In this document: positions 1-64,000 of the stretch, in pieces
Layout: the number at the start of each line of letters is the position of its first letter
How positions within the stretch are numbered: position 1 is the first letter of the stretch
Sequence record: PQ416618.1
DNA: 64,000 nt
Reading direction: 5' to 3' (one strand)
Source of the DNA: Escherichia phage vB_VIPECOMC06
Notes under the pieces: model-generated
The model's database searches: none
Told to the model about the DNA's origin: nothing
The model's input: only the letters and a program-made list of their open reading frames with translations
Made by a program: the position numbers and the translations under genes

Positions 1-1
1 C

Positions 2-1006
2 AAAGAAGCTCGTTCATTAAAAGCAGAAATCGAAGAAGCTAACGAGCGTCTACTTAATATCGTTCTTGACGAAGACCCTACTGAGGCATTCAACAAGATA
101 GGACAAGAAGCATTCTTGATTAAATCTAAAATTGACTCATATAATAAAGTTATTAAGATGTATCATGATGGTGGTACATGTCCTACTTGTGCATCACAGT
201 TGCACCAGGGTGATCCTATTGTCTCTAAGATTACCGATAAGCTTCATGAATGTAATCACTCATTCGAGCAACTTACCTGTCACAGAGATAATCTGAGTGT
301 CCTAGTGGACGAATATAGAGCTAATGTTAAGACTAAACAGGACCTTGCATCTGATATTCGTACTAAGAAACAAGCAATGATTGCCACTATTGATAAAGCT
401 AAGAAAGTTAAAGCTGCAATAGAACAAGCCTCAGCGGAATTTATCGACCATGCTGATGAGATAGCTTTGCTTCAAAAAGAACTTGATAAAATCATTAAAA
501 CAAAATCGGATATCGTTCTTGAAAAATACCATCGTGGTATTATCACAGATATGTTAAAAGATTCCGGTATTAAAGGTGCTATCATTAAAAAATATGTGCC
601 TCTGTTCAACAAGCAGATTAACTATTATCTTAAAATCATGGAAGCTGATTATGTGTTTTCTATTGACGAAGAATTCAATGAATCTATAAAATCACGTGGT
701 CGTGAAGATTTTAGTTATGCTTCATTTAGTCAAGGTGAAAAGGCACGTATCGATATCGCATTGTTGTTTACATGGCGAGATATTGCTGAAAAGGTCTCTG
801 GTGTTAAAATCAACACTCTGATTCTTGATGAGGTTTTTGATGGTGCTGTCGATTCTGAGGCTGTTAAGGCTATAGATACCATTCTTGGAAGTTTACAAAA
901 TACTAATGTGTTCATTATCTCTCATCGAGACCATGACCCTCAACGTTATGGACAACATCTTCAAATGAGCAAAGTTGGACGATTTACGGTAATGACTGTT
1001 TCATAA
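2..1006 (+). CDS. 46: Recombination endonuclease subunit gp46 (SbcC/Rad50-like ATPase), C-terminal part; 5' end lies upstream of the window
   Basis: Frame is open from the window edge with no stop (track start 116 is an internal TTG). Rad50-type zinc hook CPTC, ABC signature FSQGEKARI, Walker B/D-loop ILDEVFDGAVD, H-loop ISH. Confidence 0.85.
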   Translation, partial: KEARSLKAEIEEANERLLNIVLDEDPTEAFNKIGQEAFLIKSKIDSYNKVIKMYHDGGTCPTCASQLHQGDPIVSKITDKLHECNHSFEQLTCHRDNLSVLVDEYRANVKTKQDLASDIRTKKQAMIATIDKAKKVKAAIEQASAEFIDHADEIALLQKELDKIIKTKSDIVLEKYHRGIITDMLKDSGIKGAIIKKYVPLFNKQINYYLKIMEADYVFSIDEEFNESIKSRGREDFSYASFSQGEKARIDIALLFTWRDIAEKVSGVKINTLILDEVFDGAVDSEAVKAIDTILGSLQNTNVFIISHRDHDPQRYGQHLQMSKVGRFTVMTVS

Positions 1007-1060
1007 ACGCTTTAACACGATGTGGTTATAATGACCACATCAAATTAAATGGAGAACAAC

Positions 1061-1249
1061 ATGGAGTATTCAACCGGACAACATCTTCTCGTTGTCCCTG
1101 AAATTAAAAAATATGTTTTGACCAATACGTTTTCAGGTGAAGAACATATTGTTACTGAACAAATGCTCAAATCTGCTTTTAAAGATGAGTATAATAAAAT
1201 AATGTCTAATCGCAATTCCGCATGGACAGTTACCGACTTCTACGAATAA
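1061..1249 (+). CDS. Small hypothetical protein in the T4 gene 45.2 position
   Basis: ATG 1061 preceded by GGAG (track start 1049 is 4 codons upstream); 62 aa; synteny between 46 and 45. Confidence 0.4.
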   Translation: MEYSTGQHLLVVPEIKKYVLTNTFSGEEHIVTEQMLKSAFKDEYNKIMSNRNSAWTVTDFYE

Positions 1250-1261
1250 GAGAGAAATAAT

Positions 1262-1678
1262 ATGTTTACTACTGCTAAAGGTTTCACTGCTGCTGATCTG
1301 AAAGTTACTTCTATCCGTACTGACGCTAACCCACATAACCATAATCGTGTTCGTAAAGCATGGGTCCTGCATTGTGATGACGCAAGTGCTAAAAAACTCC
1401 AATCTTTGCCACAAGAAACTCGTTTTATGATTTATGGTTTTATTGATAACGATGTATCTGATATGTGGATTCATCTGATGCGTAAGCACTATAAAGATTC
1501 TATTGAAGCCGGCGGAAAAATCGTTCTTGATAAAGATGGTTCTGAGCGTCTGGAAGATTTCTACTGTGTTGATGCCGACGAACAACTAATTGCAGCTGGC
1601 GAAATTGTTGCTTCTAAAATTCCAGAATATATTGAATCATTGCCTGAAGCTATTAAAAAGCAGATGGTTGCTGCATAA
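1262..1678 (+). CDS. rpbA: RpbA-like RNA polymerase-binding protein (by synteny)
   Basis: 138-aa ORF between the 45.2-like ORF and gene 45, with an RBS-like agagaaataa upstream; assignment is by position and size only. Confidence 0.4.
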   Translation: MFTTAKGFTAADLKVTSIRTDANPHNHNRVRKAWVLHCDDASAKKLQSLPQETRFMIYGFIDNDVSDMWIHLMRKHYKDSIEAGGKIVLDKDGSERLEDFYCVDADEQLIAAGEIVASKIPEYIESLPEAIKKQMVAA

Positions 1679-1720
1679 TAAATTTGTTATAAACTTTGAA
1701 TTGTCTTGAAAGGAAATAAA

Positions 1721-2407
1721 ATGAAACTGTCTAAAGATACTATCGCTATTCTGAAAAACTTTGCCTCTATTAACTCTGGTATTCTGCTGAGTCAAGGTAA
1801 ATTTATTATGACTCGTGCAGTTAATGGCACCACTTATGCGGAAGCAAATATCTCTGATGAAATTGATTTTGACGTAGCACTTTATGATTTGAATAGCTTC
1901 TTAAGCATTTTGAGTCTAGTGTCTGATGACGCCGAAATTTCAATGCACACCGATGGCAATATTAAAATTGCAGATACACGTTCCACGGTTTATTGGCCTG
2001 CCGCTGACAAGAGCACCATTGTTTTTCCTAATAAGCCAATTCAATTCCCAGTGGCTTCTGTGATTACTGAAATTAAAGCTGAAGACCTTCAACAATTGCT
2101 TCGAGTTTCACGTGGTCTTCAGATTGATACAATTGCTATTACAAATAAAGATGGTAAAATTGTTATCAATGGCTATAATAAAGTTGAAGATTCTGGACTA
2201 ACTCGTCCTAAGTATTCTTTGACTCTTACCGATTATGATGGTTCTAACAATTTTAACTTCGTAATCAATATGGCTAATATGAAAATCCAGCCAGGTAACT
2301 ATAAAGTAATGTTGTGGGGAGCTGGTGATAAAGTTGCAGCCAAGTTTGAAAGCTCTCAAGTAAGTTATGTTATTGCGATGGAAGCCGATTCTACTCACGA
2401 CTTCTAA
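1721..2407 (+). CDS. 45: Sliding clamp gp45
   Basis: 228 aa from ATG 1721 (track start 1706 is an upstream in-frame TTG); RBS aggaaa; N-terminus MKLSKDTIAILKNF and length match T-even gp45; synteny 45-44-62. Confidence 0.9.
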   Translation: MKLSKDTIAILKNFASINSGILLSQGKFIMTRAVNGTTYAEANISDEIDFDVALYDLNSFLSILSLVSDDAEISMHTDGNIKIADTRSTVYWPAADKSTIVFPNKPIQFPVASVITEIKAEDLQQLLRVSRGLQIDTIAITNKDGKIVINGYNKVEDSGLTRPKYSLTLTDYDGSNNFNFVINMANMKIQPGNYKVMLWGAGDKVAAKFESSQVSYVIAMEADSTHDF

Positions 2408-2482
2408 GTCAAAGCTTTACGTTTATTGTGATACGATTATGGAGGAGAAATCCTCCAGTTTAATGATAATGAGGAAAATTAC

Positions 2483-3445
2483 ATGATTACTATCAATTCC
2501 AAAGAACACATTCTAGAACAGAAATATCGTCCTTCTTCCATTGACGAATGTATTCTGCCTGCGTATGACCATGAAACATTCAAGTCTTTAGTATCTAAAG
2601 GAAAACTTCCTCATATTATTTTGCACTCTCCTTCTCCTGGTACAGGTAAAACAACCGTAGCAAAAGCATTATGTAATGATATCAATGCCGAAATGATGTT
2701 CGTCAACGGTTCTGATTGTAAGATTGATTTTGTGCGGGGTCCGTTAACCGCATTCGCTCGTTCAGTCTCAATGGAAGGCAAGCCTAAAGTTATTGTTATT
2801 GATGAATTTGACCGTAGTGGCCTCGCCGAATCACAACGTCACCTTCGTACGTTTATGGAAGAATTCTCTAGTAACTGTTCTATTATTATTACTGCTAACA
2901 ACATCGATGGAATTATTGAACCATTACGTAGTCGTTGTCGAGTTATCGAATTCGGACGTCCAACCGAAGAAGATAAAATCTCGATGATGAAGAAAATGAT
3001 TCATCGTATGGTTGAAATCTGTAAGAACGAAAATATCGAAATCGCTGATATGAAAGTTGTTGCAGCTCTGGTTAAAAAGAACTTCCCGGACTTTCGTCGC
3101 ACAATCGGTCAATTAGACCAGTACTCGTCTAAAGGTGTTCTTGATGCGGGTATTTTGTCTATCGTAACTAATGACCGTGGCACAGTCTCTGATGTTATCG
3201 AAGCAATGAAGAACAAAGATATCAAACAGCTTCGTGCATTAGCTCCAAAATATGCCGCAGATTATTCATGGTTCATCGATAAATTAGTTTCAGAATGTTA
3301 TGACCAAGTTGCACCTGGTAAAAGTATTATTTCGCTTTATGAAATTGCAGGCGAAAACAATAAGTTTCATGGATTAGCAAGTAATATTGAATTACATGTT
3401 ATGTATATGCTTCTTCAACTGACCTGCGAACTGACTTGGAAATAA
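2483..3445 (+). CDS. 44: Clamp loader large subunit gp44 (AAA+)
   Basis: 320 aa; Walker A GTGKTT, Walker B VIVIDEFD, sensor SRCRVI; co-linear with T4 gp44. Confidence 0.9.
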
Positions 3446-3446
3446 T

Positions 3447-4010
3447 ATGAACTTATTTGATGATGACGTCCAGCTTAACGAGCACCAAATTGCATGGAAG
3501 TCTAATGACGCTGATGCGATTCAAAAATGTGCTGATATGTTTAAAGAAAAACCTGAGAATGAATTCTTTAAAATCATTAATGCTATTAATGAAAAGAAAT
3601 CTATGTCAATTGCTCAGGTCGACTACTCAAAATTTATGGTTGAGAACTCATTATCCCAGTTCCCAGAATGTATGCCAGCTGTTTACATGATGAACTTAGT
3701 CGGTTCTGAATTAAGTGATGAAGCGCACTTCAACTATATGATGGCGGCAATTCCGCGTGGTCGTCGATTCTCTAAATGGGCTAAACTAGTCGAAGACACT
3801 TCAGAGTTACTAGTTATCAAACTGTTGATGAAACATTACACAATCAACATGAATGATGCTACAGAGTATAAGCGGCTCCTTGAAAAAAATAACAAGTTGC
3901 CAATAGTCCTTAAAGAACTGAAGGCCATGGTCACTGATGAGTTTCTCAAAGAAGTTACAAAAAATGTGAAAGAACAAAAACAATTTAAAAAATTAGCATT
4001 GGAATGGTAA
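3447..4010 (+). CDS. 62: Clamp loader small subunit gp62
   Basis: 187 aa; ATG 2 nt after the gp44 stop; synteny 44-62-regA. Confidence 0.85.
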
Positions 4011-4012
4011 AA

Positions 4013-4381
4013 ATGATTGAAATTAAATTGAAGAACCCTGAAGATTTTCTGAAAGTCAAAGAGACTTTGACCCGTATGGGCATCGCTAATAACAAGGATA
4101 AAGTCCTTTACCAGTCTTGTCATATCCTCCAAAAGCAAGGTAAGTACTATATCGTCCACTTTAAAGAAATGCTGCGTATGGACGGACGTCAGGTTGATAT
4201 TGATGGTGAAGACTATCAGCGACGTGATTCGATTGCTCAGTTGCTTGAAGAATGGGGATTGATTGTTATTGAAGACTCTGCTCGTGAAGATCTGTTTGGC
4301 CTGACTAATAACTTCCGTGTTATCTCTTTTAAACAGAAAGATGACTGGACTTTGAAAGCAAAATATACAATTGGTAATTAA
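4013..4381 (+). CDS. regA: Translational repressor RegA
   Basis: 122 aa from ATG 4013 (track start 4004 is 3 codons upstream and overlaps the gp62 stop); sequence MIEIKLKNPEDFLKVKETLTRMGIANNKDKVLYQSCHILQ is T4 RegA-like. Confidence 0.85.
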   Translation: MIEIKLKNPEDFLKVKETLTRMGIANNKDKVLYQSCHILQKQGKYYIVHFKEMLRMDGRQVDIDGEDYQRRDSIAQLLEEWGLIVIEDSAREDLFGLTNNFRVISFKQKDDWTLKAKYTIGN

Positions 4382-4387
4382 AGCAAT

Positions 4388-4401
4388 GGGACTTCGGTCC
4401 C
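4388..4401 (+). terminator. CUUCGG-tetraloop hairpin (gggacTTCGgtccc) after regA; RNA stabiliser or weak terminator
   Basis: Perfect 5-bp GC stem with UUCG loop 7 nt after the regA stop; weak U tail. Confidence 0.5.
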
Positions 4402-4462
4402 ATTTGGAGTATAATAAGTTCATCAACAAACAAAAGACAATAACTCGTCTAAAGGAAATTAA

Positions 4463-7174
4463 ATGAAAGAATTTTACTTAACGGTTGAACAGATTGGTGA
4501 TTCAATTTTTGAACGTTACATCGATTCTAATGGCCGTGAACGTACTCGTGAAGTAGAATATAAACCATCACTGTTTGCTCATTGTCCAGAAAGTCAGGCT
4601 ACGAAATATTTCGATATCTACGGTAAGCCGTGTACTCGTAAGTTGTTCGCCAATATGCGTGATGCCTCCCAATGGATTAAACGCATGGAAGATATCGGAC
4701 TTGAAGCACTTGGCATGGACGATTTCAAATTGGCGTATTTGTCTGACACTTATAACTATGAAATCAAATACGACCATACAAAAATTCGTGTGGCTAACTT
4801 CGACATCGAAGTAACATCTCCAGATGGGTTCCCTGAGCCGGCACAAGCAAAACATCCTATTGATGCTATCACCCATTATGACTCAATTGACGACAGGTTC
4901 TACGTATTTGATCTATTGAATTCTCCATATGGTAATGTAGAAGAATGGTCTATCGAAATTGCGGCTAAGCTTCAAGAACAAGGTGGTGATGAAGTTCCAT
5001 CTGAAATTATCGATAAAATCATTTATATGCCGTTCGATAACGAAAAAGAATTGTTGATGGAATATCTCAACTTCTGGCAACAGAAAACTCCTGTCATTTT
5101 GACTGGATGGAACGTTGAGTCATTTGATATTCCATATGTGTATAACCGAATCAAGAATATTTTTGGCGAATCTACTGCGAAACGTTTATCACCACATCGT
5201 AAAACTCGTGTTAAAGTTATCGAAAACATGTATGGTTCTCGTGAAATCATTACATTGTTCGGTATCTCTGTTCTTGATTACATTGACCTTTACAAAAAAT
5301 TCTCTTTTACCAATCAACCGTCATATTCCCTGGATTACATTTCAGAATTTGAATTGAACGTTGGTAAACTGAAATATGACGGCCCTATTTCTAAGCTTCG
5401 TGAAAGCAATCACCAACGATATATTTCTTATAACATTATCGACGTGTATCGTGTATTGCAAATTGATGCTAAGCGTCAGTTCATCAACTTGAGTTTGGAC
5501 ATGGGTTATTATGCTAAAATTCAGATTCAATCTGTGTTTAGCCCAATTAAAACATGGGATGCTATTATTTTTAATAGCCTTAAAGAGCAGAACAAGGTGA
5601 TTCCACAAGGTCGTTCTCATCCGGTTCAACCTTATCCTGGCGCTTTTGTTAAGGAACCTATTCCAAATCGATACAAATATGTAATGAGTTTCGACCTTAC
5701 ATCTCTGTATCCAAGTATTATTCGCCAAGTGAATATTAGCCCAGAAACAATAGCAGGAACGTTTAAAGTAGCTCCATTGCATGATTATATTAACGCTGTT
5801 GCTGAACGTCCTTCTGATGTGTACAGTTGTTCTCCTAACGGCATGATGTATTATAAAGACCGTGACGGTGTTGTTCCAACTGAAATCACTAAGGTCTTTA
5901 ATCAACGTAAAGAACATAAAGGTTACATGCTTGCAGCTCAACGTAATGGTGAAATAATTAAAGAGGCATTGCATAATCCTAATCTTTCTGTTGACGAACC
6001 ATTAGATGTTGATTATCGTTTCGACTTCAGTGATGAGATTAAAGAAAAGATTAAAAAGTTGTCTGCTAAATCTCTTAATGAAATGTTGTTTAGAGCTCAA
6101 CGTACTGAAGTTGCAGGTATGACTGCCCAAATTAACCGTAAATTGCTCATCAACTCGCTTTATGGTGCGCTTGGCAACGTTTGGTTCCGTTATTACGATT
6201 TGCGTAATGCTACTGCAATCACAACATTTGGTCAAATGGCTTTACAGTGGATTGAACGTAAAGTTAATGAATATCTGAATGAAGTTTGTGGCACAGAAGG
6301 TGAAGCTTTCGTTCTTTATGGTGATACAGACTCTATTTACGTATCTGCCGATAAAATTATCGATAAGGTTGGTGAATCTAAATTCCGTGATACCAACCAT
6401 TGGGTAGACTTCTTAGATAAGTTTGCACGTGAACGTATGGAACCAGCTATTGATAGAGGTTTCCGTGAAATGTGTGAATACATGAACAATAAACAACACT
6501 TAATGTTCATGGACCGAGAAGCTATCGCTGGGCCTCCACTCGGTTCTAAAGGTATTGGCGGATTCTGGACCGGTAAGAAACGTTATGCATTAAACGTGTG
6601 GGATATGGAAGGTACTCGTTACGCTGAGCCTAAACTCAAAATCATGGGTCTAGAGACTCAGAAATCTTCGACTCCTAAAGCAGTACAGAAAGCTCTTAAA
6701 GAATGTATTCGTCGTATGCTTCAAGAAGGTGAAGAATCATTACAAGAATATTTTAAAGAGTTTGAAAAAGAATTCCGTCAATTGAATTATATTAGCATCG
6801 CGTCGGTATCTTCTGCGAATAACATTGCTAAATATGATGTAGGTGGATTCCCTGGTCCCAAATGCCCGTTCCATATTCGTGGAATTCTGACGTATAACCG
6901 GGCTATCAAAGGTAATATCGATGCACCGCAAGTTGTAGAAGGTGAAAAAGTATATGTTCTGCCTTTACGTGAAGGAAACCCATTCGGTGATAAATGTATC
7001 GCATGGCCTTCCGGTACTGAAATCACAGATTTAATTAAAGACGACGTACTTCATTGGATGGACTACACTGTTCTCCTTGAGAAGACATTTATTAAACCAC
7101 TTGAAGGATTCACATCAGCAGCGAAACTCGAGTATGAGAAGAAAGCATCTCTGTTCGATATGTTCGATTTTTGA
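4463..7174 (+). CDS. 43: DNA polymerase gp43 (family B)
   Basis: 903 aa; exonuclease motif FDIEV, polymerase motifs YGDTDS and KKRY; N-terminus MKEFYLTVEQIGDS and length match the RB69-type polymerase as I recall it; RBS aaaggaaatt. Confidence 0.95.
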   Translation: MKEFYLTVEQIGDSIFERYIDSNGRERTREVEYKPSLFAHCPESQATKYFDIYGKPCTRKLFANMRDASQWIKRMEDIGLEALGMDDFKLAYLSDTYNYEIKYDHTKIRVANFDIEVTSPDGFPEPAQAKHPIDAITHYDSIDDRFYVFDLLNSPYGNVEEWSIEIAAKLQEQGGDEVPSEIIDKIIYMPFDNEKELLMEYLNFWQQKTPVILTGWNVESFDIPYVYNRIKNIFGESTAKRLSPHRKTRVKVIENMYGSREIITLFGISVLDYIDLYKKFSFTNQPSYSLDYISEFELNVGKLKYDGPISKLRESNHQRYISYNIIDVYRVLQIDAKRQFINLSLDMGYYAKIQIQSVFSPIKTWDAIIFNSLKEQNKVIPQGRSHPVQPYPGAFVKEPIPNRYKYVMSFDLTSLYPSIIRQVNISPETIAGTFKVAPLHDYINAVAERPSDVYSCSPNGMMYYKDRDGVVPTEITKVFNQRKEHKGYMLAAQRNGEIIKEALHNPNLSVDEPLDVDYRFDFSDEIKEKIKKLSAKSLNEMLFRAQRTEVAGMTAQINRKLLINSLYGALGNVWFRYYDLRNATAITTFGQMALQWIERKVNEYLNEVCGTEGEAFVLYGDTDSIYVSADKIIDKVGESKFRDTNHWVDFLDKFARERMEPAIDRGFREMCEYMNNKQHLMFMDREAIAGPPLGSKGIGGFWTGKKRYALNVWDMEGTRYAEPKLKIMGLETQKSSTPKAVQKALKECIRRMLQEGEESLQEYFKEFEKEFRQLNYISIASVSSANNIAKYDVGGFPGPKCPFHIRGILTYNRAIKGNIDAPQVVEGEKVYVLPLREGNPFGDKCIAWPSGTEITDLIKDDVLHWMDYTVLLEKTFIKPLEGFTSAAKLEYEKKASLFDMFDF

Positions 7175-7214
7175 TATAATGTCATGGACGGTAAACTAAT
7201 TAAATGAGAGAAAT

Positions 7215-7850
7215 ATGAAAACTACTCCTATTACTATCGCTATTGACGCAATCATAAAACAAGCTTCTTCTTTGGCCGCTATGGCCAAAGTAATTAGTCA
7301 AAACCCTGCTCGTTATAATGCTATTCTAGAAACTCTTCGACGCCCAGGACTTAGTAATTATGAAAGCCGAGTAATTATTACAGGTGTTGGTAAGAATGCT
7401 AATATTGCAACTAAAGCTTCTGAGACATTTGCTTCACTCGGTATCCCGAGTATGTACTTGAACACAGGGCATTATTCTCATGGTGATGCAGGATTCATTG
7501 CGCCTAATGATGTGTTGATTCATATTAGTCGTTCTGGTAAAACTGAAGAAATGATAGGTGTGGCTAAGCATCTTAAAATGATTCGTCCGAACGTCAAACA
7601 GATTCTGTTGCATTGTAACCCTGACATTCCACAAGAATACGAAGCTCTTTTTGATTATACGTTCTGTACAGGCATCGCAGTAGAGGTTGATGAGAATTCT
7701 CTGGCTCCGACCATGTCCACTACATTGTTGTTAGCGCTTATCGATACGTTTGCTATCAACCTTTCGTCTGAACGTGGATTTACCTCTAATGACTTCCTTA
7801 AGTTCCACCCTGGCGGTGCACTAGGTGCCATGTTACGAGGCGAACAATGA
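7215..7850 (+). CDS. SIS-domain sugar-phosphate isomerase, KdsD/GutQ-like (putative arabinose-5-phosphate isomerase), no CBS domains
   Basis: 211 aa; VIITGVGKNANIATKASETFASLGIPSMY...HGDAG...HISRSGKTEE and C-terminal LAPTMSTT...FLKFHPGGALG resemble the KdsD SIS domain as I recall it. Confidence 0.75.
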   Translation: MKTTPITIAIDAIIKQASSLAAMAKVISQNPARYNAILETLRRPGLSNYESRVIITGVGKNANIATKASETFASLGIPSMYLNTGHYSHGDAGFIAPNDVLIHISRSGKTEEMIGVAKHLKMIRPNVKQILLHCNPDIPQEYEALFDYTFCTGIAVEVDENSLAPTMSTTLLLALIDTFAINLSSERGFTSNDFLKFHPGGALGAMLRGEQ

Positions 7851-7990
7851 AAGCAATAACAATAGGACTTTTACTATTGATGCTTGTCATGACTATCTAC
7901 TGGAGCTTAACGGCTCCAGTATTGATTCCAACACTTGTAATCGGATGGATTATGATTGGACTACAAGCAAAGTATGAATGCTTTAACTAG
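7847..7990 (+). CDS. Small hydrophobic membrane protein (47 aa), absent from the ORF track
   Basis: ATG overlaps the stop of the SIS gene (ATGA); sequence MKAITIGLLLLMLVMTIYWSLTAPVLIPTLVIGWIMIGLQAKYECFN predicts two TM helices. Confidence 0.35.
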   Translation: MKAITIGLLLLMLVMTIYWSLTAPVLIPTLVIGWIMIGLQAKYECFN

Positions 7991-8031
7991 AATAGTGTAC
8001 AATACACCTACTTACCAATGAGGACCACAAC

Positions 8032-9717
8032 ATGAAAAAAGCTGTTATTCTTGGTGCTGGATTGGCAACTCGTTTGTATCCAATAACGCATCATATTCCT
8101 AAGGTGCTTGTTAACTATAAACAAGACACTATTCTGAGCAATTTGTATACAATTTATTCTGACCTTGGCGCAGATGAAATTATTGTAGTAGTTCATTCAA
8201 AATTTGCTGAAACTGTTCGAGCTTATTGTGAGCAAGAAGGGTTCAATGTGACTATTCGTACAGTTGATGAAGCGTATGGTTCTGCTTATGCTCTTGCTAA
8301 ATTACACAAAGATTTAGACGGCCATAATGTAATTGTTAACTGGTGTGATATTATTCCTGATTTCGGTTCATGGTCTTGGAATGTTAACGCAATCTATGTT
8401 AAGGGTGACGAATGTCGATATAATTTCGACGGTGAAAATATCACTAACGTAGGTTCAACAGGTGGTAATGTTGTAGGAATTTATCAGTTCAAAGACTGGG
8501 AATTCTATATGGGTTCTACTGATGAGGAAATTCATGAATACTGCAAAGGACGTGATTTCGTAGAATTCCTTTACGGCAGCGCATTCAATAAATCAGAGCT
8601 TATGAATCTAATTGATTTAGGTGATATGCCTAAACTTGAAAAAGCTCATGAAGTTCGTGAACTTAATCGTAGTTTTAATGCAGTTGAAATTGGTGAAGAA
8701 ACTGTAACTAAATTCGCATTAACCGAACAGGGCCGAGCTCTTCAGAAAGATGAGATTTCATGGTATCTTAAAGTGAAATCAGATTCAGTTCCTCAGTTAG
8801 TTTCTGTTAATGAAAATAACTTTGAAATGGAACGCATTAAAGGTAAGCCGGCATTTGAATATATTAAATCCAAATCAAGTCTTGCTCGTCCACAAATTGT
8901 TGATGCAATTTTAGACGCACTGAAATTCAGCACAGACACTTATTTTGTAAGTCCTGAAACTGTTCGTCGTGATTTCACTAAAGAATTCTATACGAAAGTT
9001 ATTGATCGTTGTGAAAGTATTCAACCATTGATTGATTCATTTGGTAAAATCACACATGTAAACTACACTAAGATTGGGCGTCTGAAGCCAATGTTGAAAC
9101 AAGCTTTAGAACACCTTATTCGTTATCATAACCGTTCTCAGGGACAGTACTCTGTTATTCATGGTGACCCGAACTTCAGTAATACTATGATTACTGATAA
9201 CGGTGAAGTCAAGTTTATCGACCCTCGTGGATATTTTGGCGAAACCAAGATTTACGGGCCAAAATTGTATGATGAAGCTAAAGTGCTTTATGCTGTTTCA
9301 GGTTATGATGAATTCAACGCTAATCCGACCTGGGGGCAGTTTACTATTGATGAAACAACTTGTAATGTGACTATTAACATCAATCCATTAGTTTACAAAT
9401 ATGGAAAGATGAGTTCGTTTAACGAGTATCATCATTTGGCAGTGGCAATTATCTGGATTGCATTAGGTGGTTATTTCAAGAATAATCCACTTAAAGCGGT
9501 AGCCGCATATTATAAAGGTATGGAACTTCTGACTAAGCAATTACGTAACATGGGCCGTGTACTTCAGGACGGCTCTATTAGTTATGACGTAGCAGAACCT
9601 GTAACGGCTACTCTGATTACAAAAAATCCTGGTAAATGGGTACTAACTGATAAAGAAACTGGTGTTTCCTATCGTCCAATCGGTGGCGATATCACTCATC
9701 AATGGGAACGAATCTAA
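8032..9717 (+). CDS. Bifunctional sugar-1-phosphate nucleotidyltransferase (N-terminal) / APH-choline-kinase-fold sugar kinase (C-terminal)
   Basis: 561 aa; N-terminal KAVILGAGLATRLYP (GxGTRL nucleotidyltransferase motif); C-terminal Brenner motif HGDPNFSNTMI and DPRG of the APH/ChoK kinase fold; RBS gagga. Confidence 0.75.
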   Translation: MKKAVILGAGLATRLYPITHHIPKVLVNYKQDTILSNLYTIYSDLGADEIIVVVHSKFAETVRAYCEQEGFNVTIRTVDEAYGSAYALAKLHKDLDGHNVIVNWCDIIPDFGSWSWNVNAIYVKGDECRYNFDGENITNVGSTGGNVVGIYQFKDWEFYMGSTDEEIHEYCKGRDFVEFLYGSAFNKSELMNLIDLGDMPKLEKAHEVRELNRSFNAVEIGEETVTKFALTEQGRALQKDEISWYLKVKSDSVPQLVSVNENNFEMERIKGKPAFEYIKSKSSLARPQIVDAILDALKFSTDTYFVSPETVRRDFTKEFYTKVIDRCESIQPLIDSFGKITHVNYTKIGRLKPMLKQALEHLIRYHNRSQGQYSVIHGDPNFSNTMITDNGEVKFIDPRGYFGETKIYGPKLYDEAKVLYAVSGYDEFNANPTWGQFTIDETTCNVTININPLVYKYGKMSSFNEYHHLAVAIIWIALGGYFKNNPLKAVAAYYKGMELLTKQLRNMGRVLQDGSISYDVAEPVTATLITKNPGKWVLTDKETGVSYRPIGGDITHQWERI

Positions 9718-10103
9718 TGCACCGTGTAAAAAACATGCTTAATCTTTGTTTTGATGTCGATGATTGTATAACAGAGTGGAATAACAATCGTGATTACGTG
9801 AACTTCAAACCAGACGTCGAAATGGTATCTGCCATTAATGCTCTGTATGATGCAGGGCATACCATAACGCTTTACACTGCTCGCGGTATGAAGTCAGTCG
9901 GTCCTGGTCGTATAGCAATCGACATTCTCCCAAGTCTGATTCAGAACTTGGCAAACATTGGCTTGAAGTACCATAATTTGCTAACACATAAACCAGTATA
10001 TGATTGGATTATCGACGACAAAGCTATGCGTCCTGACGAATTCAAAGCTCTTATGAATAAAGGCGAATTCGAAACATTTAAATCATATAAACCGAATCTA
10101 TAA
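9717..10103 (+). CDS. Small HAD-superfamily phosphatase
   Basis: 128 aa from ATG 9717 (TAATG overlap with the upstream stop); HAD motif I FDVDDCIT, motif II LYTAR, motif III-IV K...DWIIDDK. Confidence 0.6.
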   Translation: MHRVKNMLNLCFDVDDCITEWNNNRDYVNFKPDVEMVSAINALYDAGHTITLYTARGMKSVGPGRIAIDILPSLIQNLANIGLKYHNLLTHKPVYDWIIDDKAMRPDEFKALMNKGEFETFKSYKPNL

Positions 10104-10157
10104 TAATTTAAGTAAGACCTGCAAAAACCATCGCAACAATTAACGCGAGATGCAAAA

Positions 10158-11318
10158 ATGAATACCTTTAAAATCGGAACGAATTTTGATTTAGCTCTTC
10201 TTGATAAAATCGTAGAGCTCAATAAAACTTATCCTAATAGCTTGATAAACGAAGTATACGGCTCTACAAGAGAAATGGCTTTTGTAGCAGCCAGACCTGA
10301 TTTTAGGCTTCCTGACGTTGACAAAAAGATGTTAGAAGATTACGTTAAACGTTGTAACGAATTAGGTATTTGCTTTAACTATACACTCAACACGATAAAT
10401 CCTGGTTCAAAAAGAGAACTAGTTGAGTGGAAGAAGAAAGCTATTCAGGATTATGTTCAGTATCTTTGGTCAATAGGCGTATGGCGTATTACTATCGCTA
10501 ACCCTGTTGTTATGGAAATTGTTCGTGAAGTCAATAAAGACATTGAGATTGAAGTTTCAACAATTCTACATGTCGATGCTGTAACTCAAATCAAATACTT
10601 GCATGACCAGTATAATATCAAAAAGGTCTGCTGTGGAATTCATAAGAACCGTTCAGTTTCTTTCCTGAAGCGTGCAGCAGAGTTTTGCAATAAGAACAAT
10701 ATAATATTTGAAGTTCTTGTAAATGAGTTCTGTTCTAATGCTGGTAAAGGGTATACAACACATTGTAGTTATCGTGACTCTTGCTATATTTTCCATAGCA
10801 CCGATGTTACAGTAGATGATGCCAAATCCTTAAATGGATATCCAATGCAACACTGCATTAAAGCTCGTGATACAGACCCATTTAACTGGTTGAGAACTCG
10901 TTTTGTTCGTCCTCAAGATTTGAAACTTTATAATGATATTGGTATCACTCAATTTAAAGTTTCTGGACGTACAGGTAGCACCGACTACATTTTGAAAGTT
11001 CTTGAAGCTTATGCTTCTGAAAAGTTTGAAGGTAATTTGTTAGAACTGTGGAAGCCTTTAGAGACTATTTTCACTCTTGAAAACGAAACTGAGTTTTCAC
11101 ATACGGTAAATATTGAAACCTCTTTGTTAGATGGCTTTTTAGAAAAAAGGTGGTTCAAACATCCAGATTTCGATTGTGCTAATGAAATCTGTGGGACGAC
11201 GTGTACATATTGTGAAAGATATTATAAACGTCAGTTATCTAAAAACGGGTTATCAGAAAATTCTATATCTATTATTGATATAACTAACTCTGATGACGCT
11301 TTGAGGTACCCAGAATGA
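10158..11318 (+). CDS. Cysteine-rich hypothetical protein (386 aa), function unknown
   Basis: ATG 10158; C-terminal Cx4Cx3Cx2C cluster (CANEICGTTCTYC) plus CCG and HCSYRDSC; embedded in the sugar locus. Confidence 0.5.
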   Translation: MNTFKIGTNFDLALLDKIVELNKTYPNSLINEVYGSTREMAFVAARPDFRLPDVDKKMLEDYVKRCNELGICFNYTLNTINPGSKRELVEWKKKAIQDYVQYLWSIGVWRITIANPVVMEIVREVNKDIEIEVSTILHVDAVTQIKYLHDQYNIKKVCCGIHKNRSVSFLKRAAEFCNKNNIIFEVLVNEFCSNAGKGYTTHCSYRDSCYIFHSTDVTVDDAKSLNGYPMQHCIKARDTDPFNWLRTRFVRPQDLKLYNDIGITQFKVSGRTGSTDYILKVLEAYASEKFEGNLLELWKPLETIFTLENETEFSHTVNIETSLLDGFLEKRWFKHPDFDCANEICGTTCTYCERYYKRQLSKNGLSENSISIIDITNSDDALRYPE

Positions 11319-11550
11319 TTTCTAGAAAAACTTTTAACCACCAACTTAATGAAGAGATTTTGACTATTAAAATTAACAGCAACGAACAAATTCTTAAACA
11401 GGCCCATAAGGGCCTGTTTGAAACTAAAGCGGCTAAAGTGATTAAAGAACCTAACTAGAATACTACGCTGATGCATTTCTTCATAGTGTTCTTGGAAGTA
11501 TCGATGCCGAAGCTTTACGTTATATCAACATCGCTAAGAAATTCAAATAA

Positions 11551-11573
11551 GCTTTATGAATTGAGTATATAAT
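11551..11573 (+). promoter_or_regulatory. Candidate MotA-dependent middle promoter for gene 42 (MotA-box-like aGCTTTA, 11-nt spacer, -10 TATAAT)
   Basis: GCTTTA at 11551-11556 and TATAAT at 11568-11573, about 20 nt upstream of the gene 42 ATG. Confidence 0.3.
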
Positions 11574-11591
11574 AACTGTATTGAGGTAAAC

Positions 11592-12308
11592 ATGGGAAAA
11601 CATAACACAATGAAATATATTAAAGCCGCAGATTTTCAATCCGCATTTAAAGCAGTCAATCGTGAAATTTTAGAAAACCCGGAATTCGTAACTGATTCTC
11701 GTATTGGACGTTGTAATGAAATTGGGTCTATGACAGTAGTTGTTGACACTCCATCTTCATTCAAAATGACCGATCCACGTATTAACCGCATCTCTTATGA
11801 ATATGCTGAAGATTTCTGGAAGTTTATGATTTCTGGTGGTACTGATGCAGAAGAAGCATTTAAGGCATATCCTAACGTTGCTAAATTTATTTCTAAACCT
11901 AAATCAGACGCTTTGCCTGCAAACTTCAACACTTTCTATGGTCCACGAATTGCGGCCCAGTTACCAGCTCTTTTAAAAGAACTTAAAGAGAAACCTAACT
12001 CCCGAAGAGTTGTGTTCCAAATTCTTGAAAGTTCAGATCAGGCTTTGCTTGATTCAGACGAAACACTTGAATATCCATGTACTGACTCAGTGACTTATTA
12101 TATTCGTGATGGTAAGCTTTATACCCACTGTCATATGCGTTCACAGAACTGTGCTGTTGTTATGCAGTTGGATTTTTATCTCCAAGGAAAATTACTTCAT
12201 TATATCGCTAAAGAATGTGGTGTAGAAGTTGGTGATTATACTCATACCATGGTAAGTGCCCATGTGTTTGAACGTGATTTTGATTATGTTAAAGGATTCC
12301 TTGACTAA
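11592..12308 (+). CDS. 42: dCMP hydroxymethylase (thymidylate-synthase fold), gp42-like
   Basis: 238 aa; TS-family features (SRR motif, catalytic Cys in EYPCTD); distinct from the canonical td at 59116; position matches T4 gene 42. Confidence 0.7.
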   Translation: MGKHNTMKYIKAADFQSAFKAVNREILENPEFVTDSRIGRCNEIGSMTVVVDTPSSFKMTDPRINRISYEYAEDFWKFMISGGTDAEEAFKAYPNVAKFISKPKSDALPANFNTFYGPRIAAQLPALLKELKEKPNSRRVVFQILESSDQALLDSDETLEYPCTDSVTYYIRDGKLYTHCHMRSQNCAVVMQLDFYLQGKLLHYIAKECGVEVGDYTHTMVSAHVFERDFDYVKGFLD

Positions 12309-13207
12309 TGGCTATTTTCCGCGTACCTATCTTGAGTATGCGGTCTTATGAAACTGGACAGTATGCTATCCTTAAGGATGGCAACTTCCAACTTCATTTG
12401 CACCGTGCTAATCCAGGTGATGTGATTACATATCCACGTAATGCATCTGATATTAAAGAATGCGAACGTCTTTTCCCAGAATTTAAGTTTGTTCCATTAT
12501 GGTATAAAGATAACGCGTATAACACTCGTAAATATTTCTGGTCTGAAAATGAATTTGTGGTTGATTCATTAATTGATTATTATGATTGTGATTTTCTAAT
12601 CACAGATATCACTGGATATGACGGCGCTTTTGATGTGGAATTCAATTTCAATATCACTGCAGACCCTAATAAACCACGTTTTTATATTGACGAATTCTTA
12701 AAAACCGACATGTTGTCTGTTAATCGTTCACTTCAAACTACTGTGTTGAATGAACGTCAAAAAGAAGTGCTGGTTAACGCAGGTGCAGATGGTAATAAGA
12801 TTATCGTAACCCAGAAAGTTATACGTCCTTCCATCATGCAGCGTCTTGTAGGTGATTTGGCTCCTATTCATCTAGATGGTATTTTTCATCCATTTCGAAT
12901 TAGTGACCCATGCTATCGTTTTGAACAAGTGGTTGAATGCGCAATTCAATTAGGCCAACCGCTTTATATAACCGATCCAAATAATAGCTTCGACAGAAAT
13001 AAGTATCCTGAAGAAGCGCTGATTCGAATTTTTAATCCAACTAAAACTGAGTACTATCAAATTCTTAAAGGACGTCCGAAGATTCAATATTTCGAAAATC
13101 CTGAAGAAGTATTCCATCCAGGTCTTGGTGAGTTCATCTACTTTAATGCTTTAATTTCTTCGCCGTATAATATACCTAAATATGAAGATGTCGTAATCGA
13201 GGAATAA
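12308..13207 (+). CDS. Hypothetical protein (299 aa) occupying the T4 beta-gt position
   Basis: TAATG-coupled to gene 42; no motif I can assign. Confidence 0.5.
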   Translation: MAIFRVPILSMRSYETGQYAILKDGNFQLHLHRANPGDVITYPRNASDIKECERLFPEFKFVPLWYKDNAYNTRKYFWSENEFVVDSLIDYYDCDFLITDITGYDGAFDVEFNFNITADPNKPRFYIDEFLKTDMLSVNRSLQTTVLNERQKEVLVNAGADGNKIIVTQKVIRPSIMQRLVGDLAPIHLDGIFHPFRISDPCYRFEQVVECAIQLGQPLYITDPNNSFDRNKYPEEALIRIFNPTKTEYYQILKGRPKIQYFENPEEVFHPGLGEFIYFNALISSPYNIPKYEDVVIEE

Positions 13208-13208
13208 A

Positions 13209-13757
13209 ATGGCTAAAATTATTTTAGTAGATGGCCCGGATAATGCCGGTAAAACAACTTTCATTAATGACATAATGGAAATTAGTGAAAGATATGTAAA
13301 GATTGATTTCCCTAAACGAACAGTTGATGGACGTTTCGATGTTAAGTCTCGAAATGAAGTTGGCTGTTTCGAAACGATGTTGAATTATTTAGACCCTACT
13401 AAGATTTATCTGTTAGACCGTGGATATATTAGTAACTGGGTTTATGGACGTATTCGACAAGATGCGGACTCGGTTCTTGACGTTTATGAACAGGATTATG
13501 TTCGTCTTTGCCAAAACCATGATGTGTTCACAATTATTTTAACACGTAACGAAATGACTGAAAGTTTTGAAGACGACCTTATTACTTTGTCTTCATTCGG
13601 TTTTAATACAGTCATTTCATATTTTGAAGAGTTTGCAATTCATAACAAAATTCAAACGTATCAATTACTTAATCATGATGGTGCTAACAAAGTTATAGGA
13701 TTTAATGCAAGCGAACGTAATAATTTGATTACAGAAATTATCAAATGGGCTCGTTAA
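13209..13757 (+). CDS. P-loop nucleotide/nucleoside-monophosphate kinase-like protein
   Basis: 182 aa; Walker A GPDNAGKTT near the N-terminus; translationally coupled to the upstream ORF. Confidence 0.5.
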   Translation: MAKIILVDGPDNAGKTTFINDIMEISERYVKIDFPKRTVDGRFDVKSRNEVGCFETMLNYLDPTKIYLLDRGYISNWVYGRIRQDADSVLDVYEQDYVRLCQNHDVFTIILTRNEMTESFEDDLITLSSFGFNTVISYFEEFAIHNKIQTYQLLNHDGANKVIGFNASERNNLITEIIKWAR

Positions 13758-13778
13758 GAGCCTGTTTAAAGTTTTAAA

Positions 13779-13803
13779 TGCTGTATAACCGTTAGTATAT
13801 AAT
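13779..13803 (+). promoter_or_regulatory. Candidate MotA-dependent middle promoter for uvsX (TGCTgtA box, 12-nt spacer, -10 TATAAT)
   Basis: MotA-box-like tgctgta at 13779-13785 and TATAAT at 13798-13803 upstream of uvsX; T4 uvsX is middle-transcribed. Confidence 0.3.
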
Positions 13804-13856
13804 CGTCTTATCTTTTAAACATGAGTAAAATATAATGATGCCTATGGAAAAATACA

Positions 13857-15029
13857 ATGTCTGATTTAAAATCTCGTCTGATTAAAGCTTCTACTTCTAA
13901 AATGACTGCAGACTTGACTAAGTCTAAGCTGTTTAATAATCGTGATGAAGTCCCTACTCGTATTCCGATGTTGAATATTGCATTAGGTGGTGCACTGAAT
14001 GCCGGGTTGCAATCAGGCTTAACTATTTTTGCTGCTCCTTCTAAACACTTTAAAACGTTGTTTGGACTGACCATGGTTGCAGCGTATATGAAGAAATATA
14101 AAGATGCAATTTGTTTGTTCTATGATTCAGAATTTGGTGCTTCAGAATCTTATTTTCGTTCAATGGGTGTTGATTTAGACCGTGTAGTTCATACCCCGAT
14201 TCAATCTGTCGAACAACTTAAAGTTGATATGACTAATCAGCTTGACGCGATTGAACGCGGTGATAAAGTTATTATCTTTATCGATTCAATCGGTAATACT
14301 GCATCTAAGAAAGAAACCGAAGATGCGTTGAACGAGAAAGTTGTAGGTGATATGTCTCGTGCTAAGGCACTTAAATCTCTGTTCCGCATTGTGACTCCTT
14401 ATCTGACTATTAAAGATATTCCATGTGTTGCAATCAACCACACAGCAATGGAAATCGGCGGACTATATCCTAAAGAGATTATGGGTGGTGGTACAGGTAT
14501 TCTTTACTCTGCTAACACTGTGTTCTTTATCTCTAAACGTCAGGTTAAAGAAGGTACAGAATTGACTGGTTATGACTTCACACTGAAAGCAGAAAAATCT
14601 CGTACAGTTAAAGAGAAATCTACTTTCCCGATCACGGTTAATTTTGATGGCGGTATTGACCCATTCAGTGGCTTGTTAGAAATGGCAACTGAAATTGGTT
14701 TTGTAGTTAAGCCTAAAGCTGGTTGGTATGCTCGCGAATTCCTTGACGAAGAAACAGGCGAAATGATTCGTGAAGAAAAATCATGGCGTGCTAAAGCTAC
14801 TGATTGTGTAGAATTCTGGGGGCCGTTGTTTAAACATAAGCCTTTCCGTGACGCAATTGAAACTAAATATAAACTAGGTGCTATCTCTTCTATTAAAGAA
14901 GTTGATGATGCTGTTAACGACCTTATTAATTGCAAAGCAACAACTAAAGTTCCGGTTAAAACTTCTGATGCTCCGTCTGCAGCAGATATAGAAAACGACC
15001 TTGACGAAATGGAAGATTTCGATGAATAA
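13857..15029 (+). CDS. uvsX: Recombinase UvsX (RecA-like)
   Basis: 390 aa; RecA core with acidic C-terminal tail; N-terminus MSDLKSRLIKASTSK matches T-even UvsX. Confidence 0.95.
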   Translation: MSDLKSRLIKASTSKMTADLTKSKLFNNRDEVPTRIPMLNIALGGALNAGLQSGLTIFAAPSKHFKTLFGLTMVAAYMKKYKDAICLFYDSEFGASESYFRSMGVDLDRVVHTPIQSVEQLKVDMTNQLDAIERGDKVIIFIDSIGNTASKKETEDALNEKVVGDMSRAKALKSLFRIVTPYLTIKDIPCVAINHTAMEIGGLYPKEIMGGGTGILYSANTVFFISKRQVKEGTELTGYDFTLKAEKSRTVKEKSTFPITVNFDGGIDPFSGLLEMATEIGFVVKPKAGWYAREFLDEETGEMIREEKSWRAKATDCVEFWGPLFKHKPFRDAIETKYKLGAISSIKEVDDAVNDLINCKATTKVPVKTSDAPSAADIENDLDEMEDFDE

Positions 15030-15363
15030 TCTCGATGATTTAAATCTAGAAATCGTTGATGAATCCCCTTCTTCGGAAGGGGAAGACATTCGCAAAGAAC
15101 GAGTGTTTAATGAATCTCTTAAAATTATCCGTTCAGCAATGGAAAATGTCATTCAAGAGATTCTGATTACACTTGAAGATGGTTCTCATCATATAGTCTA
15201 TATTACAAAACTAGACTGGGTTGATGGTAAAATCGTAATGGACTTTGCAGTTCTTGACCAGGACAGAAAAGCAGAACTTGCACCACATGTTGAAAAATGT
15301 GTTACAATGCAAGTACAACAAGCTTTTAATGAACGGGCCAAGAAAAAATTTAAATTCTTTTAA
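15022..15363 (+). CDS. 40: gp40-like head vertex assembly chaperone (by synteny)
   Basis: 113 aa from ATG 15022, overlapping the uvsX stop (track start 15001 is an upstream TTG); lies between uvsX and 41. Confidence 0.5.
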   Translation: MNNLDDLNLEIVDESPSSEGEDIRKERVFNESLKIIRSAMENVIQEILITLEDGSHHIVYITKLDWVDGKIVMDFAVLDQDRKAELAPHVEKCVTMQVQQAFNERAKKKFKFF

Positions 15364-15372
15364 GGAGTTATC

Positions 15373-16815
15373 GTGGTAGAAATTATTTTGTCTCATCTAG
15401 TATATGACCAGGCTTATTTTTCTAAGGTCTGGCCTTATATGGATTCTGAGTATTTTGAGCGTGGACCGGCAAAAAACGTCTTTAAAATTATAAAGAGCCA
15501 CGTTAACGAATATAATGCAATGCCGTCTATCAATGCATTAAAGGTGGCTTTAGATAACAGTTCTTTAACTGAAGCCGAATATAAAGGAACTTCAGACCTA
15601 ATTGAAAAATTGGCTGATACTCCTGAAGACCATGAATGGTTGGTTAAAGAAACTGAGAAATATGTCCAGCAAAAAGCGATGTATAATGCTACATCCAAAA
15701 TCATTGAGATTCAGTCTAATGCTGAACTACCTCCAGAACAACGTAACAAGAAAATGCCTGATGTAGGAGCTATTCCTGATATTATGCGTCAAGCACTTTC
15801 AATTTCGTTTGATAGTTATGTTGGACATGACTGGATGGAAGACTACGAAGCACGCTGGCTTTCTTATCTGAACAAAGCACGTAAGGTCCCGTTCAAATTA
15901 AACATTCTGAATAAAATCACTAAAGGTGGTGCTGAAACCGGTACACTGAATGTTTTAATGGCTGGTGTTAACGTTGGTAAATCTTTAGGCCTTTGTTCAC
16001 TTGCTGCAGATTATCTTCAAACAGGTCATAACGTTCTTTATATTTCCATGGAAATGGCTGAAGAAGTTTGTGCTAAGCGTATAGATGCAAACATGCTTGA
16101 CGTATCGCTCGATGATATCGATGATGGTAACGTATCTTATGCTGAATATAAAGCTAAGATGGAAAAATGGCGTTCAAAAACAACATTAGGACGTTTAGTA
16201 GTTAAACAGTATCCTACTGGCGGAGCTAATGCTAATACATTCCGTGCATTGCTTAATGAATTGAAACTCAAGAAGAACTTTGTGCCGTCTGTAATCATGG
16301 TTGATTACTTAGGTATTTGTGGGTCTTGTCGTATCAGAGTTTACACTGAAAATAGCTACACATTAGTTAAAGCTATCGCAGAAGAACTTCGGGCATTAGC
16401 AGTAGAATCTGAAACAGTTCTATGGACTGCAGCTCAAGTAGGACGTGCAGCATGGGATGCTTCGGATATGAACATGAGTGATATTGCAGAATCAGCAGGT
16501 TTACCAGCAACGGCAGATTTCATGTTGGCTGTAATTGAAACCGAAGAACTTGCACAAGCTGAACAACAACTTATCAAGCAAATCAAATCACGATATGGCG
16601 ATAAGAATAAGTGGAATAAATTCCTGATGGGTGTACGTAAAGGCAACCAGAAATGGGTTGAGATTGAGCAAGAAGGCATGAACACACCTAACACAGTAAA
16701 TGAAAACGCAGGTGCTCAGATGCGTCAGGCAGAGGTGAATCGTACGGAACGCGTAGGTAAAGCCAAAGCAACACGTGCTGACCTAGATAGCTTAGCCAAT
16801 GAGTTAAAATTTTAA
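15373..16815 (+). CDS. 41: Replicative helicase gp41 (DnaB family)
   Basis: 480 aa; Walker A GVNVGKS; N-terminus MVEIILSHLVYDQAYF; GTG start with SD aaggag 6 nt upstream. Confidence 0.95.
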   Translation: MVEIILSHLVYDQAYFSKVWPYMDSEYFERGPAKNVFKIIKSHVNEYNAMPSINALKVALDNSSLTEAEYKGTSDLIEKLADTPEDHEWLVKETEKYVQQKAMYNATSKIIEIQSNAELPPEQRNKKMPDVGAIPDIMRQALSISFDSYVGHDWMEDYEARWLSYLNKARKVPFKLNILNKITKGGAETGTLNVLMAGVNVGKSLGLCSLAADYLQTGHNVLYISMEMAEEVCAKRIDANMLDVSLDDIDDGNVSYAEYKAKMEKWRSKTTLGRLVVKQYPTGGANANTFRALLNELKLKKNFVPSVIMVDYLGICGSCRIRVYTENSYTLVKAIAEELRALAVESETVLWTAAQVGRAAWDASDMNMSDIAESAGLPATADFMLAVIETEELAQAEQQLIKQIKSRYGDKNKWNKFLMGVRKGNQKWVEIEQEGMNTPNTVNENAGAQMRQAEVNRTERVGKAKATRADLDSLANELKF

Positions 16816-16820
16816 TAAAA

Positions 16821-16838
16821 AGGAGACTTCGGTCTCCT
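16821..16838 (+). terminator. CUUCGG-tetraloop hairpin after gene 41 (aggagacTTCGgtctcct)
   Basis: 7-bp stem with UUCG loop 5 nt after the gp41 stop; short U tail; immediately followed by an early promoter. Confidence 0.55.
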
Positions 16839-16844
16839 TTCGGG

Positions 16845-16874
16845 GTTTACATCTTCCTCTAGGCATGATATGAT
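16845..16874 (+). promoter_or_regulatory. T4-type early promoter (-35 GTTTAC, extended -10 TGaTATGAT)
   Basis: GTTTAC 16845-16850, 18-nt spacer, TGn+TATGAT 16866-16874; precedes ORF 16904. Confidence 0.55.
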
Positions 16875-16903
16875 ATACTTACACTAACCAAGAGGAGAAC
16901 AAA

Positions 16904-17221
16904 ATGGAAACCATCGATTGTAAAGCAGAATTTAAGATTTTTTATCACGGTTCAAGCAGTTCAGCTAACATCGAAAACATGCTTTGTCCTCCTGAGGAAA
17001 CAGGAGTTCTGTCTGAAACTGGACGTAAGAAAAACTTGGATCGTGTATTCTTTACTGAAGATATCGGTTTAGCAAAGATTTATGCAGGACGAGCAGCACG
17101 CTCTTATGGAGGTGAACCACGTCTCTATCGAGTAATTTCTCCGGTAGACGTAGTTCAAATGAATAATACTAAAGGTGCTACAGTTTATCACGCTGAATGG
17201 GCATTTTGCGAGGAAATATGA
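16904..17221 (+). CDS. Hypothetical early protein (105 aa)
   Basis: ATG with RBS agaggag; preceded by an early promoter. Confidence 0.5.
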   Translation: METIDCKAEFKIFYHGSSSSANIENMLCPPEETGVLSETGRKKNLDRVFFTEDIGLAKIYAGRAARSYGGEPRLYRVISPVDVVQMNNTKGATVYHAEWAFCEEI

Positions 17222-17406
17222 ACAAATTAACTAAAGTTACTTTTATCGGTTGGTTTAAAAGCGGCGAGATGTTCACTAAAGATATCATGTTATCAGGTGA
17301 TCGCGAAGAAATCGAGTGGGTTGCGGTACAACTCGCTGAAGTGAACAGTGCACTTGTTAAAGCATTTGTCGATGATAAGAAAGTTTTTGAAGCAGATTTT
17401 CGATAA
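17218..17406 (+). CDS. Hypothetical protein (62 aa)
   Basis: ATG 17218 overlaps the upstream stop (ATGA) with RBS gaggaaat; track start 17197 would overlap the previous gene by 25 nt. Confidence 0.4.
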   Translation: MNKLTKVTFIGWFKSGEMFTKDIMLSGDREEIEWVAVQLAEVNSALVKAFVDDKKVFEADFR

Positions 17407-17419
17407 TTTTAAAATAACT

Positions 17420-17449
17420 GTTTACAAGCATCGCATACTGTGTTACTAT
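17420..17449 (+). promoter_or_regulatory. T4-type early promoter (-35 GTTTAC, extended -10 TGtTACTAT)
   Basis: GTTTAC 17420-17425, 18-nt spacer, TACTAT 17444-17449. Confidence 0.55.
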
Positions 17450-17477
17450 CTTTCTATCAACTACAGAGGAAATTGAA

Positions 17478-17846
17478 ATGAAAAAATTAATCGCTTTAGC
17501 AATGGTATTTGGATTAACCGGATGTGGTGCCCATGGCTTTATCCCTAATAACGTCGGCCAATTGATTTACAATCCGAATGTTAAACAGTATGACCAACCT
17601 AAAGTTGAAGTGGAAGACCCGGTTACTGTAGGTAATCGAATGATTCAAGCTGATGCCCATGCTCAACGTTATCGTGACTCTGATACTGTAGCATTGTCAA
17701 AAGAACAACGCGTTAAAGAACATTGTCTACAGGCTACTGAAATCGCATTCATTCGCTATGTTGAAACAACTGGTAAAGAGCCTACCCAGAAACAAATCGC
17801 AAATAACTACGTCCAGTGTATTGAACGTTTAAACAAATTTAACTAA
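17478..17846 (+). CDS. Putative lipoprotein (122 aa)
   Basis: Signal peptide MKKLIALAMVFGLTGC with lipobox LTGC. Confidence 0.5.
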   Translation: MKKLIALAMVFGLTGCGAHGFIPNNVGQLIYNPNVKQYDQPKVEVEDPVTVGNRMIQADAHAQRYRDSDTVALSKEQRVKEHCLQATEIAFIRYVETTGKEPTQKQIANNYVQCIERLNKFN

Positions 17847-17907
17847 TTGGTTTATACCAAAGTTAAAATAAGATATTATAAACATAACAAATCAAGAGGA
17901 AATTAAC

Positions 17908-18156
17908 ATGGAATTATTCGTAGCTAGTTCAGTAGCTGTTTTAATCGCAGGTATTGGTTCAATCATCATTTACATGTTGCCTTGGGTAATCGCACTTATT
18001 CGTGGCACAAAAAGCACAACAGCAATCTTTTTTGTATCTTTACTCTTTAACTGGACGATGATTGGTTGGATTGGAACTTTAATTTGGTCTATCGTTGCCG
18101 AAAAGAAATCTGCTCAGCAGCCTCAACAAGTAATTATTATTCGCGAAAAAGAATAA
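17908..18156 (+). CDS. Small inner-membrane protein (82 aa)
   Basis: Two predicted TM helices (VAVLIAGIGSIIIYMLPWVIALI; AIFFVSLLFNWTMIGWIGTLIWSIV); RBS agagga. Confidence 0.5.
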   Translation: MELFVASSVAVLIAGIGSIIIYMLPWVIALIRGTKSTTAIFFVSLLFNWTMIGWIGTLIWSIVAEKKSAQQPQQVIIIREKE

Positions 18157-18160
18157 ACTT

Positions 18161-18190
18161 GTTTACATTATAGATGGACTATAGTATAGT
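18161..18190 (+). promoter_or_regulatory. T4-type early promoter with palindrome straddling the -10 (ggacta / tagtcc)
   Basis: GTTTAC 18161-18166, 18-nt spacer, TATAGT 18185-18190; inverted repeat 18176-18181 / 18190-18195. Confidence 0.55.
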
Positions 18191-18219
18191 AGTCCTATCA
18201 AATCAACTAAGGAGTTAAA

Positions 18220-18513
18220 ATGAAAAAGTTATCATTGGCAGCAATCTTACTTGCAGTATCATGTGCACCGGCTCCAGTTACGGCAGGTTATGATAAAGAC
18301 CTCTGTGAGTGGTCAATGACTGCAAATCAAGAAGATGTTGAACAACAAATCTTCTCTGATATCATGAACATCACTAAACGAGACCGTCCTAATATGGTTA
18401 ATAAAGTTGTTGAACAACTTAAGTCTGGCGGTATCATGCAGTACAATTATGTTTTGTATTGTGACCCTAATTTCGATAACAAAGATATCGTAACCGAAAT
18501 CACAGGTGAATAA
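18220..18513 (+). CDS. sp: Spackle-like periplasmic protein (superinfection exclusion / lysozyme inhibitor), signal peptide
   Basis: 97 aa; signal peptide MKKLSLAAILLAVSCAP; size, position upstream of 61 and GYDKDLCEWSMTA resemble T4 Sp as I recall it. Confidence 0.5.
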   Translation: MKKLSLAAILLAVSCAPAPVTAGYDKDLCEWSMTANQEDVEQQIFSDIMNITKRDRPNMVNKVVEQLKSGGIMQYNYVLYCDPNFDNKDIVTEITGE

Positions 18514-18514
18514 T

Positions 18515-19165
18515 ATGATTTATTATATGCACAAAAATGCGCCATTTAAATATGGTAAATTTCCTAATGCACAATGTTATAATATAACGCCGAACGAAAA
18601 TAATAACGGATATCATATTGGTGTAATTTTTGTAATTGTTAAAGATAACGAAATCGTTGCCTGGGCAGATTTTAAAGGTACAACGTATGATGTTAATCCA
18701 GTGCCTTTCACATATTACAATATAATGGATTTGGCATATGATTATAATTGGTTTAATCACGACGCGTTGGCTCATATTGAAGGTGTAGGATTTGACATCT
18801 CTTATTCTAGCTATTCATTATGTCCTATGAGCCGAGCTCACGGTAAAGATGCATCATATCTTTCATTTCGGAAACGTGTAAACTTCAAACGTAGTACAGA
18901 GTATGTCGGTGGACTCTTTGTTAAAGATAATAAAATAACCCGTATTAGTTATCCTTTAAGTGTAGGTCAAAAAGATGTTGATGTTGATTTAGACTTAACC
19001 GAAAATAACATTAATCATATTGCTTCTGTATATTTTGATATCGATGAAAAAATTGTAGTGTGTGGATACGAATTACCACCTGAAGAAAAGGCCGAAACAA
19101 TTGAAGTCGAATTAGAAATTTCTGTTGATGACCAAATATTTAATGCATTTATGAATCGAGGTTAA
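18515..19165 (+). CDS. Hypothetical protein (216 aa)
   Basis: ATG 18515 with RBS aggtga, just after the sp stop (track start 18506 is an upstream GTG). Confidence 0.5.
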   Translation: MIYYMHKNAPFKYGKFPNAQCYNITPNENNNGYHIGVIFVIVKDNEIVAWADFKGTTYDVNPVPFTYYNIMDLAYDYNWFNHDALAHIEGVGFDISYSSYSLCPMSRAHGKDASYLSFRKRVNFKRSTEYVGGLFVKDNKITRISYPLSVGQKDVDVDLDLTENNINHIASVYFDIDEKIVVCGYELPPEEKAETIEVELEISVDDQIFNAFMNRG

Positions 19166-19166
19166 A

Positions 19167-19364
19167 ATGACTACTGCAATTTGCACTGGTTCTAAAATTA
19201 GTGTTTTTACAAGTTTTGAAGATTATGAAGTTGTTTCAAAACACCAATACCATATTAGCGTAAAAGCTAATGATGGTGTAATTTGGAATATTCCACAGTA
19301 TGAAGGCACCACATATGAAGTCACAGATATAAATGGTGACAAAGCAATCTTTGTAATTGATTAA
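19167..19364 (+). CDS. Hypothetical protein (65 aa)
   Basis: ATG 2 nt after the upstream stop; translational coupling. Confidence 0.45.
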   Translation: MTTAICTGSKISVFTSFEDYEVVSKHQYHISVKANDGVIWNIPQYEGTTYEVTDINGDKAIFVID

Positions 19365-19383
19365 ATATACTCAGGAGGTACCT

Positions 19384-19851
19384 ATGGGTATTATTAACAC
19401 TGCAATAGATTCTGTTTATGCATATAAGTTTATTCGACTAATGCAAAAACCTTTTATCGAATGGAAAGCATACGAAGCCAAAATCATCGATGAACGTGGA
19501 AGCGTTCTTAAACGTCCTTCTACTCCCGAAGAGAAAGCGGCGTATACACCTTTTCATGCTTCAGTTCGTTCAATGAAGCGAATGATGAGCACTGTTCCGG
19601 GTCTTAATGGAATGGCCTCAATGATGTCTGCCTGGAGTGCTGTAGCATCCCGCTATAACATTACAGAAGAACAACAGAAAGAAATATTTAAAGAACTCCC
19701 TTTATTTGAGGATATGGTTGCTGGTGATTCAGGTGGCAGCCCCCAAGCTATTGCATCAGGAACAACTACAGGTGCAGTCGTAAATAAAGGTCCAGAACAA
19801 ATTCCTTCCAAGAAAAGAAAGCGAATTAAAGTAAATATTAATAAGTTGTGA
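19384..19851 (+). CDS. Hypothetical protein (155 aa)
   Basis: ATG 19384 preceded by strong SD aggaggta (track start 19357 is an upstream TTG). Confidence 0.5.
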   Translation: MGIINTAIDSVYAYKFIRLMQKPFIEWKAYEAKIIDERGSVLKRPSTPEEKAAYTPFHASVRSMKRMMSTVPGLNGMASMMSAWSAVASRYNITEEQQKEIFKELPLFEDMVAGDSGGSPQAIASGTTTGAVVNKGPEQIPSKKRKRIKVNINKL

Positions 19852-19857
19852 TATGAT

Positions 19858-19877
19858 GGCCTTATTAATTTAAGGCC
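19858..19877 (+). other. AT-rich hairpin (ggcctta-ttaatt-taaggcc) immediately upstream of the gene 61 SD
   Basis: 7-bp inverted repeat 7 nt after the upstream stop and 4 nt before GGAG of gene 61; no U tail. Confidence 0.4.
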
Positions 19878-19890
19878 TCTGGAGAATACT

Positions 19891-20913
19891 ATGGCTGAAT
19901 GGATAGATAATGAATTTGCTTATCGTGCGTTTTCTCACCTACCTCGTTTTAGACAAATCAATAATTCAAGCACATTTAAATTAACATTTCGATGTCCAGT
20001 TTGTGGCGACTCCCAGACAGATGCAATGAAAGCTCGCGGATGGTATTATGGCGGTACTCCTGGTAATGTACATTGCTATAATTGTCAATACCACAATACA
20101 ATTTCCGGATACTTAAAAGAGTATGATGAAGAGCTTTATCGCGAATATCTAATGGAAGTTCGTAAAGAAAAAGCTAGAATGGAACCAAAGATTGAAAAGG
20201 TTCCTGAACATAAACCAGAGCCGGAGAAAAAGACTATAAATTCTTTGCCGTCTTGTTCTCGTCTGGACAAGCTGCCTGAAGAGCATCCTATTGTGAAATA
20301 TGTTAAGTCTCGATGCATTCCTAAAGAATCATGGAACAGATTATGGTTCACATTAGAATGGCCTAAATTGGTCAACAAGATTCAACCCGGCACATATAAG
20401 AAAGAGATTCCTGAACCGCGTTTGGTTATTCCTATTTTTAATAAAGACGGGAAGGCTGAGTCATTCCAAGGACGTGCACTTCGTAAAGATGCTCCTCAGA
20501 AATATATCACTATTAAAGCGTTTGAGTCTGCAACAAAAATTTATGGTGTTGAACGTGTTAAGGAAGGAGACGTCTGGGTAATGGAAGGCCCTATTGATAG
20601 TTTATTCATACCCAATGCAATAGCTATTACAGGCGGCTCGATAGATTTAGATGTGGTACCATTTAAAGAACGTCGGGTATGGGTAATGGATAATGAACCT
20701 AGGCATCCGGATACTATAGCTCGCATGAAGCGATTAGTTGATGCAGGCGAACGTGTCATGTTCTGGGACCGAGCTCCGTGGAGATCAAAGGATGTGAATG
20801 ATATGGTGATGAAAGAAAATGCAACACCACAAGAAATTTTAGAATATATGAAACAGAATATTTCAAGTGGGTTGCATGCTAAAATGAGATTATCTCGTTA
20901 TTCGAAGATTTAA
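19891..20913 (+). CDS. 61: DNA primase gp61
   Basis: 340 aa; zinc ribbon CPVCGDS...CYNC; TOPRIM-like C-terminal region; matches T4 gp61 in length. Confidence 0.9.
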   Translation: MAEWIDNEFAYRAFSHLPRFRQINNSSTFKLTFRCPVCGDSQTDAMKARGWYYGGTPGNVHCYNCQYHNTISGYLKEYDEELYREYLMEVRKEKARMEPKIEKVPEHKPEPEKKTINSLPSCSRLDKLPEEHPIVKYVKSRCIPKESWNRLWFTLEWPKLVNKIQPGTYKKEIPEPRLVIPIFNKDGKAESFQGRALRKDAPQKYITIKAFESATKIYGVERVKEGDVWVMEGPIDSLFIPNAIAITGGSIDLDVVPFKERRVWVMDNEPRHPDTIARMKRLVDAGERVMFWDRAPWRSKDVNDMVMKENATPQEILEYMKQNISSGLHAKMRLSRYSKI

Positions 20914-21107
20914 ACAAGCCCTATAATAGCAAAGGCCAAATCAACTACAGTATCCAATGGAACAGAAGGAACTATAATACCATGGGCAACTAACAATGGT
21001 GCAATCCCGAAGTTCCACGAAATAATGCCACCTACAACTATTGCAGCGATAGCAGTTTTCTTTTTATTGCCTTTAATAGCGTTGATTAACGATGGAAGTT
21101 TAAACAT
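20910..21107 (-). CDS. Small membrane protein (65 aa) on the opposite strand, convergent with gene 61
   Basis: Strong SD (revcomp ctaaGGAGat) 5 nt upstream of the ATG at 21107; two hydrophobic segments; its stop overlaps the gp61 stop. Confidence 0.4.
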   Translation of the reverse strand: MFKLPSLINAIKGNKKKTAIAAIVVGGIISWNFGIAPLLVAHGIIVPSVPLDTVVDLAFAIIGLV

Positions 21108-21196
21108 AATATCTCCTTAGTTACCTTATTATTTATTACGCTTTATAAAATTAATGTTAGAATTAACTCTCTTATACTGAATTGAAAGGAAAAATA

Positions 21197-21718
21197 ATGG
21201 CGCACTTTAACGAATGTTCACAACTTATTTCTGGTGTTGATAAAGCAGAAGAAGCTTATTTTAATGCTCTGATTCACGAAGATAAAGACCCACTGCAGGT
21301 AATGCTTGATATGCAGAAATCTTTACAAGTTCGTCTGGCAAATGACAAGCCTGAACATAACAAACATCCTGATGAATTGGCCACTGCTGGTGATGTTGTT
21401 GATTGGCTGCGTAATCAGAAAGATTATATTGATGATGAATTCCGTGAACTGTTGACTTCACTTGGCGGTATGAGCAATGGTGAAAAAGCCGCTAGCTCTG
21501 TATGGAAACCGTGGAAGGCACAACATGCTGAATATCGAAATCGTCGTATCGATGAACTGTCTCCTGAAGACCAGCTTGAAATTAAATTCGAGATGATTGA
21601 TATCCTCCACTTTGTCCTGAACATGTTCCAAGGTCTGGGTCTTTCTGCTGAAGAAATCTTTAAACTGTATTACTTGAAAAACCAACACAACTTTGAACGT
21701 CAGGATAATGGTTACTAA
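21197..21718 (+). CDS. 56: dCTP pyrophosphatase gp56-like (MazG-like all-alpha NTP-PPase)
   Basis: 173 aa from ATG 21197 (track start 21182 is an upstream TTG); acidic EExxE-type motifs DDEFRELL and EMIDILHF; adjacent to soc and 61. Confidence 0.6.
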   Translation: MAHFNECSQLISGVDKAEEAYFNALIHEDKDPLQVMLDMQKSLQVRLANDKPEHNKHPDELATAGDVVDWLRNQKDYIDDEFRELLTSLGGMSNGEKAASSVWKPWKAQHAEYRNRRIDELSPEDQLEIKFEMIDILHFVLNMFQGLGLSAEEIFKLYYLKNQHNFERQDNGY

Positions 21719-21724
21719 TTAAGT

Positions 21725-21732
21725 TATAAATA
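21725..21732 (+). promoter_or_regulatory. T4 late promoter TATAAATA upstream of soc
   Basis: Exact TATAAATA 32 nt upstream of the soc ATG. Confidence 0.7.
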
Positions 21733-21763
21733 CACCTGTAATTAAACAACAAAGGAGTTAATT

Positions 21764-22000
21764 ATGGGTGGTTATGTAAACATCAAAACCTTTACGCATC
21801 CTGCCGGTGAAGGCAAAGAAGTTAAAGGTATGGAAGTTTCTGTACCGTTTGAGATTTATTCAAACGAACATCGGATTGCAGATTCTCATTACCAAATCTT
21901 TCCGTCAGAAAAGGCAGCATATTCTACTGTAGTTTCTGATGCAGCTGATTGGAAAACTAAGAATGCTGCAATGTTTACCCCTACACCGGTAAGCGGTTAA
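21764..22000 (+). CDS. soc: Small outer capsid protein Soc
   Basis: 78 aa; GYVNIKTF and HYQIFPSEKAAYSTV match T4 Soc as I recall it; late promoter upstream, strong terminator downstream. Confidence 0.8.
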   Translation: MGGYVNIKTFTHPAGEGKEVKGMEVSVPFEIYSNEHRIADSHYQIFPSEKAAYSTVVSDAADWKTKNAAMFTPTPVSG

Positions 22001-22006
22001 TAATTT

Positions 22007-22040
22007 AAGGAATCCTTCGGGATTCCTTTTTTTTTTTTTT
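22007..22040 (+). terminator. Rho-independent terminator after soc (UUCG-loop hairpin plus 14-T tract)
   Basis: aaggaatccTTCGggattcctt followed by a 14-T run. Confidence 0.85.
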
Positions 22041-22049
22041 GTTTCTACA

Positions 22050-22079
22050 GTTTACAACCACTAAAAACTGTGTTAAGAT
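22050..22079 (+). promoter_or_regulatory. T4-type early promoter (-35 GTTTAC, extended -10 TGtTAAGAT)
   Basis: GTTTAC 22050-22055, 18-nt spacer, TAAGAT 22074-22079. Confidence 0.5.
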
Positions 22080-22108
22080 AATTCTTACTTACTCAAGAGG
22101 AGAACAAT

Positions 22109-22336
22109 ATGTTAAATCGTTGGATTAAACCTAATAACACATTAGGTGCTTTGATTGCTCAAGAAGTTTCGTTGAAATACGGTCTTGGATATTACGATGA
22201 TGTAGTCGTACACTCATTCATGATGGATGGTGAAGACGTCAAATTTAATGCCGAAATCCGTTGGGATGATGGTGGTGTTCGTTTTGTTCGAGGAACAATT
22301 AATGCTTACGATGCTGAAGAAGTTGTTTGCTGTTAA
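22109..22336 (+). CDS. Hypothetical early protein (75 aa)
   Basis: ATG with RBS agaggag. Confidence 0.45.
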   Translation: MLNRWIKPNNTLGALIAQEVSLKYGLGYYDDVVVHSFMMDGEDVKFNAEIRWDDGGVRFVRGTINAYDAEEVVCC

Positions 22337-22349
22337 ACCAGGCGAAGGT

Positions 22350-22550
22350 ATGATGCCTATTCCCGATGCACACGAAAAAAGTTGGGAATATATCGGTGAC
22401 GGAATGGTGGAAGAAGTTGTTCGTCCAAAAACAAAACAGGTTAATGTTTCAAGCTCTTCAAGTTATAATCATTCATACGTATCGTCTTGGCCCGGTGATT
22501 CTGGGTCAAGTTATTCTGATTGTGGTTCAAGCTCAGGGAGCTGCGAATGA
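22350..22550 (+). CDS. Hypothetical Ser-rich protein (66 aa)
   Basis: ATG 22350 after the upstream stop with an SD-like gaagg; the longer track version 22227..22550 overlaps the preceding ORF. Confidence 0.35.
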   Translation: MMPIPDAHEKSWEYIGDGMVEEVVRPKTKQVNVSSSSSYNHSYVSSWPGDSGSSYSDCGSSSGSCE

Positions 22551-22726
22551 ACAGAGTGATAAGATGGTTTAAAAGCTGGGACGATGGTGTCGGTCCGGAA
22601 GATTGGCTGGATGTTCTTGAAGAGAATATGGCTAAAGAATTCCAGAAACACGAAGAGAAGCTCATCGAAGATGAAGGCGAACGTATTGTAAAACTTTATA
22701 TGGGTGAACCATTGAGGAAATTATAA
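22547..22726 (+). CDS. Hypothetical protein (59 aa)
   Basis: ATGA overlap with the upstream stop; the longer track version starts at 22520. Confidence 0.35.
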   Translation: MNRVIRWFKSWDDGVGPEDWLDVLEENMAKEFQKHEEKLIEDEGERIVKLYMGEPLRKL

Positions 22727-23190
22727 TGGATGCTATGTTATTTAAAATGTATTTGCTTGAAGCCAAGTCGTTTAAACATATACCAGTAGAAGATAAGACT
22801 CCACTAGAAATAGCTATTCTCATTAACAAAAGTCTAAATAATCCGCAATATATCGTAGAAGAATTCTGTAAATTGCAGATTCCTAAAGGTTACAAAATTC
22901 GTGTAGAGCGAGTTGGAGCTATTACTCATTCTAAAAATTCTCCGTTTAGTCTTGAAGAAGGCATAAAGGACTTAGGTTATGAATCTACGGAAAATGCCGT
23001 TTATGTTAATCCTGAAAAGCGTTTAGATTTGTTTGAAAAGCGAGACCATAAGTATTTTGCTAAAAAATACTTTATTACATCATTAGCAGATTTAACCCAT
23101 TTGCAACGAGCTATTTGGAAATTTTTTAAGACAAAAGGTGTATCGCTAGAAACATTCTCTGAACCTGCTAGTTTTTATCTCGGTGAATAA
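22726..23190 (+). CDS. Hypothetical protein (154 aa)
   Basis: TAATG coupling with the upstream ORF. Confidence 0.5.
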   Translation: MDAMLFKMYLLEAKSFKHIPVEDKTPLEIAILINKSLNNPQYIVEEFCKLQIPKGYKIRVERVGAITHSKNSPFSLEEGIKDLGYESTENAVYVNPEKRLDLFEKRDHKYFAKKYFITSLADLTHLQRAIWKFFKTKGVSLETFSEPASFYLGE

Positions 23191-23371
23191 TATGGACTTG
23201 ATGAGTATGTTTGATGAGCCTGAAGTTGAGGCTCCTAAAGTGCATCGTAGTGAACTTGTTGATGAACTAGATAGTATTATACAACGTCACGGCTTTAGTT
23301 TACCTGTTGAAGCCCTGAAAGACCTTGCCTCTTATTATGATGACCCTCCACCATGGAGTCCTTGGAAATGA
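23183..23371 (+). CDS. Hypothetical acidic protein (62 aa)
   Basis: Overlaps the upstream ORF by 8 nt. Confidence 0.4.
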   Translation: MNNMDLMSMFDEPEVEAPKVHRSELVDELDSIIQRHGFSLPVEALKDLASYYDDPPPWSPWK

Positions 23372-23531
23372 AAGAGAAATTTAAAGAGAAATTCTTACTA
23401 GAAATCAAGGAAAAAGACTTTGAGACATGGTATCGAATGGTGAAAGGGTTGACATTGCTTTTTAAAGCATCGTTATTCATGTTAGAACAACCTGGACCTG
23501 ATGGACCTTTAGTAGGAAAGCTTAAAAAGTA

Positions 23532-23560
23532 GTTTACATTCCCTCCTCTCGTGTTATGAT
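23532..23560 (+). promoter_or_regulatory. T4-type early promoter (-35 GTTTAC, extended -10 TGtTATGAT)
   Basis: GTTTAC 23532-23537, 17-nt spacer, TATGAT 23555-23560. Confidence 0.5.
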
Positions 23561-23662
23561 AGGCTTATCTTTAAATGGAGGTCTATCATGACATGTCAAT
23601 CTGAACTTCAAGAACGCGAATACCTAACAAAATCATTCATTTAAAAATATTGAATTTTTAGT

Positions 23663-23690
23663 GTACAATCTCTTCCGATGATGATACTAT
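23663..23690 (+). promoter_or_regulatory. Early promoter variant (-35 TGTACA, extended -10 TGaTACTAT)
   Basis: TGTACA 23663-23668, 16-nt spacer, TACTAT 23685-23690; precedes the ADP-ribosyltransferase gene. Confidence 0.45.
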
Positions 23691-23718
23691 ACCTTTATCA
23701 ACCATAGGAGAAACCTAA

Positions 23719-24327
23719 ATGTTTATGCCGTATAATGAATGTGAAATTGAAGAAATGGTTCGTCGTGCTCAATGCCCGGACTATCAGGATGAACTTCAGT
23801 ACAAAATAGATGAGCAATTCAGTGACATTGAACAAAGTGTACTGTGGCAATGTATGGAAAACAAGCCAGACAGCATCCAACAAGATTTAAGTGCAATTGT
23901 TCGTAGAAATTGGTCTTCTTCTGTTCCTGAGACAATGTATCGTGGAATCTCTAAGAAAACTATGGCCACACTCGATGATAAAGGCATTGGTAGTATTATT
24001 AAATTTGACAGAGTAATGAGCTTCAGCCCAGTGTTCAGTGTAGCACGTAACTTCGCTTCATATAATTTTTATGGAACATTTAATATGTTCTGCATCAAAG
24101 ATGCACCATTTGCTTTCAACTTCCGTGAACATATGCTTAACATGATTCTGGCTGCACCATCTTGCGAGTTCAATGGAGCTTTCCCTGAAGCTACAAGACG
24201 GTCTAATGCTAGACTTATATCTGACGAATGTGAATTTATGCTCCCTATAGGGACTACACTGCGTGTAGATTCTATTATTCAAGATGGACGTTATACAATC
24301 TGGAATCTGTCTATTGTAGGTTACTGA
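23719..24327 (+). CDS. ADP-ribosyltransferase, ModA/ModB-like (R-S-E class)
   Basis: 202 aa; catalytic triad elements in order: Arg (YRG), S-x-S (SFSPVFS), E-x-E (SDECEF); position matches T4 modA/modB. Confidence 0.55.
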   Translation: MFMPYNECEIEEMVRRAQCPDYQDELQYKIDEQFSDIEQSVLWQCMENKPDSIQQDLSAIVRRNWSSSVPETMYRGISKKTMATLDDKGIGSIIKFDRVMSFSPVFSVARNFASYNFYGTFNMFCIKDAPFAFNFREHMLNMILAAPSCEFNGAFPEATRRSNARLISDECEFMLPIGTTLRVDSIIQDGRYTIWNLSIVGY

Positions 24328-24402
24328 CTGGATTGGAATAACCAGATGGAACTCAGAACCATTATAACACATAAAAAATTAAAGCATTTTACGAAAAAAG
24401 AG

Positions 24403-24430
24403 TGTACACTACCTGAGGGCATGATATTAT
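24403..24430 (+). promoter_or_regulatory. Early promoter variant (-35 TGTACA, extended -10 TGaTATTAT)
   Basis: TGTACA 24403-24408, 16-nt spacer, TATTAT 24425-24430. Confidence 0.45.
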
Positions 24431-24479
24431 AAGCTTATCAGCTAAACGACCTAACGTCCGTAAGACAGAGGAAAATATT

Positions 24480-25226
24480 ATGTTATCAAATAATAAAATT
24501 AACAAAATCAATCGTCGTCTTGACCACACCAGAGCTTCTGCGAAGAGACGCTCTAAGGATTTTAACTTAGACTTTAATTACCTTAAAAACATTCTTGATC
24601 AAAAGGTCTGCGCTTACTCAGGTGAATCTTTCAATAACTCTGTTGAAGGTGAGAAATTATCCTTAGAACGTTTTAATAATGATATAGGCTACATTAAAGG
24701 TAATGTTATCCCAGTTAAGAAAAAATATAACACGGCTCGTTCTGATTTAACATTAGAAGAGCTTATTGAGAAACGTGATGCCATTGCAAGACGTATCGCT
24801 AATCCTTCTGCCCGTAAAGTAGAGAAACTTAACCTCGACGAGAAGAAATGGGCCCAAATTAAAAAGGTTTATGGTACTATTTTAAAAATCCGAGCAAAAC
24901 GTGAAAATCGTGTTAAGCATATGGCGAACATGATGAAAAATCAACCTTTATCTAACGAATCTAAACTTAGAATTGTTGCTTTGAAAGCACGCATTAATGG
25001 CTCACATCAAGCAGAAGGCCATGAACTTACTAAACTCAACGTTCTTCTTAAAGGCTCTGACTGGAAAACTAAAACTAAATTAACTGACGCTGAATCGCTT
25101 TTCGATACATATGATAAAGTTATCCAAGGTCTGCAACGTTTTGAAAAGATCGGTTTCATTGGTAAATTAAAATTGAAACGTGGCTTACCACTTAGCGCAT
25201 CATTATTCCAACTGATTAAAGGTTAA
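24480..25226 (+). CDS. Hypothetical basic protein (248 aa) in the T4 srd position
   Basis: Lys/Arg-rich; Srd-like assignment is by position and size only. Confidence 0.45.
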   Translation: MLSNNKINKINRRLDHTRASAKRRSKDFNLDFNYLKNILDQKVCAYSGESFNNSVEGEKLSLERFNNDIGYIKGNVIPVKKKYNTARSDLTLEELIEKRDAIARRIANPSARKVEKLNLDEKKWAQIKKVYGTILKIRAKRENRVKHMANMMKNQPLSNESKLRIVALKARINGSHQAEGHELTKLNVLLKGSDWKTKTKLTDAESLFDTYDKVIQGLQRFEKIGFIGKLKLKRGLPLSASLFQLIKG

Positions 25227-25228
25227 TT

Positions 25229-25540
25229 ATGGTTTATGTATATGCAATAGTTTATCGAGATATGGAAGGATTTACTGTCCCGGTTCCACTTGATGAGCAT
25301 CGTCCTGCAGTATTTTTTAGAAAGGATATTGCAGATAAAGTTTTCGATACTTTGAAAACACAGTATAAAACAGATTTAAAAATGGGAGTTCTAAGAATGG
25401 TCGAAACTCCGCGTAAGTTCTGGTTTAATAAGCTTGAAATGAAACACGTTAAACTGGATGCGGAGACGCAAAAATTGTATCAACGAATCCTGGACACAGG
25501 CCGTATTGTTAGTATTCCAATTGCAGGGACTTTACGATGA
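25229..25540 (+). CDS. Hypothetical protein (103 aa) in the dda.1 position
   Basis: ATG 3 nt after the upstream stop; its stop overlaps the dda ATG (ATGA). Confidence 0.45.
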   Translation: MVYVYAIVYRDMEGFTVPVPLDEHRPAVFFRKDIADKVFDTLKTQYKTDLKMGVLRMVETPRKFWFNKLEMKHVKLDAETQKLYQRILDTGRIVSIPIAGTLR

Positions 25541-26850
25541 CATTTGATGATTTGACTGAAGGCCAGAAAAACGCCTTCAACGTTGTTATGAACGCTATTA
25601 AAGAAAAGAAACATCACGTAACTATTAATGGGCCTGCTGGTACAGGTAAAACAACCCTTACTAGATTCATCGTTGAAGCCCTTATTTCTTCTGGAGAATC
25701 AGGTATTATTTTAGCAGCCCCTACACATGCCGCTAAAAAGGTTCTAAGCAAACTTGCTGGACAAGAAGCATCGACTATTCATAGCATTCTTAAAATCAAC
25801 CCAACTACATACGAAGAAAACGTATTGTTTGAACAGAAAAAGGTTCCCGACTTAGCCTTGTGCCGTGTACTGTTATTTGATGAAGCATCAATGTGCGACC
25901 GTTCTCTGTTTAAAATAATGTTAGCTAGTATCCCTAAATGGTGTACAGTAATTGGAATCGGCGACCGATGCCAGATTCGTCCAGTAGACCCAGGCGAATC
26001 AACTGCGTATCTAAGTCCTTTCTTCACTCACAAAGACTTCGTGCAATGCAACCTTACAGAAGTTAAACGTAGCAATGCGCCAATTATTGATGTTGCGACT
26101 GATATTCGTAATGGCAAATGGATTTATGATAAAGTAGTTGATGGACATGGTGTTCATGGATATACAGACCTTAAATCGTATATGATGAACTATTTTAATG
26201 TCGTTAAAACTCCTGAAGACCTTTTCGAAAATCGAATGATGGCATTCACAAATAAGTCGGTGGACAAGTTAAATTCAATTATTCGCCGAAAACTTCTTGA
26301 AACAGAAAAACCATTTATTAAAGACGAAGTCATTGTTCTACAAGAGCCATTTACTAAGACATATAAGCTAGATGGTAAAAATATGACCGAAATGCTTTTC
26401 AATAACGGTCAATTCGTTCGTATTCGAGATGCTGTAGAAACGTCTACATTCGTTAAAGCACGTGGTGTTTCGGGCGAATATATGATACGATACTGGAATC
26501 TTACAGTAGAAACATATGGGGATGATGAAGAATACATCCGTGAAGATATAAAGGTTATTTCTTCTGAAGAAGAGCTTTATAAATTCAATTTGTTTTTGGC
26601 TAAGACAGCAGAAACATACAAATTCTGGAATAAAGGTGGTAAAGCTCCATGGAGCGAATTCTGGGATGCTAAACGTATGTTCACTAAGGTGAAGGCACTA
26701 CCAGTATCAACCTTCCATAAGGCTCAGGGTATGTCTGTTGACACGGCCTTTGTTTATACACCGTGTATCCATTATGCCGATTCAGAATTAGCTAAACAGT
26801 TATTGTATGTCGGCACAACTCGTGGCCGGTTTGACGTCCATTTTATTTGA
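25537..26850 (+). CDS. dda: Dda DNA helicase (SF1B)
   Basis: 437 aa; Walker A GPAGTGKTT; N-terminus MTFDDLTEGQKNAFN matches T4 Dda. Confidence 0.9.
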   Translation: MTFDDLTEGQKNAFNVVMNAIKEKKHHVTINGPAGTGKTTLTRFIVEALISSGESGIILAAPTHAAKKVLSKLAGQEASTIHSILKINPTTYEENVLFEQKKVPDLALCRVLLFDEASMCDRSLFKIMLASIPKWCTVIGIGDRCQIRPVDPGESTAYLSPFFTHKDFVQCNLTEVKRSNAPIIDVATDIRNGKWIYDKVVDGHGVHGYTDLKSYMMNYFNVVKTPEDLFENRMMAFTNKSVDKLNSIIRRKLLETEKPFIKDEVIVLQEPFTKTYKLDGKNMTEMLFNNGQFVRIRDAVETSTFVKARGVSGEYMIRYWNLTVETYGDDEEYIREDIKVISSEEELYKFNLFLAKTAETYKFWNKGGKAPWSEFWDAKRMFTKVKALPVSTFHKAQGMSVDTAFVYTPCIHYADSELAKQLLYVGTTRGRFDVHFI

Positions 26851-26859
26851 GAGAAAATT

Positions 26860-27537
26860 ATGAGCACTGATGTTATTATAGATTTTGAAACATTCGGCAA
26901 TACATCAAAAGCGGCTGTTATTGACCTTGCGGTTATTGCATATAATTCCGGCCCTGAAGTTGTTGAATCATTTGAAGAACTTGTTCAACGAGGTAAGCGA
27001 ATTAAATTTAATTTAGCTTCTCAGAAAGGGAAGCGAGTTTTCGCTAAATCCACTATGAAATGGTGGAAAGAACAATCGGCTGAAGCACGTAAAAACTTGG
27101 CTCCGTCTGAAGACGATGTCACTACGCTTGAAGGCATTAAAATCTTTTTAGATTATTGTCGAGCTAATAAAGTTGACCAATGGAAATCACAGATGTGGTG
27201 CCGTGGTATGAGCTTTGACTTCCCGATCTTGGTCGATTTGATTCGTGACCTCTATCGTGATGAAGGTGTTCTTGAACCAGATATTGATACTGATAAATTA
27301 GAACCGGTTAAATTCTGGGCTCAACGTGATATTCGTACGGCAATCGAAGCTTACTCGTTGACACGAGGATTAAGTATGTGTCCATTACCGATGGGTACGC
27401 TAAAAGGATTCATTGCCCATGATAGTATTCATGATTGTGCTAAAGATATTTTGATGTTAAAATATGCTCAGCGTTATGCGCTTGGCCTTGAAGATGTCCC
27501 TGAGAATCCTGACCCGTTAAGTGTAAAACAGCGATAA
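26860..27537 (+). CDS. dexA: Exonuclease A (DexA), DnaQ-like 3'-5' exonuclease
   Basis: 225 aa; DEDD exo motif I IIDFETFG; directly downstream of dda as in T4. Confidence 0.8.
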   Translation: MSTDVIIDFETFGNTSKAAVIDLAVIAYNSGPEVVESFEELVQRGKRIKFNLASQKGKRVFAKSTMKWWKEQSAEARKNLAPSEDDVTTLEGIKIFLDYCRANKVDQWKSQMWCRGMSFDFPILVDLIRDLYRDEGVLEPDIDTDKLEPVKFWAQRDIRTAIEAYSLTRGLSMCPLPMGTLKGFIAHDSIHDCAKDILMLKYAQRYALGLEDVPENPDPLSVKQR

Positions 27538-27542
27538 AACCA

Positions 27543-27572
27543 GTTTACAACCAAGGATGGTTGGAGTATAAT
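27543..27572 (+). promoter_or_regulatory. T4-type early promoter (-35 GTTTAC, -10 TATAAT)
   Basis: GTTTAC 27543-27548, 18-nt spacer, TATAAT 27567-27572. Confidence 0.55.
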
Positions 27573-27601
27573 GAATTCAATTAAACAAAGAGAGAGAAAT
27601 T

Positions 27602-28057
27602 ATGATTACTATTGGTGAAATTAAGTATGTATCGCCTGTATCTCGTTCTAAAGCTGCAGGACGATTGGTTGAAGTGGTGGGACTTCGCACAAATGGCATG
27701 GGACGCATTAAAGAAGTTAAAGTTCGAATCATTCATAACTCCGGGCAAAAAGATGTTCAGTTCGCTTATGTAAGTCCTAAATTCTTGGAAACTCCTGCGA
27801 GCGCTCATTCTGCTTCTACCGAACCTAATGTACAGTTCAAATGGGCCCTTTGCAAAGGCGTTGAATTTATAACCGATAAAGAATTTGATTACATCGACGA
27901 ATACGGTTATCCAAGCAAAACTGATACTATGTGTGGCTTCATTAGTGACCAATGGGTTGAAGATGGTGAAAAGCTATACAATATCGTATTCTTAGGTGAC
28001 TTCCGAGTTGTTAAAGAATCTGAAATCACTCGCTATGTGTCTCCTCGTAAAGCTTAA
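27602..28057 (+). CDS. Hypothetical protein, paralog 1 of a tandem pair (151 aa)
   Basis: Shares motifs with the next ORF (KAAGRLVEV / KVAGKLVEV; KLYNIVF; WVEDG). Confidence 0.5.
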   Translation: MITIGEIKYVSPVSRSKAAGRLVEVVGLRTNGMGRIKEVKVRIIHNSGQKDVQFAYVSPKFLETPASAHSASTEPNVQFKWALCKGVEFITDKEFDYIDEYGYPSKTDTMCGFISDQWVEDGEKLYNIVFLGDFRVVKESEITRYVSPRKA

Positions 28058-28066
28058 GGAATTATT

Positions 28067-28486
28067 ATGAATATTGTAAATCTCTCTACAGGTGATTACG
28101 TATATGTATCTGTTGCTTCTCACTCTAAAGTTGCCGGGAAGTTGGTTGAAGTTCTTTCTGTGAGTGATCCGGTTTTTGGACGTAACCAAGTTAAAGTTCG
28201 TGATGCTAATGGTAATATTGGTTACGTTAAAAGCCAATTCATTGAACCAGAAGAAAAAGCGTTCAAATGGGGACTATGCAGATCAGTTTCTGTTGAAAAA
28301 GACCATGAATTCACTATTGCTGCGGCAACTGATGGAACACCGTGGAAAACTAAGCAAATCGCCGGATTTATTAGCGACCGTTGGGTAGAAGATGGTGTTA
28401 AGCTTTATAACATCGTTTTCGCTGGACAGTTCATGGTAGTTCCTGAATTCCAAATTAAAAAATATAGCCCAGCTGCTTTCGCATAA
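28067..28486 (+). CDS. Hypothetical protein, paralog 2 of a tandem pair (139 aa)
   Basis: Clear sequence similarity to ORF 27602..28057. Confidence 0.5.
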   Translation: MNIVNLSTGDYVYVSVASHSKVAGKLVEVLSVSDPVFGRNQVKVRDANGNIGYVKSQFIEPEEKAFKWGLCRSVSVEKDHEFTIAAATDGTPWKTKQIAGFISDRWVEDGVKLYNIVFAGQFMVVPEFQIKKYSPAAFA

Positions 28487-28490
28487 AGTT

Positions 28491-28519
28491 GTTTACTTCT
28501 CCTCCGGTTTTGATATTAT
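28491..28519 (+). promoter_or_regulatory. T4-type early promoter (-35 GTTTAC, extended -10 TGaTATTAT)
   Basis: GTTTAC 28491-28496, 17-nt spacer, TATTAT 28514-28519. Confidence 0.55.
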
Positions 28520-28545
28520 AACCATATCAACCAGAGGAGAATAAT

Positions 28546-29070
28546 ATGTTAGTTTACCGCGTAGAACGTAGTTTTTGTACTCAACGTGAATCATTACCAG
28601 GAATTGCTATCGAAGATGGTAAAGCCGTCAGAATTTGGGAAACCTCTTGGAATAAAGAACCTCGCTCGCCATACGGTTGGTCGGGCACCGACAACTCTGA
28701 AGAAACATGGGAGTTCCTTGATAAGCATGGAATAATCTCAGGTAACTTCTACCATCACGGCGACAACTATAATGTCCCTAATCGTCCTACAGTAAATGAA
28801 GACAAACTCCTTGAACAAAATATCTTAAGATACCATAGAATTGAGCACACATTTGAATTGAGTGAAGATTGGGCTCAAGGGTTCTATTTTGGATTTGAAA
28901 GTGTTGACGCGGTTTATGCATGGTTTGATGACCAGATGGATGTTGAACTCTTGAAAGCTAAAGGATACTACATCGCGATCTATGAAGCACCTGATTTCAT
29001 CCTCGGAAGTTGTCAATTAATGTTTAGACGTTCATTGGCAGAACAAGTTGATTTTATTTTGCTAAAATGA
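28546..29070 (+). CDS. Hypothetical protein (174 aa)
   Basis: RBS agaggag; early promoter upstream. Confidence 0.5.
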   Translation: MLVYRVERSFCTQRESLPGIAIEDGKAVRIWETSWNKEPRSPYGWSGTDNSEETWEFLDKHGIISGNFYHHGDNYNVPNRPTVNEDKLLEQNILRYHRIEHTFELSEDWAQGFYFGFESVDAVYAWFDDQMDVELLKAKGYYIAIYEAPDFILGSCQLMFRRSLAEQVDFILLK

Positions 29071-29099
29071 TGTACAACAACTACGGTCTATGATACTAT
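29071..29099 (+). promoter_or_regulatory. Early promoter variant (-35 TGTACA, extended -10 TGaTACTAT) with palindrome ggtcta / tagacc around the -10
   Basis: TGTACA 29071-29076; TACTAT 29094-29099; inverted repeat 29085-29090 / 29099-29104. Confidence 0.5.
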
Positions 29100-29127
29100 A
29101 GACCTATCAAAACAAGAGGAGAATATT

Positions 29128-29355
29128 ATGAAACGTCAAATCATTAAAAACGTGACTACTGATTCAAACATCGATGAGTTTGAAGATGTTCTGTTTAATC
29201 CTGATTTAGTTGTTGTACAGAAAAACTGGACCGAATTTTTATGCTACACTGAAGTGGTTTACGTTTATGAAAAACTCGGTGATGAAATGCCTATCTATGG
29301 TATCTTCCGTGAAATCACTGAAAACGGTACAACTTATTGGAAGGAAACTTACTAA
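29128..29355 (+). CDS. Hypothetical protein (75 aa)
   Basis: RBS agaggag upstream. Confidence 0.45.
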
Positions 29356-29765
29356 TGGCTAATAAATTCCGCGTTAACTCATGGTACCAATTTATAGATA
29401 AACGTGCCCAAGAAGAGTTTATTAAAGACCACACTGATAACGGGATTTATGCACGACGTCTTGGCATGGAACCATTTAAAGTATTAGATGTTGACCATCT
29501 TGGTCGTCCTACTAAAATTGTGACATCTACTGGCACGGTTGGATACGCAACAGGCGGTGATATTCTTGATGAAAACTTTATCTGGCTCTCTACTAGTGAA
29601 GCAGAGTTTTTTGACGAAGTGGGAAATCCATATCAAGCGTCTGAAGAGCAAGATTCTGGTGAACTTGACGAATTGACTGAATTTCCTGTGATGACGATTA
29701 CTATCGAAAATAACGACCAGGCATGGTCTTTGTATCAAATGTTGAAAGCACATTTTAAGGAATAA
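29355..29765 (+). CDS. Hypothetical acidic protein (136 aa)
   Basis: ATG 29355 in a TAATG overlap with the upstream stop (track start 29337 is an upstream TTG). Confidence 0.45.
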
Positions 29766-29767
29766 TA

Positions 29768-29947
29768 ATGCCGTTATACGACTATAAATGTCAATCTGAA
29801 GATTGTGGTCATGAATATGAAAAAATTAAAAGGATCTCTGAACGAGAAAACGATGTTTGCCCTGAATGTCATCGTCTGTCTACTCGTCGGGTTTCTGCTC
29901 CTAAACATGTAAATGGTGGTTTTTACGACTTACTTAAGAAGGGTTAA
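29768..29947 (+). CDS. FmdB-like zinc-ribbon protein (59 aa), absent from the ORF track
   Basis: MPLYDYKCQSEDCGHEYEKI...CPECH: Cx4C ... CxxC zinc ribbon; starts 2 nt after the upstream stop and ends 2 nt before the next ATG. Confidence 0.45.
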   Translation: MPLYDYKCQSEDCGHEYEKIKRISERENDVCPECHRLSTRRVSAPKHVNGGFYDLLKKG

Positions 29948-29949
29948 TT

Positions 29950-30375
29950 ATGGCTTTTAAAGGTTTTGAAGTTGGTAAGAAATATCGTATTATCAAAGGA
30001 CAGGAAGATAATTTCTTGAGAATGCTTAATACGACTGGTAAACGTCTTAATACTAATCTGCATACTACTTTATTGTCCAAAGATTTTATTGTAGAAGAGA
30101 TGATTGGTTACGGCGTTTCGATTATTGCTGTAGAAGCCGTAGGCGATTATGGCCGAACTATTCATAGTATGCAAGGTGATATTCTGCTTTATGGTGCAGA
30201 ATTTAAATTCTTTGAAGAAGTTCCGGAACCAGATACAGCTGTCGATTTCAAAAAAGGCTCTGTAGAATTTGTTGATGGTTCGGTGATCGTATCAGGTGAT
30301 GTGGTCATTACAGTTAAAAGTGAACAAGGGCGTTTGGCTGCAATTGATGCACTTCAGAAAATTAAATTTAAATAA
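29950..30375 (+). CDS. Hypothetical protein (141 aa), upstream of gene 39
   Basis: Followed by a clean intrinsic terminator. Confidence 0.5.
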   Translation: MAFKGFEVGKKYRIIKGQEDNFLRMLNTTGKRLNTNLHTTLLSKDFIVEEMIGYGVSIIAVEAVGDYGRTIHSMQGDILLYGAEFKFFEEVPEPDTAVDFKKGSVEFVDGSVIVSGDVVITVKSEQGRLAAIDALQKIKFK

Positions 30376-30392
30376 GGGCTTCGGCCCTTTTT
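30376..30392 (+). terminator. Rho-independent terminator (gggcTTCGgccc plus TTTTT)
   Basis: GC stem with UUCG loop directly after the stop, followed by a 5-T run. Confidence 0.8.
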
Positions 30393-30438
30393 GCTTTAGA
30401 TTTCGGATGATAGAATACCTTCATAACGAGGAGACAAC

Positions 30439-32256
30439 ATGATTAAAAATGAAATTAAGGTATTGTCAGATGTAGAACATATTAAGAAACGCAGTGGCAT
30501 GTATATTGGTTCTTCGGCCAAAGAAGCCCACGAGCGTTTTTTGTTTGGTAAATATCAACAAGTTGAATATGTTCCTGGTCTGGTTAAATTAATCGATGAG
30601 ATTATTGACAACTCGGTTGATGAAGCTATTCGTACATCATTTAAGTTTGCAAATAAAATCGATGTGCAAATTAAAAATAATCAAGTTTCGGTGGAAGATA
30701 ACGGACGTGGTATTCCTCAAGGTTTAGTTACTGACCAAACAGGTGAACAAATTCCTGGGCCTGTAGCAGCCTGGACTATTCCAAAGGCTGGCGGCAACTT
30801 TGGCGATGACTCTGAACGCAAGACTGGTGGTATGAACGGCGTCGGGAGTAGTTTAACTAATATCTTCTCTACGTTGTTTACAGGCATCACGTCAGATGGC
30901 GAAAATGAAATCACCGTTAACTGTTCAAACGGAATGGAAAACAAATCATGGTCTTCTAAGAAATCTAAAGGTAAAGGCACTAAAGTAATCTTCACTCCTG
31001 ATTTCTCTTCATTTGAAGAACATAATTTATCTCAAATTTATTTAGATATTACTTTAGACCGACTTCAAACGTTGGCAGTCGTTTATCCTGATATCAAGTT
31101 CACATTTAATGGTAAAAAGGTTGATGGTAATTTTAAACGATTTGCTAAACAATTTGGCGAAGATAACATCATTCAAGAAAATGATAAAGTCTCTATAGCA
31201 TTCACAACATCACCAGACGGCTTCCGTCATTTAACTTATGTGAATAACATCCATACTAAAAATGGCGGTCATCATGTTGAATGTGTAATGGATGATATCT
31301 GCGAACATCTTTTGCCGGGTATTAAAAAGAAATATAAGGGTATTGAAGTCACTAAAGCTCGTGTTAAAGAATGCCTCACAATGTTGATGTTTATTAGAGA
31401 CATGAGCAACATGCGTTTTGATTCTCAGACTAAAGAACGTTTAACGTCAACGTATGGTGATATTCGTAATCATATCCAATTAGATGCTAAGAAAATTGCT
31501 CAGGCACTTCTTAAAAACGAAGCCTTGATTATGCCTATTGTTGAAGCAGCATTAGCTCGTAAATTGGCAGCAGAAAAGGCTGCAGAAACTAAAGCAGCTA
31601 AAAAGGCAACTAAAGCTAAGGTTCATAAGCATATTAAAGCTAACCAATGCGGTAAAGATGCAGATACGACATTGTTCTTAACAGAAGGTGATTCAGCAAT
31701 TGGTTATCTCATTGATGTTCGTGACCGTGAACTACACGGCGGATTCCCATTACGTGGTAAGGTGATGAATAGCTGGGGTATGTCATATGCTGATATGATG
31801 AAGAACAAAGAGCTCTTTGATATCTGTGCTATCACAGGTCTTATTCTTGGTGAAAAGGCAGAGAATACAAACTATCGTAATATTGCAATTATGACCGATG
31901 CCGATCATGACGGTCTTGGAAGTATTTATCCGGCTTTGCTTGCTTTCTTTAGTAATTGGCCTGAATTGTTTGAACAAGGACGTATTCGCTTTGTTAAAAC
32001 TCCTGTAATTATTGCACAAATTGGCAAAACTCAAAAATGGTTTTATACTGTAGCTGAGTATGAAGAAGCTAAAGATACACTGCCTAAGCATAGTATTCGA
32101 TACATCAAGGGATTGGGCTCCCTTGAAAAGTCAGAATATCGTGAAATGATTCAGAACCCTGTGTACGACGTAGTTAAACTTCCTGAAAATTGGAAAGAAC
32201 TCTTTGAAATGTTGTTGGGTGATGATTCAGAACTTCGTAAAGAATGGATGTCCTAA
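30439..32256 (+). CDS. 39: Topoisomerase II large subunit gp39, unsplit form (GyrB-like GHKL ATPase plus TOPRIM)
   Basis: 605 aa; GHKL motif EDNGRGIP, TOPRIM LTEGDSAIG; continuous through the region that is a separate gene 60 in T4. Confidence 0.9.
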   Translation: MIKNEIKVLSDVEHIKKRSGMYIGSSAKEAHERFLFGKYQQVEYVPGLVKLIDEIIDNSVDEAIRTSFKFANKIDVQIKNNQVSVEDNGRGIPQGLVTDQTGEQIPGPVAAWTIPKAGGNFGDDSERKTGGMNGVGSSLTNIFSTLFTGITSDGENEITVNCSNGMENKSWSSKKSKGKGTKVIFTPDFSSFEEHNLSQIYLDITLDRLQTLAVVYPDIKFTFNGKKVDGNFKRFAKQFGEDNIIQENDKVSIAFTTSPDGFRHLTYVNNIHTKNGGHHVECVMDDICEHLLPGIKKKYKGIEVTKARVKECLTMLMFIRDMSNMRFDSQTKERLTSTYGDIRNHIQLDAKKIAQALLKNEALIMPIVEAALARKLAAEKAAETKAAKKATKAKVHKHIKANQCGKDADTTLFLTEGDSAIGYLIDVRDRELHGGFPLRGKVMNSWGMSYADMMKNKELFDICAITGLILGEKAENTNYRNIAIMTDADHDGLGSIYPALLAFFSNWPELFEQGRIRFVKTPVIIAQIGKTQKWFYTVAEYEEAKDTLPKHSIRYIKGLGSLEKSEYREMIQNPVYDVVKLPENWKELFEMLLGDDSELRKEWMS

Positions 32257-32278
32257 GCTCCTTCTGGAGCTTCATTTT
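32257..32278 (+). terminator. Hairpin plus U-rich tail after gene 39 (gctccTTCTggagc, ttcatttt)
   Basis: 5-bp stem directly after the gp39 stop with a T-rich tail. Confidence 0.5.
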
Positions 32279-32298
32279 AATTTTAATAAGGCTTAATT

Positions 32299-33399
32299 AT
32301 GAAAGTTATGTTTATCCCATCTCGTGCAGTCCCATTTAATCCTGACCGTGTACAAGGTGGTCTTGAAGCAGTACATTTAAATGTGTTGAAATATCTTGTG
32401 TCCATCGGTGCTGATATTGATTATATCGGCTTTGATAATGACACGTTTGGTGACTGGAAAGTTACACACCATCCTGTTGGTCATCTGACTAAATTTAGCC
32501 TAGGTATGAGTTATACTATGGCTCGTAAGATTGTTGAACTAGCCGGCATTCATGAATACGATTTTGTTGTTACTATGGAACCGACTAAACTAACCGTTCA
32601 GGCAATTAAAGACGCAGGTCTCTCTAAAGTTCATAAGAATTTTATGGCAACACCATTTGAACCGGTATCTCGTGGCATTGTTCAAATTTGGGACCAGACT
32701 ATTCAAATTCATAAGAATGGCGGCAAGAGTTATGCTCCTACTAAAGCCTTCCGTGAATTTGAACGTAAATATTGTTATATGACTTCAGGTCTGACTGACA
32801 AAATTGATTATGATTATTGGCGAGCAAATCCGTTGTTTGAAGCCGAAGATTATCCGGTTATTTGTTTGAATGAGAAACCTGAAGTTCTTCCGGCGACTGA
32901 TCTGATTATTAGTGCACAACGTTATGACACTAAAATGCGTCGTACTGATGTTGCTCTTGAAGCGATTAAAGCACTAGGCGAAAATGGTGTAGGATACTGT
33001 CCTAGTAAATGGGCACCACCAGCTAAATATCCTGTTATTATTGATGCTCCACACAGTGAAATCATGGAACGTCTTAAAACAGCTAAAGCGCTTATTAATA
33101 CATGTCCTGACACAGGTACGGTAGAGAATAGTTCTATTGAAGCCATCTCTAAAGGTGTCCCTGTAATCCAGTTAGTTTTTAAGGATTATCCTCATGCGAC
33201 ATTCGAATACGACCCAGATACTGTGCGTGTAGAAATTGATTCCTCTACTCCTAAGAAAGAAGTAGTTGCGCTTTACACAAAAGCTGTATTAGAATTCACT
33301 GACACATACGAAGCTCGAGTTAAACGTGCTGAAGCAGTATGGAAGAAGTATAACCGAGATGCAGTTGTTGCGATGTGGGATAAAATCTTCACAGCGTAA
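32299..33399 (+). CDS. GT-B fold glycosyltransferase (GT4-like); candidate DNA hydroxymethylcytosine glycosyl/arabinosyltransferase
   Basis: 366 aa; C-terminal GT4-like E-x7-E motif with G-x-P-V-I (VENSSIEAISKGVPVIQ); N-terminal MKVMFIP...GG.E typical of a GT-B N-domain; not recognisably T4 alpha-gt or beta-gt. Confidence 0.65.
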   Translation: MKVMFIPSRAVPFNPDRVQGGLEAVHLNVLKYLVSIGADIDYIGFDNDTFGDWKVTHHPVGHLTKFSLGMSYTMARKIVELAGIHEYDFVVTMEPTKLTVQAIKDAGLSKVHKNFMATPFEPVSRGIVQIWDQTIQIHKNGGKSYAPTKAFREFERKYCYMTSGLTDKIDYDYWRANPLFEAEDYPVICLNEKPEVLPATDLIISAQRYDTKMRRTDVALEAIKALGENGVGYCPSKWAPPAKYPVIIDAPHSEIMERLKTAKALINTCPDTGTVENSSIEAISKGVPVIQLVFKDYPHATFEYDPDTVRVEIDSSTPKKEVVALYTKAVLEFTDTYEARVKRAEAVWKKYNRDAVVAMWDKIFTA

Positions 33400-33491
33400 A
33401 TCCTGAATTGCCTGGGGCACTATTACACATAAGATGATAGATTATATGGTCTTTAGTAATAGTGCCCTAGGAATCTACTGAAGAGAATATT

Positions 33492-33692
33492 ATGAGAACA
33501 TATAACGTGGACTTGGAACTTTTTGATAAAGCAGTGCTCCGGGAATTCCGGCTTATCCAAAGATTTTTTGATATCGAGTCAGCAGAGTTCTTTAAAGAAC
33601 GCTTTAAAGAAATTCGATATAAAATACAAACCGATACAGCTACTAAAGAAGAACTTCTTGAAGTAGCAGAAATTTTTAAACGTAACTTGTGA
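33492..33692 (+). CDS. Small protein in the rIIA.1 position (66 aa)
   Basis: ATG with RBS gaagaga; immediately upstream of rIIA. Confidence 0.4.
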   Translation: MRTYNVDLELFDKAVLREFRLIQRFFDIESAEFFKERFKEIRYKIQTDTATKEELLEVAEIFKRNL

Positions 33693-33704
33693 TGAGAGAA
33701 AAAT

Positions 33705-35918
33705 ATGATTATTGAAACGGCTAAAGAAACGATTATTGGTTCAGGTGGTAAGAGCACAGCATTTACTATTCAAGGCAATAGCAAAGTTTATAAGATTTTG
33801 TCTAATGACCTTTATACAAACAAAGAATTGGCTTGTGTACGTGAATTAATCACAAACTGTATCGATGGTCAAATTCTTAATGGTTGCACTGATAAGTTTA
33901 TTGTTCAGGCTCCAGGTCGTTTAGACCCACGTTTTGTAGTTCGAGACTTTGGTCCTGGTATGAGTGATTTCACCATTCGAGGTAATGACGAAGAGCCAGG
34001 AATCTATAACTCATATTTTGCTTCAACTAAAACATCGAGTAACGATTTCATTGGTGGATTCGGACTCGGCTCTAAAGCTCCACTAGCATATACCGATACG
34101 TTTAACCTTACGTCTTATCACAATGGTGAAGTTCGTGGTTATGTAATTTATCAAGATGACACAGGTCCACAGATTAAGCCAACCTTCGTAGATAAGATGG
34201 GTCCTGATGATCGGACCGGCGTTGAAGTAGTTGTGCCTGTTAACCCAGAAGATTTTGAAAAGTTCGCATCTGAAATTGCATATGTTATGCGTCCTCTCGG
34301 TGATATTGCAGAAGTTCGTGGTGTTAAAGATATCAAATACTTCCCGGAATTCGATGATGTTTATTTAGCCAAGGAAGCTCCATGGGGTGAACGTGGTAAT
34401 ATCATGGCTGTTTATGGTGGTATTGTATATCCAATCGGAAGTGTTATTAAAGAACAAACATGGATGATGACGCGATGCACTACAGCTTATATTAAATTCC
34501 CTATGGGTGAACTAGATGTAGCCCCGTCTCGTGAAGCATTGTCATTTGATAAACGTACAGTAGCAAATATCCATAAACGCGTTGCAGAAATCGATGCTAA
34601 ATTGTTCGCTGAAGATTCTAAGAAATGGATTGATTGTAAATACCCACGTCATGTGTTCCGTGAAATTGATTCTCTTGGCTATACCGCTCGCAAATACATG
34701 GAAAAGGCTGGGTCTAATATTGAATCACTGAAATACTCTAAAGAACAACTAACTTATTCCGAGTTGTACAAACGTTTTAAAATGGGACCTGAGTGGTGTA
34801 ATCTTGGCGTCGTATACGATATCGTTGAATCCCCTCGTCTTCGTCGTATTCGTGAAAGCGGTAGCTCAACGGCAACCATTTCAATTAACAGTCTGATTGG
34901 CATTAACATTAAAAATGTTGAAATTGTTATTGACGACGTTAAGGGACGCGTTCCATTAATGCGAGCTCTTAATTCAATTGAAATGTCTAAAGACGAGGTT
35001 AAATTAACCGGTAAAGTTCCACGCGGTTTTGGTAAAAGCGTACTATTCGTTGACCCTACAGACGAAGATGCAATGAAACTTCTGGAACGCCTTAAAGTTA
35101 TCTTTGATGGCGACAACATTAACATGTACAAGACTTCAGAGCTTTTACAAATCGTTAAGCCATGGATTGAAGTCAAGAAACGGACTAATGAGCCTCGTCC
35201 TAAATCCCCGAGTGCTCATCGATTCTTTAAGAATGAAAACGATGTTTGGGTATCAGAAGACCTCTTTATTCCGGCAAGTGAAGCAGATGAAATCCAAGGT
35301 TATGCTATAGTTCGTAATCGTTCTAATGCTGAATGTCTTGACGCAGATAAAGGTTGGTTGAACTATGACTCCAATTTCTTGACTCGTATTGCTGATTTGT
35401 CAGGTATTAAAGAGTTCACTGTAGTCCGTCCACAGATTGCTAAGAAAGTTCGTAAACTTGGTGAAGTAGAATGCTTGTTCGAAAAATCAATTAATGACTA
35501 TATTACGCTAATTGATAAAGTGGATTATGATGAGTATGTATCACCAAGTCGTAGAGCACAGCCTTATTTGAATCATATTACTCGTAATGAAGAGCTTAAC
35601 TTCCTTAGTAAATATTTTAGCTCTAAGAACAAAGAAATCAGTAAAGATTTTGCAAAACTTTCAACAGTAAATAATCGTTGGGGTTGGAATCGATTCTCAG
35701 GTGCTACTAACAGAGATCTGAATAAGAAGTTAGAATTGTGTGCTAAAATTTTCGATAAGCTTAAAGATAATGCTTACGATAATGATGATAAAATGGTTAT
35801 TGAATTTGAAACCAATTATCATATTGTGTCAGAATACATGGGACGACGTGGTACTCTTTCTAAAGAACAGGTCGCTCAAATCGTTAAATTCATGAAGGCC
35901 GTGGAAGCGGCCAAATAA
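33705..35918 (+). CDS. rIIA: rIIA protein
   Basis: 737 aa; N-terminus MIIETAKETIIGSGGKS...RELITNCID...RDFGPGMS (GHKL-like) matches T4 rIIA; followed by rIIB. Confidence 0.9.
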   Translation: MIIETAKETIIGSGGKSTAFTIQGNSKVYKILSNDLYTNKELACVRELITNCIDGQILNGCTDKFIVQAPGRLDPRFVVRDFGPGMSDFTIRGNDEEPGIYNSYFASTKTSSNDFIGGFGLGSKAPLAYTDTFNLTSYHNGEVRGYVIYQDDTGPQIKPTFVDKMGPDDRTGVEVVVPVNPEDFEKFASEIAYVMRPLGDIAEVRGVKDIKYFPEFDDVYLAKEAPWGERGNIMAVYGGIVYPIGSVIKEQTWMMTRCTTAYIKFPMGELDVAPSREALSFDKRTVANIHKRVAEIDAKLFAEDSKKWIDCKYPRHVFREIDSLGYTARKYMEKAGSNIESLKYSKEQLTYSELYKRFKMGPEWCNLGVVYDIVESPRLRRIRESGSSTATISINSLIGINIKNVEIVIDDVKGRVPLMRALNSIEMSKDEVKLTGKVPRGFGKSVLFVDPTDEDAMKLLERLKVIFDGDNINMYKTSELLQIVKPWIEVKKRTNEPRPKSPSAHRFFKNENDVWVSEDLFIPASEADEIQGYAIVRNRSNAECLDADKGWLNYDSNFLTRIADLSGIKEFTVVRPQIAKKVRKLGEVECLFEKSINDYITLIDKVDYDEYVSPSRRAQPYLNHITRNEELNFLSKYFSSKNKEISKDFAKLSTVNNRWGWNRFSGATNRDLNKKLELCAKIFDKLKDNAYDNDDKMVIEFETNYHIVSEYMGRRGTLSKEQVAQIVKFMKAVEAAK

Positions 35919-35927
35919 GGAAACATT

Positions 35928-36863
35928 ATGTACAATATCAAATGCTTGTCCCAAGAAGAACAGTTAGAAGCTTACGACCTGGTCAAATCAGGCAAATGGA
36001 CCCGTAAAGAAATTGCCGATTACTTCGACATTTCAACAGATACTCTTCGTAAGATTGTTAAGAATTTTAAAGCTGAAGAGAAAGCAGCTGAATTTGAAGA
36101 CGAAGAACAGGTCCCAGAAAATAATGAACCTATTATTACAGGTCATCGTCCAGAAATCGTATGGAACGCGTCATCTAAATTTATTTCAATCATTGAAGGA
36201 CGCGTAGCATACAATGCGACCCCATCAAGTCATGCAAATTTTGAAGAAATTAAAGCTAATTTGGTCGCAGGAAACCTTAGTAAAGCTGTCGAACTTATTA
36301 ACATCAAGAAAGCTATTAGTAAGTTTGTTGACGGTAATGTTGTTATTGAAGGTGGTAGTTTATTTTATCAAGGTATAGAGATTCGTTCTGGCCTGGTTAA
36401 TCGTATTATTGATTCTATGGAAAAAGGCGAAGACTTTAAATTCTATCTGCCATTCCTTGAAAACCTGTTAGAAAACCCAAGCGAAAAAGCTGTACAACGT
36501 TTATTCGACTTCTTGGTTGCAAATGATATTGAAATCACTGAAGATGGGCATTTCTATGCATGGAAAGTAGTTCGTAAAGACTATTTAGATTGCTATAGCG
36601 GCACATTTGATAACTCGCCTGGTAAAATTGTTTCAATGCCTCGTACTCGTGTTAACGATGATGATACACAAACTTGTTCCCGTGGTCTACATGTTTGTGC
36701 TAAATCATATATTCGTTACTTTGGTTCTAGCTCAGATAAAGTTGTTAAGGTTAAAGTTCATCCACGTGATGTTGTATCTATCCCAGTTGACTATGGTGAT
36801 GCTAAGATGCGTACTTGTCGTTATGAAGTAATTTCAGACGTTACTGAATTATTTGCAGAATAA
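35928..36863 (+). CDS. rIIB: rIIB protein
   Basis: 311 aa; MYNIKCLSQEEQ... and the conserved C-terminal half (PRTRVNDDDTQTCSRGLHVC) match T4 rIIB. Confidence 0.9.
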   Translation: MYNIKCLSQEEQLEAYDLVKSGKWTRKEIADYFDISTDTLRKIVKNFKAEEKAAEFEDEEQVPENNEPIITGHRPEIVWNASSKFISIIEGRVAYNATPSSHANFEEIKANLVAGNLSKAVELINIKKAISKFVDGNVVIEGGSLFYQGIEIRSGLVNRIIDSMEKGEDFKFYLPFLENLLENPSEKAVQRLFDFLVANDIEITEDGHFYAWKVVRKDYLDCYSGTFDNSPGKIVSMPRTRVNDDDTQTCSRGLHVCAKSYIRYFGSSSDKVVKVKVHPRDVVSIPVDYGDAKMRTCRYEVISDVTELFAE

Positions 36864-36868
36864 TAATT

Positions 36869-36890
36869 GGGGACTTCGGTCCCCTTTTTT
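36869..36890 (+). terminator. Rho-independent terminator after rIIB (ggggacTTCGgtcccc plus T6)
   Basis: 6-bp GC stem with UUCG loop, then TTTTTT. Confidence 0.85.
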
Positions 36891-36904
36891 CTTTAGGGGT
36901 AATT

Positions 36905-37192
36905 ATGATTCATCCATTTGACGTATCAGAATCCAAAATTGCTAATCTTCGTGGTCATCATAAGTGTAAATCAGTTTATTGTGCTAAATTGGTAAAACAT
37001 CCTGGTGATGCACACTACGGCTGGTTAGAATGCGACGAAGTTGTTATTGAAATTCCGCCTGTAGATGCAGAATATCTTGAAGAAGGTGACCGCATTTATT
37101 TTGGCGAACTACACATTAGAGGTATCTATGGTAAAGACGAACTTGGGACTGTTGAGACTGAAGAATCTTCCGACATTTATCCTGTCGAATGA
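36905..37192 (+). CDS. Hypothetical acidic protein (95 aa)
   Basis: ATG after the terminator; overlaps in another frame with the long track ORF 37065..37685. Confidence 0.45.
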   Translation: MIHPFDVSESKIANLRGHHKCKSVYCAKLVKHPGDAHYGWLECDEVVIEIPPVDAEYLEEGDRIYFGELHIRGIYGKDELGTVETEESSDIYPVE

Positions 37193-37208
37193 GTTTTTGA
37201 CTAGTGAA

Positions 37209-37685
37209 ATGAAGGTGAAGATTGCTGACACTGCTCGGTATTCCCTGAGCCAAAATCCTGGCCAAAACAAAGAAGATGTAGTTCGACGTTGTAAGGTTGC
37301 GGTCTTTGCAGAGTATGTAGTAGCAAATTGGCTAGACGGGTATGTTAATAAAGGTATTGAAGACGTAGAAGACCCGTACACGTATGCATGGGACGTGTTA
37401 GCCCATCCCAAGTATTGTGGAATTCGTGTAGAAGTCAAGACGCACCAGATAGATTCTAAATGGATTTCGGTTACCACAGGATACAGTGGTGATTATCCGG
37501 GTGGTAATGGAATCAATATAGGGCCCTTCTTGAACCATCGAGTCGCAGATTGCATTATTATATTAGATGTCAAAGAAACCTCACCTGACGTCTTCTCTTA
37601 TTCTATAAAGTTCGTGGGAGACCATGAAGACCTAAAGAAAATCGTCCGCAAGAGCAACTACAACGGGTGGTATCTTCAACTTTAA
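37209..37685 (+). CDS. Hypothetical protein (158 aa); possible PD-(D/E)xK-like motif; start uncertain
   Basis: First ATG after the upstream stop in this frame; D...EVK pattern (AWDVLAHPKYCGIRVEVKT); the track extends to 37065, overlapping the previous ORF. Confidence 0.35.
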   Translation: MKVKIADTARYSLSQNPGQNKEDVVRRCKVAVFAEYVVANWLDGYVNKGIEDVEDPYTYAWDVLAHPKYCGIRVEVKTHQIDSKWISVTTGYSGDYPGGNGINIGPFLNHRVADCIIILDVKETSPDVFSYSIKFVGDHEDLKKIVRKSNYNGWYLQL

Positions 37686-37696
37686 TTTCATAAAGT

Positions 37697-37726
37697 GTTT
37701 ACAACTAAGTAGGACTATGATATAGT
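37697..37726 (+). promoter_or_regulatory. T4-type early promoter with palindrome aggacta / tagtcct straddling the -10
   Basis: GTTTAC 37697-37702, 18-nt spacer, TGaTATAGT 37718-37726; inverted repeat 37711-37717 / 37726-37732. Confidence 0.55.
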
Positions 37727-37752
37727 AGTCCTATCTAAAAGAGGATAACATC

Positions 37753-38016
37753 ATGAAATTTAAATTTTTCTACGCAAAACATAAAGTAACAGGCGAATTT
37801 GTTTCAATGTACAACACTGCAGATGACGAAGGGATGATTTATACCCATTTGGGACTATCTCATTGGGACTCGGACGTGCCTTATATGTCATCTGAAGCCG
37901 AAATAACTCGTCTGGTTAATGGACATATGAACGACCATTTTGGTGTTATTCTTTCTAAAGACCTTAAAGAGGTTATCAACAAAGGATATATGGAACTCGC
38001 GGAAGTTGAGATATGA
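37753..38016 (+). CDS. Hypothetical protein (87 aa)
   Basis: RBS agaggat; early promoter upstream. Confidence 0.45.
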   Translation: MKFKFFYAKHKVTGEFVSMYNTADDEGMIYTHLGLSHWDSDVPYMSSEAEITRLVNGHMNDHFGVILSKDLKEVINKGYMELAEVEI

Positions 38017-38205
38017 GCTCTAAAACGTGGATCGGAATATGGCTGCTTAGTATCCCTATGATTTGTATAATATTTTCAATTGCATTGAGGTACTTATGAA
38101 AAATGCACTTATTGTACTAAGAACAATTTGCGATACAGGTTTTTACATCGCATGTTCGTTCACTGGAACATGGTTGGCTTTAACATATTTTAATGTAATT
38201 TAATT

Positions 38206-38235
38206 GTTTACAACAAGGTAGGATTATGGTATAGT
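38206..38235 (+). promoter_or_regulatory. T4-type early promoter with imperfect palindrome aggatta / tagtcct around the -10
   Basis: GTTTAC 38206-38211, 18-nt spacer, TGgTATAGT 38227-38235. Confidence 0.55.
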
Positions 38236-38263
38236 AGTCCTACTGGAACATGAGGAACACAAA

Positions 38264-38464
38264 ATGGCTAAGCTTTTTAAAGATGTTGAAATTGGTGAAA
38301 AATTTGTTCTGAATAATGGTCAGCAGCTTATTCGTGTAGCTTCTATCGCCGGACAAACTCATAACTGTATCGCCCCAACGTGTTGGACTCGATTCTTTAT
38401 TGAAGATGACACTGAATGTTTAACTGTTGAAGAGCTTTTTGAACGTTCTGATATAGCCGAATAA
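38264..38464 (+). CDS. Hypothetical protein (66 aa)
   Basis: RBS gaggaac; early promoter upstream. Confidence 0.4.
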   Translation: MAKLFKDVEIGEKFVLNNGQQLIRVASIAGQTHNCIAPTCWTRFFIEDDTECLTVEELFERSDIAE

Positions 38465-38540
38465 AATTGTACAAACTCTCGAGAGCAGAGTATAATGCTC
38501 TCATGGATTACAAAAACATTAATCAATTGAGGAAATTAGC

Positions 38541-38987
38541 ATGTCCAAATATTTAACTCGTAAAGACCTTCTGGCAGTTGGCGGTGAAGTTGTTGCAGTA
38601 GTTCGTAATGGCGAATACGGTTCTGAAGTTTCTAAAGAGTTTCGTTCTCGTGAAGGTTTTTACTTCTTTGTTAAAGGTTCATCTGATTGGCGTCAAGTAG
38701 CAGCACGATTCTTTGTAGGACGTCAACGTTCTAAACAAGGGTTGGATGCAATTCTTTCTCACATTCGTCAAGGCCGTTCGCAACTAGCCCGTACTATGGG
38801 CACTAACAATATTGAATATGATGTAATCTTTGTTGCAGCTAAGAACATGAAACCCCTGACTACTGGTTACGGTAAAGGACAATTGGCTCTGGCATTCACT
38901 CGCAATCATACATCAGAATATCAAACACTCACTGAAATGAACCGTCTTCTGGCAGATAATTTCAAATTCATTCTGCAGAGTTACTAA
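38541..38987 (+). CDS. ndd: Ndd-like (nucleoid disruption) protein, by position and size
   Basis: 148 aa between rIIB and 52; RBS gaggaaat; motif region [11 protein letters not shown]...[18 protein letters not shown] resembles T4 Ndd as I recall it. Confidence 0.45.
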
Positions 38988-38994
38988 TTTATAC

Positions 38995-39027
38995 AGGCCT
39001 ATTAAGCTAGGCCTTTAATTTATTTTT
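38995..39027 (+). terminator. Rho-independent terminator after the ndd-like gene
   Basis: aggccta-ttaagc-taggcct hairpin followed by ttaatttattttt. Confidence 0.6.
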
Positions 39028-39039
39028 GAGGTAATTAAA

Positions 39040-39189
39040 ATGGTAGCATGGATTATTGCATTGCTGTGTTGGTCGTTTTTATTCGTTAACACTTTAGTTA
39101 CAGGCGAAACAACAGTATTTCAACAGGCTGTGTCACAAGGTACCTTAGCGGTCTTAGCTCTTCTTAACGTATTAAAAGGCGAGCAATGA
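39040..39189 (+). CDS. Small hydrophobic peptide (49 aa), not in the ORF track
   Basis: MVAWIIALLCWSFLFVNTLV...; ATG 12 nt after the terminator; ATGA-coupled to the next small ORF. Confidence 0.3.
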   Translation: MVAWIIALLCWSFLFVNTLVTGETTVFQQAVSQGTLAVLALLNVLKGEQ

Positions 39190-39326
39190 TTAAGAAAATC
39201 TTAGCAGGAGCCTTCGGGCTCTTGTTGTTGCTTACTGTTCTGTACTACGGTGTGATGTTTGGGCTAATCCAAGTAGTGCTTTTCATTTCGGATGTTATAA
39301 TGGTTATTCGTTCATTAGTATGGTGA
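39186..39326 (+). CDS. Small hydrophobic peptide (46 aa), not in the ORF track
   Basis: MIKKILAGAFGLLLLLTVLYYGVMFGLIQVVLFI...; ends 4 nt before the gene 52 ATG. Confidence 0.3.
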   Translation: MIKKILAGAFGLLLLLTVLYYGVMFGLIQVVLFISDVIMVIRSLVW

Positions 39327-39330
39327 AAAT

Positions 39331-40656
39331 ATGCAATTGAATTCTCGTAATCTAAAAAGTATTATTGATAACGAAGCCTTAGCATATGCGATGTACACCG
39401 TTGAAAACCGTGCAATCCCAAACATGATTGATGGATTTAAGCCGGTTCAACGTTTTGTGGTTCATCGTGCGTTAGATTTGGCTCGTGGTAATAAAGAAAA
39501 ATTTCATAAACTTGCGTCAATTGCAGGCGGTGTTGCAGATTTAGGTTATCATCATGGCGAATCTTCTGCACAAGATGCAGGTGCATTGATGGCTAACACA
39601 TGGAACAACAACTATCCACTGTTAGATGGCCAAGGCAACTTTGGTTCTCGAACAGTCCAAAAAGCTGCAGCATCTCGTTATATTTTTGCTCGTGTAAGTA
39701 AAAATTTCTATAACGTATATAAAGATACTGAATATGCTCCAGCTCATGAAGATAAAGAACACATTCCACCAAAATTCTATCTTCCTATTATTCCGACAGT
39801 TCTTTTGAATGGTGTCTCTGGTATTGCAACCGGTTACGCAACAAATATTCTGCCTCATAGTTTTAAAACAGTCAAAAAGGCTGTATTACAAGCTCTTCAA
39901 GGTAAAAATGTCACTAAGCCAAAAGTTGAATTCCCGGAATTCCGTGGTGAAGTACATGAAGTTGATGGGCGTTATGAGATTCACGGAACATATAAGTTCA
40001 CATCTCGCACTCAAATGCAGATAACTGAAATCCCATATAAATTCGACCGTGAAACGTATGTGAGTAAGGTTCTTGACCCGTTGGAAGACAAAGGTCTAAT
40101 CTCATGGGAAGATGATTGCGGTGAACACGGCTTTGGGTTTAAGGTGAAGTTCCGTAAAGAGTACTCGCTTCCTGATGATGAAGAGCTACGTCATGAAAAA
40201 ATCATGAAAGATTTTAGTCTCATCGAACGTCGTTCACAAAACATCACAGTGATTAATGAAAAGGGTAAATTAGCGGTCTATGATAACGTAGTGGACTTAA
40301 TCAAAGATTTTGTTGAAGTCCGTAAGACTTACGTTCAAAAACGTATTGACAACAAAATCCTTGAATCTGAAAAAGCATTTAAACTGGCTTTTGCTAAGGC
40401 ACACTTCATCAAAAAAGTTATTACAGGTGAAATTGTGATTCAGGGCAAGACTCGTAAAGCTTTGACTGAAGAGCTAGCACAAATCGAAATGTACAAAGAA
40501 CATGTCGATAAACTGGTAGGCCTTAACATCTTCCATATCACTTCCGACGAAGCACGTAAACTGGCAGAAGAAGCTAAAGCTAAGAAAGAAGAAAATGAGT
40601 ATTGGAAGTCTACCGATGTTGTGACAGAGTACACTAAAGACTTGGAGGCACTTTGA
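39331..40656 (+). CDS. 52: Topoisomerase II medium subunit gp52 (GyrA-like)
   Basis: 441 aa; GyrA N-terminal-like region with ...AASRYIFARVS; T4 gp52 length. Confidence 0.9.
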   Translation: MQLNSRNLKSIIDNEALAYAMYTVENRAIPNMIDGFKPVQRFVVHRALDLARGNKEKFHKLASIAGGVADLGYHHGESSAQDAGALMANTWNNNYPLLDGQGNFGSRTVQKAAASRYIFARVSKNFYNVYKDTEYAPAHEDKEHIPPKFYLPIIPTVLLNGVSGIATGYATNILPHSFKTVKKAVLQALQGKNVTKPKVEFPEFRGEVHEVDGRYEIHGTYKFTSRTQMQITEIPYKFDRETYVSKVLDPLEDKGLISWEDDCGEHGFGFKVKFRKEYSLPDDEELRHEKIMKDFSLIERRSQNITVINEKGKLAVYDNVVDLIKDFVEVRKTYVQKRIDNKILESEKAFKLAFAKAHFIKKVITGEIVIQGKTRKALTEELAQIEMYKEHVDKLVGLNIFHITSDEARKLAEEAKAKKEENEYWKSTDVVTEYTKDLEAL

Positions 40657-40732
40657 GTGCCCTAGCCTTAGGATTTCTCGGTGCAATAGCTGCACTAGTG
40701 ATTTGGCTGTATCGGTTGGACAAACATGATTA

Positions 40733-40752
40733 GGGAGCTTCGGCTCCCTTTT
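40733..40752 (+). terminator. Rho-independent terminator after gene 52 (gggagcTTCGgctccc plus TTTT)
   Basis: 6-bp GC stem with UUCG loop followed by ttttg. Confidence 0.7.
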
Positions 40753-40773
40753 GTGCATTTTTCTCACAAAACA

Positions 40774-40802
40774 GTTTACATGTGCTTCAAACATGATATT
40801 AT
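40774..40802 (+). promoter_or_regulatory. T4-type early promoter (-35 GTTTAC, extended -10 TGaTATTAT) for motA
   Basis: GTTTAC 40774-40779, 17-nt spacer, TATTAT 40797-40802. Confidence 0.55.
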
Positions 40803-40841
40803 AGACCTATCAAAACAAAACAACCAAATTGGAGAAATAAA

Positions 40842-41474
40842 ATGTCTAAAGTTACTTACATCATCAAAGCTTCTGAAAACGCTCTGAATGAAAAAACTGC
40901 TGCAATAATGGTTTATATCATTAAGAACAACTTCACCACTGCTGCCAATGTCCGTGAAGCTCTGGAAGCGGAATACAATGCATCAGTTGTTAACTCTAAC
41001 ATTGGTGTATTGATTAAGAAAGGTTTAGTCGAAAAATCCGGTGATGGACTTATAGCAACAGGCGAAGCAATGGATATTATCCAAAAAGCTGCAGACCTCT
41101 TTGCCCAAGAAAATGCTCCAGAACTTCTTCAGAAACGTAACACTAGAAAAGCACGTGGAGTTACTCCTGAAATGCATGAATTAGCAAACTTTGTTTTTGA
41201 AAATATTAAAGATAAAGTTGAAGTTAAAGAAATTGGTGAAAACCGTAGTAACTTGGAAGTTCGATTTGCAAAACGAGTTCTAGGTATTCGTCAGATCGAA
41301 ATTCGTCGAGATGGTTGTCTTAGAATATTTGCATACAACATGTCAGAAACTGAATCAAAACTGTTTACTTCTCTTGAAAATGATGTTAAAATTAAGATCG
41401 GTGGTAAATATACTTACATTGACTTCCCTAATGTATCCAAAGAAATCATTACCCTTGTAACTAACGTACTGTGA
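40842..41474 (+). CDS. motA: MotA middle-transcription activator
   Basis: 210 aa; MSKVTYIIKASENALNEKTAAI...NSNIGVLIKKGLVEKSGDGLI matches T4 MotA as I recall it. Confidence 0.85.
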   Translation: MSKVTYIIKASENALNEKTAAIMVYIIKNNFTTAANVREALEAEYNASVVNSNIGVLIKKGLVEKSGDGLIATGEAMDIIQKAADLFAQENAPELLQKRNTRKARGVTPEMHELANFVFENIKDKVEVKEIGENRSNLEVRFAKRVLGIRQIEIRRDGCLRIFAYNMSETESKLFTSLENDVKIKIGGKYTYIDFPNVSKEIITLVTNVL

Positions 41475-41484
41475 GGAATACATA

Positions 41485-41829
41485 ATGAATAAGCTGAATA
41501 TTATTAACGAACTTCGTAAATGTGCAGAACCTACTCAGGAAGGATGGGATATTTGGTACCACGGGGCTTATTTAGGGACAATTGTAAAGATTAAAGCTGG
41601 GTTATATTTAATTATTCGCGAAAATTCTGAATTCCCTAATGGAGTAGCTCCTGGCGGTATACGTAAAAACTACATGGCAGCGATCAGTTCATTTGTTGAT
41701 GCAGCTTACGAAATCTATAAAGAAGATTATAAAGAATATCAGCAGTCACAACCGGTTATTCGTTCGATTGGTGTAAATAAACAAGCACAAAAATCTATTT
41801 GGCAACGTATTAAGGAATGGTTTAAATGA
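41485..41829 (+). CDS. Hypothetical protein (114 aa)
   Basis: RBS gaggaata; translationally coupled to the next ORF. Confidence 0.45.
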
Positions 41830-42287
41830 AATCATTTAAAGAACGTTTAGAGCTATTAGATTTGGCCTTGTCTCGTGAGACTCCTGAAAGTCTAGCAGAA
41901 AAATTCCAGTCCTATGGTTATAATTATTCTGCTGATGATATAATGAATGAAGTTCCTGAAATCTGTTGGCAAACGTGTTATTGGAATAATGACCAAAAAG
42001 TTCAACGTGTTATAGTATGTGCAGCTAATAGGTTTAAATTGAAGAGTGGTGGAACTCTGGTTATTCCTGGAGTTCGTCATTACTCTAAAGATATGGCTGA
42101 AGTACTTGATATAGTTGGTCCTCAATTAGTCTCTCAACAAGTTTGTGGTGACGATCAAGGCTTTATCGACCAATACTCTAATTATTGGACTCGTGAAGAA
42201 GCAATGATTATTGCAACGTATGCTGGACAGGTACGTATTGAACGTGGCGGAAGCGAGAAAGAACTTTATTCAGAGGACCTTTATTAA
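41826..42287 (+). CDS. Hypothetical protein (153 aa)
   Basis: ATGA overlap with the upstream ORF. Confidence 0.45.
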
Positions 42288-42568
42288 TGAATATTAAACA
42301 ACTCCAGAAAGATGCTATTGAATCACGTATCCAAGATATCAAACGTCTTAATCATATGATGGAAGAAAACTATGGTATGTATGCTAATCAGCCTGGTTGG
42401 GACGCTTTAGACCATCCTTATTTGGTCAATTTATGTAAAGGTGATACGTTAGCAATTATTCGTGATGGGCTAAAACCTTTCTTGCGTGATATGTATATTA
42501 AAATGAACGAAGAAATTATTAGCTCGTTGCAATATCAATTAAGGAAATTAGATGATGAGAATAATTGA
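42287..42568 (+). CDS. Hypothetical protein (93 aa)
   Basis: TAATG overlap with the upstream ORF. Confidence 0.45.
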   Translation: MNIKQLQKDAIESRIQDIKRLNHMMEENYGMYANQPGWDALDHPYLVNLCKGDTLAIIRDGLKPFLRDMYIKMNEEIISSLQYQLRKLDDENN

Positions 42569-42779
42569 TTCTAAAGCAGATTATTTTAATTCTGTTAATG
42601 ATAAGAATAAAGCTTTAATTCGCCACTTTATTACTGAGATGGGATACACTGACTCTAAAGATTTGAAAGAGCACATTATCGAATGTTCTGTGGCTAAAAA
42701 GTTTTCTTTTACCGATAAATGTTTAAACGAGGTTATAAAGCATTATGAACAATCTTGTAGCAAAACACGATTTCAATAA
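42552..42779 (+). CDS. Hypothetical protein (75 aa)
   Basis: Overlaps the upstream ORF by 17 nt. Confidence 0.4.
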   Translation: MMRIIDSKADYFNSVNDKNKALIRHFITEMGYTDSKDLKEHIIECSVAKKFSFTDKCLNEVIKHYEQSCSKTRFQ

Positions 42780-42853
42780 GGCTTCTGTTCATAAGGACAA
42801 GAAGAAATCAGAACTTCAATCTAAACGCAAACAAAAACATAAGGGTAAAGACT

Positions 42854-43153
42854 ATGCTTACTAAAATCAAAGAAAATCCTGCCACTGAACTTGTTATTCG
42901 TTGTGAAGAACTTGCAGAGCTTTATCAGGTTAACCGAGAAGTGTATCGTAGTGTTATCATAGATATGGAAGATGAAGTCTGCTCTCGACTTGAGTTTAGT
43001 GTTGATTTCAGTCATTTTAAACCTGGTGAAATCACTATTGTATTTGGTTCTGACTACACCGAAGAACAGGCTCTTAATGCCCTAGAATATGAAATATCAT
43101 TCTTCGACATACAGGACTACATTGATAGTTATAAGGAACAATATGAGTCATAA
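42854..43153 (+). CDS. Hypothetical acidic protein (99 aa)
   Basis: ATG with upstream aagggtaaag. Confidence 0.45.
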   Translation: MLTKIKENPATELVIRCEELAELYQVNREVYRSVIIDMEDEVCSRLEFSVDFSHFKPGEITIVFGSDYTEEQALNALEYEISFFDIQDYIDSYKEQYES

Positions 43154-43304
43154 TCTTCAGAACGTAGTAGAGGCCGAACGTGAGCGTGAGGCTTTAGTCT
43201 ATAATGAACTATTAGCTCAGTTCTTAGCCTTACACTCGTATGAACAGGAAGACTATACCAATTACGTTAAAAGCGTAGAAAAAGCCGTTTACAATCAACA
43301 CTGA
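43143..43304 (+). CDS. Hypothetical protein (53 aa)
   Basis: Internal ATG of track ORF 43089..43304, overlapping the upstream stop region. Confidence 0.3.
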   Translation: MSHNLQNVVEAEREREALVYNELLAQFLALHSYEQEDYTNYVKSVEKAVYNQH

Positions 43305-43350
43305 TAATGGTACTATATCCATATCAACTAAGTGGAATGAATAAAACGTT

Positions 43351-43623
43351 ATGAATAAAGACATTGAAATCGTACGTGAAATTATTACTATTGCTTCTAT
43401 TTTGATTAAATTCTCTAGGGAAGATATTGTTGAAGACCGAGCAAGTTTCATCGGATTCTTGAATGAGATTGGAATTAAAAAAGATGGTCGGCAGCTAAAT
43501 CAGAATTCGTTCAGAAAACTAATTACAAATTTAACTGCCGAAGAAAAGAAAACACTGATTAGTGAATTCAACGAAGGTTTTGAAAATATTTATCGTCATT
43601 TAGCGATGTATTCTAACAACTAA
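43351..43623 (+). CDS. asiA: Anti-sigma-70 factor AsiA
   Basis: 90 aa; MNKDIEIVREIITIASILIKFSREDIVE... closely matches T4 AsiA as I recall it. Confidence 0.85.
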   Translation: MNKDIEIVREIITIASILIKFSREDIVEDRASFIGFLNEIGIKKDGRQLNQNSFRKLITNLTAEEKKTLISEFNEGFENIYRHLAMYSNN

Positions 43624-44283
43624 TTATTTGGCCCTTCCTAGTATTCGGATCGCTTGGTTGCATATAGCCGCTAAGCGATCTTCCTCAAGTATATTACTCC
43701 CCTTATACCAATACATCGTCACAGTTCCGGCATAGATGTTATCCAAATTAAAGTATGGACAACTATACATATAAGAAAGTTCAGCAGTCTTAGATTTTGT
43801 AGGCAAAAATGCAAATTCTGATTTAGATGAGAAATGACGGCCACTTAAATGAATTATATATTCATTGGCCGTTTTATCCACCGGGAATCCGCCAAGGGAC
43901 TTTTCAGAAATTGTGCTAGGTAGTTTGCCTTCATAAGCTATAAGGTCGACGAAATAATTTAAGTTTTTAGGTCTGAAAGAATACACAGCACTAAAATCTG
44001 CACCAGATGAGATATGAACTATTTGCAGTTGTTCTAGAGCCGCAGATTCAAAACGTAAAGCTCGTTCTTTTTGGATTATTTCAGTATAAGTATCATACTT
44101 AGCTCTTACGTAATAATCCAGCAAAATACTTCCTTTGTACCATATTAGTGCCATTAGGAACAAAAGAATAATTACCGCTACTCGTGACATTAAAACCTTT
44201 CCAGTAGCGTTATCTTTGAAAATACGATCTAGCAACCCAAATAGAATATCACTAGGCGAAGATGATACTTTTGGTGTTGCCAT
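43624..44283 (-). CDS. t: Holin T
   Basis: 219 aa; single N-terminal TM segment and large periplasmic domain; matches T4 holin T; convergent with asiA with no intergenic gap. Confidence 0.9.
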   Translation of the reverse strand: MATPKVSSSPSDILFGLLDRIFKDNATGKVLMSRVAVIILLFLMALIWYKGSILLDYYVRAKYDTYTEIIQKERALRFESAALEQLQIVHISSGADFSAVYSFRPKNLNYFVDLIAYEGKLPSTISEKSLGGFPVDKTANEYIIHLSGRHFSSKSEFAFLPTKSKTAELSYMYSCPYFNLDNIYAGTVTMYWYKGSNILEEDRLAAICNQAIRILGRAK

Positions 44284-44292
44284 AATACCTCC

Positions 44293-44844
44293 TTACTTAA
44301 AGATATTTATAATCGCTTTGACAATAGATTTGTTTTCAAGGTCAGGGAATTTGGGGAATTCACCGCCAAGATGTTCATGTTTTTCTAAAAGGGCAAAGAA
44401 TTTTTTGAGCTCTTTAAATTTTCGTTTTTCTTCTCTATTAGCAACCTCTGCGTCAATAAGAGAACTTAAAACACTGAATAATTTATAGAGTTCATGAATT
44501 TTCTTATCACGTTGAACTACGCGTTTATATGCTTCATCTTCCTTCCACCCGTCGTCGGTCCAAATGTCAAATTCGCCAGGTTCTTCTGTAGTAACATTTT
44601 GAAGAGCCCCTGGAGTGTCAATAACAATTTTTTGCTTATCATAAGTCCATACTGTTTTTCCGCGATGGTCTTCAACATAAACCCATTCTTGCTCGCGTTC
44701 GTCAAATATAACAGCATAGCCTTCTTTATGGTCTAAAGGTTTTTTTGGTGTCGAATGAGCCGGAAATCCTACGCCTTTTAATGGTTTATAATTTTCTTCT
44801 TTGTAAAATTCTTTAGTGTCAAAATAATAGTGATAGAGTTTCAT
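44293..44844 (-). CDS. 38: gp38 tail-fibre assembly chaperone (T4 type)
   Basis: 183 aa; MKLYHYYFDTKEFYKEENYKP... T4-type gp38. Confidence 0.85.
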   Translation of the reverse strand: MKLYHYYFDTKEFYKEENYKPLKGVGFPAHSTPKKPLDHKEGYAVIFDEREQEWVYVEDHRGKTVWTYDKQKIVIDTPGALQNVTTEEPGEFDIWTDDGWKEDEAYKRVVQRDKKIHELYKLFSVLSSLIDAEVANREEKRKFKELKKFFALLEKHEHLGGEFPKFPDLENKSIVKAIINIFK

Positions 44845-44853
44845 ATTATAAAA

Positions 44854-44867
44854 GGGACCGAAGTCCC
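44854..44867 (-). promoter_or_regulatory. Hairpin (gggacuUCGGuccc on the - strand) between the SD and AUG of gene 38: structured, split ribosome-binding site
   Basis: GGAG (revcomp of 44870-44873) lies about 25 nt from the gene 38 AUG with the 14-nt hairpin in between. Confidence 0.55.
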
Positions 44868-44873
44868 TTCTCC

Positions 44874-47800
44874 TTATGCTAAACGAACGATATAGTTAAA
44901 AGCAACGTTTTTAACTGTGTTTTCTGTATTTCCTGTGGCATTTACAGTTATTGTATGTCCATGGGAACCAATTGCAACAGTATGAGAATGAGCACCAATA
45001 CCTACCGTATGGGTATGAGCACCAATACCAACAGTGTGGGCATGGTTACCCGTAGCGCTAGTAGTACCAGACCAACTATGGGTGTGGGCACCGTCTGAAG
45101 AAGTTTTGGCCATATTCGACGATGCAGTAGCACCGCTCACGGATCCAGTGATTTTAGCGTTACCGTTTGGACCAGCACTATTGTATCCATCATAGAATAT
45201 GCTAGCGGGTACGCCGCCTTGTATCTGAGGGCCTGAACGCGCGTGTTGGTGAGCACCGGCGGAACTAGTATTACCACTCACTGTATGGTTATGGTTGCCA
45301 GTGGTATTACTGGTCTTAGTACCATAATCAAAGCTTGAAGTCGTTTTGCTACCGTAATCAAAACTAGAAGTGGTCTTAGTACCCAAATCTGTGTTTGATG
45401 CACTTGCACTATGGCTATGTGACTTAACACCGTCTGCTTCTGTACTTAATACAGCACGCCCAGATGGTTTACCCTTGATAGTTTGACCACGCATATCAGG
45501 CAGAGAACCGGAAGGATACACAGCGGCTAACTTAGGATACAAGCCAGCATCAAATGTTTGACCTTCCATTATGGCATAACCTTCAGGAGGTGTATCAGTA
45601 GGCCAAGGAATCGGAGCACCAATTGGATAACTTGAGACAATATCCGTCTTAAGGTTATTTATTGTGGTATTCAAGTTAGCAAAGTTACCAGAACCACCAG
45701 TAATATTACCATCAGTTCCTAGTTGGGCATTTCCGACTTTAAAGGGTTTAGTGATTGACACGAAATTATCACTTATAACAAGACCGTGTCCATACGATTG
45801 GCTATAAAGTGATAAATCATTTCCAGAACCACCAAGACCAACATACCAAGATCTAGTTCCAGCTTTAGAACCCTGCAAATAATTAGCAGAAGAAGATGAA
45901 GGAGAATCTAGAGTAAGCGCTGCATTACGTTCATTAATAGTTACTGGACATATCATTTTAATAGTTTTAAGACTATTACTTACTTGTAATAATCCTGTAC
46001 CAGATCCAGAATCTCCTAAATGAACATCGTGCGACATTTTAACTGTGCCAGTGTTCAGTTCTATTGTCAATGGTCTAAGATTACTTATACCGCCTGATTC
46101 TCCAGCATCTTTAGGAGTCGGGATAATATATAATGATGCTTCTGAACGACGGAAAATTGCCCCGTATTCAGCATTCCAAATTCTTAATGCATCAGCTGTT
46201 CCGCCGATTTTAACTTGACCAGTAATAGAAGAACCACCAGTTAAATTAAGCCCATTATTCATGGTCACAGCACCTTCATGTGTACTCAATCCTCCCACAT
46301 AAAGGTTGCCAGTGGCGGTCAATGTTCCTTTTGCATTTAAAGAACCTGAAACTTGCATTAATACAGGGCCTATAGTTTCGTCACCTGTAGGCGCACCACG
46401 TTGAGAATAAAAATGGTATCCTTGTCCGTCACTAACTTCAAATACAGTTTCACGATATTTATCACCAGTGGTGTTAAATGCATTACCCCATGCTTTAACA
46501 GTTACATAACTCTTATTCTGACCTGCTCGAGTACCACCTTCCCACATGATTTGCTTAGTGCCATCAATACCTGAAGCTGCTTTAAAAACTAGAGAAGCAT
46601 TAGTTCCATCACCATTAAAATATAATCCATTATTAAGTTTTAATGTTTGAACAGAAGCGATGGTACCATCAGCACGTAAATTTAATGAATTTGAACCAGT
46701 TTTAAGATCTAAAATTCCTGGTTCAACAAGAAGTCCATCGCCCATGCTAACAGACATACGACCCGTGCCGCGGAAATAGTGATACATTTTAGAATTACTG
46801 CTATAACCAATATGAGTCTGCCCATCGCCGTTATTATTACCATCAACATCGGTGCGTGCGGTAAACATTGCTTGGTTGTTATTTGGAAAATCCCAAGTAG
46901 AACCGGAATCTCGACTATAACCAACCGTCAATTTTTTAGTACTATTAATACCATTATTCAAAATGGTAGCGGTTGAAATACTGTTAGCCATTAAGTCAAT
47001 AACGCCATCACGGACCCATTTAATACCAGTATCGTTATCGCCAATTGCAATACCAATGGAAATGGCAGACTCTAAAGGATAACGCCCATTTGTACCATTA
47101 TCAGGAAGACCTACTGAAATAGATTTACCTGCGGTAATACGCCCGGAAGTATCAAACGCCCATTGGAAATATTGAGCACCAGTCCCTGTCCACCAAGAAA
47201 TTTCGTGTGGTTTACCTGAACGAGCATCAGCAATTTCATGGAAAATAGCAGAAGAAACATGTCCGCGGAATTTACGAAGGTAGTTTATACCATTAGTATC
47301 CAAATCCGTTTCGGTTGGAGTATAGCGCCAAGTCGGTAATGAAACTAAATCATATGCAGTATCAATATTAGTGTCCCAAGATTTAGTGCTCACATTGATA
47401 TTTTTGGTAATAACTTTAGGACCAATTAAAGAACCAGCTTTAGTTTCAATATTACTTTGAGTAACTAAATATCCATTAGCTACTAATAAATTTCCGGAAT
47501 CAACTTGAAAATTACCATTACGGTTAAAGGTCCAATATTTCGAAGTGCCTGTTTCATCAATATAATGCATCTTCATTGAGCCTTCATTAACTAAGGTCCC
47601 TAATGAGAAAGTACCATCTTTATAACGTTGCTTAATTAACGGGTTATATTCTGAAGTAGCGGTTGATGCGGAAATATCCATGAAAATAGGGGCTTTTGCC
47701 GTGTGTTGACCAGCCCAAGAACCAACTCCGGTGGCCTTATAAGCAAATTCGATATATCCACCAGATGCAACATTTTGTGAGCCTATTAAATTAAATGTAC

Positions 47801-48014
47801 CTGTCTGAGTATAGTTACCTACATGAGTTACATTACCGTTAATATCCCCGCCTTTAGCAAAACCCAGATCAATGATATTTCCTAAATCATCTTTAGTAAA
47901 AATTGTTCTATCTTTTAAGTTTATAGCCAATTCACCTTCGGCTAATACTGAAGCAGCAGGGCGTGCACCTGCGGTTTTGCTTCTTTTAAATTGTATTTGT
48001 TTTAAAGTAGCCAT
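44874..48014 (-). CDS. 37: Long tail fibre distal subunit gp37
   Basis: 1046 aa; N-terminus [43 protein letters not shown]; C-terminal HxH repeats and ...[17 protein letters not shown] end as in T4 gp37. Confidence 0.95.
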
Positions 48015-48022
48015 AAGTCCTC

Positions 48023-48688
48023 TTAATAATAGCCGAAATCTTGAACAGAATCCTTAATTACGATTTGGTCGAAACGAGGAACATGATTAGCCTCAGACGC
48101 CGGATTCTGTGAGAAAAAGTTTGGTGCTGTTAAAGTACCAGTCATGGTGTCGCCTTTACGCAATACACGGGAATTTGCGTTATCCGTAACAATATTTATT
48201 CGTCCATCAACATAGTCCTTTCTAGTAAGGTCATTCGCTGCTACAGGAGCAGTAGCGTTAGAACGGACAGGACCAGTTGCATAAATACCACCTTTAGTGC
48301 TGATATCACCAGTACGAGTGTTAACAACAACAGTTCTACCTGCAGATCCTTGTGATGATTTAAAACCAATGCCATACCATGAAACAATATCAATATTTGC
48401 TGTATCAAAAGTAGCAGCATCGCCATTGCCAGGATAAATACCACTTTGATTTGTGTTATTTACGGCATAAGGTACTTGCACACCATTATTAAATGTTACT
48501 CGAGCGGCATACGTACCACCATTAGCTTTAGAAACAAAATCGTTATCAGCCGCTTGTGGTTTATTATATTCTGAATAGAGTTTAAACGTTTTATACAGGA
48601 CGTCATCACCTGCTGGCATTAAAGGGAAATTACCTTGATGCCATATAACGGCACCGCCAGTTGTACTACCAGCTTTTAAATCGGCCAT
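48023..48688 (-). CDS. 36: Long tail fibre distal connector gp36
   Basis: 221 aa; RBS AAGGAG; late promoter upstream; synteny 34-35-36-37. Confidence 0.85.
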
Positions 48689-48712
48689 AGTTGTCTCCTT
48701 ATATGTATACCA

Positions 48713-48720
48713 TATTTATA
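48713..48720 (-). promoter_or_regulatory. T4 late promoter TATAAATA (- strand) for gene 36
   Basis: Plus-strand tatttata, about 25 nt upstream of the gene 36 ATG. Confidence 0.7.
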
Positions 48721-48745
48721 CAAAAATGGGAGACCGAAGTCTCCC
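48721..48745 (-). terminator. UUCG-loop hairpin plus U tail after gene 35 (- strand)
   Basis: gggagacCGAAgtctccc (plus-strand representation) directly after the gp35 stop, followed on the - strand by auuuuug. Confidence 0.6.
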
Positions 48746-48750
48746 TAAAT

Positions 48751-49878
48751 TTATTCTGATGCTTCTTTAAATTCTTGTCCAAATACCTTACCAGTATCAG
48801 TTGAAGATTGAGTAGGTAATGTCATTATGTCTGTGGCACTTAAAGATTCTGAAACATAATTTACACGAATACCATTTATACCAAACTCAGCAGGTTTTGA
48901 AACGCTTCCATTATATGATACTTCAGTGAATATAACGTTTCTTAATCCACCTTGCCCGACTGGAGCTGTACGATAACAATAAATCGTGAACCCGTCAGCA
49001 CCAGCAGGAATTTCTATGTAGTCTTCATATATCTTCCATTCACCTGCAGCCCCATCAAAGTTTATATCCTTAAATGAAATAGGTGAAGTAGAAGGAGATT
49101 TAAAGAAACGAATAGAAAGTCGTGTCGTCCCTTGTGCTAACAAATCAGCATCGGCCATTAGTTGGAATTTCATATAAAGGAAATCTCCAGGCTTCAATTT
49201 ATACCCAGCGAGAGGTGTAATAAGGGACGTTGTAGGCATCCTTTTAATTTCATTATTAGTACCTCCAACAGCAGATAAAAATGTGTCTGTCGATTCGTAC
49301 GTACGACTAGGGAAGCCGGTAGCACCAATATCATCGATCGTGTCGTACACAACATCAAGTGGTGTACTATAGTCGGTTGAAGTTTTCTTATTACTATACT
49401 TAATATGTTCTAGTGCTATAGCATTCTTACCAGAAATATAAAATGCAGAATAAGAAATGTCCACTATATTTAAAACTTGTTGAGCTAATGGAATAACAGA
49501 ACTCCCAGCTTTAGTAAACCATGCAAGAACTTCAGGTGGAAAGTTCGTTTTAGCGTTAGTAACAAGAGCAAATATAAAATTTGAAGCATATGTGTCCATG
49601 AAAGTAACAAATGCACTTGACGTGGCGTCGTTTTCAGTAGAGAAATTATATGACTTAGATTCAACTACTGCACCTGTTGTAGGATTTATTACACGAACGT
49701 TTAATCCAACGGAAAAAACCTGGGACCCAAGTGGATTATCTTGGAACTTAATATAAGCAGGAGATGTTGATAGCGGACAAGAGCCCGCTATACTTAATTT
49801 AAATCGTACTGAATTGCTTTCCGATAAAAATGGCGTTTGGACATATCCTTGTCCAAACTTAGCCATAAATTTTTCCAT
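48751..49878 (-). CDS. 35: Long tail fibre hinge connector gp35
   Basis: 375 aa; between 34 and 36. Confidence 0.85.
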   Translation of the reverse strand: MEKFMAKFGQGYVQTPFLSESNSVRFKLSIAGSCPLSTSPAYIKFQDNPLGSQVFSVGLNVRVINPTTGAVVESKSYNFSTENDATSSAFVTFMDTYASNFIFALVTNAKTNFPPEVLAWFTKAGSSVIPLAQQVLNIVDISYSAFYISGKNAIALEHIKYSNKKTSTDYSTPLDVVYDTIDDIGATGFPSRTYESTDTFLSAVGGTNNEIKRMPTTSLITPLAGYKLKPGDFLYMKFQLMADADLLAQGTTRLSIRFFKSPSTSPISFKDINFDGAAGEWKIYEDYIEIPAGADGFTIYCYRTAPVGQGGLRNVIFTEVSYNGSVSKPAEFGINGIRVNYVSESLSATDIMTLPTQSSTDTGKVFGQEFKEASE

Positions 49879-49886
49879 AATACCTC

Positions 49887-52800
49887 TTATTCAACCCATT
49901 CAAATTTAACAGATTTATTCACAGGGTCTGGAATAATGCGGACATTACCAATCCTTAAGAAATCACGAATAGTAAGATTCCCCATTGTAGCATTATCAGA
50001 TGGTAAAGCGCCAATATCAGAAGGTTGAGGAGGGTTTCCACCATCAAATACCTGAACAAAACTCGACCAAGAATTTTTAGTTTTCTGCCATGTACGTGTC
50101 CAACGGGTTGTACGTGCTTCTGGAGTTGTTGGATAAGTAATCCAATCTTGGTAAAGCGAATCAAGTGTGTTACCAAACTGAGTCAATGTACCAGGAGATT
50201 TAACTTCTTCGCCACGTTCTAAGTATGGAAGTCCAGTCACTTCATTAGTTTTTTCAACCATTTTAAAATAACCTGGGAACTGGTTATAAGTGGCTGAATC
50301 GTTAATATCGATTGACCAGAATCCTACAGTATCAGATGTTGGTGCACGTGTATATAAATCAGATGTTTTAGTACCTTGAGAACGAATTCTCGAGTTAACC
50401 GTTAAACCACCTGAATTTATAGTAGCACCTTTAGCAATGATTAAGCTTTCACCAATCGTTACTTGACCAGATGTATTGTTAATAGCTAAAGGACGTAATC
50501 CATTAAATCCACCAGTCTGATCACCTGATGCAGTAAGCATAAAATAGGTATTAACAGCATCATTACGAATAAAGAATCCGTAATTACCACTAATAGCTCT
50601 AAAAGCATTCGATGATTTGCTGATGAATTCACCATTAGCAGTAACTGAACTACCAAATGTTGCAACGCCGTTCGCGTTCAAAGAACCTGAAGCGTTGACA
50701 TTTATCGGCATCACAGTACCATTGATACTAAACGTTATATTCCCAGCTTTATTGCGTTGAGAATAAAAGTGATTAGACGTTTCATCACCAACTTCAAATA
50801 CAGTAGAACGTGTTGTATCTGAACCGCCACCAAACTGATTTCCCCATACACGGATGCTCATTGACTGTGCTGGGTTAGTTCCAGTTTGAGGTCCTTTTTC
50901 AAAAATCAGACGAGTTGCTGTTCCAGCGTTAGAAATAGTTAATGTACTATTTGCCGAAACTGAACCACCAAACGTAGCAGTACTAGATGATACAAGAGGG
51001 GCACTCAGATTCGTTTGTTGGGTTAATGTTAGTGAACCATTAACCGTCTGTGCAATGTCCCTACGAATGAACTGAGATGAATCTAGGCCATCCAATAAAT
51101 TCGTGTCAGCAGCTTTTGCTTTTAATGGCAAGTAATTTGCTAATACACGGTTTAATTCATATGGTGATACTGCATAGCTATTTTTCTCATATAGCTCTAA
51201 GTTCTGTGTAGAACCGACTGTATCATTACCAACGAATGTAATTGAACCGGATGAAGTTTTAACGAATCCACGAATTGCTGTAGTAGCAGCCCATGTTGGT
51301 TCGTTCTGGACAATCCATTTTAAATTCTTAGGAGATACAGCAGTGTTCGCTGACGTTCCAGTCACAGTTTCAGTCTGGGTTGCAACCTTGATTACACCTT
51401 CAGACGTTTCAGTGGACTTAGTCCCTAAAAGCTTTTTAGGAGTAATAAGAACATCATCTAAAGTTCCTGCATTAGATTCTGCCTGGGTCGCTACGCGAAG
51501 TGTACCACGTTGTGTTTCATTTGCTTTAGAAATATCAAGAGTATAATGGTTCCACAAGGTTCCTTCTTCAATAAGTCCGGAATCAGAATTAACACTGGTA
51601 CGGTCAGAAGAATCAAAATGAGTTTTAATTTTCAGTGGAGTCGAGATACGAGTATCATCAGTTCCAGTATCAAATTCAACTTGCGTAGCAATTTCGGCTA
51701 TGCCGGATAATCCTTCCGTCGCTCTCCTATCATTTAACGTCTTAGGCGTTACTGCACGTGTATAATCAGTCCCAGCATTAGTTTCTGCTTGCGTAGCAAT
51801 TTCAATTAAACCAATACGTCCATCAGTAGAAGTTTTCTTATGTAGTGTTTCAGGAGTTACTACAGCATGAGAGTATCCAGACTGAGATTGTCCAGCAATT
51901 ACTTCACTATCAATAGCTAAAATTACTGCACCTTGTTGAGCATACGTTGCTTTATATTGGTCAAGGGCTTTAGGAGAAATAGTTAAATTATTTACGGTTT
52001 TATTATAAACGTTAGTGCCTGCGGCCCCACGAGTTTCGGCAGGAGTAGCAGAAGTAGTCGATACATATTTAACTATACCAGACAGCGTTTCAGAGCCCTG
52101 ACGTGCCTGTAATTTCTTAGGCGTAATAATCGTTGTGTCATCAAGACCAGCATCGGTTTCAGTCTGAGTAGCAATTTCAGCAAGACCGCGACGAGTTTCA
52201 GTTGCTGTACGCTCATTTAGTTTTTTAGGCGTAACAATAGTATCGTCCACAAATGATGCTGTGGAGTTCTGGTTAACTTGTGCTGTTGTAGCAATTTTAG
52301 CGATACCACGTCGAGCTTCAGTTGCTGTACGATTTGCCAACGTTTCAGGAGTAATAGCAACTTCTTTAGCCGGAGTATTCTCTAAATCAACATTTGCTTG
52401 CGCTTGAGTAGCAAGAGCAATAACACCTAAACGAGCTCGTGTAGCATCAGATCCAGCATCAACACGTTCTACCGTAGGGACATTCTGTTGCACAACCCAA
52501 TAATGAGTGTCAGAATCAGTGTCTTCGATATACGCTAATTCTAATACAGGAACATATGAAGTAGTGCCATTGAATTCTAGTTCAGTAACAGAGACCCATT
52601 GAGCATCAGGTGGATATTCAGAACGTTTAGGGAACTGAAGTAATGCGACAGAAGAAGCAATTGTATCACCTTCGGCAGCTTTAATTTTTACTGTTTGGCC
52701 TTTACGCATGTAGTTCATTGAAATTTTAACAGTGTCACCACTCAAAATTCCAGTAGGCAGCGTAAGATTAATAGTTCCGGTTGTAGCGTTATTTGTGCCA

Positions 52801-53762
52801 AAAATAAGAACTTCTTCGTTTGGACGAATATTTGAATCTGCACGGATAATACGAAGACGCGATTTCTGGTCGCCTTCCCATATACGCCATAAACTATTTG
52901 CAGCATCAAAAACAAAAAACGCGTCAGAGTCATTTCTGCCTTCGGCAATATGAGTCCCTACTTCACCAATAGACGTTGTATCATCAAATGTTTTAACAAT
53001 TGTATGATACAGTGGGTTTAATCTATCTAAATCGACTAGGCTGATTATATCACCATTGTTAGCATTACGTGGAAGTGTAATGTTGATTGGTGCTGCACTA
53101 GTAAAACGACGAACTATAAAATCATTTGCTTGTGCTTGATATGGTGTCGCAGGTGTAACAGTGATTGATTCTTTACCGTAATCAATGATATACATCTGCC
53201 ACAAACGATTACTAAACACAAACACTAGTTGTGAACGTGGTCGCGTCATTAAAACTGAACGAACTTGTTCGCCTCTAAAGTTTAAAATACTCTGCACAGA
53301 CGCGTTAATCTGTACTTTAACTGTCCCGGTTCTTCCACCAATATCAGCCAAAACAACAGTATCACCATCAACCGGCGCATTTGGCAATGTGAAAACCATA
53401 TCATTGCCGGCACCGGTGTTAACCGAAATCGAATCACCTGAAGAAAGTTGATAAGTCCCAGAAGCGACAGTTATCCATTGTGCATCTGTACGAACTGCAC
53501 GCCATTGTAAAAGGTTAAATGTCCCGGAAGGAGACACGATATCATTTATTGCTTGATATAAACGGTTGTCATAAAGAACAACAAATCCTTTGTTATATCC
53601 ACGCGTAGAATCATATACTTGAACGGTGTTTTCTTGTACCAGGAAGTCAACGTTTACGCCATCAGTACCTACTGTACGGTCGGCTAATGCTACGTTAACA
53701 ATCTTGTCGCCACCGGCGTCCAGACCGTCTTCGGCTCTGAACTTACGTTTGATGTCGGCCAT
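49887..53762 (-). CDS. 34: Long tail fibre proximal subunit gp34
   Basis: 1291 aa; internal ~30-aa repeats (TPKKLNERTATETRRGLAEIATQ...); late promoter upstream. Confidence 0.9.
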   Translation of the reverse strand: MADIKRKFRAEDGLDAGGDKIVNVALADRTVGTDGVNVDFLVQENTVQVYDSTRGYNKGFVVLYDNRLYQAINDIVSPSGTFNLLQWRAVRTDAQWITVASGTYQLSSGDSISVNTGAGNDMVFTLPNAPVDGDTVVLADIGGRTGTVKVQINASVQSILNFRGEQVRSVLMTRPRSQLVFVFSNRLWQMYIIDYGKESITVTPATPYQAQANDFIVRRFTSAAPINITLPRNANNGDIISLVDLDRLNPLYHTIVKTFDDTTSIGEVGTHIAEGRNDSDAFFVFDAANSLWRIWEGDQKSRLRIIRADSNIRPNEEVLIFGTNNATTGTINLTLPTGILSGDTVKISMNYMRKGQTVKIKAAEGDTIASSVALLQFPKRSEYPPDAQWVSVTELEFNGTTSYVPVLELAYIEDTDSDTHYWVVQQNVPTVERVDAGSDATRARLGVIALATQAQANVDLENTPAKEVAITPETLANRTATEARRGIAKIATTAQVNQNSTASFVDDTIVTPKKLNERTATETRRGLAEIATQTETDAGLDDTTIITPKKLQARQGSETLSGIVKYVSTTSATPAETRGAAGTNVYNKTVNNLTISPKALDQYKATYAQQGAVILAIDSEVIAGQSQSGYSHAVVTPETLHKKTSTDGRIGLIEIATQAETNAGTDYTRAVTPKTLNDRRATEGLSGIAEIATQVEFDTGTDDTRISTPLKIKTHFDSSDRTSVNSDSGLIEEGTLWNHYTLDISKANETQRGTLRVATQAESNAGTLDDVLITPKKLLGTKSTETSEGVIKVATQTETVTGTSANTAVSPKNLKWIVQNEPTWAATTAIRGFVKTSSGSITFVGNDTVGSTQNLELYEKNSYAVSPYELNRVLANYLPLKAKAADTNLLDGLDSSQFIRRDIAQTVNGSLTLTQQTNLSAPLVSSSTATFGGSVSANSTLTISNAGTATRLIFEKGPQTGTNPAQSMSIRVWGNQFGGGSDTTRSTVFEVGDETSNHFYSQRNKAGNITFSINGTVMPINVNASGSLNANGVATFGSSVTANGEFISKSSNAFRAISGNYGFFIRNDAVNTYFMLTASGDQTGGFNGLRPLAINNTSGQVTIGESLIIAKGATINSGGLTVNSRIRSQGTKTSDLYTRAPTSDTVGFWSIDINDSATYNQFPGYFKMVEKTNEVTGLPYLERGEEVKSPGTLTQFGNTLDSLYQDWITYPTTPEARTTRWTRTWQKTKNSWSSFVQVFDGGNPPQPSDIGALPSDNATMGNLTIRDFLRIGNVRIIPDPVNKSVKFEWVE

Positions 53763-53792
53763 TCGTTTTTCCTTTATTGTTTCAATAATACT

Positions 53793-53800
53793 TATTTATA
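53793..53800 (-). promoter_or_regulatory. T4 late promoter TATAAATA (- strand) for gene 34
   Basis: Plus-strand tatttata, about 31 nt upstream of the gene 34 ATG. Confidence 0.7.
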
Positions 53801-53803
53801 CCA

Positions 53804-53833
53804 GTTTACGCTTTCAAATGAGTATGTTACTAT
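53804..53833 (+). promoter_or_regulatory. T4-type early promoter for rnh (-35 GTTTAC, extended -10 TGtTACTAT)
   Basis: GTTTAC 53804-53809, 18-nt spacer, TACTAT 53828-53833; divergent from the gene 34 late promoter. Confidence 0.55.
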
Positions 53834-53865
53834 AGACAAGTTGACTAACTGAACAAGAGGTTCAT

Positions 53866-54783
53866 ATGGATTTAGAAATGATGTTGGATGAAGATTACAA
53901 AGAAGGTATTGCACTTGCCGACTTTAGTAACATTGCATTGGCAGCTGCATTAAACAACTTTGAAGACGGCGATAAAATTACTGTTCCGATGGTTCGCCAT
54001 GTAATCTTGAATTCAATTCGTAAAAACGTAGTGATGTTCCGTAAGCAAGGCTATACAAAATTTGTATTGTGTATGGATAATGCTACTTCAGGTTATTGGC
54101 GTCGTGACTTTGCTTACTATTACAAGAAAAATCGTAAAACCGATCGTGAAGCTTCAAAGTGGGATTGGGAAGGATATTTTACTGCACTCCGTCAAGTTGT
54201 TGATGAGATTAAGAAATACATGCCATACGTTGTAATGGATATTGACAAGTATGAAGCGGATGACCATATCGGTGTATTAACTAAATATTTGTCATTAGCT
54301 GGACATAAGGTATGTATTGTTGCATCAGATGGTGACTTTACACAATTACACAAATATCCTAACGTTAAACAGTGGTCGCCACCACAGAAAAAATGGGTTA
54401 AAATTAAGAACGGTTCTGCTGAAATTGATTGCATGACTAAAATTCTTAAAGGTGACCGTAAAGACGGCGTTGCATCTGTTCGAGTTCGTGGCGACTTCTG
54501 GTTTACCAGAGTTGATGGTGAACGAACTCCGAGCATGAAAACAACGATTATTGAAGCAATTGCCAATGACCGTTCTCAAGCTGAAGTATTATTAAGTGCG
54601 GAAGAATATAAACGGTATCAAGAAAATTTGGTTCTCATTGATTTTGATTATATCCCTGATAATATTGCTTCAACCATTATAGAGTATTATAACTCATATA
54701 AACCACAACCTAAAGGCAAGATTTATTCATACTTTGTAAAATCTGGTCTTTCTAAATTAACAAGTGTAATTAATGAATTCTGA
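53866..54783 (+). CDS. rnh: RNase H (5'-3' exonuclease, FEN family)
   Basis: 305 aa; T4 RNase H length and position; acidic catalytic clusters (MDIDKYEADD, ASDGDF). Confidence 0.85.
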   Translation: MDLEMMLDEDYKEGIALADFSNIALAAALNNFEDGDKITVPMVRHVILNSIRKNVVMFRKQGYTKFVLCMDNATSGYWRRDFAYYYKKNRKTDREASKWDWEGYFTALRQVVDEIKKYMPYVVMDIDKYEADDHIGVLTKYLSLAGHKVCIVASDGDFTQLHKYPNVKQWSPPQKKWVKIKNGSAEIDCMTKILKGDRKDGVASVRVRGDFWFTRVDGERTPSMKTTIIEAIANDRSQAEVLLSAEEYKRYQENLVLIDFDYIPDNIASTIIEYYNSYKPQPKGKIYSYFVKSGLSKLTSVINEF

Positions 54784-54790
54784 GGTAAAC

Positions 54791-55060
54791 ATGGCTAAGA
54801 AAGAAGCAGTTGAATTTAATCAAGATGTGCATGGTGAAGAACTGGCTAAACTAGTCAAGGAAGCTTCCGATAACAAACTTAAAATTTCTGGTTATAATGA
54901 ACTGATTAAAGACATTCGTACTCGTGCTAAAGAAGAGCTTGGCGTCGATGGAAAAATGTTTAATCGTTTGTTAGCTCTTTATCATAAAGATGCTCGTGAT
55001 CAATTTGAAGCTGAAAACGAAGAGGTAGTCGAGCTTTATGACACAGTTTTCACTAAGTGA
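54791..55060 (+). CDS. dsbA: DsbA-like dsDNA-binding protein (late transcription accessory)
   Basis: 89 aa from ATG 54791 with RBS tgaggtaaac (track start 54773 lies inside rnh); between rnh and 33 as in T4. Confidence 0.6.
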   Translation: MAKKEAVEFNQDVHGEELAKLVKEASDNKLKISGYNELIKDIRTRAKEELGVDGKMFNRLLALYHKDARDQFEAENEEVVELYDTVFTK

Positions 55061-55376
55061 TATTAAACCGGTTGATGAGGCCGGTTTATCTGAACAAGAA
55101 TTAGCGGTAAAACACGATAAAGATGATATCGCTAAATTGCTTGACCGACAAGAAAACGGATTCATTATCGAATCCATGGTTGAACAATTTGGTATGTCTT
55201 ATTTAGAAGCAACAACTGCTTTCTTGGAAGAAAATTCTATTCCAGAAACACAATTTGCTAAATTTATTCCTACAGGAATTGTTGAAAAAATTACAAGCGA
55301 AGCAATTGATGAAAACATGCTTCGCCCATCAGTTGCTCGTGGTGAAAAAACTAATACGTTAGATTTCTTATTATGA
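55038..55376 (+). CDS. 33: Late transcription co-activator gp33
   Basis: 112 aa (T4 gp33 length); overlaps the dsbA 3' end; upstream of 59. Confidence 0.7.
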   Translation: MTQFSLSDIKPVDEAGLSEQELAVKHDKDDIAKLLDRQENGFIIESMVEQFGMSYLEATTAFLEENSIPETQFAKFIPTGIVEKITSEAIDENMLRPSVARGEKTNTLDFLL

Positions 55377-56056
55377 AATACGTTGTGTATAAAACTACCA
55401 ATAAAATAAATGGTAAAATTTATATAGGCGTACACAAAAAACATAAAGAGAAAGATTGGTATATTGGGTCTGGCCGCGCTATATTAGCGGCCAAAGCTAA
55501 ATACGGACTAAAAAATTTTTATACTGAAGTTCTTTATGAATATGATAATGACAAGGACGCCTATAAAAAAGAAGCAGAATTGGTTAATGAAGATTTTGTT
55601 TTGCGAACTGATACTTATAACCTGGTTCCAGGTGGTAAAGGTGGCCCTGGTAAAAAACAAAGTGATGAAGCTAAAAGGGCTATTTCACTTTCTAAAATAG
55701 GGAAACCTAGATCTGAAGAGACTAAGGCTAAAGTATCTAAAACCAGATTAGAAAGAAAAATACCATCACCTAATAAGGGTAAGAAACTATCTGAAGCTCA
55801 TAAATTAGCTTTGAGTAAAGTCCGAAAAGGGCGAAAAACGAATAAGCCGATGCCTGATTCAACCAAAGAAGCTCTTAGAATAGCAAATTCAAAGCCGCAT
55901 TCTAAAGAAAGAACTATTAAAAAACAAAAACCTATAATTATTGATGGTATAAAATACTCATCATGTACAGAAGTTTCGGATGTTTTTAATATTTCTGCAT
56001 CTCTAGTTACGTATAGACTTAAATCTTCAAAATGGCCTGGATGGAACTATGATTAA
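55373..56056 (+). CDS. GIY-YIG homing endonuclease (Seg-like) with NUMOD3-type DNA-binding repeats
   Basis: 227 aa; GIY-YIG core YVVYKTTNKINGKIYIGVH; four K-x-x-x-S-x-x-K-like repeats; overlaps the gp33 stop (ATGA) and the gp59 start. Confidence 0.7.
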   Translation: MKYVVYKTTNKINGKIYIGVHKKHKEKDWYIGSGRAILAAKAKYGLKNFYTEVLYEYDNDKDAYKKEAELVNEDFVLRTDTYNLVPGGKGGPGKKQSDEAKRAISLSKIGKPRSEETKAKVSKTRLERKIPSPNKGKKLSEAHKLALSKVRKGRKTNKPMPDSTKEALRIANSKPHSKERTIKKQKPIIIDGIKYSSCTEVSDVFNISASLVTYRLKSSKWPGWNYD

Positions 56057-56702
56057 AATACGCATGCCTCCTGACGGAGAACGTTATATTAATGGTAAAT
56101 CAGTATATAAACTATACTTGATGTGCAAAAACCACTTTGGTGGTCGGTATGACGTAATCAAATATAACTGGTGCATGCGTGTTTCGGATAATGCGTATCA
56201 AAAACGCCGAGATAAATATTTCTTTGAAAAACTAGCAGAGAAATATAAATTGAAGGAACTCACCTTGATATTTATAAGCAACTTAGTTGCTAACCAAGAC
56301 GCATGGATTGGTGAGATATCAGACGCTGATGCATTAGTTTTCTATAGGGAATATATTGGACGTCTCAAACAAGCCAAGGAGACGTTTGCTGAAGATGTAC
56401 GTAACATCTACTATTTCAGTAAGAAAGTGGAAGTTAGTGCGCTTCAAGAGATATTTGATTATAATAACAACGTTCAGTCGAGCTACATATTCAAATTGCT
56501 ACAAAGCAATATAATTTCATTTGAGACTTTCTTATTGTTGGACTCATTTTTGAATATTATAGATAAGCACGACGAACTTACTGACAATTTGGTCTGGCAA
56601 AATTATTCTACCAAATTAAAGGCATATCGAAAAATACTTCAAATCGATGGAAATGCTGCTAAGAAATTGTTCATAGAAACAATCAAATCATGTAGGTATT
56701 AA
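56049..56702 (+). CDS. 59: Helicase loader gp59
   Basis: 217 aa; MIKIRMPPDGERYINGKSVYKLY... matches T4 gp59. Confidence 0.9.
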   Translation: MIKIRMPPDGERYINGKSVYKLYLMCKNHFGGRYDVIKYNWCMRVSDNAYQKRRDKYFFEKLAEKYKLKELTLIFISNLVANQDAWIGEISDADALVFYREYIGRLKQAKETFAEDVRNIYYFSKKVEVSALQEIFDYNNNVQSSYIFKLLQSNIISFETFLLLDSFLNIIDKHDELTDNLVWQNYSTKLKAYRKILQIDGNAAKKLFIETIKSCRY

Positions 56703-56731
56703 GCTTTATTTCTTGTGTGTTAAAATTACTT

Positions 56732-56739
56732 TATAAATA
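56732..56739 (+). promoter_or_regulatory. T4 late promoter TATAAATA upstream of gene 32
   Basis: Exact TATAAATA about 80 nt upstream of the gene 32 ATG. Confidence 0.6.
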
Positions 56740-56749
56740 AATCATACCA

Positions 56750-56819
56750 GCTACGAGGTATAAGTGTCGTAGCAACCAACTGTAAATAAATTAAATAATC
56801 TAAATAAAGGTAATAATCC
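56750..56819 (+). promoter_or_regulatory. Gene 32 autoregulatory leader: hairpin/pseudoknot followed by an unstructured (U)UAAA-repeat tract
   Basis: Stem gctacga / tcgtagc (56750-56773), then tgtaaataaattaaataatctaaataaaggtaataatcc up to the ATG. Confidence 0.6.
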
Positions 56820-57719
56820 ATGTTTAAACGTAAATCTACTGCTGACCTCGCTGCTCAAATGGCTAAACTGAATGGTAACAAAGGTTTCTCTTCAGAAGAT
56901 AAAGGCGAATGGAAGCTGAAACTCGATGCATCTGGTAATGGTCAAGCGGTAATTCGTTTCTTGCCAGCAAAAACTGATGATGCACTACCATTTGCAATTC
57001 TTGTTAACCACGGTTTCAAGAAAAACGGTAAATGGTATATTGAAAATTGCTCTTCTACACATGGTGATTATGACTCTTGTCCTGTATGTCAGTACATTAG
57101 TAAAAATGACCTGTACAATACTAACAAAACTGAATATTCTCAACTGAAACGTAAAACTTCTTATTGGGCTAATATTCTGGTTGTTAAAGACCCTCAAGCT
57201 CCAGATAACGAAGGTAAAGTATTTAAATATCGTTTCGGTAAAAAGATTTGGGACAAAATTAATGCAATGATTGCAGTTGATACTGAAATGGGTGAAACTC
57301 CAGTTGATGTTACTTGCCCGTTTGAAGGTGCTAACTTCGTTCTTAAAGCTAAGCAGGTTTCTGGTTTTAGCAACTATGACGAATCTAAATTCTTGGGTCA
57401 ATCTGAAATTCCTCGTATTAATGACGAAGCATTCCAGAAAGAACTATATGACCAGATGGTAGACCTTACTACTTTGACGGCTAAAGACCAGTTCAAATCC
57501 TTTGAAAAATTAAATGAATCTTTCGCTAAGGTTCTTGGTACTGCCGCTCTTGGTGGTGCAGCAGCCGCAGCAGCTTCTGTTGCTGATAAAGTTGCTTCTG
57601 ACCTTGACGATTTTGATAAAGACATGGAAGCCTTTAGTTCTGCAAAAACTGAAGATGACTTCATGAGTTCCTCGTCTTCTGACGATGGCGACCTCGATGA
57701 CCTGTTAGCTGGTCTATAA
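56820..57719 (+). CDS. 32: Single-stranded DNA-binding protein gp32
   Basis: 299 aa; [19 protein letters not shown]...; zinc site ([10 protein letters not shown]); acidic C-terminus. Confidence 0.95.
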
Positions 57720-57725
57720 TAAATT

Positions 57726-57747
57726 GGGAGACTTCGGTCTCCCTTTT
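57726..57747 (+). terminator. Rho-independent terminator after gene 32 (gggagacTTCGgtctccc plus TTTT)
   Basis: 7-bp stem with UUCG loop, 6 nt after the stop, followed by ttttg. Confidence 0.75.
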
Positions 57748-57774
57748 GAGTATCTGTAAATTGCCGAAAAAGTT

Positions 57775-57803
57775 GTTTACTTTTCCTTTAAACATGATAC
57801 TAT
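57775..57803 (+). promoter_or_regulatory. T4-type early promoter (-35 GTTTAC, extended -10 TGaTACTAT)
   Basis: GTTTAC 57775-57780, 17-nt spacer, TACTAT 57798-57803. Confidence 0.55.
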
Positions 57804-57832
57804 AGACTTATCAACAACATGAGGAAATCAAA

Positions 57833-58219
57833 ATGGAAATCGGAAAATCTTATATCATTAACCCTTTATTTAAAGACGACTTTGCTAACGAGTGCCGTTG
57901 CAATGCAATGATGCTAAATTTAATAGAGAAGCACGGACCTAGTTTTGTTGTAGATGAAATGGAAAGTGATGATTGTGCTGGTGACTGTGTGGTACGTGTA
58001 ACTATGGAAGACGGCACTGAATACATGGCCGGTGGCCCACTTGAGACGTATTTTGAGATTTACTCTGAAGAATTCAAATACTTTACTGAGGTAACTTTAG
58101 AAAAGCCTCAACCTACTAACGAAGGTATAACTTTAGGTGTAACAAAAATCCATTGTATCGTAGATGAAACCAACGTCGACGAAATCATCAAACTTTTGCA
58201 AAAAACTTTTAAAAAGTAG
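57833..58219 (+). CDS. Hypothetical protein (128 aa)
   Basis: RBS gaggaaat; early promoter upstream. Confidence 0.45.
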   Translation: MEIGKSYIINPLFKDDFANECRCNAMMLNLIEKHGPSFVVDEMESDDCAGDCVVRVTMEDGTEYMAGGPLETYFEIYSEEFKYFTEVTLEKPQPTNEGITLGVTKIHCIVDETNVDEIIKLLQKTFKK

Positions 58220-58248
58220 TTTACAACAAGATAGGGCTATGTTATAGT
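58219..58248 (+). promoter_or_regulatory. T4-type early promoter with covarying palindrome agggcta / tagccct around the -10
   Basis: GTTTAC 58219-58224, 18-nt spacer, TGtTATAGT 58240-58248; inverted repeat 58232-58238 / 58248-58254. Confidence 0.55.
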
Positions 58249-58280
58249 AGCCCTATCAAATAAAAGTGAAGGAGAATAAA

Positions 58281-59976
<1,696 letters not shown>

Positions 59977-59977
59977 A

Positions 59978-60232
59978 ATGATTTTACGTTTTATTAATTC
60001 ATATGGCACCACAATTTTTGAAATGAAAAATCCTACCGAACTGGATATCCCTTCACCGAATAGTGAAATCACAGTTAAAGGTGAACGATTCATTTGTTAT
60101 TCACATGAACGAATTTATGAATATCGTGAATTTTGTGGTGGCTACGGCATGGAAAAAGAACCGTTGGTTTATTTCGATATCACGGTCTTGACACCTAAAG
60201 AATACGAAGAAATTATTGCTGAGGATAATTAA
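59978..60232 (+). CDS. Hypothetical protein (84 aa)
   Basis: ATG 2 nt after the td stop. Confidence 0.4.
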   Translation: MILRFINSYGTTIFEMKNPTELDIPSPNSEITVKGERFICYSHERIYEYREFCGGYGMEKEPLVYFDITVLTPKEYEEIIAEDN

Positions 60233-60319
60233 CGCTTCAGTTTAAAAGTGTATAATAAATTAACGGGATAAATACTATCCCGTTTGGAGTAATGTCTATC
60301 AACCTATACTGAGGAATAT

Positions 60320-62575
60320 ATGCAAGTAATTAAGAGCAGTGGGGTATCCCAAAATTTTGATGCACAGAAAATTATTCAAGTCTTAACTTGGCAGTGTGAA
60401 GGAACACAAATCGACCCGTATGAATTGTATGAAGAAATTAAGACCCATCTGGTTGATGGGATGAGCACCAAAGATATCCAGAAGATTTGTATTAAAGTTG
60501 CAGCTAACTCGATTTCTGTCGAAGAACCTGATTATCAGTATGTCGCCGCCAAAGGGCTAATGTTTGCACTCCGTAAAGATGTATACGGACAGTTTGAACC
60601 GCCTGCTTTTATCGACCATATTTCTCACTGTGTTAATGAAGGCAAATACGACCCTGAGTTGTTGTCTCAATATTCAGCAGAAGAAATCATTTATCTCGAT
60701 TCACAGATTAAACATGAACGAGACTTTGACCTGACTTATGCTGGTGCTATGCAGCTTAAAGAAAAATATCTAGTTAAAGATAAAACAACTGGGAAGATTT
60801 ATGAAACTCCACAGTTTGCTATCATGGCTATTGGCATGGCCTTACACCAAGACGAAACTCATGACCGTTTGAAACATATTATTCGTTTTTATGATGCCGT
60901 TTCTACTCATCAAGTTTCATTGCCAACCCCAATTATGGCAGGTGCTCGTACTCCGACTCGCCAGTTCTCTAGTTGTGTAGTTATTGAAGCCGGTGATTCG
61001 TTAAAATCTATTAACAAAACTTCAGCATCAATTATTGAATATATTTCTAAACGAGCTGGTATCGGTATCAACGTTGGTATGCTTCGTGCAGAAGGTTCTA
61101 AGATCGGTACGGGTGAAGTTCGACATACAGGTGTTATTCCATTCTGGAAACATTTCCAAACTGCAGTAAAATCTTGTTCTCAAGGTGGTATTCGTGGTGG
61201 TGCTGCTACAGCGTATTATCCGATGTGGCACTTAGAAGTAGAGAACCTATTAGTTCTGAAAAATAACAAAGGGGTGGATGAAAACCGTATTCGACATATG
61301 GACTACGGAATTCAGATTAATGACCTTATGATGGAACGCCTTGGTAAAAATGATTATATTACTTTATTTAGCCCTCACGAAATGTCAGGCGAACTATACT
61401 ACTCGTTCTTTGAAGATCAAGATAAATTCCGTGAGCTTTATGAGAAAGCTGAAAAAGACCCGACAATCAGAAAGAAAAGAATCAAAGCACTAGAACTCTT
61501 TGAATTGTTCATGACTGAACGTTCTGGCACTGCTCGAATTTATCCACAATTCGTTGATAACACGAATAACTACACTCCGTTTATTCGCGAAAAAGCTCCA
61601 ATTCGTCAGAGTAACTTATGTTGTGAAATCGCTATTCCGACTAATGACGTGAATGGTCCTGATGCTGAAATTGGTTTATGCACATTATCTGCTTTTGTAT
61701 TAGATAAATTTGATTGGCAAGACCAAGATAAAATTAATGAACTTGCTGAAGTACAAGTACGTGCACTCGATAACCTGTTAGACTATCAAGATTATCCGGT
61801 TCCAGAAGCTTTAAAAGCTAAAAAGCGTCGTAACTTGGGTATTGGTGTGACGAACTATGCTGCATGGTTAGCTTCTAACTTTGCTTCATATGAAGACGCT
61901 AACGATTTGACTCATGAATTGTTTGAGAGATTGCAATATGGCCTTATCAAAGCTTCAATCAAACTCGCCAAAGAAAAAGGATGTTGCGAGTATTATTCAG
62001 ACACTAAATGGTCTAGAGGCGAATTACCTATCGACTGGTACAATAAAAAGATTGACCAAATCGCAGCCCCGAACTACGTCTGTGACTGGGAAGAACTTCG
62101 AGCTGAACTCAAAGAACATGGAATTCGTAACTCAACGTTGTCTGCACTCATGCCTTGTGAGTCAAGCAGTCAAGTATCGAACTCTACAAACGGGATTGAG
62201 CCCCCACGCGGTCCAGTAAGTATTAAAGAATCTAAAGAAGGCAACTTCCGACAGGTTGTTCCTAATATAGAACATAACATGAGTCTTTACGACTACGCGT
62301 GGAAACTTGCTAAGAAAGGTAATAAACCTTATTTGACCCAAGTTGCTATCATGTTGAAATGGGTGTGCCAATCTGCTTCTGCTAATACTTACTATGACCC
62401 TGCAGTATTTGAGAAAGGTAAAGTGCCAATGTCAGTAATGCTTGACGATCTACTTTACTTCTGGTACTTTGGTGGAAAAAACCTCTACTATCATAACACT
62501 CGTGATGGGTCAGGTACAGATGACTATGAATTAGAAACACCTAAAGCTGAAGATTGTTCTGCTTGTAAGCTTTAA
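60320..62575 (+). CDS. nrdA: Ribonucleotide reductase large subunit NrdA (class Ia)
   Basis: 751 aa; N-terminal ATP-cone-like region, active-site region NLCCEIAIP, C-terminal redox cysteines ...CSACKL. Confidence 0.95.
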   Translation: MQVIKSSGVSQNFDAQKIIQVLTWQCEGTQIDPYELYEEIKTHLVDGMSTKDIQKICIKVAANSISVEEPDYQYVAAKGLMFALRKDVYGQFEPPAFIDHISHCVNEGKYDPELLSQYSAEEIIYLDSQIKHERDFDLTYAGAMQLKEKYLVKDKTTGKIYETPQFAIMAIGMALHQDETHDRLKHIIRFYDAVSTHQVSLPTPIMAGARTPTRQFSSCVVIEAGDSLKSINKTSASIIEYISKRAGIGINVGMLRAEGSKIGTGEVRHTGVIPFWKHFQTAVKSCSQGGIRGGAATAYYPMWHLEVENLLVLKNNKGVDENRIRHMDYGIQINDLMMERLGKNDYITLFSPHEMSGELYYSFFEDQDKFRELYEKAEKDPTIRKKRIKALELFELFMTERSGTARIYPQFVDNTNNYTPFIREKAPIRQSNLCCEIAIPTNDVNGPDAEIGLCTLSAFVLDKFDWQDQDKINELAEVQVRALDNLLDYQDYPVPEALKAKKRRNLGIGVTNYAAWLASNFASYEDANDLTHELFERLQYGLIKASIKLAKEKGCCEYYSDTKWSRGELPIDWYNKKIDQIAAPNYVCDWEELRAELKEHGIRNSTLSALMPCESSSQVSNSTNGIEPPRGPVSIKESKEGNFRQVVPNIEHNMSLYDYAWKLAKKGNKPYLTQVAIMLKWVCQSASANTYYDPAVFEKGKVPMSVMLDDLLYFWYFGGKNLYYHNTRDGSGTDDYELETPKAEDCSACKL

Positions 62576-62627
62576 GTCTTTTGATTATAATTTACTCATG
62601 GATGAGTTAAACTAAGTGAGAAATATA

Positions 62628-63806
62628 ATGAGTACAGTTTTTAACACACAACAAGTCGATGTTTTGAATGAGCCGATGTTCTTTGGTTCTGGTCTTGGTA
62701 TTGCGCGTTATGATATTCAACGCCATAAAGTTTTTGAAGATTTGACCGAAAAACAATTGTCATTTTTCTGGCGCCCCGAAGAGGTAAACTTGATGTTGGA
62801 CTCTGCGCAGTTCAATAAGCTTCCTCAGTTCCAACAGGACATCTTTACAAACAACCTTAAGTATCAATCATTATTAGATTCTATCCAAGGCAGAGCCCCA
62901 TCTGCGGTACTTATGGCACTGATTTCTGACCCTTCATTAGATACATGGGTTGCAACATGGACATTCAGTGAAACTATTCACTCTCGTTCGTATACTCATA
63001 TTATGCGAAATCTTTATACAGACCCATCTAAGGTATTTGATGAAATTGTATTAGACGAAGCAATCATGAAACGAGCTGAATCAATAGGTAAATATTACGA
63101 TGATGTTCTAGTTAAAACACGTGAATGGGAAAATGCTAAAGAAATTTTTAAATGTTTTTCCGAAAATGAATATGATTTGGATGCATATTCAAATAGTCTT
63201 ATGCATGTGGAAGAATGTAAACGTGCATTAATGAAGTCTCTTTATCTCTGCTTACACGTTATTAACGCCTTAGAAGCTATTCGTTTTTATGTATCTTTTG
63301 CATGTACTTTCAACTTCCATAAGAACATGGAAATCATGGAAGGTAATGCAAAGATTATGAAGTTCATCGCTCGTGACGAACAACTCCACCTTAAAGGCAC
63401 TCAGTACATTATCCGTCAACTTCAATCTGGTACTGATGGTGATGAGTGGGTTCAAATTGCTAAAGAATGTGAACAAGACGCAGTTGACATTTTTATGGAA
63501 GTAAATAGACAAGAGAAGGAATGGGCTGCACACCTCTTTAAAGACGGTACATGCCCGGGTATCAATACGCAGAGTATGTGTGCTTTTGTTGATTACTTGA
63601 CTGTGTCTCGTATGAAACAGTGCGGTTTGCCATGCCCAATAACTGATGCTCCGACCAAGCATCCGTATCCTTGGATTCGTGAATATCTGAACTCTGATTT
63701 AGTTCAATCAGCTCCTCAGGAAGTTGAAATCAGTTCTTATCTTGTCGCACAAATTGATAATGATGTAGACCAAAATGTAATCAATTCATACAAAAAATAT
63801 TTCTAA
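62628..63806 (+). CDS. nrdB: Ribonucleotide reductase small subunit NrdB, uninterrupted
   Basis: 392 aa from ATG 62628 (MSTVFNTQQ...; track start 62616 is an upstream GTG); di-iron/tyrosyl radical protein; continuous ORF. Confidence 0.9.
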   Translation: MSTVFNTQQVDVLNEPMFFGSGLGIARYDIQRHKVFEDLTEKQLSFFWRPEEVNLMLDSAQFNKLPQFQQDIFTNNLKYQSLLDSIQGRAPSAVLMALISDPSLDTWVATWTFSETIHSRSYTHIMRNLYTDPSKVFDEIVLDEAIMKRAESIGKYYDDVLVKTREWENAKEIFKCFSENEYDLDAYSNSLMHVEECKRALMKSLYLCLHVINALEAIRFYVSFACTFNFHKNMEIMEGNAKIMKFIARDEQLHLKGTQYIIRQLQSGTDGDEWVQIAKECEQDAVDIFMEVNRQEKEWAAHLFKDGTCPGINTQSMCAFVDYLTVSRMKQCGLPCPITDAPTKHPYPWIREYLNSDLVQSAPQEVEISSYLVAQIDNDVDQNVINSYKKYF

Positions 63807-63810
63807 GGAC

Positions 63811-63824
63811 GGGACTTCGGTCCC
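63811..63824 (+). terminator. CUUCGG-tetraloop hairpin after nrdB (gggacTTCGgtccc)
   Basis: 5-bp GC stem with UUCG loop 4 nt after the nrdB stop; weak U tail. Confidence 0.5.
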
Positions 63825-63832
63825 ACTTTATT

Positions 63833-64000
63833 ATGAAAGATATTGCCGCCGAATATTCCTTTATTAAATATACAGAATTGGAGCTATTAGAAGATGCAAC
63901 AATTAAAACAGTTGATGTCCCTAATAAGAAAAATGTCATATACGCTATTGCTATAGATGACGAACTTGTGTATATTGGTAAAACCAAGAATTTAAAGAAA
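63833..64000 (+). CDS. denA: Endonuclease II (DenA, GIY-YIG family), N-terminal part; 3' end beyond the window
   Basis: ATG 63833; MKDIAAEYSFIKYTELE...VIYAIAIDDELVYIGKTKNLKK (GIY-YIG-like); follows nrdB as in T4. Confidence 0.6.
   Translation, partial: MKDIAAEYSFIKYTELELLEDATIKTVDVPNKKNVIYAIAIDDELVYIGKTKNLKK

Follow-up and report, generated by a model that had tools for sequence, protein, structure and literature searches.

A probable counterpart of the split ribosome-binding site of T4 gene 38 in a Mosigvirus-like phage

The DNA analysed here, a stretch of 64,000 nucleotides from Escherichia phage vB_VIPECOMC06 (PQ416618.1; hereafter the window), belongs to a Mosigvirus-like relative of T4. 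On its minus strand, between the genes for the distal subunit of the long tail fibre and for a T4-type tail-fibre chaperone, lies what is probably the region in which translation of gene 38 is initiated, a split ribosome-binding site (RBS) as in T4, whose function is assigned by orthology and whose hairpin would be a gene-end element that the RBS has accommodated. The split RBS of gene 38 is real, but it is already known from T4 and is not new.

The gene 37/38 junction and its predicted fold

The features of the region are as follows.

44874 to 48014, minus strand: gene 37, long tail fibre distal subunit, 1046 amino acids (open reading frame list)
44870 to 44876, minus strand: Shine-Dalgarno (SD) element UAAGGAG, core GGAG at 44873-44870 (direct reading)
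44850 to 44871, minus strand: largest predicted helix, 9 bp (AGAAGGGAC/GUCCCUUUU; minimum free energy structure and pairing probabilities)
44854 to 44867, minus strand: core hairpin GGGAC-UUCG-GUCCC with a C(UUCG)G tetraloop (folding; RNAalifold gives the same helix)
44845 to 44853, minus strand: spacer UUUUAUAAU from the core hairpin to the AUG, without a purine-rich SD
44293 to 44844, minus strand: gene 38, T4-type tail-fibre assembly chaperone, 183 amino acids, AUG at 44844-44842 (open reading frame list)

The gene 37 product, annotated gp37 in the matching phage records, contains the Pfam domains gp37_trimer, Collar and Phage_fiber in its C-terminal 350 residues and ends with IVRLA, followed by UAA at 44876-44874. 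The gene 38 product affiliates to the Pfam family Caudo_TAP with a score above the family cut-off. It is 66.5% identical to T4 gp38 (tblastn) and 68% identical to gp38 of the T4-clade phage PhiZZ30, and its N-terminus MK(L/I)YHYYFDTKEFYKEENYKP is conserved.

Read on the minus strand, the junction consists of the gene 37 stop UAA (44876-44874), GGAG (44873-44870), the dinucleotide AA, the hairpin GGGAC-UUCG-GUCCC (44867-44854), the spacer UUUUAUAAU and the gene 38 AUG (44844). When the sequence was read directly, the positions that a first-pass annotation of this DNA had given for stop, SD, hairpin and AUG were each correct to the base. The GGAG core is separated from the AUG by 25 nt, and the gene 37 stop lies 29 nt from the AUG. 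Since the full match to the anti-SD is the 7-mer UAAGGAG, the SD overlaps the gene 37 stop. The same annotation had considered this the only good SD, and UAAGGAG is indeed the sole anti-SD match within 40 nt of the gene 38 AUG, forming a duplex of -9.3 kcal/mol, the only one below -5.3 kcal/mol over that distance. From -28 to -1 relative to the AUG, the scan gave no duplex stronger than -5 kcal/mol, and none that would be usable between -4 and -20; the weaker matches there fall within the hairpin stem.

The 35-nt segment folds at -13.0 kcal/mol, compared with -6.1 +/- 2.3 kcal/mol for shuffled sequences (z = -3.0; 2 of 200 shuffles were as good). Its minimum free energy helix is longer than the 5 bp first proposed and reaches 9 bp when the last two bases of the SD are paired, these being the bases overlapped by the outer A-U and G·U pairs. 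The most stable structure takes the final A and G of GGAG into the helix (unpaired probabilities of 0.18 and 0.03, respectively), so that the hairpin could partly mask the SD and not only help it. Pairing of the SD with 16S rRNA would open these outer pairs and leave a 7-bp stem. Such a stem, AAGGGAC/GUCCCUU (44852-44869, -10.7 kcal/mol), was predicted when SD and AUG were held single-stranded. Seven bases of the spacer UUUUAUAAU then lie outside the helix, as opposed to 25 nt in the linear sequence, and the proposal that the hairpin brings SD and AUG to a normal effective spacing thus agrees with the constrained fold. A fold of 91 nt also placed a weak AU helix over the gene 38 AUG, with a z of only -2 and AU pairs of low stability. 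An outer helix of 4 bp suggested by RNAalifold, pairing CAUA at the stop with UAUG at the start, was discarded, as none of its pairs covary and 2 of 17 sequences interrupt it. No curated family covers the element: an Rfam scan of 44600-45100 (E <= 1) returned a single chance match to a miRNA on the opposite strand.

Conservation and relation to T4 gene 38

The comparative set comprised 24 sampled T4-type 37/38 junctions, 17 of them distinct. Most stem from GenBank phage records, since few such junctions are found in IMG/VR (2 loci) and in the JGI/ENA metagenomes (4 loci). The order UAAGGAG, hairpin, AUG is kept in 24 of 24 sampled junctions, and an UAAGGAG overlapping the gene 37 stop is invariant among all 17 distinct ones. 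In these, the 5-bp stem is paired in 100% of 84 cells, whereas controls slid along the alignment were at most 74% paired. The fourth stem pair covaries (GC in ten, AU in five, CG in one and GU in one, the G·U being an intermediate), and its covariation score was reached by none of 500 shuffles, although it is a single variable pair within a very conserved region. The loops drift, with UUCG, UUCU, UUAU, UUAG, UUCA and GUUA represented. Among 10 representative variants the linear spacing varies between 22 and 27 nt and the spacing outside the helix between 6 and 10 nt; the intergenic gap of T4-type junctions measures 26-31 nt. The junction is present in 208 phage records, and most of the T4-type gp38 in about the same number (206).

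The first-pass annotation had rightly pointed to a comparable structure at T4 gene 38. In T4, a stable hairpin between SD and AUG reduces a spacing of 22 nt to about 5 nt, and mutations that destabilise the hairpin lower initiation (PMC3014915, PMC7297116). As the sources for a split RBS, bridged by a hairpin, at T4 genes 38 and 25, both papers name Gold 1988 and Nivinskas et al. 1999. The T4 junction UAAGGAGAGGGGCUUCGGCCCUUCUAAAUAUG resolves into UAAGGAG-A-GGGGCUUCGGCCCUU-CUAAAU-AUG, and its 22 nt equal the figure in the review (PMC3014915). As judged by sequence, the junction in the window is the orthologue of that in T4, located upstream of a T4-type gp38. Both share the position between genes 37 and 38, the stop-overlapping UAAGGAG, the C(UUCG)G hairpin 1-2 nt past the SD, the short AU-rich spacer before the AUG and a T4-type Tfa chaperone downstream. 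They differ in the stem: the GGGAC/GUCCC of the window contrasts with GGGGC/GCCC(U) in T4 itself and with the GGGGC/GCCCC that the majority of T4-clade phages have, a single compensated change from G-C to A-U. In addition, an extra A precedes the stem here, the 3' spacer UUUUAUAAU is longer and richer in U than UUCUAAAU of T4, and the linear SD-AUG spacing is 25 nt instead of 22 nt. The host phages are also distinct, being Mosigvirus-like in our case and a Tequatrovirus in that of T4.

Between T4 genes 26 and 25, another split RBS follows the same principle of a distant SD with a stem-loop that restores the spacing (Nivinskas 1999; Malys and Nivinskas 2009). Its SD is reported to lie 27 nt upstream, with a functional spacing of 11 nt and a layout conserved among close T-even phages. 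It differs from the present case in gene, hairpin sequence and spacing, and gene 25 is outside the window.

Recurrence of the hairpin at gene ends

The 14-mer of the core hairpin occurs in the window four times exactly and three times as the compensated variant GAGAC..GUCUC, against an expectation of 0.06. The other copies have the same sense-strand orientation and mostly lie directly past stop codons. The window contains twelve C(UUCG)G hairpins with a stem of at least 4 bp. Each is on the sense strand, and many are followed by U-runs and promoters. They fit the class of intercistronic C(UUCG)G hairpins of T4 (Tuerk et al. 1988, via PMC8948821), which have the same very stable tetraloop, sense-strand orientation, intergenic location and many copies per genome, and are abundant between genes with varied roles. 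A promoter or a conventional SD comes after most copies, whereas at gene 38 and denA the SD lies 5' of the hairpin.

A second type of 37/38 junction places the SD on the other side. In T2-type phages (PhAPEC2, pSs-1, VR20, CIP9 and PST among the examples), which encode an adhesin gp38 unrelated to the T4-type protein, the order is stop, hairpin, SD, 5-8 nt and AUG. As here, a GC-rich hairpin directly follows the gene 37 stop, and the gap measures 30-34 nt, but the SD (GGAGG, AAGGA, GAGGA or GGAG) is found 3' of the hairpin, at the canonical 5-8 nt from the AUG, so that the RBS is contiguous. Since these junctions keep the hairpin with the SD after it, and since the hairpin recurs at gene ends, it probably has a role of its own, around which the RBS was built. 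The first-pass view that the hairpin bridges SD and AUG is upheld by the orthology and by the conservation of the stem; that it exists in order to bridge them is probably half the story, given the T2-type junctions and the recurrence.

The layout of gene 38 is found once more in the window, at the nrdB-denA junction (63804-63835), with an SD overlapping the stop, a hairpin, 8 nt and the AUG. The same arrangement is seen in every resolvable nrdB-denA junction, from several Tevenvirinae lineages (33 IMG/VR loci with 20 distinct sequences, as well as T4, JD18, DK-13 and phiC600P9). Several stem pairs show strong covariation there, one of them occurring as A-U, U-A, G-C and C-G. No published description of a denA hairpin RBS was found in the searchable literature; older print literature may hold one.

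Proposed mechanism, alternatives and significance

Genes 37 and 38 would be carried on one late mRNA, in which the 3' end of the 16S rRNA of a 30S subunit would pair with the UAAGGAG overlapping the gene 37 stop. The 14-18 nt after the SD would fold into the very stable C(UUCG)G hairpin, leaving about 7 single-stranded nt (UUAUAAU) instead of 25 between the SD duplex and the AUG; with only these unpaired, the start codon would enter the P site as it does with an SD at the usual spacing. From the T4 literature we infer that destabilising the hairpin would lower initiation in this phage as well. The hairpin itself may be one copy of the general gene-end hairpin of this genome, which would likely protect mRNA 3' ends or cause partial termination. 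In that case it did not arise for bridging, and it is the gene 38 RBS that would have been fitted around the hairpin.

No late promoter motif TATAAATA was found on the minus strand between 44844 and 48713, and T4 transcribes genes 37 and 38 together (PMC3004832); hence the RNA from which gene 38 is translated must include the hairpin. A reading of UUUUAUAAUAUG as a T4 late promoter was rejected, the sequence not being TATAAATA. Cleavage by RegB at GGAG was likewise considered and set aside, the message here being late.

In a different explanation, the hairpin would serve the gene 37 message as a rho-independent (intrinsic) terminator, an attenuator or a stabiliser of the 3' end: it would limit gene 38 expression, and its position between SD and AUG would be incidental. 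As the main function this is unlikely, even though several observations agree with it. The GC-rich stem is followed by UUUUAUAAU with four consecutive U, the relatives closest to the window share such a U-run (4-6 U in all), and the identical hairpin of phage MM02 (5 U) is annotated as 'putative transcriptional terminator, -11.80', an annotation of the ARNold type. Six other places in the window have the 14-mer or its compensated variant, mostly just past stop codons, and the U-runs and promoters after many of the twelve C(UUCG)G hairpins, the persistence of the 37/38 hairpin in T2-type phages with the SD downstream, and the abundance and varied roles of such hairpins in T4 (PMC8948821) all fit the same explanation. 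However, the U-run is not conserved, the tails being UUCUAAAU or UUCUGAAU in the T4 clade and UGGAGG in T2-type junctions, and a scan with a terminator consensus yielded no match at the site. Any termination at the hairpin must be leaky, since gene 38 lacks a separate late promoter and shares a transcript with gene 37 in T4. Nor does termination account for the translation of gene 38, which has no SD close to its start. A terminator role is hence compatible with the split RBS as a second role of the hairpin, not as a replacement.

Still less probable is translational coupling, in which the overlapping SD would retain ribosomes that have ended at the gene 37 UAA until they re-initiate at the AUG, 29 nt further on, the folding being irrelevant or inhibitory. 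The overlap of stop and SD in all T4-type junctions and in every resolved nrdB-denA junction is in line with coupling, as are the tightly constrained gaps (26-31 nt for 37/38, 26-32 nt for nrdB-denA). Yet 29 nt is long for termination-reinitiation, stop and start not being in the proximity that it calls for, the compensatory conservation of the stem would have no explanation if folding were irrelevant, and destabilising the structure lowers initiation in T4 (PMC3014915). Terminating ribosomes must melt the hairpin, as the gene 37 stop overlaps the SD, and coupling and de novo initiation at gene 38 are not separable by sequence alone. A chance juxtaposition of GGAG, an inverted repeat and ATG might be imagined in a short AT-rich region, GGAG being only a 4-mer, but its probability is negligible. 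An SD followed by a hairpin and, after 3-12 nt, by the ATG of an open reading frame of at least 50 amino acids was expected 0.1 times per window from shuffled sequences and was seen twice, both times at a real gene start. With the conservation in 208 records and the covarying stem, a chance origin is refuted.

For the split RBS that we favour, the wider implication is more tentative. T4-like phages may use such sites repeatedly, beyond genes 38 and 25. The hairpin may also have come first, as a gene-end element for mRNA stability or attenuation, the side taken by the SD being an evolutionary accident that the ribosome tolerates, as is suggested by the opposite SD positions in T4-type and T2-type 37/38 junctions; we regard this reading as possible rather than probable. 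For gene 38 itself little is added, since a textbook peculiarity of T4 is confirmed in a relative. The split layout nonetheless corrects the public records of close relatives: the MM02 record labels the hairpin a terminator, that of Mizar places the RBS inside the hairpin, and that of O157 typing phage 3 starts gene 38 at an ATG created within the mutated loop. It also bears on how much structure a 30S subunit tolerates between the SD and the start codon. The natural series of T4-type junctions (22-27 nt linear, 6-10 nt effective), together with the T2-type and denA junctions, offers a ready collection on which models of RBS strength and designs of insulated intercistronic junctions can be tested.

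Architecture of the gene 37/38 junction

The window originates from a Mosigvirus-like T4 relative, and several Escherichia phages match it at 97% identity over the 37/38 region. On the minus strand the junction reads ...GUU CGU UUA GCA UAA GGAG AA GGGAC UUCG GUCCC UUUUAUAAU AUG AAA CUC... and comprises the following features, the last four read from the sequence:

44874..48014, minus strand: gene 37 ORF, 1046 aa, C-terminal Pfam gp37_trimer, Collar and Phage_fiber
44293..44844, minus strand: gene 38 ORF, 183 aa, Caudo_TAP match
44876-44874, minus strand: gene 37 stop codon UAA
44873-44870, minus strand: GGAG, core of the Shine-Dalgarno sequence (SD)
44867-44854, minus strand: 14-nt hairpin
44844-44842, minus strand: gene 38 AUG

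Gp38 shares 66.5% identity with T4 gp38 (tblastn) and 68% with gp38 of the T4-clade phage PhiZZ30, and the conserved N-terminus fixes the start codon. Re-reading of the minus strand reproduced exactly the positions that the first-pass annotation had assigned to SD, hairpin and AUG. Its designation of GGAG as the only good SD also held: UAAGGAG (-9.3 kcal/mol as a duplex with the 16S 3' end) is the sole strong match within 40 nt of the AUG, and the 16S 3'-end scan found no usable SD at canonical distance.

The 35-nt segment from SD to AUG folds with -13.0 kcal/mol, compared with -6.1 ± 2.3 kcal/mol in dinucleotide shuffles (z = -3.0). With UAAGGAG and AUG kept single-stranded, mimicking the ribosome-bound state, a 7-bp helix AAGGGAC/GUCCCUU (-10.7 kcal/mol) was predicted to begin directly 3' of the SD. 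Outside this helix GGAG and AUG are 7 nt apart, versus 25 nt linearly, in agreement with the earlier proposal that the hairpin would provide a normal effective spacing. In the unconstrained optimum, additional A-U and G·U pairs recruit the final two SD bases; these outer pairs would need opening before SD pairing.

Public annotations of this junction disagree. The record of MM02 (comparison locus L016) annotates the hairpin as a terminator, and that of Mizar (L017) places an RBS (GGT) within it. In E. coli O157 typing phage 3 (L018), the mutated loop (UUAUG) supplies an ATG that is in frame but lies within the hairpin, and the record begins gene 38 at this codon, 18 nt too early.

Conservation of the split arrangement in T4-type phages

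The T4 gene 38 precedent mentioned in the first-pass annotation is documented in PMC3014915 and PMC7297116, and the window site is its orthologue. In the review of Uzan and Miller, which covers T4 genes 38 and 25, the hairpin reduces the SD-AUG spacing of gene 38 from 22 to 5 nt, and destabilising mutations lower initiation (PMC3014915); PMC7297116 names Gold 1988 as the source for gene 38 and terms such sites 'noncontiguous or split'. The T4 junction (UAAGGAG A GGGGC UUCG GCCCU UCUAAAU AUG) has a GGAG-AUG distance of 22 nt, equal to the literature figure and compared with 25 nt in the window phage.

Among 24 T4-type junctions (17 distinct) from Tequatrovirus, Mosigvirus, Gaprivervirus, Dhakavirus and metagenomes, UAAGGAG is invariant and the five stem pairs show standard pairing in 84 of 84 cells of the distinct junctions, whereas slid-register controls reached at most 74%. 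The fourth pair is G-C in ten junctions, A-U in five (window included), C-G in LF82-41 and G·U in Mizar, the last being the expected intermediate. The stem covariation score exceeded all 500 shuffles, and RNAalifold recovered a helix identical to the core stem. Loops vary (UUCG, UUCU, UUAU, UUAG, UUCA, GUUA), hence selection acts on the helix and not on the tetraloop. Ten representative variants have linear spacings of 22-27 nt and outside-helix spacings of 6-10 nt. Since blastn with the 81-nt junction retrieved 208 phage records and most of a T4-type gp38 occurs in 206, the split arrangement appears, from these matches, universal for T4-type gene 38.

The last ~35 nt of gene 37 (window 44877-44910, minus strand) and the first ~40 nt of gene 38 are near-invariant in nucleotide sequence in the junction alignment A1, silent sites included, although the gp38 proteins of these phages share only ~65% identity. 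This may reflect a ribosome-footprint constraint or a recombination junction for tail-fibre module swapping. RNAalifold also proposed an outer 4-bp helix between CAUA (gene 37 stop) and UAUG (gene 38 start), which lacks covariation, is broken in 2 of 17 junctions and is probably not meaningful:

A1 columns 7-10 with 42-45, window ~44875-44878 with 44842-44845, minus strand: rejected outer helix (RNAalifold)

The nrdB-denA junction and recurring hairpins

The whole window was scanned for, in this order, an SD, a hairpin with 5 bp or more, 3-12 nt without SD-like triplet, and an ATG that starts an ORF of 50 codons or longer. Exactly two sites were found, gene 38 and denA; shuffled windows gave a mean of 0.1, and none of 100 reached two. 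The nrdB-denA junction (63804-63835, plus strand; UAA GGA C GGGAC UUCG GUCCC ACUUUAUU AUG, denA start 63833) lies in a region 100% identical to PhAPEC2 and vB_EQ1 and has a split layout identical in kind to that of gene 38. T4 (UAAGGAG UGGGCC GCAA GGCCCA UUUUAUU AUG), JD18, DK-13 and phiC600P9 each carry their own hairpin here. Besides loci L027-L030, 34 IMG/VR loci retrieved via nrdB (L036-L069; 33 resolvable, 20 distinct) were compared. In all 33, a stop-overlapping SD (AAGGA, AAGGAG, AAGGU and similar) is followed by a hairpin, a short spacer of 7-10 nt counted from the core stem, and the AUG; 19 of the 20 distinct junctions have a gap of 26-28 nt. Stems and loops differ between phages, with covariation at several stem positions; counted from the loop, the sixth pair occurs as A-U, U-A, G-C and C-G. 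No published description of this layout at nrdB-denA was found in the searchable literature.

The exact 14-mer GGGACTTCGGTCCC occurs four times in the window (4388-4401, 36870-36883 and 63811-63824, plus strand; 44854-44867, minus strand) and the doubly compensated GAGACTTCGGTCTC (GAGAC..GUCUC) three times (16823 and 57728, plus; 48730, minus), with 0.06 copies expected. All seven lie on the sense strand immediately 3' of a stop codon; their identity may stem from a limited sequence space or from homogenisation among them. All 12 C(UUCG)G hairpins with a stem of at least 4 bp lie on the sense strand, mostly directly 3' of stop codons and often followed by U-runs and promoters, and fit the class that PMC8948821 cites from Tuerk et al. 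1988. Between genes 35 and 36 (48713-48745, minus strand), a C(UUCG)G hairpin of 7 bp and its U-run are followed by the late-promoter motif TATAAATA, UAAGGAG and the gene 36 AUG (48688); unlike the gene 38 layout, this is the conventional succession of terminator, late promoter and contiguous RBS.

Role of the hairpin and alternative readings

Phages from several genera whose gp38 is the unrelated T2-type adhesin (PhAPEC2, pSs-1, VR20, CIP9, PST) also carry a GC-rich hairpin directly 3' of the gene 37 stop:

L031 18760-18795: T2-type junction of PhAPEC2 (further cases L032-L035)

Their canonical SD (GGAGG, AAGGA, GAGGA or GGAG) lies between hairpin and AUG, at 5-8 nt from the start codon, a mirror arrangement of the T4-type junction, in which the SD precedes the hairpin. 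As the hairpin is kept with the SD on either side, we infer from this comparison that it probably has a role of its own, in 3'-end protection or partial termination. The T4-type RBS may then have been accommodated around this hairpin.

That the hairpin is solely a terminator or stabiliser is nevertheless unlikely: this would account for its presence but leaves gene 38 translation unexplained, and fits as an additional function, not as a substitute. The hairpin cannot be an efficient terminator: from the promoter that precedes gene 36 down to the gene 38 AUG, no late promoter motif was found on the minus strand, a common transcript covers genes 37 and 38 in T4 (PMC3004832), and the U-run after the hairpin is not a constant feature of T4-clade junctions. 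A further TATAAATA motif is located inside the gene 38 3' end (44304-44311, minus strand), ~20 nt before the first base of the holin gene t (44283); t therefore has its own late promoter, unlike gene 38. Termination-reinitiation coupling with gene 37 is less probable still; the gene 37 stop does overlap the SD and intergenic gaps are narrow (26-31 nt), but the 29-nt gap is long for coupling, which also leaves the stem covariation unexplained. A chance arrangement is excluded by the conservation and deserves practically no weight.

The observation at the gene 38 start is confirmed, and its interpretation as a split RBS, which given the literature on T4 gene 38 is the established one, is supported. 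Because the window site is orthologous to the classical T4 site, the phenomenon was already known; modest added value comes from the evidence of stem covariation, the opposite placement of the SD in T2-type junctions and the split layout at denA.

Follow-up and report, generated by a model that had tools for sequence, protein, structure and literature searches.

Seg-type endonucleases shape the genomes of T-even phages by forced local gene conversion, and the exclusion of markers in crosses is explained by this activity. One of them, SegG, is said to cut hundreds of base pairs away from its own gene, a finding attributed to Liu et al. in 2003. Encoded by free-standing genes that are often promoter-less cassettes, the Seg enzymes have their cut sites in a flanking gene, and co-conversion follows (PMC2988022). 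SegG, whose target lies in a flanking essential gene, drives both co-conversion and marker exclusion (PMC2988022), and for SegD of phage T4 mobility is given as 'ND' and the target as unknown (PMC2988022). A literature search for an element of this kind between genes 33 and 59 found no published description.

The window analysed here, a stretch of 64,000 nt from Escherichia phage vB_VIPECOMC06 (PQ416618.1), belongs to a Mosigvirus, i.e. an RB69-like T-even phage, and holds such an element. With a probability of roughly 0.8, the ORF at 55373-56056 is a free-standing Seg-type GIY-YIG homing endonuclease gene that forms a 676-bp selfish cassette at the ATGA shared by genes 33 and 59, where cleavage, target, homing and mode of expression are what we infer from the comparisons below.

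As identified by Pfam, the locus starts with gp34 on the minus strand (49887-53762), followed by rnh (53866-54783), dsbA (54773-55060) and, on the plus strand, gene 33 for the late-transcription coactivator (55038-55376; Trans_coact, 3.5e-26) as the upstream neighbour of the endonuclease. The downstream neighbour and predicted target gene is gene 59 for the helicase loader (56049-56702, plus strand; T4_Gp59_N, 1.9e-49; T4_Gp59_C, 1e-43), and gene 32 (56820-57719) follows after a spacer of 117 nt, in which no gene is located. The endonuclease ORF itself, recognized by its reading frame, PHROG 314, the family profile and Foldseek, lies on the plus strand, starts with ATG and encodes 227 aa, with the stop codon included in its coordinates. 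Its ATG overlaps by 4 nt with the TGA stop of gene 33 within the ATGA at 55373-55376, and gene 59 starts 8 nt before the end of the endonuclease TAA, the overlap at 56049-56056 reading ATGATTAA. The preliminary description of this DNA had placed the ORF between the stop of gene 33 and the first 8 nt of gene 59, and every coordinate that it gave for the ORF and both overlaps is accurate. The insertion is bordered by two plus-strand copies of TATGA, the left one (55372-55376) containing the ATGA overlap of gene 33 stop and endonuclease start and the right one (56048-56052) lying where the gene 59 start is located inside the last endonuclease codons.

That the gene is intron-less and free-standing, as had been proposed, agrees with its location between two intact genes and with the lack of any Rfam family, group I intron included, within 54700-57000. 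Paralogues of the endonuclease are not present elsewhere in the window. The local deviation in GC content that had been suggested as a check is absent, the ORF ranging from 0.31 to 0.37 versus 0.33 to 0.37 in the flanks; a foreign origin can be read neither from GC content nor from codon usage, which are uninformative here, and solely the AT skew is raised, a consequence of the Lys codons.

The protein has the I-TevI/Seg architecture, in which a GIY-YIG domain at the N-terminus is followed by four NUMOD3-like helices and, at the C-terminus, by a helix-turn-helix of the I-TevI type. PHROG 314, annotated as 'homing endonuclease', matches over the full length (E = 4e-55). The GIY-YIG catalytic domain covers aa 1-90 (55373-55642, plus strand) as judged from family alignment, profile, Foldseek and a structure model with pLDDT of 83-92 in this domain, and its N-terminus reads MKYVVYKTTNKINGKIYIGVH, the canonical beginning that the preliminary description had seen. 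On the single sequence SegE_GIY-YIG scores 19.9 bits, under the Pfam cutoff of 25, so that the family profile and the structure model are needed for confirmation. Homologues of the endonuclease were gathered for this purpose, and 32 of them were aligned to give the profile and the input for AlphaFold. In this alignment Y6, N10, N13, K15, Y17, G19, H21, E67, Y82 and N83 are invariant, among them Y6 and Y17 of the two Tyr motifs, the catalytic Glu E67 and the Asn N83 as signature residues, and the profile matches the I-TevI catalytic domain 1mk0 with E = 1.8e-4 over profile positions 6-85, as well as 1ln0. The AF2 model reaches a mean pLDDT of 81, and the three best PDB folds that Foldseek returns for it are 1i3j and 1mk0, each with probability 1.00 and the latter with a TM(target) of 0.64, followed by I-HmuI. 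In addition, the orthologue of phage IME540 clears the Pfam cutoffs for both GIY-YIG (PF01541) and SegE_GIY-YIG (PF19835).

The linker (aa 93-178; 55649-55906, plus strand) consists of four helical repeats that are rich in Lys and Ser and resemble NUMOD3, as supported by Pfam, by the repeat units and by the model helices. Pfam NUMOD3 itself reports one unit at aa 93-122 with 20.7 bits versus a cutoff of 20.4; by inspection the units are at aa 93-113, 110-129, 136-154 and 159-178, each matched by one of the predicted helices at 98-108, 115-128, 141-151 and 162-173, so the four repeats noted earlier on are borne out. The C-terminal I-TevI-type helix-turn-helix DNA-binding domain (aa 183-226; 55919-56050, plus strand) is found on the single sequence by Pfam I-TevI_DNA-bd (PF20987, E = 5.7e-11) and by phmmer, for which the I-TevI DNA-binding domain 1i3j is the sole match in the PDB (E = 5e-4; SLVTYRLKSSKW aligned to GLVTYRVKSDKW), and the 32-sequence profile matches the same structure with E = 6e-6.

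In the alignment, the essential Arg27 of I-TevI has no aligned residue in this endonuclease because the subfamily has a 6-residue deletion in that region, a deletion common to T6 SegH and T4 SegD. Position 35 is Arg in this protein and K, S or A in the orthologues. On the basis of the alignment, the invariant K15, H21 or K43 might substitute for the catalytic arginine.

A megablast of 54700-57000 against 50,697 phage records delineated the distribution of the gene. The full query is covered in 28 of 154 Mosigvirus records, which carry the endonuclease, and about 124-126 records with flanks of 95-99% identity cover 71% of the query and are without the ORF; these counts include RefSeq/GenBank duplicates and 13 near-identical LF82 isolates. 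The gene is thus present in about one in five closely related phages. The Mosigvirus loci stem from GenBank phage records, as IMG/VR yielded just one. In the empty phages (JN02, ST0, JS09, RB69, PhAPEC2, mar005P1 and others) genes 33 and 59 overlap directly by ATGA, the empty site reading GATTTCTTATTATGATTAAAATACGC, and filled and empty alleles differ by exactly 676 bp with TATGA on both sides, identical to the spacing of the two TATGA copies. The filled junction is the same in 11/11 filled loci examined. Phages with the gene are spread over the Mosigvirus species 25307, JS09, mar005p1, utam and shsm521, and the namesake isolates JS09 and mar005P1 are empty. The comparison with relatives lacking the insertion, recommended in the preliminary description together with the remark that universal presence of the ORF would speak against mobility, has therefore yielded a presence/absence polymorphism of 28 filled versus about 126 empty records with a precise ATGA empty junction. 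A clean and polymorphic 676-bp insertion that encodes a protein of I-TevI/Seg architecture supports the Seg-type mobile element between genes 33 and 59 that had been postulated, and each part of this interpretation that computation can address holds. Related GenBank records already label the gene 'homing endonuclease'.

Among the carriers, the nucleotide diversity of the endonuclease gene equals that of the flanks (0.032), its pS of 0.11 is as deep as theirs and pN/pS is 0.11 (10 intact copies), which indicates an old resident of the Mosigvirus gene pool under purifying selection. The corresponding pN/pS values of genes 33 and 59 are 0.09 and 0.06. The value for the endonuclease holds across the whole ORF including the catalytic domain. 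The copy of AV116 is frameshifted at about nt 306, after the catalytic domain.

The presence of the endonuclease gene is linked to sequence variation in its downstream neighbour. In an alignment of 8.3 kb from 11 filled and 10 empty Mosigviruses, 5 of 1,478 variable sites reach an allele-frequency difference of at least 0.7 between filled and empty genomes. All five (56108, 56130, 56132, 56139 and 56140) are located at nt 60, 82, 84, 91 and 92 of gene 59, a patch of the plus strand at 56108-56140 that was delineated by the allele-frequency comparison and a probe; no other site in the 8.3 kb, and none in gene 33, is associated with the endonuclease. The filled genomes possess T/A/C/GG (11/11) and the empty ones C/C/A/AA (9/10). 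At the level of gp59, the codon of Tyr20 is changed from TAC to TAT, Gln28 to Asn and Asn31 to Gly; as T4-type gp59 has Gln28 and Asn31, the empty state looks ancestral. The nearer sites 56072, 56075 and 56093, at 24-45 bp from the insertion, are unassociated or weakly associated and those at a distance of 60-92 bp perfectly, which argues against a simple decay of linkage.

A 48-nt patch probe applied to the 154 Mosigvirus records assigned 58 to the filled type and 96 to the empty type. The patch is carried by 28/28 filled versus about 30/126 empty records, an association with Fisher p = 7e-15 that is uncorrected for phylogeny and duplicate records. Since about 30 empty records, including F2, mobillu, G53, a20 and the LF82 series among others, have the filled-type patch, it is not diagnostic of the endonuclease gene, and the haplotype could be older than the insertion and have served as its background. 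Carriers of other genera have no common 'immune' amino-acid signature in gp59; residues 28 and 31 vary freely. Judged by its position and association, the patch probably marks a zone of immunity, recognition or cleavage that would lie downstream of the insertion at a distance of less than 100 bp. The endonuclease-linked patch in gene 59 and the prediction of a target and immunity zone are new here.

A second filled/empty comparison is provided by CC31-like contigs, two of which (L046 and L047) carry the orthologue P0013. Among 189 variable sites over 3.1 kb, 20/20 fixed differences between filled and empty contigs are located in nt 24-84 of gene 59, mostly at third codon positions. Within this tract the identity between L046 and its empty relatives (L007-L009) falls to 70%, whereas outside of it gene 59 of L046 and L047 is 97-98% identical to them, and the 42-nt core of the tract shows one mismatch to L048, a contig of another carrier lineage with a closely related endonuclease. 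The tract has the look of a co-conversion tract from a divergent donor. It begins at the insertion and is restricted to the side of gene 59, for which the simplest explanation would be a break in gene 59 with conversion of the intervening stretch on every occasion. The two tracts end distally at nt 84 and nt 92, and these edges would then bracket the expected cut or recognition site. The patches of Mosigvirus and the CC31-like contigs have only one change in the same direction, C to T at nt 60 of gene 59, and a synonymous T is present at this position in all six carrier lineages examined. C60 is a likely key base of the predicted cut site. The sensitive alleles of both genera were also inspected by eye for a shared CNNNG motif of the kind cleaved by I-TevI, with nothing consistent emerging.

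The wider family consists of a tight clade of full-length relatives with 46-58% identity and a broad cloud of Seg-like proteins. Wherever the context of a tight-clade member was examined, its gene sits between genes 33 and 59 and overlaps gene 33 by the same 4 nt. These orthologues occur in the Dhakavirus IME540, in a contig similar to Serratia phage LC53 (with a further one, L013), in a CC31-like contig and in two further T4-like contigs. In at least four other T4-like lineages the endonuclease thus keeps to one and the same genomic junction, and this cross-genus site fidelity is an addition of the present analysis.

If the I-TevI/Seg paradigm applies, the C-terminal helix-turn-helix and the NUMOD3 linker would bind a specific sequence in a co-infecting phage without the gene, upon which the tethered GIY-YIG domain would introduce a double-strand break. 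Repair from the carrier genome would copy the gene and the DNA up to the cut into the recipient, resulting in intronless homing and local marker exclusion. The comparative data suggest a recognition and cut site in the first ~25-95 nt of gene 59, and the variant patch at 56108-56140 would protect the carrier genomes. A footprint in gene 59 linked to the insertion is what homing predicts.

With respect to expression, the plus strand possesses no T4 late promoter TATAAATA in the ORF or just before it, the nearest being at 56732 before gene 32, and a sigma-70-like scan for the endonuclease performed no better than on shuffled sequences and returned no convincing site. Likewise, in the annotation of the related phage SA79RD an early promoter precedes rnh, a middle promoter lies within gene 59 and gene 32 is preceded by a late promoter, with none given for the endonuclease. 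The apparent absence of an own promoter fits the 'promoter-less cassette' class, in which segC, segF and segG have been placed (PMC2988022). Probably, the endonuclease is co-transcribed with rnh, dsbA and genes 33 and 59 without a late promoter of its own, and its translation would be coupled to gene 33 at the start site that serves gene 59 in the empty genomes. The start of gene 59 is located inside the last endonuclease codons behind GGATGGAAC, and the 3' end of the endonuclease gene would supply the new start context. An RNA hairpin over the shared AUG and the end of gene 33 (55337-55376) was considered and discarded: its prediction is the same for filled and empty alleles, but it is weak and not significant (z = -1.2).

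Taken jointly, the data would describe an endonuclease lineage that keeps to the junction of genes 33 and 59 in at least five T4-like lineages and, in contrast to those free-standing Seg enzymes that have been characterised, cuts the 5' end of gene 59 at a distance of no more than ~100 bp from its own gene and spares its carriers by a recoded patch that changes two gp59 residues, a natural snapshot of the homing cycle of an intron-less element. To this composite picture, drawn from sequence comparison, we assign about even odds. Some of the evidence could be accommodated by a genuine homing endonuclease for which the gene 59 patch is a hitchhiking haplotype, the insertion having arisen once on it and the cut site being located elsewhere, for instance deeper in gene 59 or within gene 32 or 33, comparable with the distant sites of SegF and SegG. 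The same patch in about 30 empty genomes, the natural variation of gp59 residues 28 and 31 across genera, the single same-direction change between the patches of the two genera and the fact that known free-standing endonucleases mostly cut hundreds of bp from their own gene are in favour of such a scenario. It is nevertheless a possible rather than a likely one, as the association is not monotonic with distance (unassociated or weak at 24-45 bp, perfect at 60-92 bp), no other associated site is found in 8.3 kb and in the CC31-like lineage an independent event has altered the same ~60 bp of gene 59, leaving the remainder of the 3.1 kb untouched.

That the gene is a decaying or domesticated relic without homing, kept since its deletion would disturb translation of gene 59, which starts inside the endonuclease 3' end, appears doubtful. 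The ORF does take over the coupled start of gene 59, which restarts in its last codons, and the missing evident counterpart of I-TevI Arg27, the sub-threshold Pfam GIY-YIG score, the frameshifted copy of AV116 and a synonymous diversity as deep as in the flanks, which suggests long residence and not a recent sweep, would be expected from a relic. However, a pN/pS of 0.11 also in the catalytic domain and the invariance of Y6, Y17, E67 and N83 in 32 family members are difficult to reconcile with decay, the clean empty junctions in most relatives demonstrate that loss or absence is tolerated, and a transfer that happened fairly recently is implied by the recoded tract that gene 59 has in a second genus. 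Yet more remote, and in our view very improbable, is a GIY-YIG nuclease with a non-homing role, such as degradation of host DNA as by T4 EndoII or attack on competing phages or satellites, with the variable presence reflecting turnover of accessory genes. The literature describes GIY-YIG domains also in non-homing nucleases such as EndoII (PMC1564403) and genes derived from homing endonuclease genes with defence roles in other phages (PMC10448857), but a full I-TevI-like sequence-specific DNA-binding module, the strict confinement of the lineage to one junction across genera and an adjacent recoded tract that corresponds to a homing-type footprint are at odds with such a function.

Should cleavage at the 5' end of gene 59 with protection by the patch be correct, the Mosigvirus alleles would fall into predicted-sensitive empty (~62%), empty with a predicted-resistant patch (~19%) and filled (~18%) classes, plus occasional frameshifted copies. 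Isolated phages offer natural alleles of each, namely RB69 and JS09 as predicted-sensitive, F2 and mobillu as empty and predicted-resistant, and SSE1 and Bas45 PaulHMueller as filled. With respect to applicability, the element is of relevance for the engineering of phages and for mixtures of Mosigviruses in therapy cocktails, since the locus of co-infecting relatives would be overwritten by that of the carriers. The Seg-type homing endonuclease is conventionally built and changes no concept in the field; with it, a further mobile site would exist next to that of SegG in the cluster of replication genes that includes rnh, 33, 59 and 32.

Among the named Seg proteins, SegD and SegH are the closest sequence relatives of the endonuclease. 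SegD of T4, whose gene is located between genes 23 and 24, is the closest T4 protein with 35% identity over the full length (E = 5e-39), and SegH of T6 and RB3, encoded between nrdD and nrdG, is ~33-34% identical. All three have the N-terminal pattern Y.Y..TN.ING K.YIG.H ... Y.GSG with the 6-residue deletion compared with I-TevI, NUMOD3-type linkers and a free-standing gene. They differ in their sites, which are 23/24 for SegD, nrdD/nrdG for SegH and 33/59 here, and the C-terminus of SegD diverges from the I-TevI-type helix-turn-helix, which is well conserved in the present protein.

T4 SegG, encoded between genes 59 and 32 and cutting gene 32, likewise belongs to the free-standing GIY-YIG homing endonucleases and is encoded in the same cluster of replication genes. 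Orthology was considered and rejected, as the 210-aa ORF at the 59/32 position of the T4-type locus gives a BLASTP E of 9.8 and lies on the other side of gene 59, and the footprint found here is within about 100 bp of the insertion, in contrast to the distant cut of SegG. In this respect the predicted cut is similar to that of I-TevI, the endonuclease of the T4 td group I intron, which also cuts close to its insertion site. The two proteins have the same two-domain architecture, with profile and fold matches to 1mk0/1ln0 and 1i3j, but I-TevI is encoded within an intron, contains a zinc finger in the linker and makes use of Arg27, whereas the endonuclease between genes 33 and 59 is free-standing and Arg27 is without an aligned counterpart.

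The 33|59 endonuclease does not read as intact in every record that carries it. In the copy of Escherichia phage AV116 (locus L032, 3674-4358), a 1-nt insertion accompanied by a substitution at about nt 306, which changes AAAAGG-GCT to AAAAGGTCCT, brings the protein to an early end at aa 107, and the sole annotation for this copy in the AV116 record is the downstream ORF of 138 aa. The disruption reflects either decay of the gene or a sequencing error. At a second place in the same record (L032, 7426-8302), thymidylate synthase is annotated as shortened, with one more 'homing endonuclease' directly after it; an insertion in td, of either an intron or an endonuclease, is the probable cause. In the window (59116-59976), td is one unbroken ORF of 286 aa.

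With respect to classification, the GenBank taxonomy line of both PaulHMueller (L002) and F2 (L039) reads Tequatrovirus, while the two phages are 97-98.5% identical to Mosigvirus genomes at the 33|59 locus; judged by this identity, the labels of the two records are probably inconsistent.

The 3' terminus of gene 33 holds a predicted A-U/G-U-rich hairpin (window 55337-55376), composed of the same bases in empty genomes (L001, 2138-2177), which pairs with the shared AUGA start. This hairpin could enforce translational coupling, but it scores no better than shuffled sequence (z about -1.2).

Downstream, Mosigviruses differ in how many small ORFs lie between gene 32 and frd, and the frd.2-like ORF (window 57833-58219) is far more diverse in endonuclease carriers (pi 0.090) than in the sampled empty genomes (0.023). 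The ORF and the 32-frd interval look like a mosaic, hyperplastic region.

Variation also extends to the other junction of gene 59, which in the window consists of a spacer of 117 nt only (56703-56819). Two carriers of the 33|59 endonuclease, IME540 (L025, 3845-4462) and the phage of locus L050 (4346-5011), possess an additional ORF of 205-221 aa at 59|32, which, as a Pfam search gave no match at E <= 0.01, may be a further uncharacterised mobile gene. These ORFs occupy the same junction as segG in T4. Furthermore, T4-type loci from IMG/VR vary in the presence of a SegG-like 59|32 ORF of 210 aa with the N-terminus MNIVYWFTFEDR (L005 and L012, 3156-3788, compared against L004 and L006). This polymorphism indicates that gene 59 has endonuclease landing sites at both junctions, with endonucleases landing at either one in different T-even lineages.

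Follow-up and report, generated by a model that had tools for sequence, protein, structure and literature searches.

The gene 32 operator of T4-like phages is a textbook example of how a replication protein senses the load of single-stranded DNA (ssDNA) and tunes its own synthesis, and it is the classic viral pseudoknot of translational autoregulation. In T4, the operator consists of a pseudoknot at -67 to -40 and UUAAA repeats, and both elements are reported to be essential for repression (introduction of PMC535899). The T2 pseudoknot structure was determined by NMR (PDB 2TPK, as cited in PMC3014915), and the same review, which groups the operators of RB69, T4 and T2, states a model of nucleation followed by cooperative spreading. 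Two other systems share with gene 32 a DNA-binding replication protein that represses through an RNA site in the 5' leader, the gp43 operator of T4 and RB69 and M13 gp5 acting on gene 2 mRNA; they differ in that the gp43 operator is a simple hairpin without a cooperative lattice, and M13 gp5 acts on the mRNA of another gene.

The RB69 gene 32 translational operator was characterised by Borjac-Natour, Petrov & Karam (2004, Virol J 1:4; PMC535899). According to that report, expression in vivo rose ~4-fold when the leader was deleted or gp32 carried missense mutations, and purified gp32 repressed its own mRNA in vitro. Hypersensitivity to DMS and DEPC was seen from A(-1) to A(-45), a segment that was insensitive to RNase V1 and that gp32 protected; RNase V1 did cut within the pseudoknot segment. 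Strong protection by RB69 gp32 extended from U(-14) to G(-61); T4 gp32 bound to the RB69 RNA gave protection mainly from C(-42) to G(-61), strong only near the pseudoknot's 3' half.

Genomic setting of the gene 32 leader

The window analysed here is a stretch of 64,000 nt from Escherichia phage vB_VIPECOMC06 (sequence record PQ416618.1), and all coordinates are window positions. Its genome is an RB69-like Mosigvirus: a blastn query made of the gene 59-gene 32 spacer with its flanks matched 675 phage records, with GADS24 as the best match at 99.6% and JK36 and HX01 next, and the leader alone matched 151 phage records by megablast, RB69 included. As judged by its sequence, the gene 32 leader is a real and already known element, essentially the RB69 allele, present in at least 150 sequenced phages. 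It is framed by the following features:

56049-56702, + strand: gene 59 (helicase loader), the upstream neighbour; from the ORF list, with Pfam T4_Gp59_N (E = 2e-49) and T4_Gp59_C (E = 1e-43)
56820-57719, + strand: gene 32, encoding the single-stranded DNA binding protein, both repressor and regulated product; a 299-aa ORF with PF08804
57726-57743, + strand: intrinsic terminator hairpin GGGAGAC-UUCG-GUCUCCC followed by UUUU, from the terminator scan; it ends the gene 32 transcript

The spacer between the two genes, from the base after the gene 59 stop codon (TAA, 56700-56702) to the base before the gene 32 AUG, is 117 nt long (leader, 56703-56819). Pfam assigned PF08804 to 56820-57716 (E = 9.7e-61), and BLAST aligned the window gp32 to RB69 gp32 over 278 residues, 258 of them identical (93%) and 20 different. 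As in RB69, the gene order is 59 then 32. The leader is identical to that of RB69 over 98 nt (56716-56813), a stretch that takes in the -10 element of the predicted middle promoter, TATAAATA of the late promoter, the pseudoknot in full and the A/U-rich lattice up to GGUAA. The differences from RB69 are substitutions at 56712, 56713 and 56715 and the spacer between the Shine-Dalgarno (SD) element and the AUG, which reads UAAUCC in the window as against AUAUA in RB69 and is 1 nt longer. Because of this additional nucleotide, RB69 positions map onto the window with a shift of +1, so that A(-45) of RB69, the first base after stem 2, corresponds to 56774. Since the SD-AUG spacer and 20 of 278 gp32 residues differ, gp32 affinities could differ from those in RB69.

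The original prediction had read this leader as having the architecture of a gp32 autogenous translational operator, and that reading agrees with the downstream ORF, which is gp32, and with the 98-nt match to the published RB69 operator. A leader adjacent to gp32, a compact H-type pseudoknot, an A/U-rich lattice of more than 40 nt and homology to T4 and RB69, the features that define a T4-type gene 32 operator, are all found here. We consider it very probable that the leader is an RB69-type translational operator of gene 32 with proximal promoters. Autogenous repression, the pseudoknot and lattice structure and the gp32 footprints were demonstrated in RB69 and T4 only; for the window, we infer them from sequence identity. 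Another RB69-like copy adds nothing conceptually, and the value of the locus lies in the correct annotation of a regulatory element and in a corrected drawing of its pseudoknot.

Two neighbouring elements deserve a brief description. The terminator hairpin is strong, symmetric and GC-rich, carries T-runs on both strands, lies 7 nt past the gene 32 stop codon and is probably a bidirectional intrinsic terminator; a terminator 3' of gene 32 is conserved in five of six T4-like genomes (PMC1524935). On the other side, a GIY-YIG seg-like homing endonuclease ORF (55373-56056, + strand; Pfam I-TevI_DNA-bd, NUMOD3 and SegE_GIY-YIG) sits between genes 33 and 59 and is missing in RB69 and GADS24. Of the 165 phage records matching the query 55300-56120, only 28 cover at least 80% of it, which suggests that this ORF is a mobile insertion. 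In T4, by contrast, segG sits between genes 59 and 32.

A predicted compact H-type pseudoknot in the leader

The original prediction described a 7-bp stem at 56750-56773, a loop GGUAUAAGUG at 56757-56766 and an AACC at 56774-56777, all of which are found by direct reading, and proposed that the loop pairs with this downstream AACC in a pseudoknot-like arrangement. A pseudoknot is indeed indicated, both by an H-type motif that is unique in the window and by covariation, but the downstream partner was wrong. The hairpin loop is 10 nt long, and its first five bases, GGUAU, exactly complement an upstream AUACC. The pseudoknot partner of the loop is this upstream AUACC (5 bp), in a compact H-type fold as in T4 and T2, built from the following elements:

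56744-56748, + strand: stem 1, 5' strand AUACC; complementary to 56757-56761 and covarying across nine leaders
56749, + strand: loop 1, a single A, invariant in all nine compact pseudoknots
56750-56756, + strand: stem 2, 5' strand GCUACGA; a perfect 7-bp complement of 56767-56773
56757-56761, + strand: stem 1, 3' strand GGUAU, directly abutting stem 2; complementary to AUACC at 56744-56748
56762-56766, + strand: loop 2, AAGUG; 2-7 nt long among relatives and variable in sequence
56767-56773, + strand: stem 2, 3' strand UCGUAGC; pairs with 56750-56756

The predicted stem energies are -8.6 kcal/mol for stem 2 and -4.1 kcal/mol for stem 1, comparable to those of T4 (-7.3 and -3.1) and T2 (-7.0 and -6.1). 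Perfect 7-bp hairpins are common by themselves, with 106 per strand in the window and ~61 in shuffles. A scan for the compact H-type arrangement (stem 1 of at least 4 bp, 1-nt loop, 7-bp stem 2) over both strands of the 64-kb window found it exactly once, at the gene 32 leader, compared with 0.2 per strand in shuffles. Taken singly, the elements of the leader are within chance; it is their combination that stands out.

Nested folding of the leader, a test that is uninformative for pseudoknots, is not unusual compared with shuffles (z = -1.27) and yields a minimum free energy (MFE) structure with just the 7-bp hairpin. In the nested model, the lattice has a mean unpaired probability of only 0.63, and the two strands of stem 2 have 0.29-0.42. 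An Rfam scan of 56000-58200 with E up to 10 returned noise only and no gene 32 family; Rfam covariance models cannot encode pseudoknots. The hairpin was also considered as an intrinsic terminator of gene 59 and rejected, as it is without a U-tract and was not reported by the terminator scan.

Conservation of the pseudoknot among gene 32 leaders

Gene 32 leaders were gathered from IMG/VR and from annotated phage records, and nine distinct compact pseudoknots were obtained. Their stems, written as 5' strand/3' strand, are:

Window and RB69: stem 1 AUACC/GGUAU; stem 2 GCUACGA/UCGUAGC
T4: stem 1 UGCC/GGUA; stem 2 GCUAUGA/UCAUAGC
T2-type: stem 1 UGACC/GGUCA; stem 2 GCUAUGA/UCAUAGC
Loci L017 and L032: stem 1 GUCC/GGAC; stem 2 GGUGCAA with UUGCAUC (L017) or UUGCACC (L032)
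Winklervirus loci L021 and L022: stem 1 AUGCC/GGCAU; stem 2 GGUGUGA (L021) or GAUGUGA (L022) with UCACAUC
Locus L024: stem 1 UACC/GGUA; stem 2 GAUGCAA/UUGCAUC
Jiaodavirus locus L090: stem 1 GUCC/GGAC; stem 2 GUUGCAA/UUGCAAC

A first MAFFT alignment of untrimmed segments (A1) gapped stem 1 and was left out of the counting; the alignment used instead (A2) was trimmed by hand to the stems, which cut out the loop 2 segment that varies, and eight rows received one pad base at the unpaired column 26. In A2, which holds only nine sequences, picked for a visible pseudoknot and therefore leaning towards structure, 95.4% of the cells of the upstream pseudoknot are paired and both-sided changes occur in 7 of the 12 pairs (27 cells). 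The covariation score is 0.627 versus 0.219 in shuffles, none of 500 shuffles reaching 0.627, and slid controls are only 23-41% paired. The variation reaches both stems: the second pair of stem 1 is UA in five leaders and GC in four, the third is AU in three, UA in three, GC in two and GU in one, and stem 2 is 100% paired in the nine leaders with both-sided changes in four of its seven pairs. All nine compact pseudoknots have a 1-nt loop 1 and stems that abut directly.

Pseudoknot and lattice of the window can be aligned with the T4 and T2-type leaders. T4 shares the H-type topology, the 1-nt loop 1 (A), the 7-bp stem 2 abutting stem 1, a CCAACUGU directly 3' of the pseudoknot and an A/U-rich lattice with the SD element inside it, and the gp32 proteins cross-repress. 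T4 differs in that its stem 1 has 4 bp with a G-U pair (UGCC/GGUA), loop 2 is 1 nt shorter, stem 2 carries one compensatory pair (U-A in T4, C-G in the window), and the end of segG reaches into the 5' strand of the pseudoknot. The T2/T6 pseudoknot likewise stacks its two stems coaxially and has 5 bp in stem 1 (UGACC/GGUCA), 7 bp in stem 2 and a single nucleotide in loop 1; it differs from that of the window in a loop 2 of 7 rather than 5 nt and in a gap between TATAAATA and stem 1 of 17 rather than 4 nt.

Candidate extended H-type pseudoknots were seen upstream of gene 32 at two IMG/VR loci (L030 and L031) and in the Acinetobacter phages Acj61 (L093) and AB-Navy (L094), with a stem 1 of 7-8 bp, longer loops and a stem 2 of GGUGUAG/CUACAUC or GGUGUAC/GUACAUC. 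Stem 2 of Acj61 is ambiguous because GAUGUACAUC is self-complementary. A scan of IMG/VR for pseudoknot variants with the pattern CCAGN5AGGN{12,22}CAACTGT gave, among the matches listed, almost only chance hits and one true gene 32 leader (L115, T2-type).

Predicted promoters and 5' ends of the gene 32 transcript

Two promoters are predicted immediately upstream of the pseudoknot or at its edge:

56700-56726, + strand: predicted MotA-dependent middle promoter; Mot box TAAGCTTTA at 56700-56708, 12-nt spacer, -10 element TAAAAT at 56721-56726
56732-56739, + strand: T4-type late promoter box TATAAATA, exact consensus; predicted +1 at 56745

The late promoter box had been named in the original prediction and is an exact match at these positions. 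Its predicted start at 56745 follows from the placement of the box at -13 to -6 (PMC1524935). As TATAAATA is not enriched in the window (6 found, 7.8 expected), the call of a late promoter is based on its conserved position and on the predictions published for RB69. The homologous RB69 late promoter was predicted by Nolan et al. as Pl:147067, spanning 147025-147067 with a low HMM score of 7.5, and the RB69 TATAAATA maps to 147036-147043 by the coordinate mapping of the present analysis. Mosigvirus, T2-type, Winklervirus, L024 and L017/L032 leaders all keep the box 5' of the pseudoknot in spite of diverged flanks. Its distance to stem 1 is 4 nt in the window, 4-5 nt in Mosigvirus, Winklervirus (L021, L087) and L024, 17 nt in the T2-type leaders and 22 nt in L017.

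The middle promoter, directly upstream of the late promoter, had been missed. It matches the published consensus, (a/t)3TGCTTtA-N11-13-TataAT with GCTT at -30 to -27 (PMC1524935): GCTT lies at 56703-56706, which gives a predicted start at ~56733, and the Mot box overlaps the stop codon of gene 59. A homologous middle promoter has been predicted in RB69 (Pm:147081, score 18.1) and coincides with the window site by coordinate mapping. In T4, the middle and late promoters of gene 32 lie inside segG (PMC2988022).

With its predicted position at 56745, the late start would coincide with the second base of stem 1 and lie at the pseudoknot's 5' edge. A late transcript from this position would lose the outermost pair of stem 1 and hence begin at the pseudoknot with a 4-bp stem 1, the length found in T4. 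On a speculative reading, the late promoter of this lineage may be placed such that primary late transcripts start right at the pseudoknot, which would give the mRNA its stable 5' end without RNase E processing. In T4, RNase E is described as cutting back all gene 32 mRNAs to -71, ~4 nt ahead of the pseudoknot, and the message as unusually stable, with processing just 5' of the structure (PMC3014915). By analogy, an RNase E site near 56740-56744 in the window is plausible. The start sites of the window promoters, and a possible role of a 5'-terminal pseudoknot in mRNA stability, are likewise what we infer.

The A/U-rich lattice and the AACUGU element

Downstream of stem 2, the leader continues as follows:

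56774-56819, + strand: A/U-rich lattice for cooperative gp32 binding, unstructured; 46 nt, 80% A+U (window average 62.6%)
56778-56786, + strand: conserved element AACUGUAAA just 3' of the pseudoknot; AACUGU(A/U)AA is kept across leaders
56807-56811, + strand: Shine-Dalgarno element AAGGU, 8 nt before the AUG, read from the sequence; AAGG is invariant in the leader alignment

The original prediction had about 40 nt of UAAAUAA-type repeats running into the AUG, and the lattice fits this description well: it extends to the AUG at 56820, and UAAAUAA occurs in it three times with an exact 9-nt period (56783-56789, 56792-56798 and 56801-56807), where T4 has the repeat UUAAA. Folding prediction places no stable nested structure in it. 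At 56798-56811, the window retains a small hairpin that was proposed for RB69 between A(-21) and U(-8). Close relatives, all Mosigvirus genomes, have different versions of the SD-AUG spacer: UAAUCC in the window (56814-56819), AUAUA in RB69 and AAAGGCAAAUAAA in phi25-307 and mar007P3.

Of 36 distinct gene 32 leaders (loci L004-L032 and L084-L094), 30 carry AACUGU between -65 and -23, among them leaders of genera without a pseudoknot. Its background in the window is 54 occurrences per 128 kb, or about 2% per 50 nt. The available text of the RB69 paper (PMC535899) and of the review of T4 post-transcriptional control (PMC3014915) makes no mention of the element. Leaders carry one to four copies. 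Of the genera without a pseudoknot, in which the number goes up to 3-4, Karamvirus has three, partly within the last codons of gene 59; in L027 and L028, the copies lie in non-coding DNA; and in L017 and L032, the ancestral copy is mutated and another copy is found 8 nt downstream.

Mechanism and alternative explanations

By analogy with RB69 and T4, gene 32 mRNA of the window would be made in three ways: by read-through from gene 59, from the MotA-type middle promoter (~56733) and from the late promoter TATAAATA (~56745). In all three RNAs, the 5' leader would fold into the compact H-type pseudoknot. When free gp32 exceeds the available ssDNA, gp32 would recognise the pseudoknot as a nucleation site and polymerise cooperatively in the 3' direction over the 46-nt A/U-rich lattice (56774-56819), covering the Shine-Dalgarno element (56807-56811) and the AUG at 56820, and ribosome loading would be blocked. 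More exposed ssDNA would titrate gp32 away and restore translation.

Two alternatives concern the fold itself and are disfavoured by covariation together with the RB69 probing data. The topology of the original prediction, in which the loop bases GGU (56757-56759) pair with the downstream ACC (56775-56777) and the pseudoknot extends 3' of the hairpin, is extremely improbable. The GGU/ACC complementarity does exist in the window and also in the T4, T2-type and L024 leaders, but the helix would have only 3 bp, worth ~-0.9 kcal/mol as a duplex, and over the nine leaders it is 70.4% paired without any compensatory change, its third pair forming in only four. Loop column 16, which shows perfect covariation with the upstream strand, varies between U, A and C against a downstream partner that stays A; in addition, the unstructured region of RB69 was reported to begin at A(-45), right after stem 2, and includes the downstream ACC (PMC535899). 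A plain stem-loop without a pseudoknot, acting only as a 5' stabiliser or RNase E barrier or present by chance, has in its favour a nested MFE structure with nothing but the 7-bp hairpin, the frequency of such hairpins in the genome, and the stability of the T4 message and its RNase E processing just 5' of the structure (PMC3014915). We regard it as very unlikely nonetheless: covariation keeps stem 1 in register and gives one of its pairs four different forms, neither the 1-nt length of loop 1 nor the abutment of the stems varies, the T2 homologue was solved by NMR as a pseudoknot (cited in PMC3014915), and the RB69 pseudoknot segment was reported to be RNase V1-sensitive (PMC535899).

A further explanation accepts the upstream pseudoknot and the operator but divides the labour differently, the pseudoknot being mainly a protected 5' end of the late transcript that serves mRNA longevity, and gp32 specificity residing mainly in lattice motifs such as AACUGU and UAAAUAA. 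The predicted late +1 (56745) lies inside stem 1, the 4-5 nt gap recurs in Winklervirus and L024, many related genera without a pseudoknot keep AACUGU-type repeats, and in T4 RNase E is reported to cleave at -71, with the pseudoknot 67 nt upstream of the start codon (PMC3014915), all of which would suit such a division. Against it stand the reports that the T4 pseudoknot and the UUAAA elements are both essential for repression and that on RB69 RNA the strong protection by T4 gp32 is confined to the area of the pseudoknot's 3' half, which argues for direct recognition (PMC535899). As a replacement for nucleation at the pseudoknot this explanation is unlikely, yet a 5'-end stabilising function is compatible with the RB69-type operator as an additional role.

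Short repeats in distant gene 32 leaders

UAAAUAA occurs three times in the window leader, UUAAA is the repeat of T4, AACUGU is found in 30 of 36 leaders, and AUAC recurs in most distant leaders. On these grounds, the short repeats specific to each lineage could be sequence-specific determinants of a more widespread, pseudoknot-independent gp32 autoregulatory lattice in T4-like phages, a speculative reading to which we assign a rather small chance.

The distant leaders belong to gp32 genes that are ~40% identical (36-45%; IMG/VR loci L033-L081), and AACUGU is absent from the 60 nt upstream of these genes. In its place, AUAC, often as CAAUAC, is present in three to five copies per 60 nt in eight of the nine distant leaders counted and in one copy in the ninth, with 0.2-0.4 copies per 60 nt expected from the density at the loci. 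These AUAC repeats may represent a different, lineage-specific repeat lattice. In a search of phage records, the gp32 identity range of 36-45% was filled by Synechococcus and Prochlorococcus phages, so that the distant leaders are cyanophage-like.

Follow-up and report, generated by a model that had tools for sequence, protein, structure and literature searches.

The locus at positions 57775–57832 of the 64,000-nucleotide stretch analysed here (the window), from Escherichia phage vB_VIPECOMC06, belongs to a set of closely similar intergenic sites and raises two questions: what kind of promoter the set represents and why a block of bases just 3' of the -10 box recurs within it. The window derives from an RB69/JS09-like Mosigvirus (DNA identity to Mosigvirus genomes 95–97.5%); its gene order is that of the T4 early region, the + strand is the strand of the early genes, and an Rfam scan of the whole window returned no matches. 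The family is already known: its members are the strong early promoters that are standard in a T4-like phage of RB69 type. Early promoters of T4 were reportedly first described by Liebig & Rueger and Wilkens & Rueger. We hold with high confidence that the sites are T4-type early promoters of this Mosigvirus, with the account of initiation, block and cassettes given below; their early timing and the position of +1 are predictions from orthology and T4 data.

The motif described in the earlier note is present, on the + strand, at all 16 of the sites listed there. Two further sites, one at 43287 (asiA) and a weaker one at 17850 (imm), bring the total to 18 (Table 1), and the start codon of an early gene follows every one of them after a leader of 20–43 nt. 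The -35 hexamer is exactly GTTTAC in 14 of 17 sites; the remaining three (GTGTAC twice and ATGTAC once) had been taken to represent a second hexamer, TGTACA, but this TGTACA/GTACAA trio is better aligned as GTTTAC with one or two mismatches. The hexamer-to-hexamer distance is 18 bp in 12 of 17 sites and 17 bp in five, as had been proposed. The -10 box is TAnnnT in all 17 and is extended by TGn in 15, so that the extended form holds except at 18161 (TAG) and 27543 (GAG). A UP-like tract lies 4–8 nt 5' of the -35 hexamer, with A in 9–14 of the 17 sites per position and G at none of the five positions. The combination of A-rich tract, GTTTAC, 17–18 bp, TGn and TAnnnT matches the T4-type early promoter pattern, as does the location of the sites, which are oriented 5' of early genes with a Shine-Dalgarno (SD) sequence and start codon close by. 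Downstream genes include orthologues of the T4 early genes imm, sp, mrh.2, modA, srd, motB, cef, ndd.1, motA, asiA, rnh, frd.1 and frd.2. The promoter at 53804 stands back-to-back with a late promoter of gene 34 on the - strand.

A search pattern that leaves the block out (GTTTAC with at most one mismatch, a spacer of 16–18 and TGnTAnnnT) gave 15 matches on the + strand and three on the - strand, compared with 1.95 expected per strand and a maximum of five in 100 simulations. Fourteen of the + strand matches have the block and directly precede a gene; the sole intragenic one, at 41363 inside motA, is without the block. A scan with a generic sigma-70 consensus (55 matches versus 48 ± 6 expected) fails to pick out the early-promoter sites and was dropped as a detector; the T4-specific pattern is needed.

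Table 1. Early-promoter cassettes (-35 to start codon), hairpins within them and neighbouring terminators in the window.
Position	Strand	Feature	Sequence elements	Predicted +1	RB69 early promoter or fold statistics
16845–16906	+	Cassette of RB69ORF040c-like gene	GTTTAC, 18 bp, TGA TATGAT	16881	Pe:20971
17420–17480	+	imm.1 cassette	TGT TACTAT CTTTCTATC	17456	Pe:19761
17850–17910	+	Weaker imm promoter	GTTTAT, 18 bp, TATTAT, without TGn		Pe:19331
18161–18222	+	sp (spackle) cassette	TATAGT AGTCCTATC	18197	Pe:19020
22050–22111	+	mrh.2 cassette	Degenerate block AATTCTTAC		Pe:14950
23532–23590	+	modB cassette; modB here cut to 18 codons			Pe:13466
23661–23721	+	modA cassette	-35 GTGTAC		Pe:12829
24402–24482	+	srd cassette	-35 GTGTAC; long leader, 43 nt		Pe:12088
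27543–27604	+	Cassette of motB-like gene	Without TGn, without block; small hairpin AACCA/TGGTT in spacer		Pe:8947, 46/76; next Pe:51019, 44/76
28491–28548	+	motB.2 cassette	TGA TATTAT AACCATATC		Pe:7443
29070–29130	+	cef cassette	-35 ATGTAC; TACTAT AGACCTATC		Pe:6863
37697–37755	+	Cassette of RB69ORF270c-like gene	TATAGT AGTCCTATC		Pe:165795
38206–38266	+	ndd.1 cassette	TATAGT AGTCCTACT		Pe:165283
40774–40844	+	motA cassette	TATTAT AGACCTATC		Pe:162713
43287–43353	+	asiA cassette	TGG TACTAT ATCCATATC		Pe:160217
53804–53868	+	rnh cassette	Block only AGAC		Pe:149309, 48/76
57775–57835	+	frd.2 cassette	-35 57775–57780; TGA 57795–57797; -10 TACTAT 57798–57803; block AGACTTATCAA 57804–57814; SD GAGGA 57821–57825; ATG 57833	57810	Pe:146013
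58219–58283	+	frd.1 cassette	TATAGT AGCCCTATC; +1 predicted at 58255		Pe:145300
18173–18199	+	Hairpin across -10 box	Spacer arm/block arm		-11.5 kcal/mol, z -1.8
29085–29104	+	Hairpin across -10 box	GGTCTAT/ATAGACC		z -1.9
37709–37734	+	Hairpin across -10 box	TAGGACTA/TAGTCCTA		Covariation
38217–38244	+	Hairpin across -10 box	GGTAGGATTA/TAGTCCTACT, U.G pair		z -2.9, covariation
58230–58257	+	Hairpin across -10 box	GATAGGGCTA/TAGCCCTATC		-18.7 kcal/mol, z -4.6, covariation
28497–28541	+	Long hairpin, 5' arm upstream of +1	Spacer TTCTCCTCCGGTT with AACCAGAGGAGAA (motB.2 SD)		-19.2 kcal/mol, z -5.9
23555–23590	+	Hairpin with modB start region	-10 box and discriminator with modB SD and AUG		z -2.4
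16822–16841	+	Intrinsic terminator after gene 41, directly 5' of promoter 16845	GGAGAC-TTCG-GTCTCC + TTTC		
22007–22041	+	Intrinsic terminator after soc, 5' of promoter 22050	AAGGAATCC-TTCG-GGATTCCTT + T run		
57726–57747	+	Intrinsic terminator after gene 32, 5' of promoter 57775	GGGAGAC-TTCG-GTCTCCC + TTTT		

All 18 sites have as their best match an entry in the RB69 early-promoter list (Nolan et al. 2006, PMC1524935, Additional file 3), 16 of them with scores of 59–76 of 76, the weakest being those at 53804 and 27543. Together with the early-gene orthologues downstream, these matches support the earlier reading of the sites as early promoters, and specifically as ones of T4 type. Because the RB69 counterparts were predicted in 2006, the finding is real but ordinary; the earlier note had not recognised the family as one described before. 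The phage differs from RB69 in having lost ORF041c, most of modB and ORF245c beside such promoters. Its similarity to the T4 early promoters (Pe; Hinton 2010, PMC2988021) extends to the UP-like A tract, GTTTAC, TGn, TAnnnT, the 17–18 bp spacing and the same early genes, to a start, predicted here, at A 7 nt after the -10 box, and to CTATCAAC after the -10 box, which is found in 13 of 33 T4 promoters. In contrast, the dominant cassette is AG(A/T)CCTATCAAAA here and ACAACTATCAACTAC in T4, and the -10 box is here often TATAGT, TACTAT or TATTAT.

The block had been described as AGAC(C/T)TATC. The literal string occurs only three times (29100, 40803 and 57804), and at least three copies were reached in nine of 100 shuffles, so the exact string is not above chance and was rejected as the conserved unit. 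What stands is a looser form, A(-6) G(-5) n C(-3) Y(-2) T(-1) A(+1) T(+2) C(+3) A A, in which A(-6), T(-1) and A(+1) are each conserved at 15 of 17 sites and C(-3), T(+2) and C(+3) each at 13. TATC occupies positions -1 to +3 at 12 of the 17 sites (11 of the 16 listed earlier), and TAnnnTnnnCnTATC occurs 12 times versus 2.9 expected, a count reached in none of 100 shuffles. TATC is missing at five of the 17 sites, and most of the block is missing at 27543 and 53804; it is therefore not essential.

The earlier suggestion of a discriminator or +1 signal fits by position, since a -10 box at -12 to -7 places +1 at the A of TATC. In 52 experimentally mapped T4 middle promoters the -10 box is at -12 to -7 and +1 is a purine in 43, the Pe133295 of the T4 record is the A 7 nt after TATTAT, and A occupies the predicted +1, 7 nt after the -10 box, at 15 of the 17 sites. 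Literature searches yielded nothing usable on RNA-seq start-site mapping for T4. With the start so placed, the block would comprise a discriminator, A(-6) G(-5) n C(-3) Y(-2), a start element of Y-R-Y type, T(-1) A(+1) T(+2), and the bases transcribed first, C(+3) A A. Y-R-Y is the bacterial "start" promoter element centred on the start site (Kuo et al. 2025, PMC12641261), and T(-1) A(+1) T(+2) lies at the distance from the -10 box expected for it. Unlike the bacterial element, the phage block is longer on both sides (C-3, Y-2; C+3 A A) and far more stereotyped than in host promoters. "Additional regions of consensus" have been noted in T4 early promoters (Hinton 2010, PMC2988021) and a preference for C at -3 to -1 in those of RB69 (Nolan et al. 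2006, PMC1524935). The block also holds in an independent set, the 55 published RB69 promoters, where T(-1) recurs 44 times, C(-3) and T(+2) 42 times each, A(+1) 40 times and C(+3) 36 times. The published 51-nt RB69 model ends at A (+1), so that T(+2) C(+3) A A falls just outside it; "TC" immediately follows the last position of the model in 32 of the 55 promoters (p = 4e-26). TATC is present in 13 of 33 early promoters of T4, where the consensus is ACAACTATCAAC, and about 20 of 25 early promoters of RB49, which has a different -35 hexamer, contain TATAAT-ACACCCAT.

C(-3), T(+2) and C(+3) are rare in the mapped T4 middle promoters (9, 14 and 11 of 52, respectively) and weak at predicted RB69 middle promoters, and for these three positions a reading of the block as the generic start context of any promoter in these phages was rejected. 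The absence of the block from the 52 T4 middle promoters indicates that part of it is early-specific; generic RNA polymerase preferences account only for Y(-1) R(+1). Such a distribution would also be expected if C(-3)...T(+2) C(+3) A A were a recognition signal for a phage factor or a modified polymerase, acting in the early-promoter shut-off that sets in after a few minutes or in Alt-dependent stimulation, and according to reviews AsiA or ModA do not explain the shut-off (PMC2988021; PMC3014915). However, no candidate protein is known, the site is neither palindromic nor dimeric, several sites that are typical in all other respects have a variant block or none, and a mutational scan of T4 P8.1 is reported in PMC2988021 to have traced the Alt effect to no single position. 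We consider a recognition signal very unlikely. That the early-specific C(-3) and T(+2) C(+3) A A serve, through a phage function, as a signal for selective switch-off (or for stimulation by Alt-modified polymerase) is highly improbable. The idea that the block is a site for a phage-encoded modifier of RNA polymerase, put forward in the earlier note, is without direct support in this analysis.

The most likely role of the block is in initiation itself. Judged from the family, host sigma-70 RNA polymerase would bind the UP-like tract, GTTTAC, TGn and TAnnnT directly after infection and would start transcription at the A 7 nt after the -10 box. The early promoters would have to out-compete host promoters without any activator, and the block probably fixes the start site and optimises both the formation of the open complex and the escape of the polymerase from the promoter. 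Since T4 middle promoters seldom have C(-3), T(+2) or C(+3), and predicted RB69 middle promoters show them only weakly, although the core enzyme is shared, a role of these positions in optimised initiation is one that we infer. The resulting transcripts would have a short A/C-rich, G-poor leader (AUCAA...), mostly of 20–23 nt, followed by a GAGGA Shine-Dalgarno sequence and the start codon. It is also conceivable that the conserved bases act in the RNA, with a pppAUCAA 5' end and an unstructured A/C-rich leader influencing mRNA stability, ribosome loading or the choice of 5' cap. The leaders are indeed uniform (20–23 nt at 12 of 17 sites), positions -3 to +9 are nearly free of G, and the accessibility of the SD sequence is high in promoter-initiated RNA (mean unpaired probability 0.61–0.67), but the strongest conservation lies upstream of +1, at the untranscribed C(-3) and T(-1), and no 5'-end-specific factor for T4 early mRNAs appears in the few reviews searched for other questions. 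An action at the RNA level is thus judged unlikely, and initiation remains the preferred reading.

Among the direct repeats of the window, the early promoters make up the three largest families (D1, D2 and D5). Whole promoter-to-ATG cassettes appear to spread and recombine within the genome, a PeSL-type behaviour that would reinforce their stereotypy. Relative to phage ST0, 423 bp (ORF041c) have been deleted, with the crossover in the SD/leader of a pair of neighbouring cassettes, and recombination between such cassettes has been shown experimentally in RB49/phi1 (PMC2839356). The modB deletion was rejected as a cassette-mediated event; its junctions lie outside the promoter homology. If whole cassettes are duplicated or exchanged, the bases beside the -10 box hitch-hike, and the block could be kept mainly by descent and by homogenisation through cassette duplication and exchange (concerted evolution of the PeSL type) rather than by selection for polymerase contacts. 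Both the ORF041c junction and the RB49/phi1 experiments point in this direction, as do the likeness within each of the sub-families, which extends through spacer and leader, and the genome-specific nature of the dominant cassette (TGGTACTATACAACTATCAACTAC in T4, TGTTATAGTAGTCCTATCAAAACA in RB69 and ATAATACACCCATACCGAAACGA in RB49). On the other hand, A-6, C-3, Y-2, A+1 and T+2 are kept across sub-families with unrelated spacers and leaders, these positions are also kept in three genera, including RB49 with its different -35 hexamer, and C(-3), with 1.3 bits, is nearly as informative as T(-7), with 1.46 bits. Homogenisation as the main cause is accordingly a possibility that we take seriously but doubt, and selection on initiation is favoured. 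Just 5' of three of the promoters (16845, 22050 and 57775) lies a terminator hairpin.

About a third of the promoters contain a hairpin, a feature absent from the earlier note; there are two types. In the first, which is supported by covariation, an arm in the spacer pairs with an arm in the block across the -10 box; in the second, promoter sequence pairs with the gene's own ribosome-binding site. A stem-loop of PeSL type spans the -10 box at five promoters (18161, 29070, 37697, 38206 and 58219). Covariation was examined in 27 distinct promoters picked by the 3' arm only: 92.6% of cells are paired, compensatory changes occur in five of 10 pairs, and there are 21 double-change cells versus 6.4 ± 2.8 in shuffles (21 being reached in none of 500), slid controls being 20–64% paired. 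The TAG-type site at 18161 lies outside the search pattern that gave these 27 sequences and has no site-specific covariation. In the window, RB69 and T4 alike, a spacer pairs better with the sequence downstream of it than with the equivalent from another promoter (p < 1e-4), and internal stem mismatches comprise 17 G.T versus 3 A.C. The stem-loop is a selected structure and not a chance repeat. A complementarity between TGATA of the extended -10 and TATCA of the block, seen in folds, was treated as incidental because the block is unchanged with TGA, TGT or TGG.

Both hairpin types are similar to those of the PeSL cassettes of RB49/phi1, PST/T4 and nt-1/KVP40 (Arbiol 2010, PMC2839356; Comeau 2014, PMC4122927). 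Shared features are a compact intergenic AT-rich tract with a strong promoter, stem-loop, SD sequence and ATG, a stem-loop located between -35 and -10 or over the -10 box, G-T pairs in the stems and, to judge from the ORF041c deletion, perhaps recombination between cassettes that gives indels. In contrast to the PeSLs, the stems here are A/T-richer, and the embedded hairpins are followed by AUCAAA... and not by a U tract; a terminator role is therefore only putative here. Terminator function has been measured only for one RB49 stem-loop (PMC2839356). PMC2839356 and PMC4122927 describe no PeSLs in the RB69 group and make no mention of spacer pairing with the gene's own SD.

The hairpins would fold only in read-through RNA from upstream, and RNA begun at the promoter itself would be unable to form them. 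At 23532 and 28491 the 5' arm precedes the internal start and the SD/AUG is covered by the 3' arm; the unpaired probability from SD to AUG is 0.02 in read-through RNA versus 0.44 in own RNA at 23532, and 0.26 versus 0.64 at 28491. A hairpin of the modB type is found at the T4 modB promoter as well. At five of 17 sites in the window and at 14 of 67 T4 and RB69 sites (p = 0.006), the native upstream region of the promoter ranks in the most-occluding decile. Occlusion of the SD by the own upstream region as a property of all promoters was rejected, mean SD accessibility in read-through RNA not differing from that in swapped controls (p = 0.15–0.55); the enrichment is only in the low tail, i.e. 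in a subset of promoters. The hairpins of modB (23532) and motB.2 (28491) resemble those that hide the ribosome-binding site of T4 e, soc, 49 and I-TevI and contain an internal promoter (PMC3014915), in that only the read-through RNA folds. In the T4 genes the internal promoter is late (or middle) and translation is late-only, whereas here the promoter is early and the effect on translation is putative. The sites at 23532 and 28491 are therefore not members of the T4 set, although the logic may be similar.

Because it re-discovers a known class, the T4-type early promoters, in a phage close to RB69, the family adds annotation and not new biology, and it provides 18 promoters, predicted start sites and transcription units for genome annotation. 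The extension of the conserved region a few bases past the published RB69 model, and its specificity for early versus middle promoters, may merit specialist attention, as may the hairpins across the -10 box, which compensatory changes maintain in RB69- and T4-type phages as well as in RB49. In read-through RNA some early promoters, among them the modB promoter of both T4 and this phage, can base-pair with the ribosome-binding site of their own gene; if this pairing acts, translation would depend on the promoter that made the RNA. Should the reading of the block as a switch-off signal be true, it would open a way into the shut-off of T4 early transcription, which has long lacked an explanation.

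More than 100 complete phage genomes, including PaulHMueller, SHSML-52-1, ST0, NHEP10 and RB69 itself, match two large pieces of the window at 95–97.5% identity (megablast), and ST0, the annotated relative, has been placed in Mosigvirus. The + strand has the gene order of the T4 early region (gp41, dmd, imm, sp, 61, soc, mrh, modA and srd, continuing with dda, dexA, motB, cef, 39, rIIA, rIIB, ndd, 52, motA and asiA); rnh, 59, 32, frd and td come after the opposite-strand tail-fibre genes. All 16 promoters listed in the earlier note, each designated here by the + strand coordinate at which its −35 hexamer starts, hold the motif described, and two further sites are present at 43287, upstream of asiA, and, weaker, at 17850, upstream of imm. 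The proposed spacer of 17–18 bp is borne out (18 bp at 12 sites and 17 bp at five). The three sites assigned a TGTACA or GTACAA −35 element are real, but they represent GTTTAC with one or two mismatches in the same register. The extended −10 element is complete in most cases, TGn being present in 15 of 17 sites and TAnnnT in all 17. To avoid circularity, the window was scanned with a pattern that ignores all bases 3′ of the −10 box: GTTTAC with at most one mismatch, a spacer of 16–18, and TGnTAnnnT. This block-blind scan gave 15 matches on the + strand and three on the − strand of the whole window, as compared with 1.95 expected per strand and a maximum of five in 100 first-order Markov simulations. 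Fourteen of the + strand matches are just upstream of a gene; the other, GTTTAC-18-TGTTAAAAT inside motA, has neither downstream block nor Shine-Dalgarno (SD) sequence and is probably a chance match. A generic TTGACA/TATAAT scan of the window showed no enrichment at all. No direct-repeat families in the 64 kb are larger than the three that the early promoters form.

Coordinates of promoter elements, hairpins and associated features in the window
Feature	Position	Strand	Sequence
−35, promoter 57775	57775–57780	+	
TGn, promoter 57775	57795–57797	+	TGA
−10, promoter 57775	57798–57803	+	TACTAT
Predicted +1, promoter 57775	57810	+	
GAGGA, promoter 57775	57821–57825	+	GAGGA
Start codon, promoter 57775	57833	+	ATG
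Variant −35	23661		GTGTAC
Variant −35	24402		GTGTAC
Variant −35	29070		ATGTAC
−10-straddling hairpin	18173–18199		
−10-straddling hairpin	29085–29104		
−10-straddling hairpin	37709–37734		
−10-straddling hairpin	38217–38244		
−10-straddling hairpin	58230–58257		
SD/AUG pairing, promoter 28491	28497–28541		
SD/AUG pairing, promoter 23532	23555–23590		
Gene 41 terminator	16822–16837		
soc terminator	22007–22028		
Gene 32 terminator hairpin	57726–57743		
Match inside motA	41363–41398	+	
Likely uvsX middle promoter	13780–13812		
rnh early promoter −35	53804–53809		
Late-promoter motif	53800–53793	−	TATAAATA
ORF041c deletion junction	16894–16901		
Hybrid cassette	16845–16906		
modB remnant	23588–23644		
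modB deletion junction	near 23627–23631		

For each of the 18 window sites, the best match is an entry in the RB69 early-promoter list, with 59–76 of 76 positions identical for 16 sites and the weakest matches at 53804 (48/76) and 27543 (46/76; second-best 44). The genes downstream are orthologues of T4 early genes. The promoter family is therefore already known, and the window sites are largely published as RB69 predictions. Site 57775, the counterpart of RB69 Pe:146013 (Pe, early promoter), is separated by 31 nt from the preceding gene 32 terminator hairpin, the T run of which extends to 57747. The homologue of RB69ORF245c, which in RB69 follows the gene 32 terminator and a promoter, is missing from window positions 57775–58219, and promoter 57775 directly drives frd.2, the product of which is only 78% identical to the RB69 protein. 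At rnh, the early promoter −35 is 3 bp from a − strand late-promoter motif facing gene 34, so that positions 53793–53809 hold an early and a late promoter back to back in divergent orientation; the RB69 counterpart of the rnh promoter is listed both as early and as middle.

The position of the transcription start was estimated from the mapped T4 middle promoters (Table 1 of the Hinton 2010 review, PMC2988021), in which the T, A and T of the −10 box lie at −12, −11 and −7 in 45–47 of the 52 extracted and +1 is a purine in 43. The coordinate of Pe133295, an early promoter named in the T4 RefSeq record, is an A 7 nt after TATTAT. The A of TATC is therefore the expected +1 of the window early promoters, and T-A-T conforms to a Y-R-Y triplet, the "start element" described recently in bacterial promoters (PMC12641261). 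The reading of these sites as early promoters with a discriminator or +1 signal was right in substance.

The conserved block 3′ of the −10 box, proposed as AGAC(C/T)TATC, occurs in that literal form in only three copies and is not significant alone, but a looser version is. In 17 sites aligned on the −10 box, the successive positions are A (15/17), G (9/17), n, C (13/17), Y (14/17), T (15/17), A (15/17), T (13/17) and C (13/17), followed by an A/C-rich stretch that is nearly free of G; TAnnnTnnnCnTATC occurs 12 times versus 2.9 expected. With the −10 box at −12 to −7, the block spans −6 to +3, with its A at +1. An independent test used 55 of the 58 predicted RB69 early promoters with coordinates reported by Nolan et al. 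(2006; PMC1524935), those within the RB69 stretches extracted. Because the 51-nt model of that study ends exactly at the A, later bases played no part in finding the sites, and yet TC follows in 32/55 (p = 4e-26 versus composition). The RB69 set has C(−3) in 42/55, T(−1) in 44/55, T(+2) in 42/55 and C(+3) in 36/55, and G is absent at −3, −2 and −1 (0/55). A preference for C at −3 to −1 was previously remarked for RB69, RB49 and 44RR early promoters (PMC1524935), and T4 early promoters are described as having "additional regions of consensus" (PMC2988021). In T4, where TGGTACTATACAACTATCAACTAC is a dominant cassette, 13 of 33 early promoters found with the same block-blind pattern have TATC at −1 to +3; in RB49, in which the −35 is TTGACA, about 20 of 25 published sites extracted have TATAAT-ACACCCAT-(A/C). 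A(−6), C(−3), Y(−2), A(+1) and T(+2) are thus common to three genera with unrelated spacers and leaders, which argues for function over simple inheritance.

Among the 52 mapped T4 middle promoters, C(−3) is present in nine, T(+2) in 14 and C(+3) in 11. The predicted RB69 middle promoters are G-free at −3 and −2, with a pyrimidine at −3 in 28/29, a preference that fades by −1, and A/T at +1; as a set they show no TC after the start. Y(−1) R(+1) thus reflects a general preference of the polymerase, whereas C(−3) and T(+2) C(+3) A A distinguish early promoters. The early-specific bases may tune initiation or escape at activator-independent promoters; the lambda PL and T7 A1 transcripts likewise begin AUC. 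Alternatively, they could be a signal for the shut-off of early promoters, which is still unexplained in reviews (PMC2988021; PMC3014915). The site for a phage-encoded modifier of RNA polymerase suggested in the earlier note is hypothetical. The sole non-early match to the block pattern is a likely uvsX middle promoter (a TGCTG MotA-box-like motif, 13 bp and TATAAT), which has CGTCTTATC after the −10 box.

The cassette from −35 to start codon is only ~58–62 bp at most sites, with leaders of 20–23 nt in 12 of 17. Sub-families such as 18161/37697/38206/58219 and 40774/57775 share spacer and leader as well, and the favourite cassette differs from genome to genome. The RB69ORF041c homologue, present in both ST0 and RB69, has been lost here through a deletion whose junction falls within the SD/leader that two neighbouring cassettes have in common; the resulting hybrid combines the promoter of the first with the SD-ATG of the second. 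Similar recombination is described for the promoter-early stem-loop (PeSL) cassettes of RB49/phi1 and PST/T4 (PMC2839356; PMC4122927), so part of the stereotypy reflects concerted evolution. A separate deletion of ~503 bp relative to ST0/RB69, with a junction outside promoter homology, has cut modB to an 18-codon remnant; its early promoter, 23532, is intact and now lies 129 bp upstream of the modA promoter.

At promoters 18161, 29070, 37697, 38206 and 58219, the block and the part of the spacer immediately 5′ of TGn are reverse complements, giving a stem of 8–11 bp around the −10 box (−18.7 kcal/mol, z = −4.6 at 58219). Spacers complement their own downstream sequences better than those of other promoters (−8.8 versus −6.5 kcal/mol in the window, −9.5 versus −6.8 in RB69 and −11.2 versus −6.9 in T4; permutation p < 1e-4 in each), and this is also true for spacer and block alone. 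Covariation was assessed in 27 distinct TATAGT-type promoter sequences from IMG/VR, T4, RB69 and the window, selected on the 3′ arm only. Of the cells, 92.6% are paired, falling to 20–64% when the partner is slid; five of ten stem pairs have compensatory changes, with 21 double-change cells as compared with 6.4 ± 2.8 in shuffles (0/500). In the series GATAGG/CCTATC, GGTAGG/CCTATC, GGTAGG/CCTACC, a change at the block T(+2) is matched by one in the spacer. Compensatory changes maintain the hairpins flanking the −10 box in phages of the T4 and RB69 types and their relatives, with tolerance of G.U but not of A.C pairs.

Internal mismatches in 35 stems comprise 17 G.T and three A.C, under scoring blind to mismatch type, which points to pairing in sense-strand RNA. 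Because the 5′ arm is upstream of +1, the hairpin can form only in read-through RNA from the upstream gene. Promoters 18161, 29070, 37697 and 58219 overlap the stop codon of the preceding gene or begin no more than ~12 nt from it, 38206 being the exception with a gap of ~190 nt; 16845, 22050 and 57775, which have a classical terminator upstream, lack a −10-straddling hairpin. The description of PeSLs as "stem-loops between −35 and −10 or overlapping the −10 box" (PMC2839356) fits the window hairpins. Since no U tract follows the −10-straddling stems, a terminator role is only putative. Read on the − strand (29104–29085), the cef-promoter hairpin has a T-rich tail and was flagged as terminator-like; embedded hairpins might stop antisense transcription as well. 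The gene 41 and gene 32 terminators have the same stem and UUCG loop (GGAGAC-TTCG-GTCTCC), the soc terminator also has a TTCG loop, and each of the three is just 5′ of an early promoter.

In some promoters, a pyrimidine-rich spacer or −10 region is complementary to the gene's own SD/AUG. TTCTCCTCCGGTT and AACCAGAGGAGAA form such a duplex at 28491 (motB.2; −19.2 kcal/mol, z = −5.9), and at 23532 the modB SD-AUG is complementary to the −10 box plus discriminator (z = −2.4), an arrangement also visible at the T4 modB promoter. Pairing is weaker at 23661, 24402 and 57775, and T4 and RB69 contain examples of 12–16 bp. Mean SD accessibility over all promoters is not lower than with swapped upstream regions. 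The native upstream region is in the most occluding tenth for 14 of 67 T4 and RB69 promoters (p = 0.006) and for five of 17 window sites, including 57775. As the upstream arms precede +1, read-through RNA at modB and motB.2 would translate poorly, unlike promoter-initiated RNA, in which the SD/AUG would be open. The layout is like that of the known T4 hairpins at e, soc, 49 and I-TevI (PMC3014915), but with an early promoter inside the hairpin; we regard such occlusion as a lead, not a result. Only two points go slightly beyond the literature covered: the covariation of the −10-flanking hairpins, and the bases at −3, +2 and +3 that are specific to early promoters.
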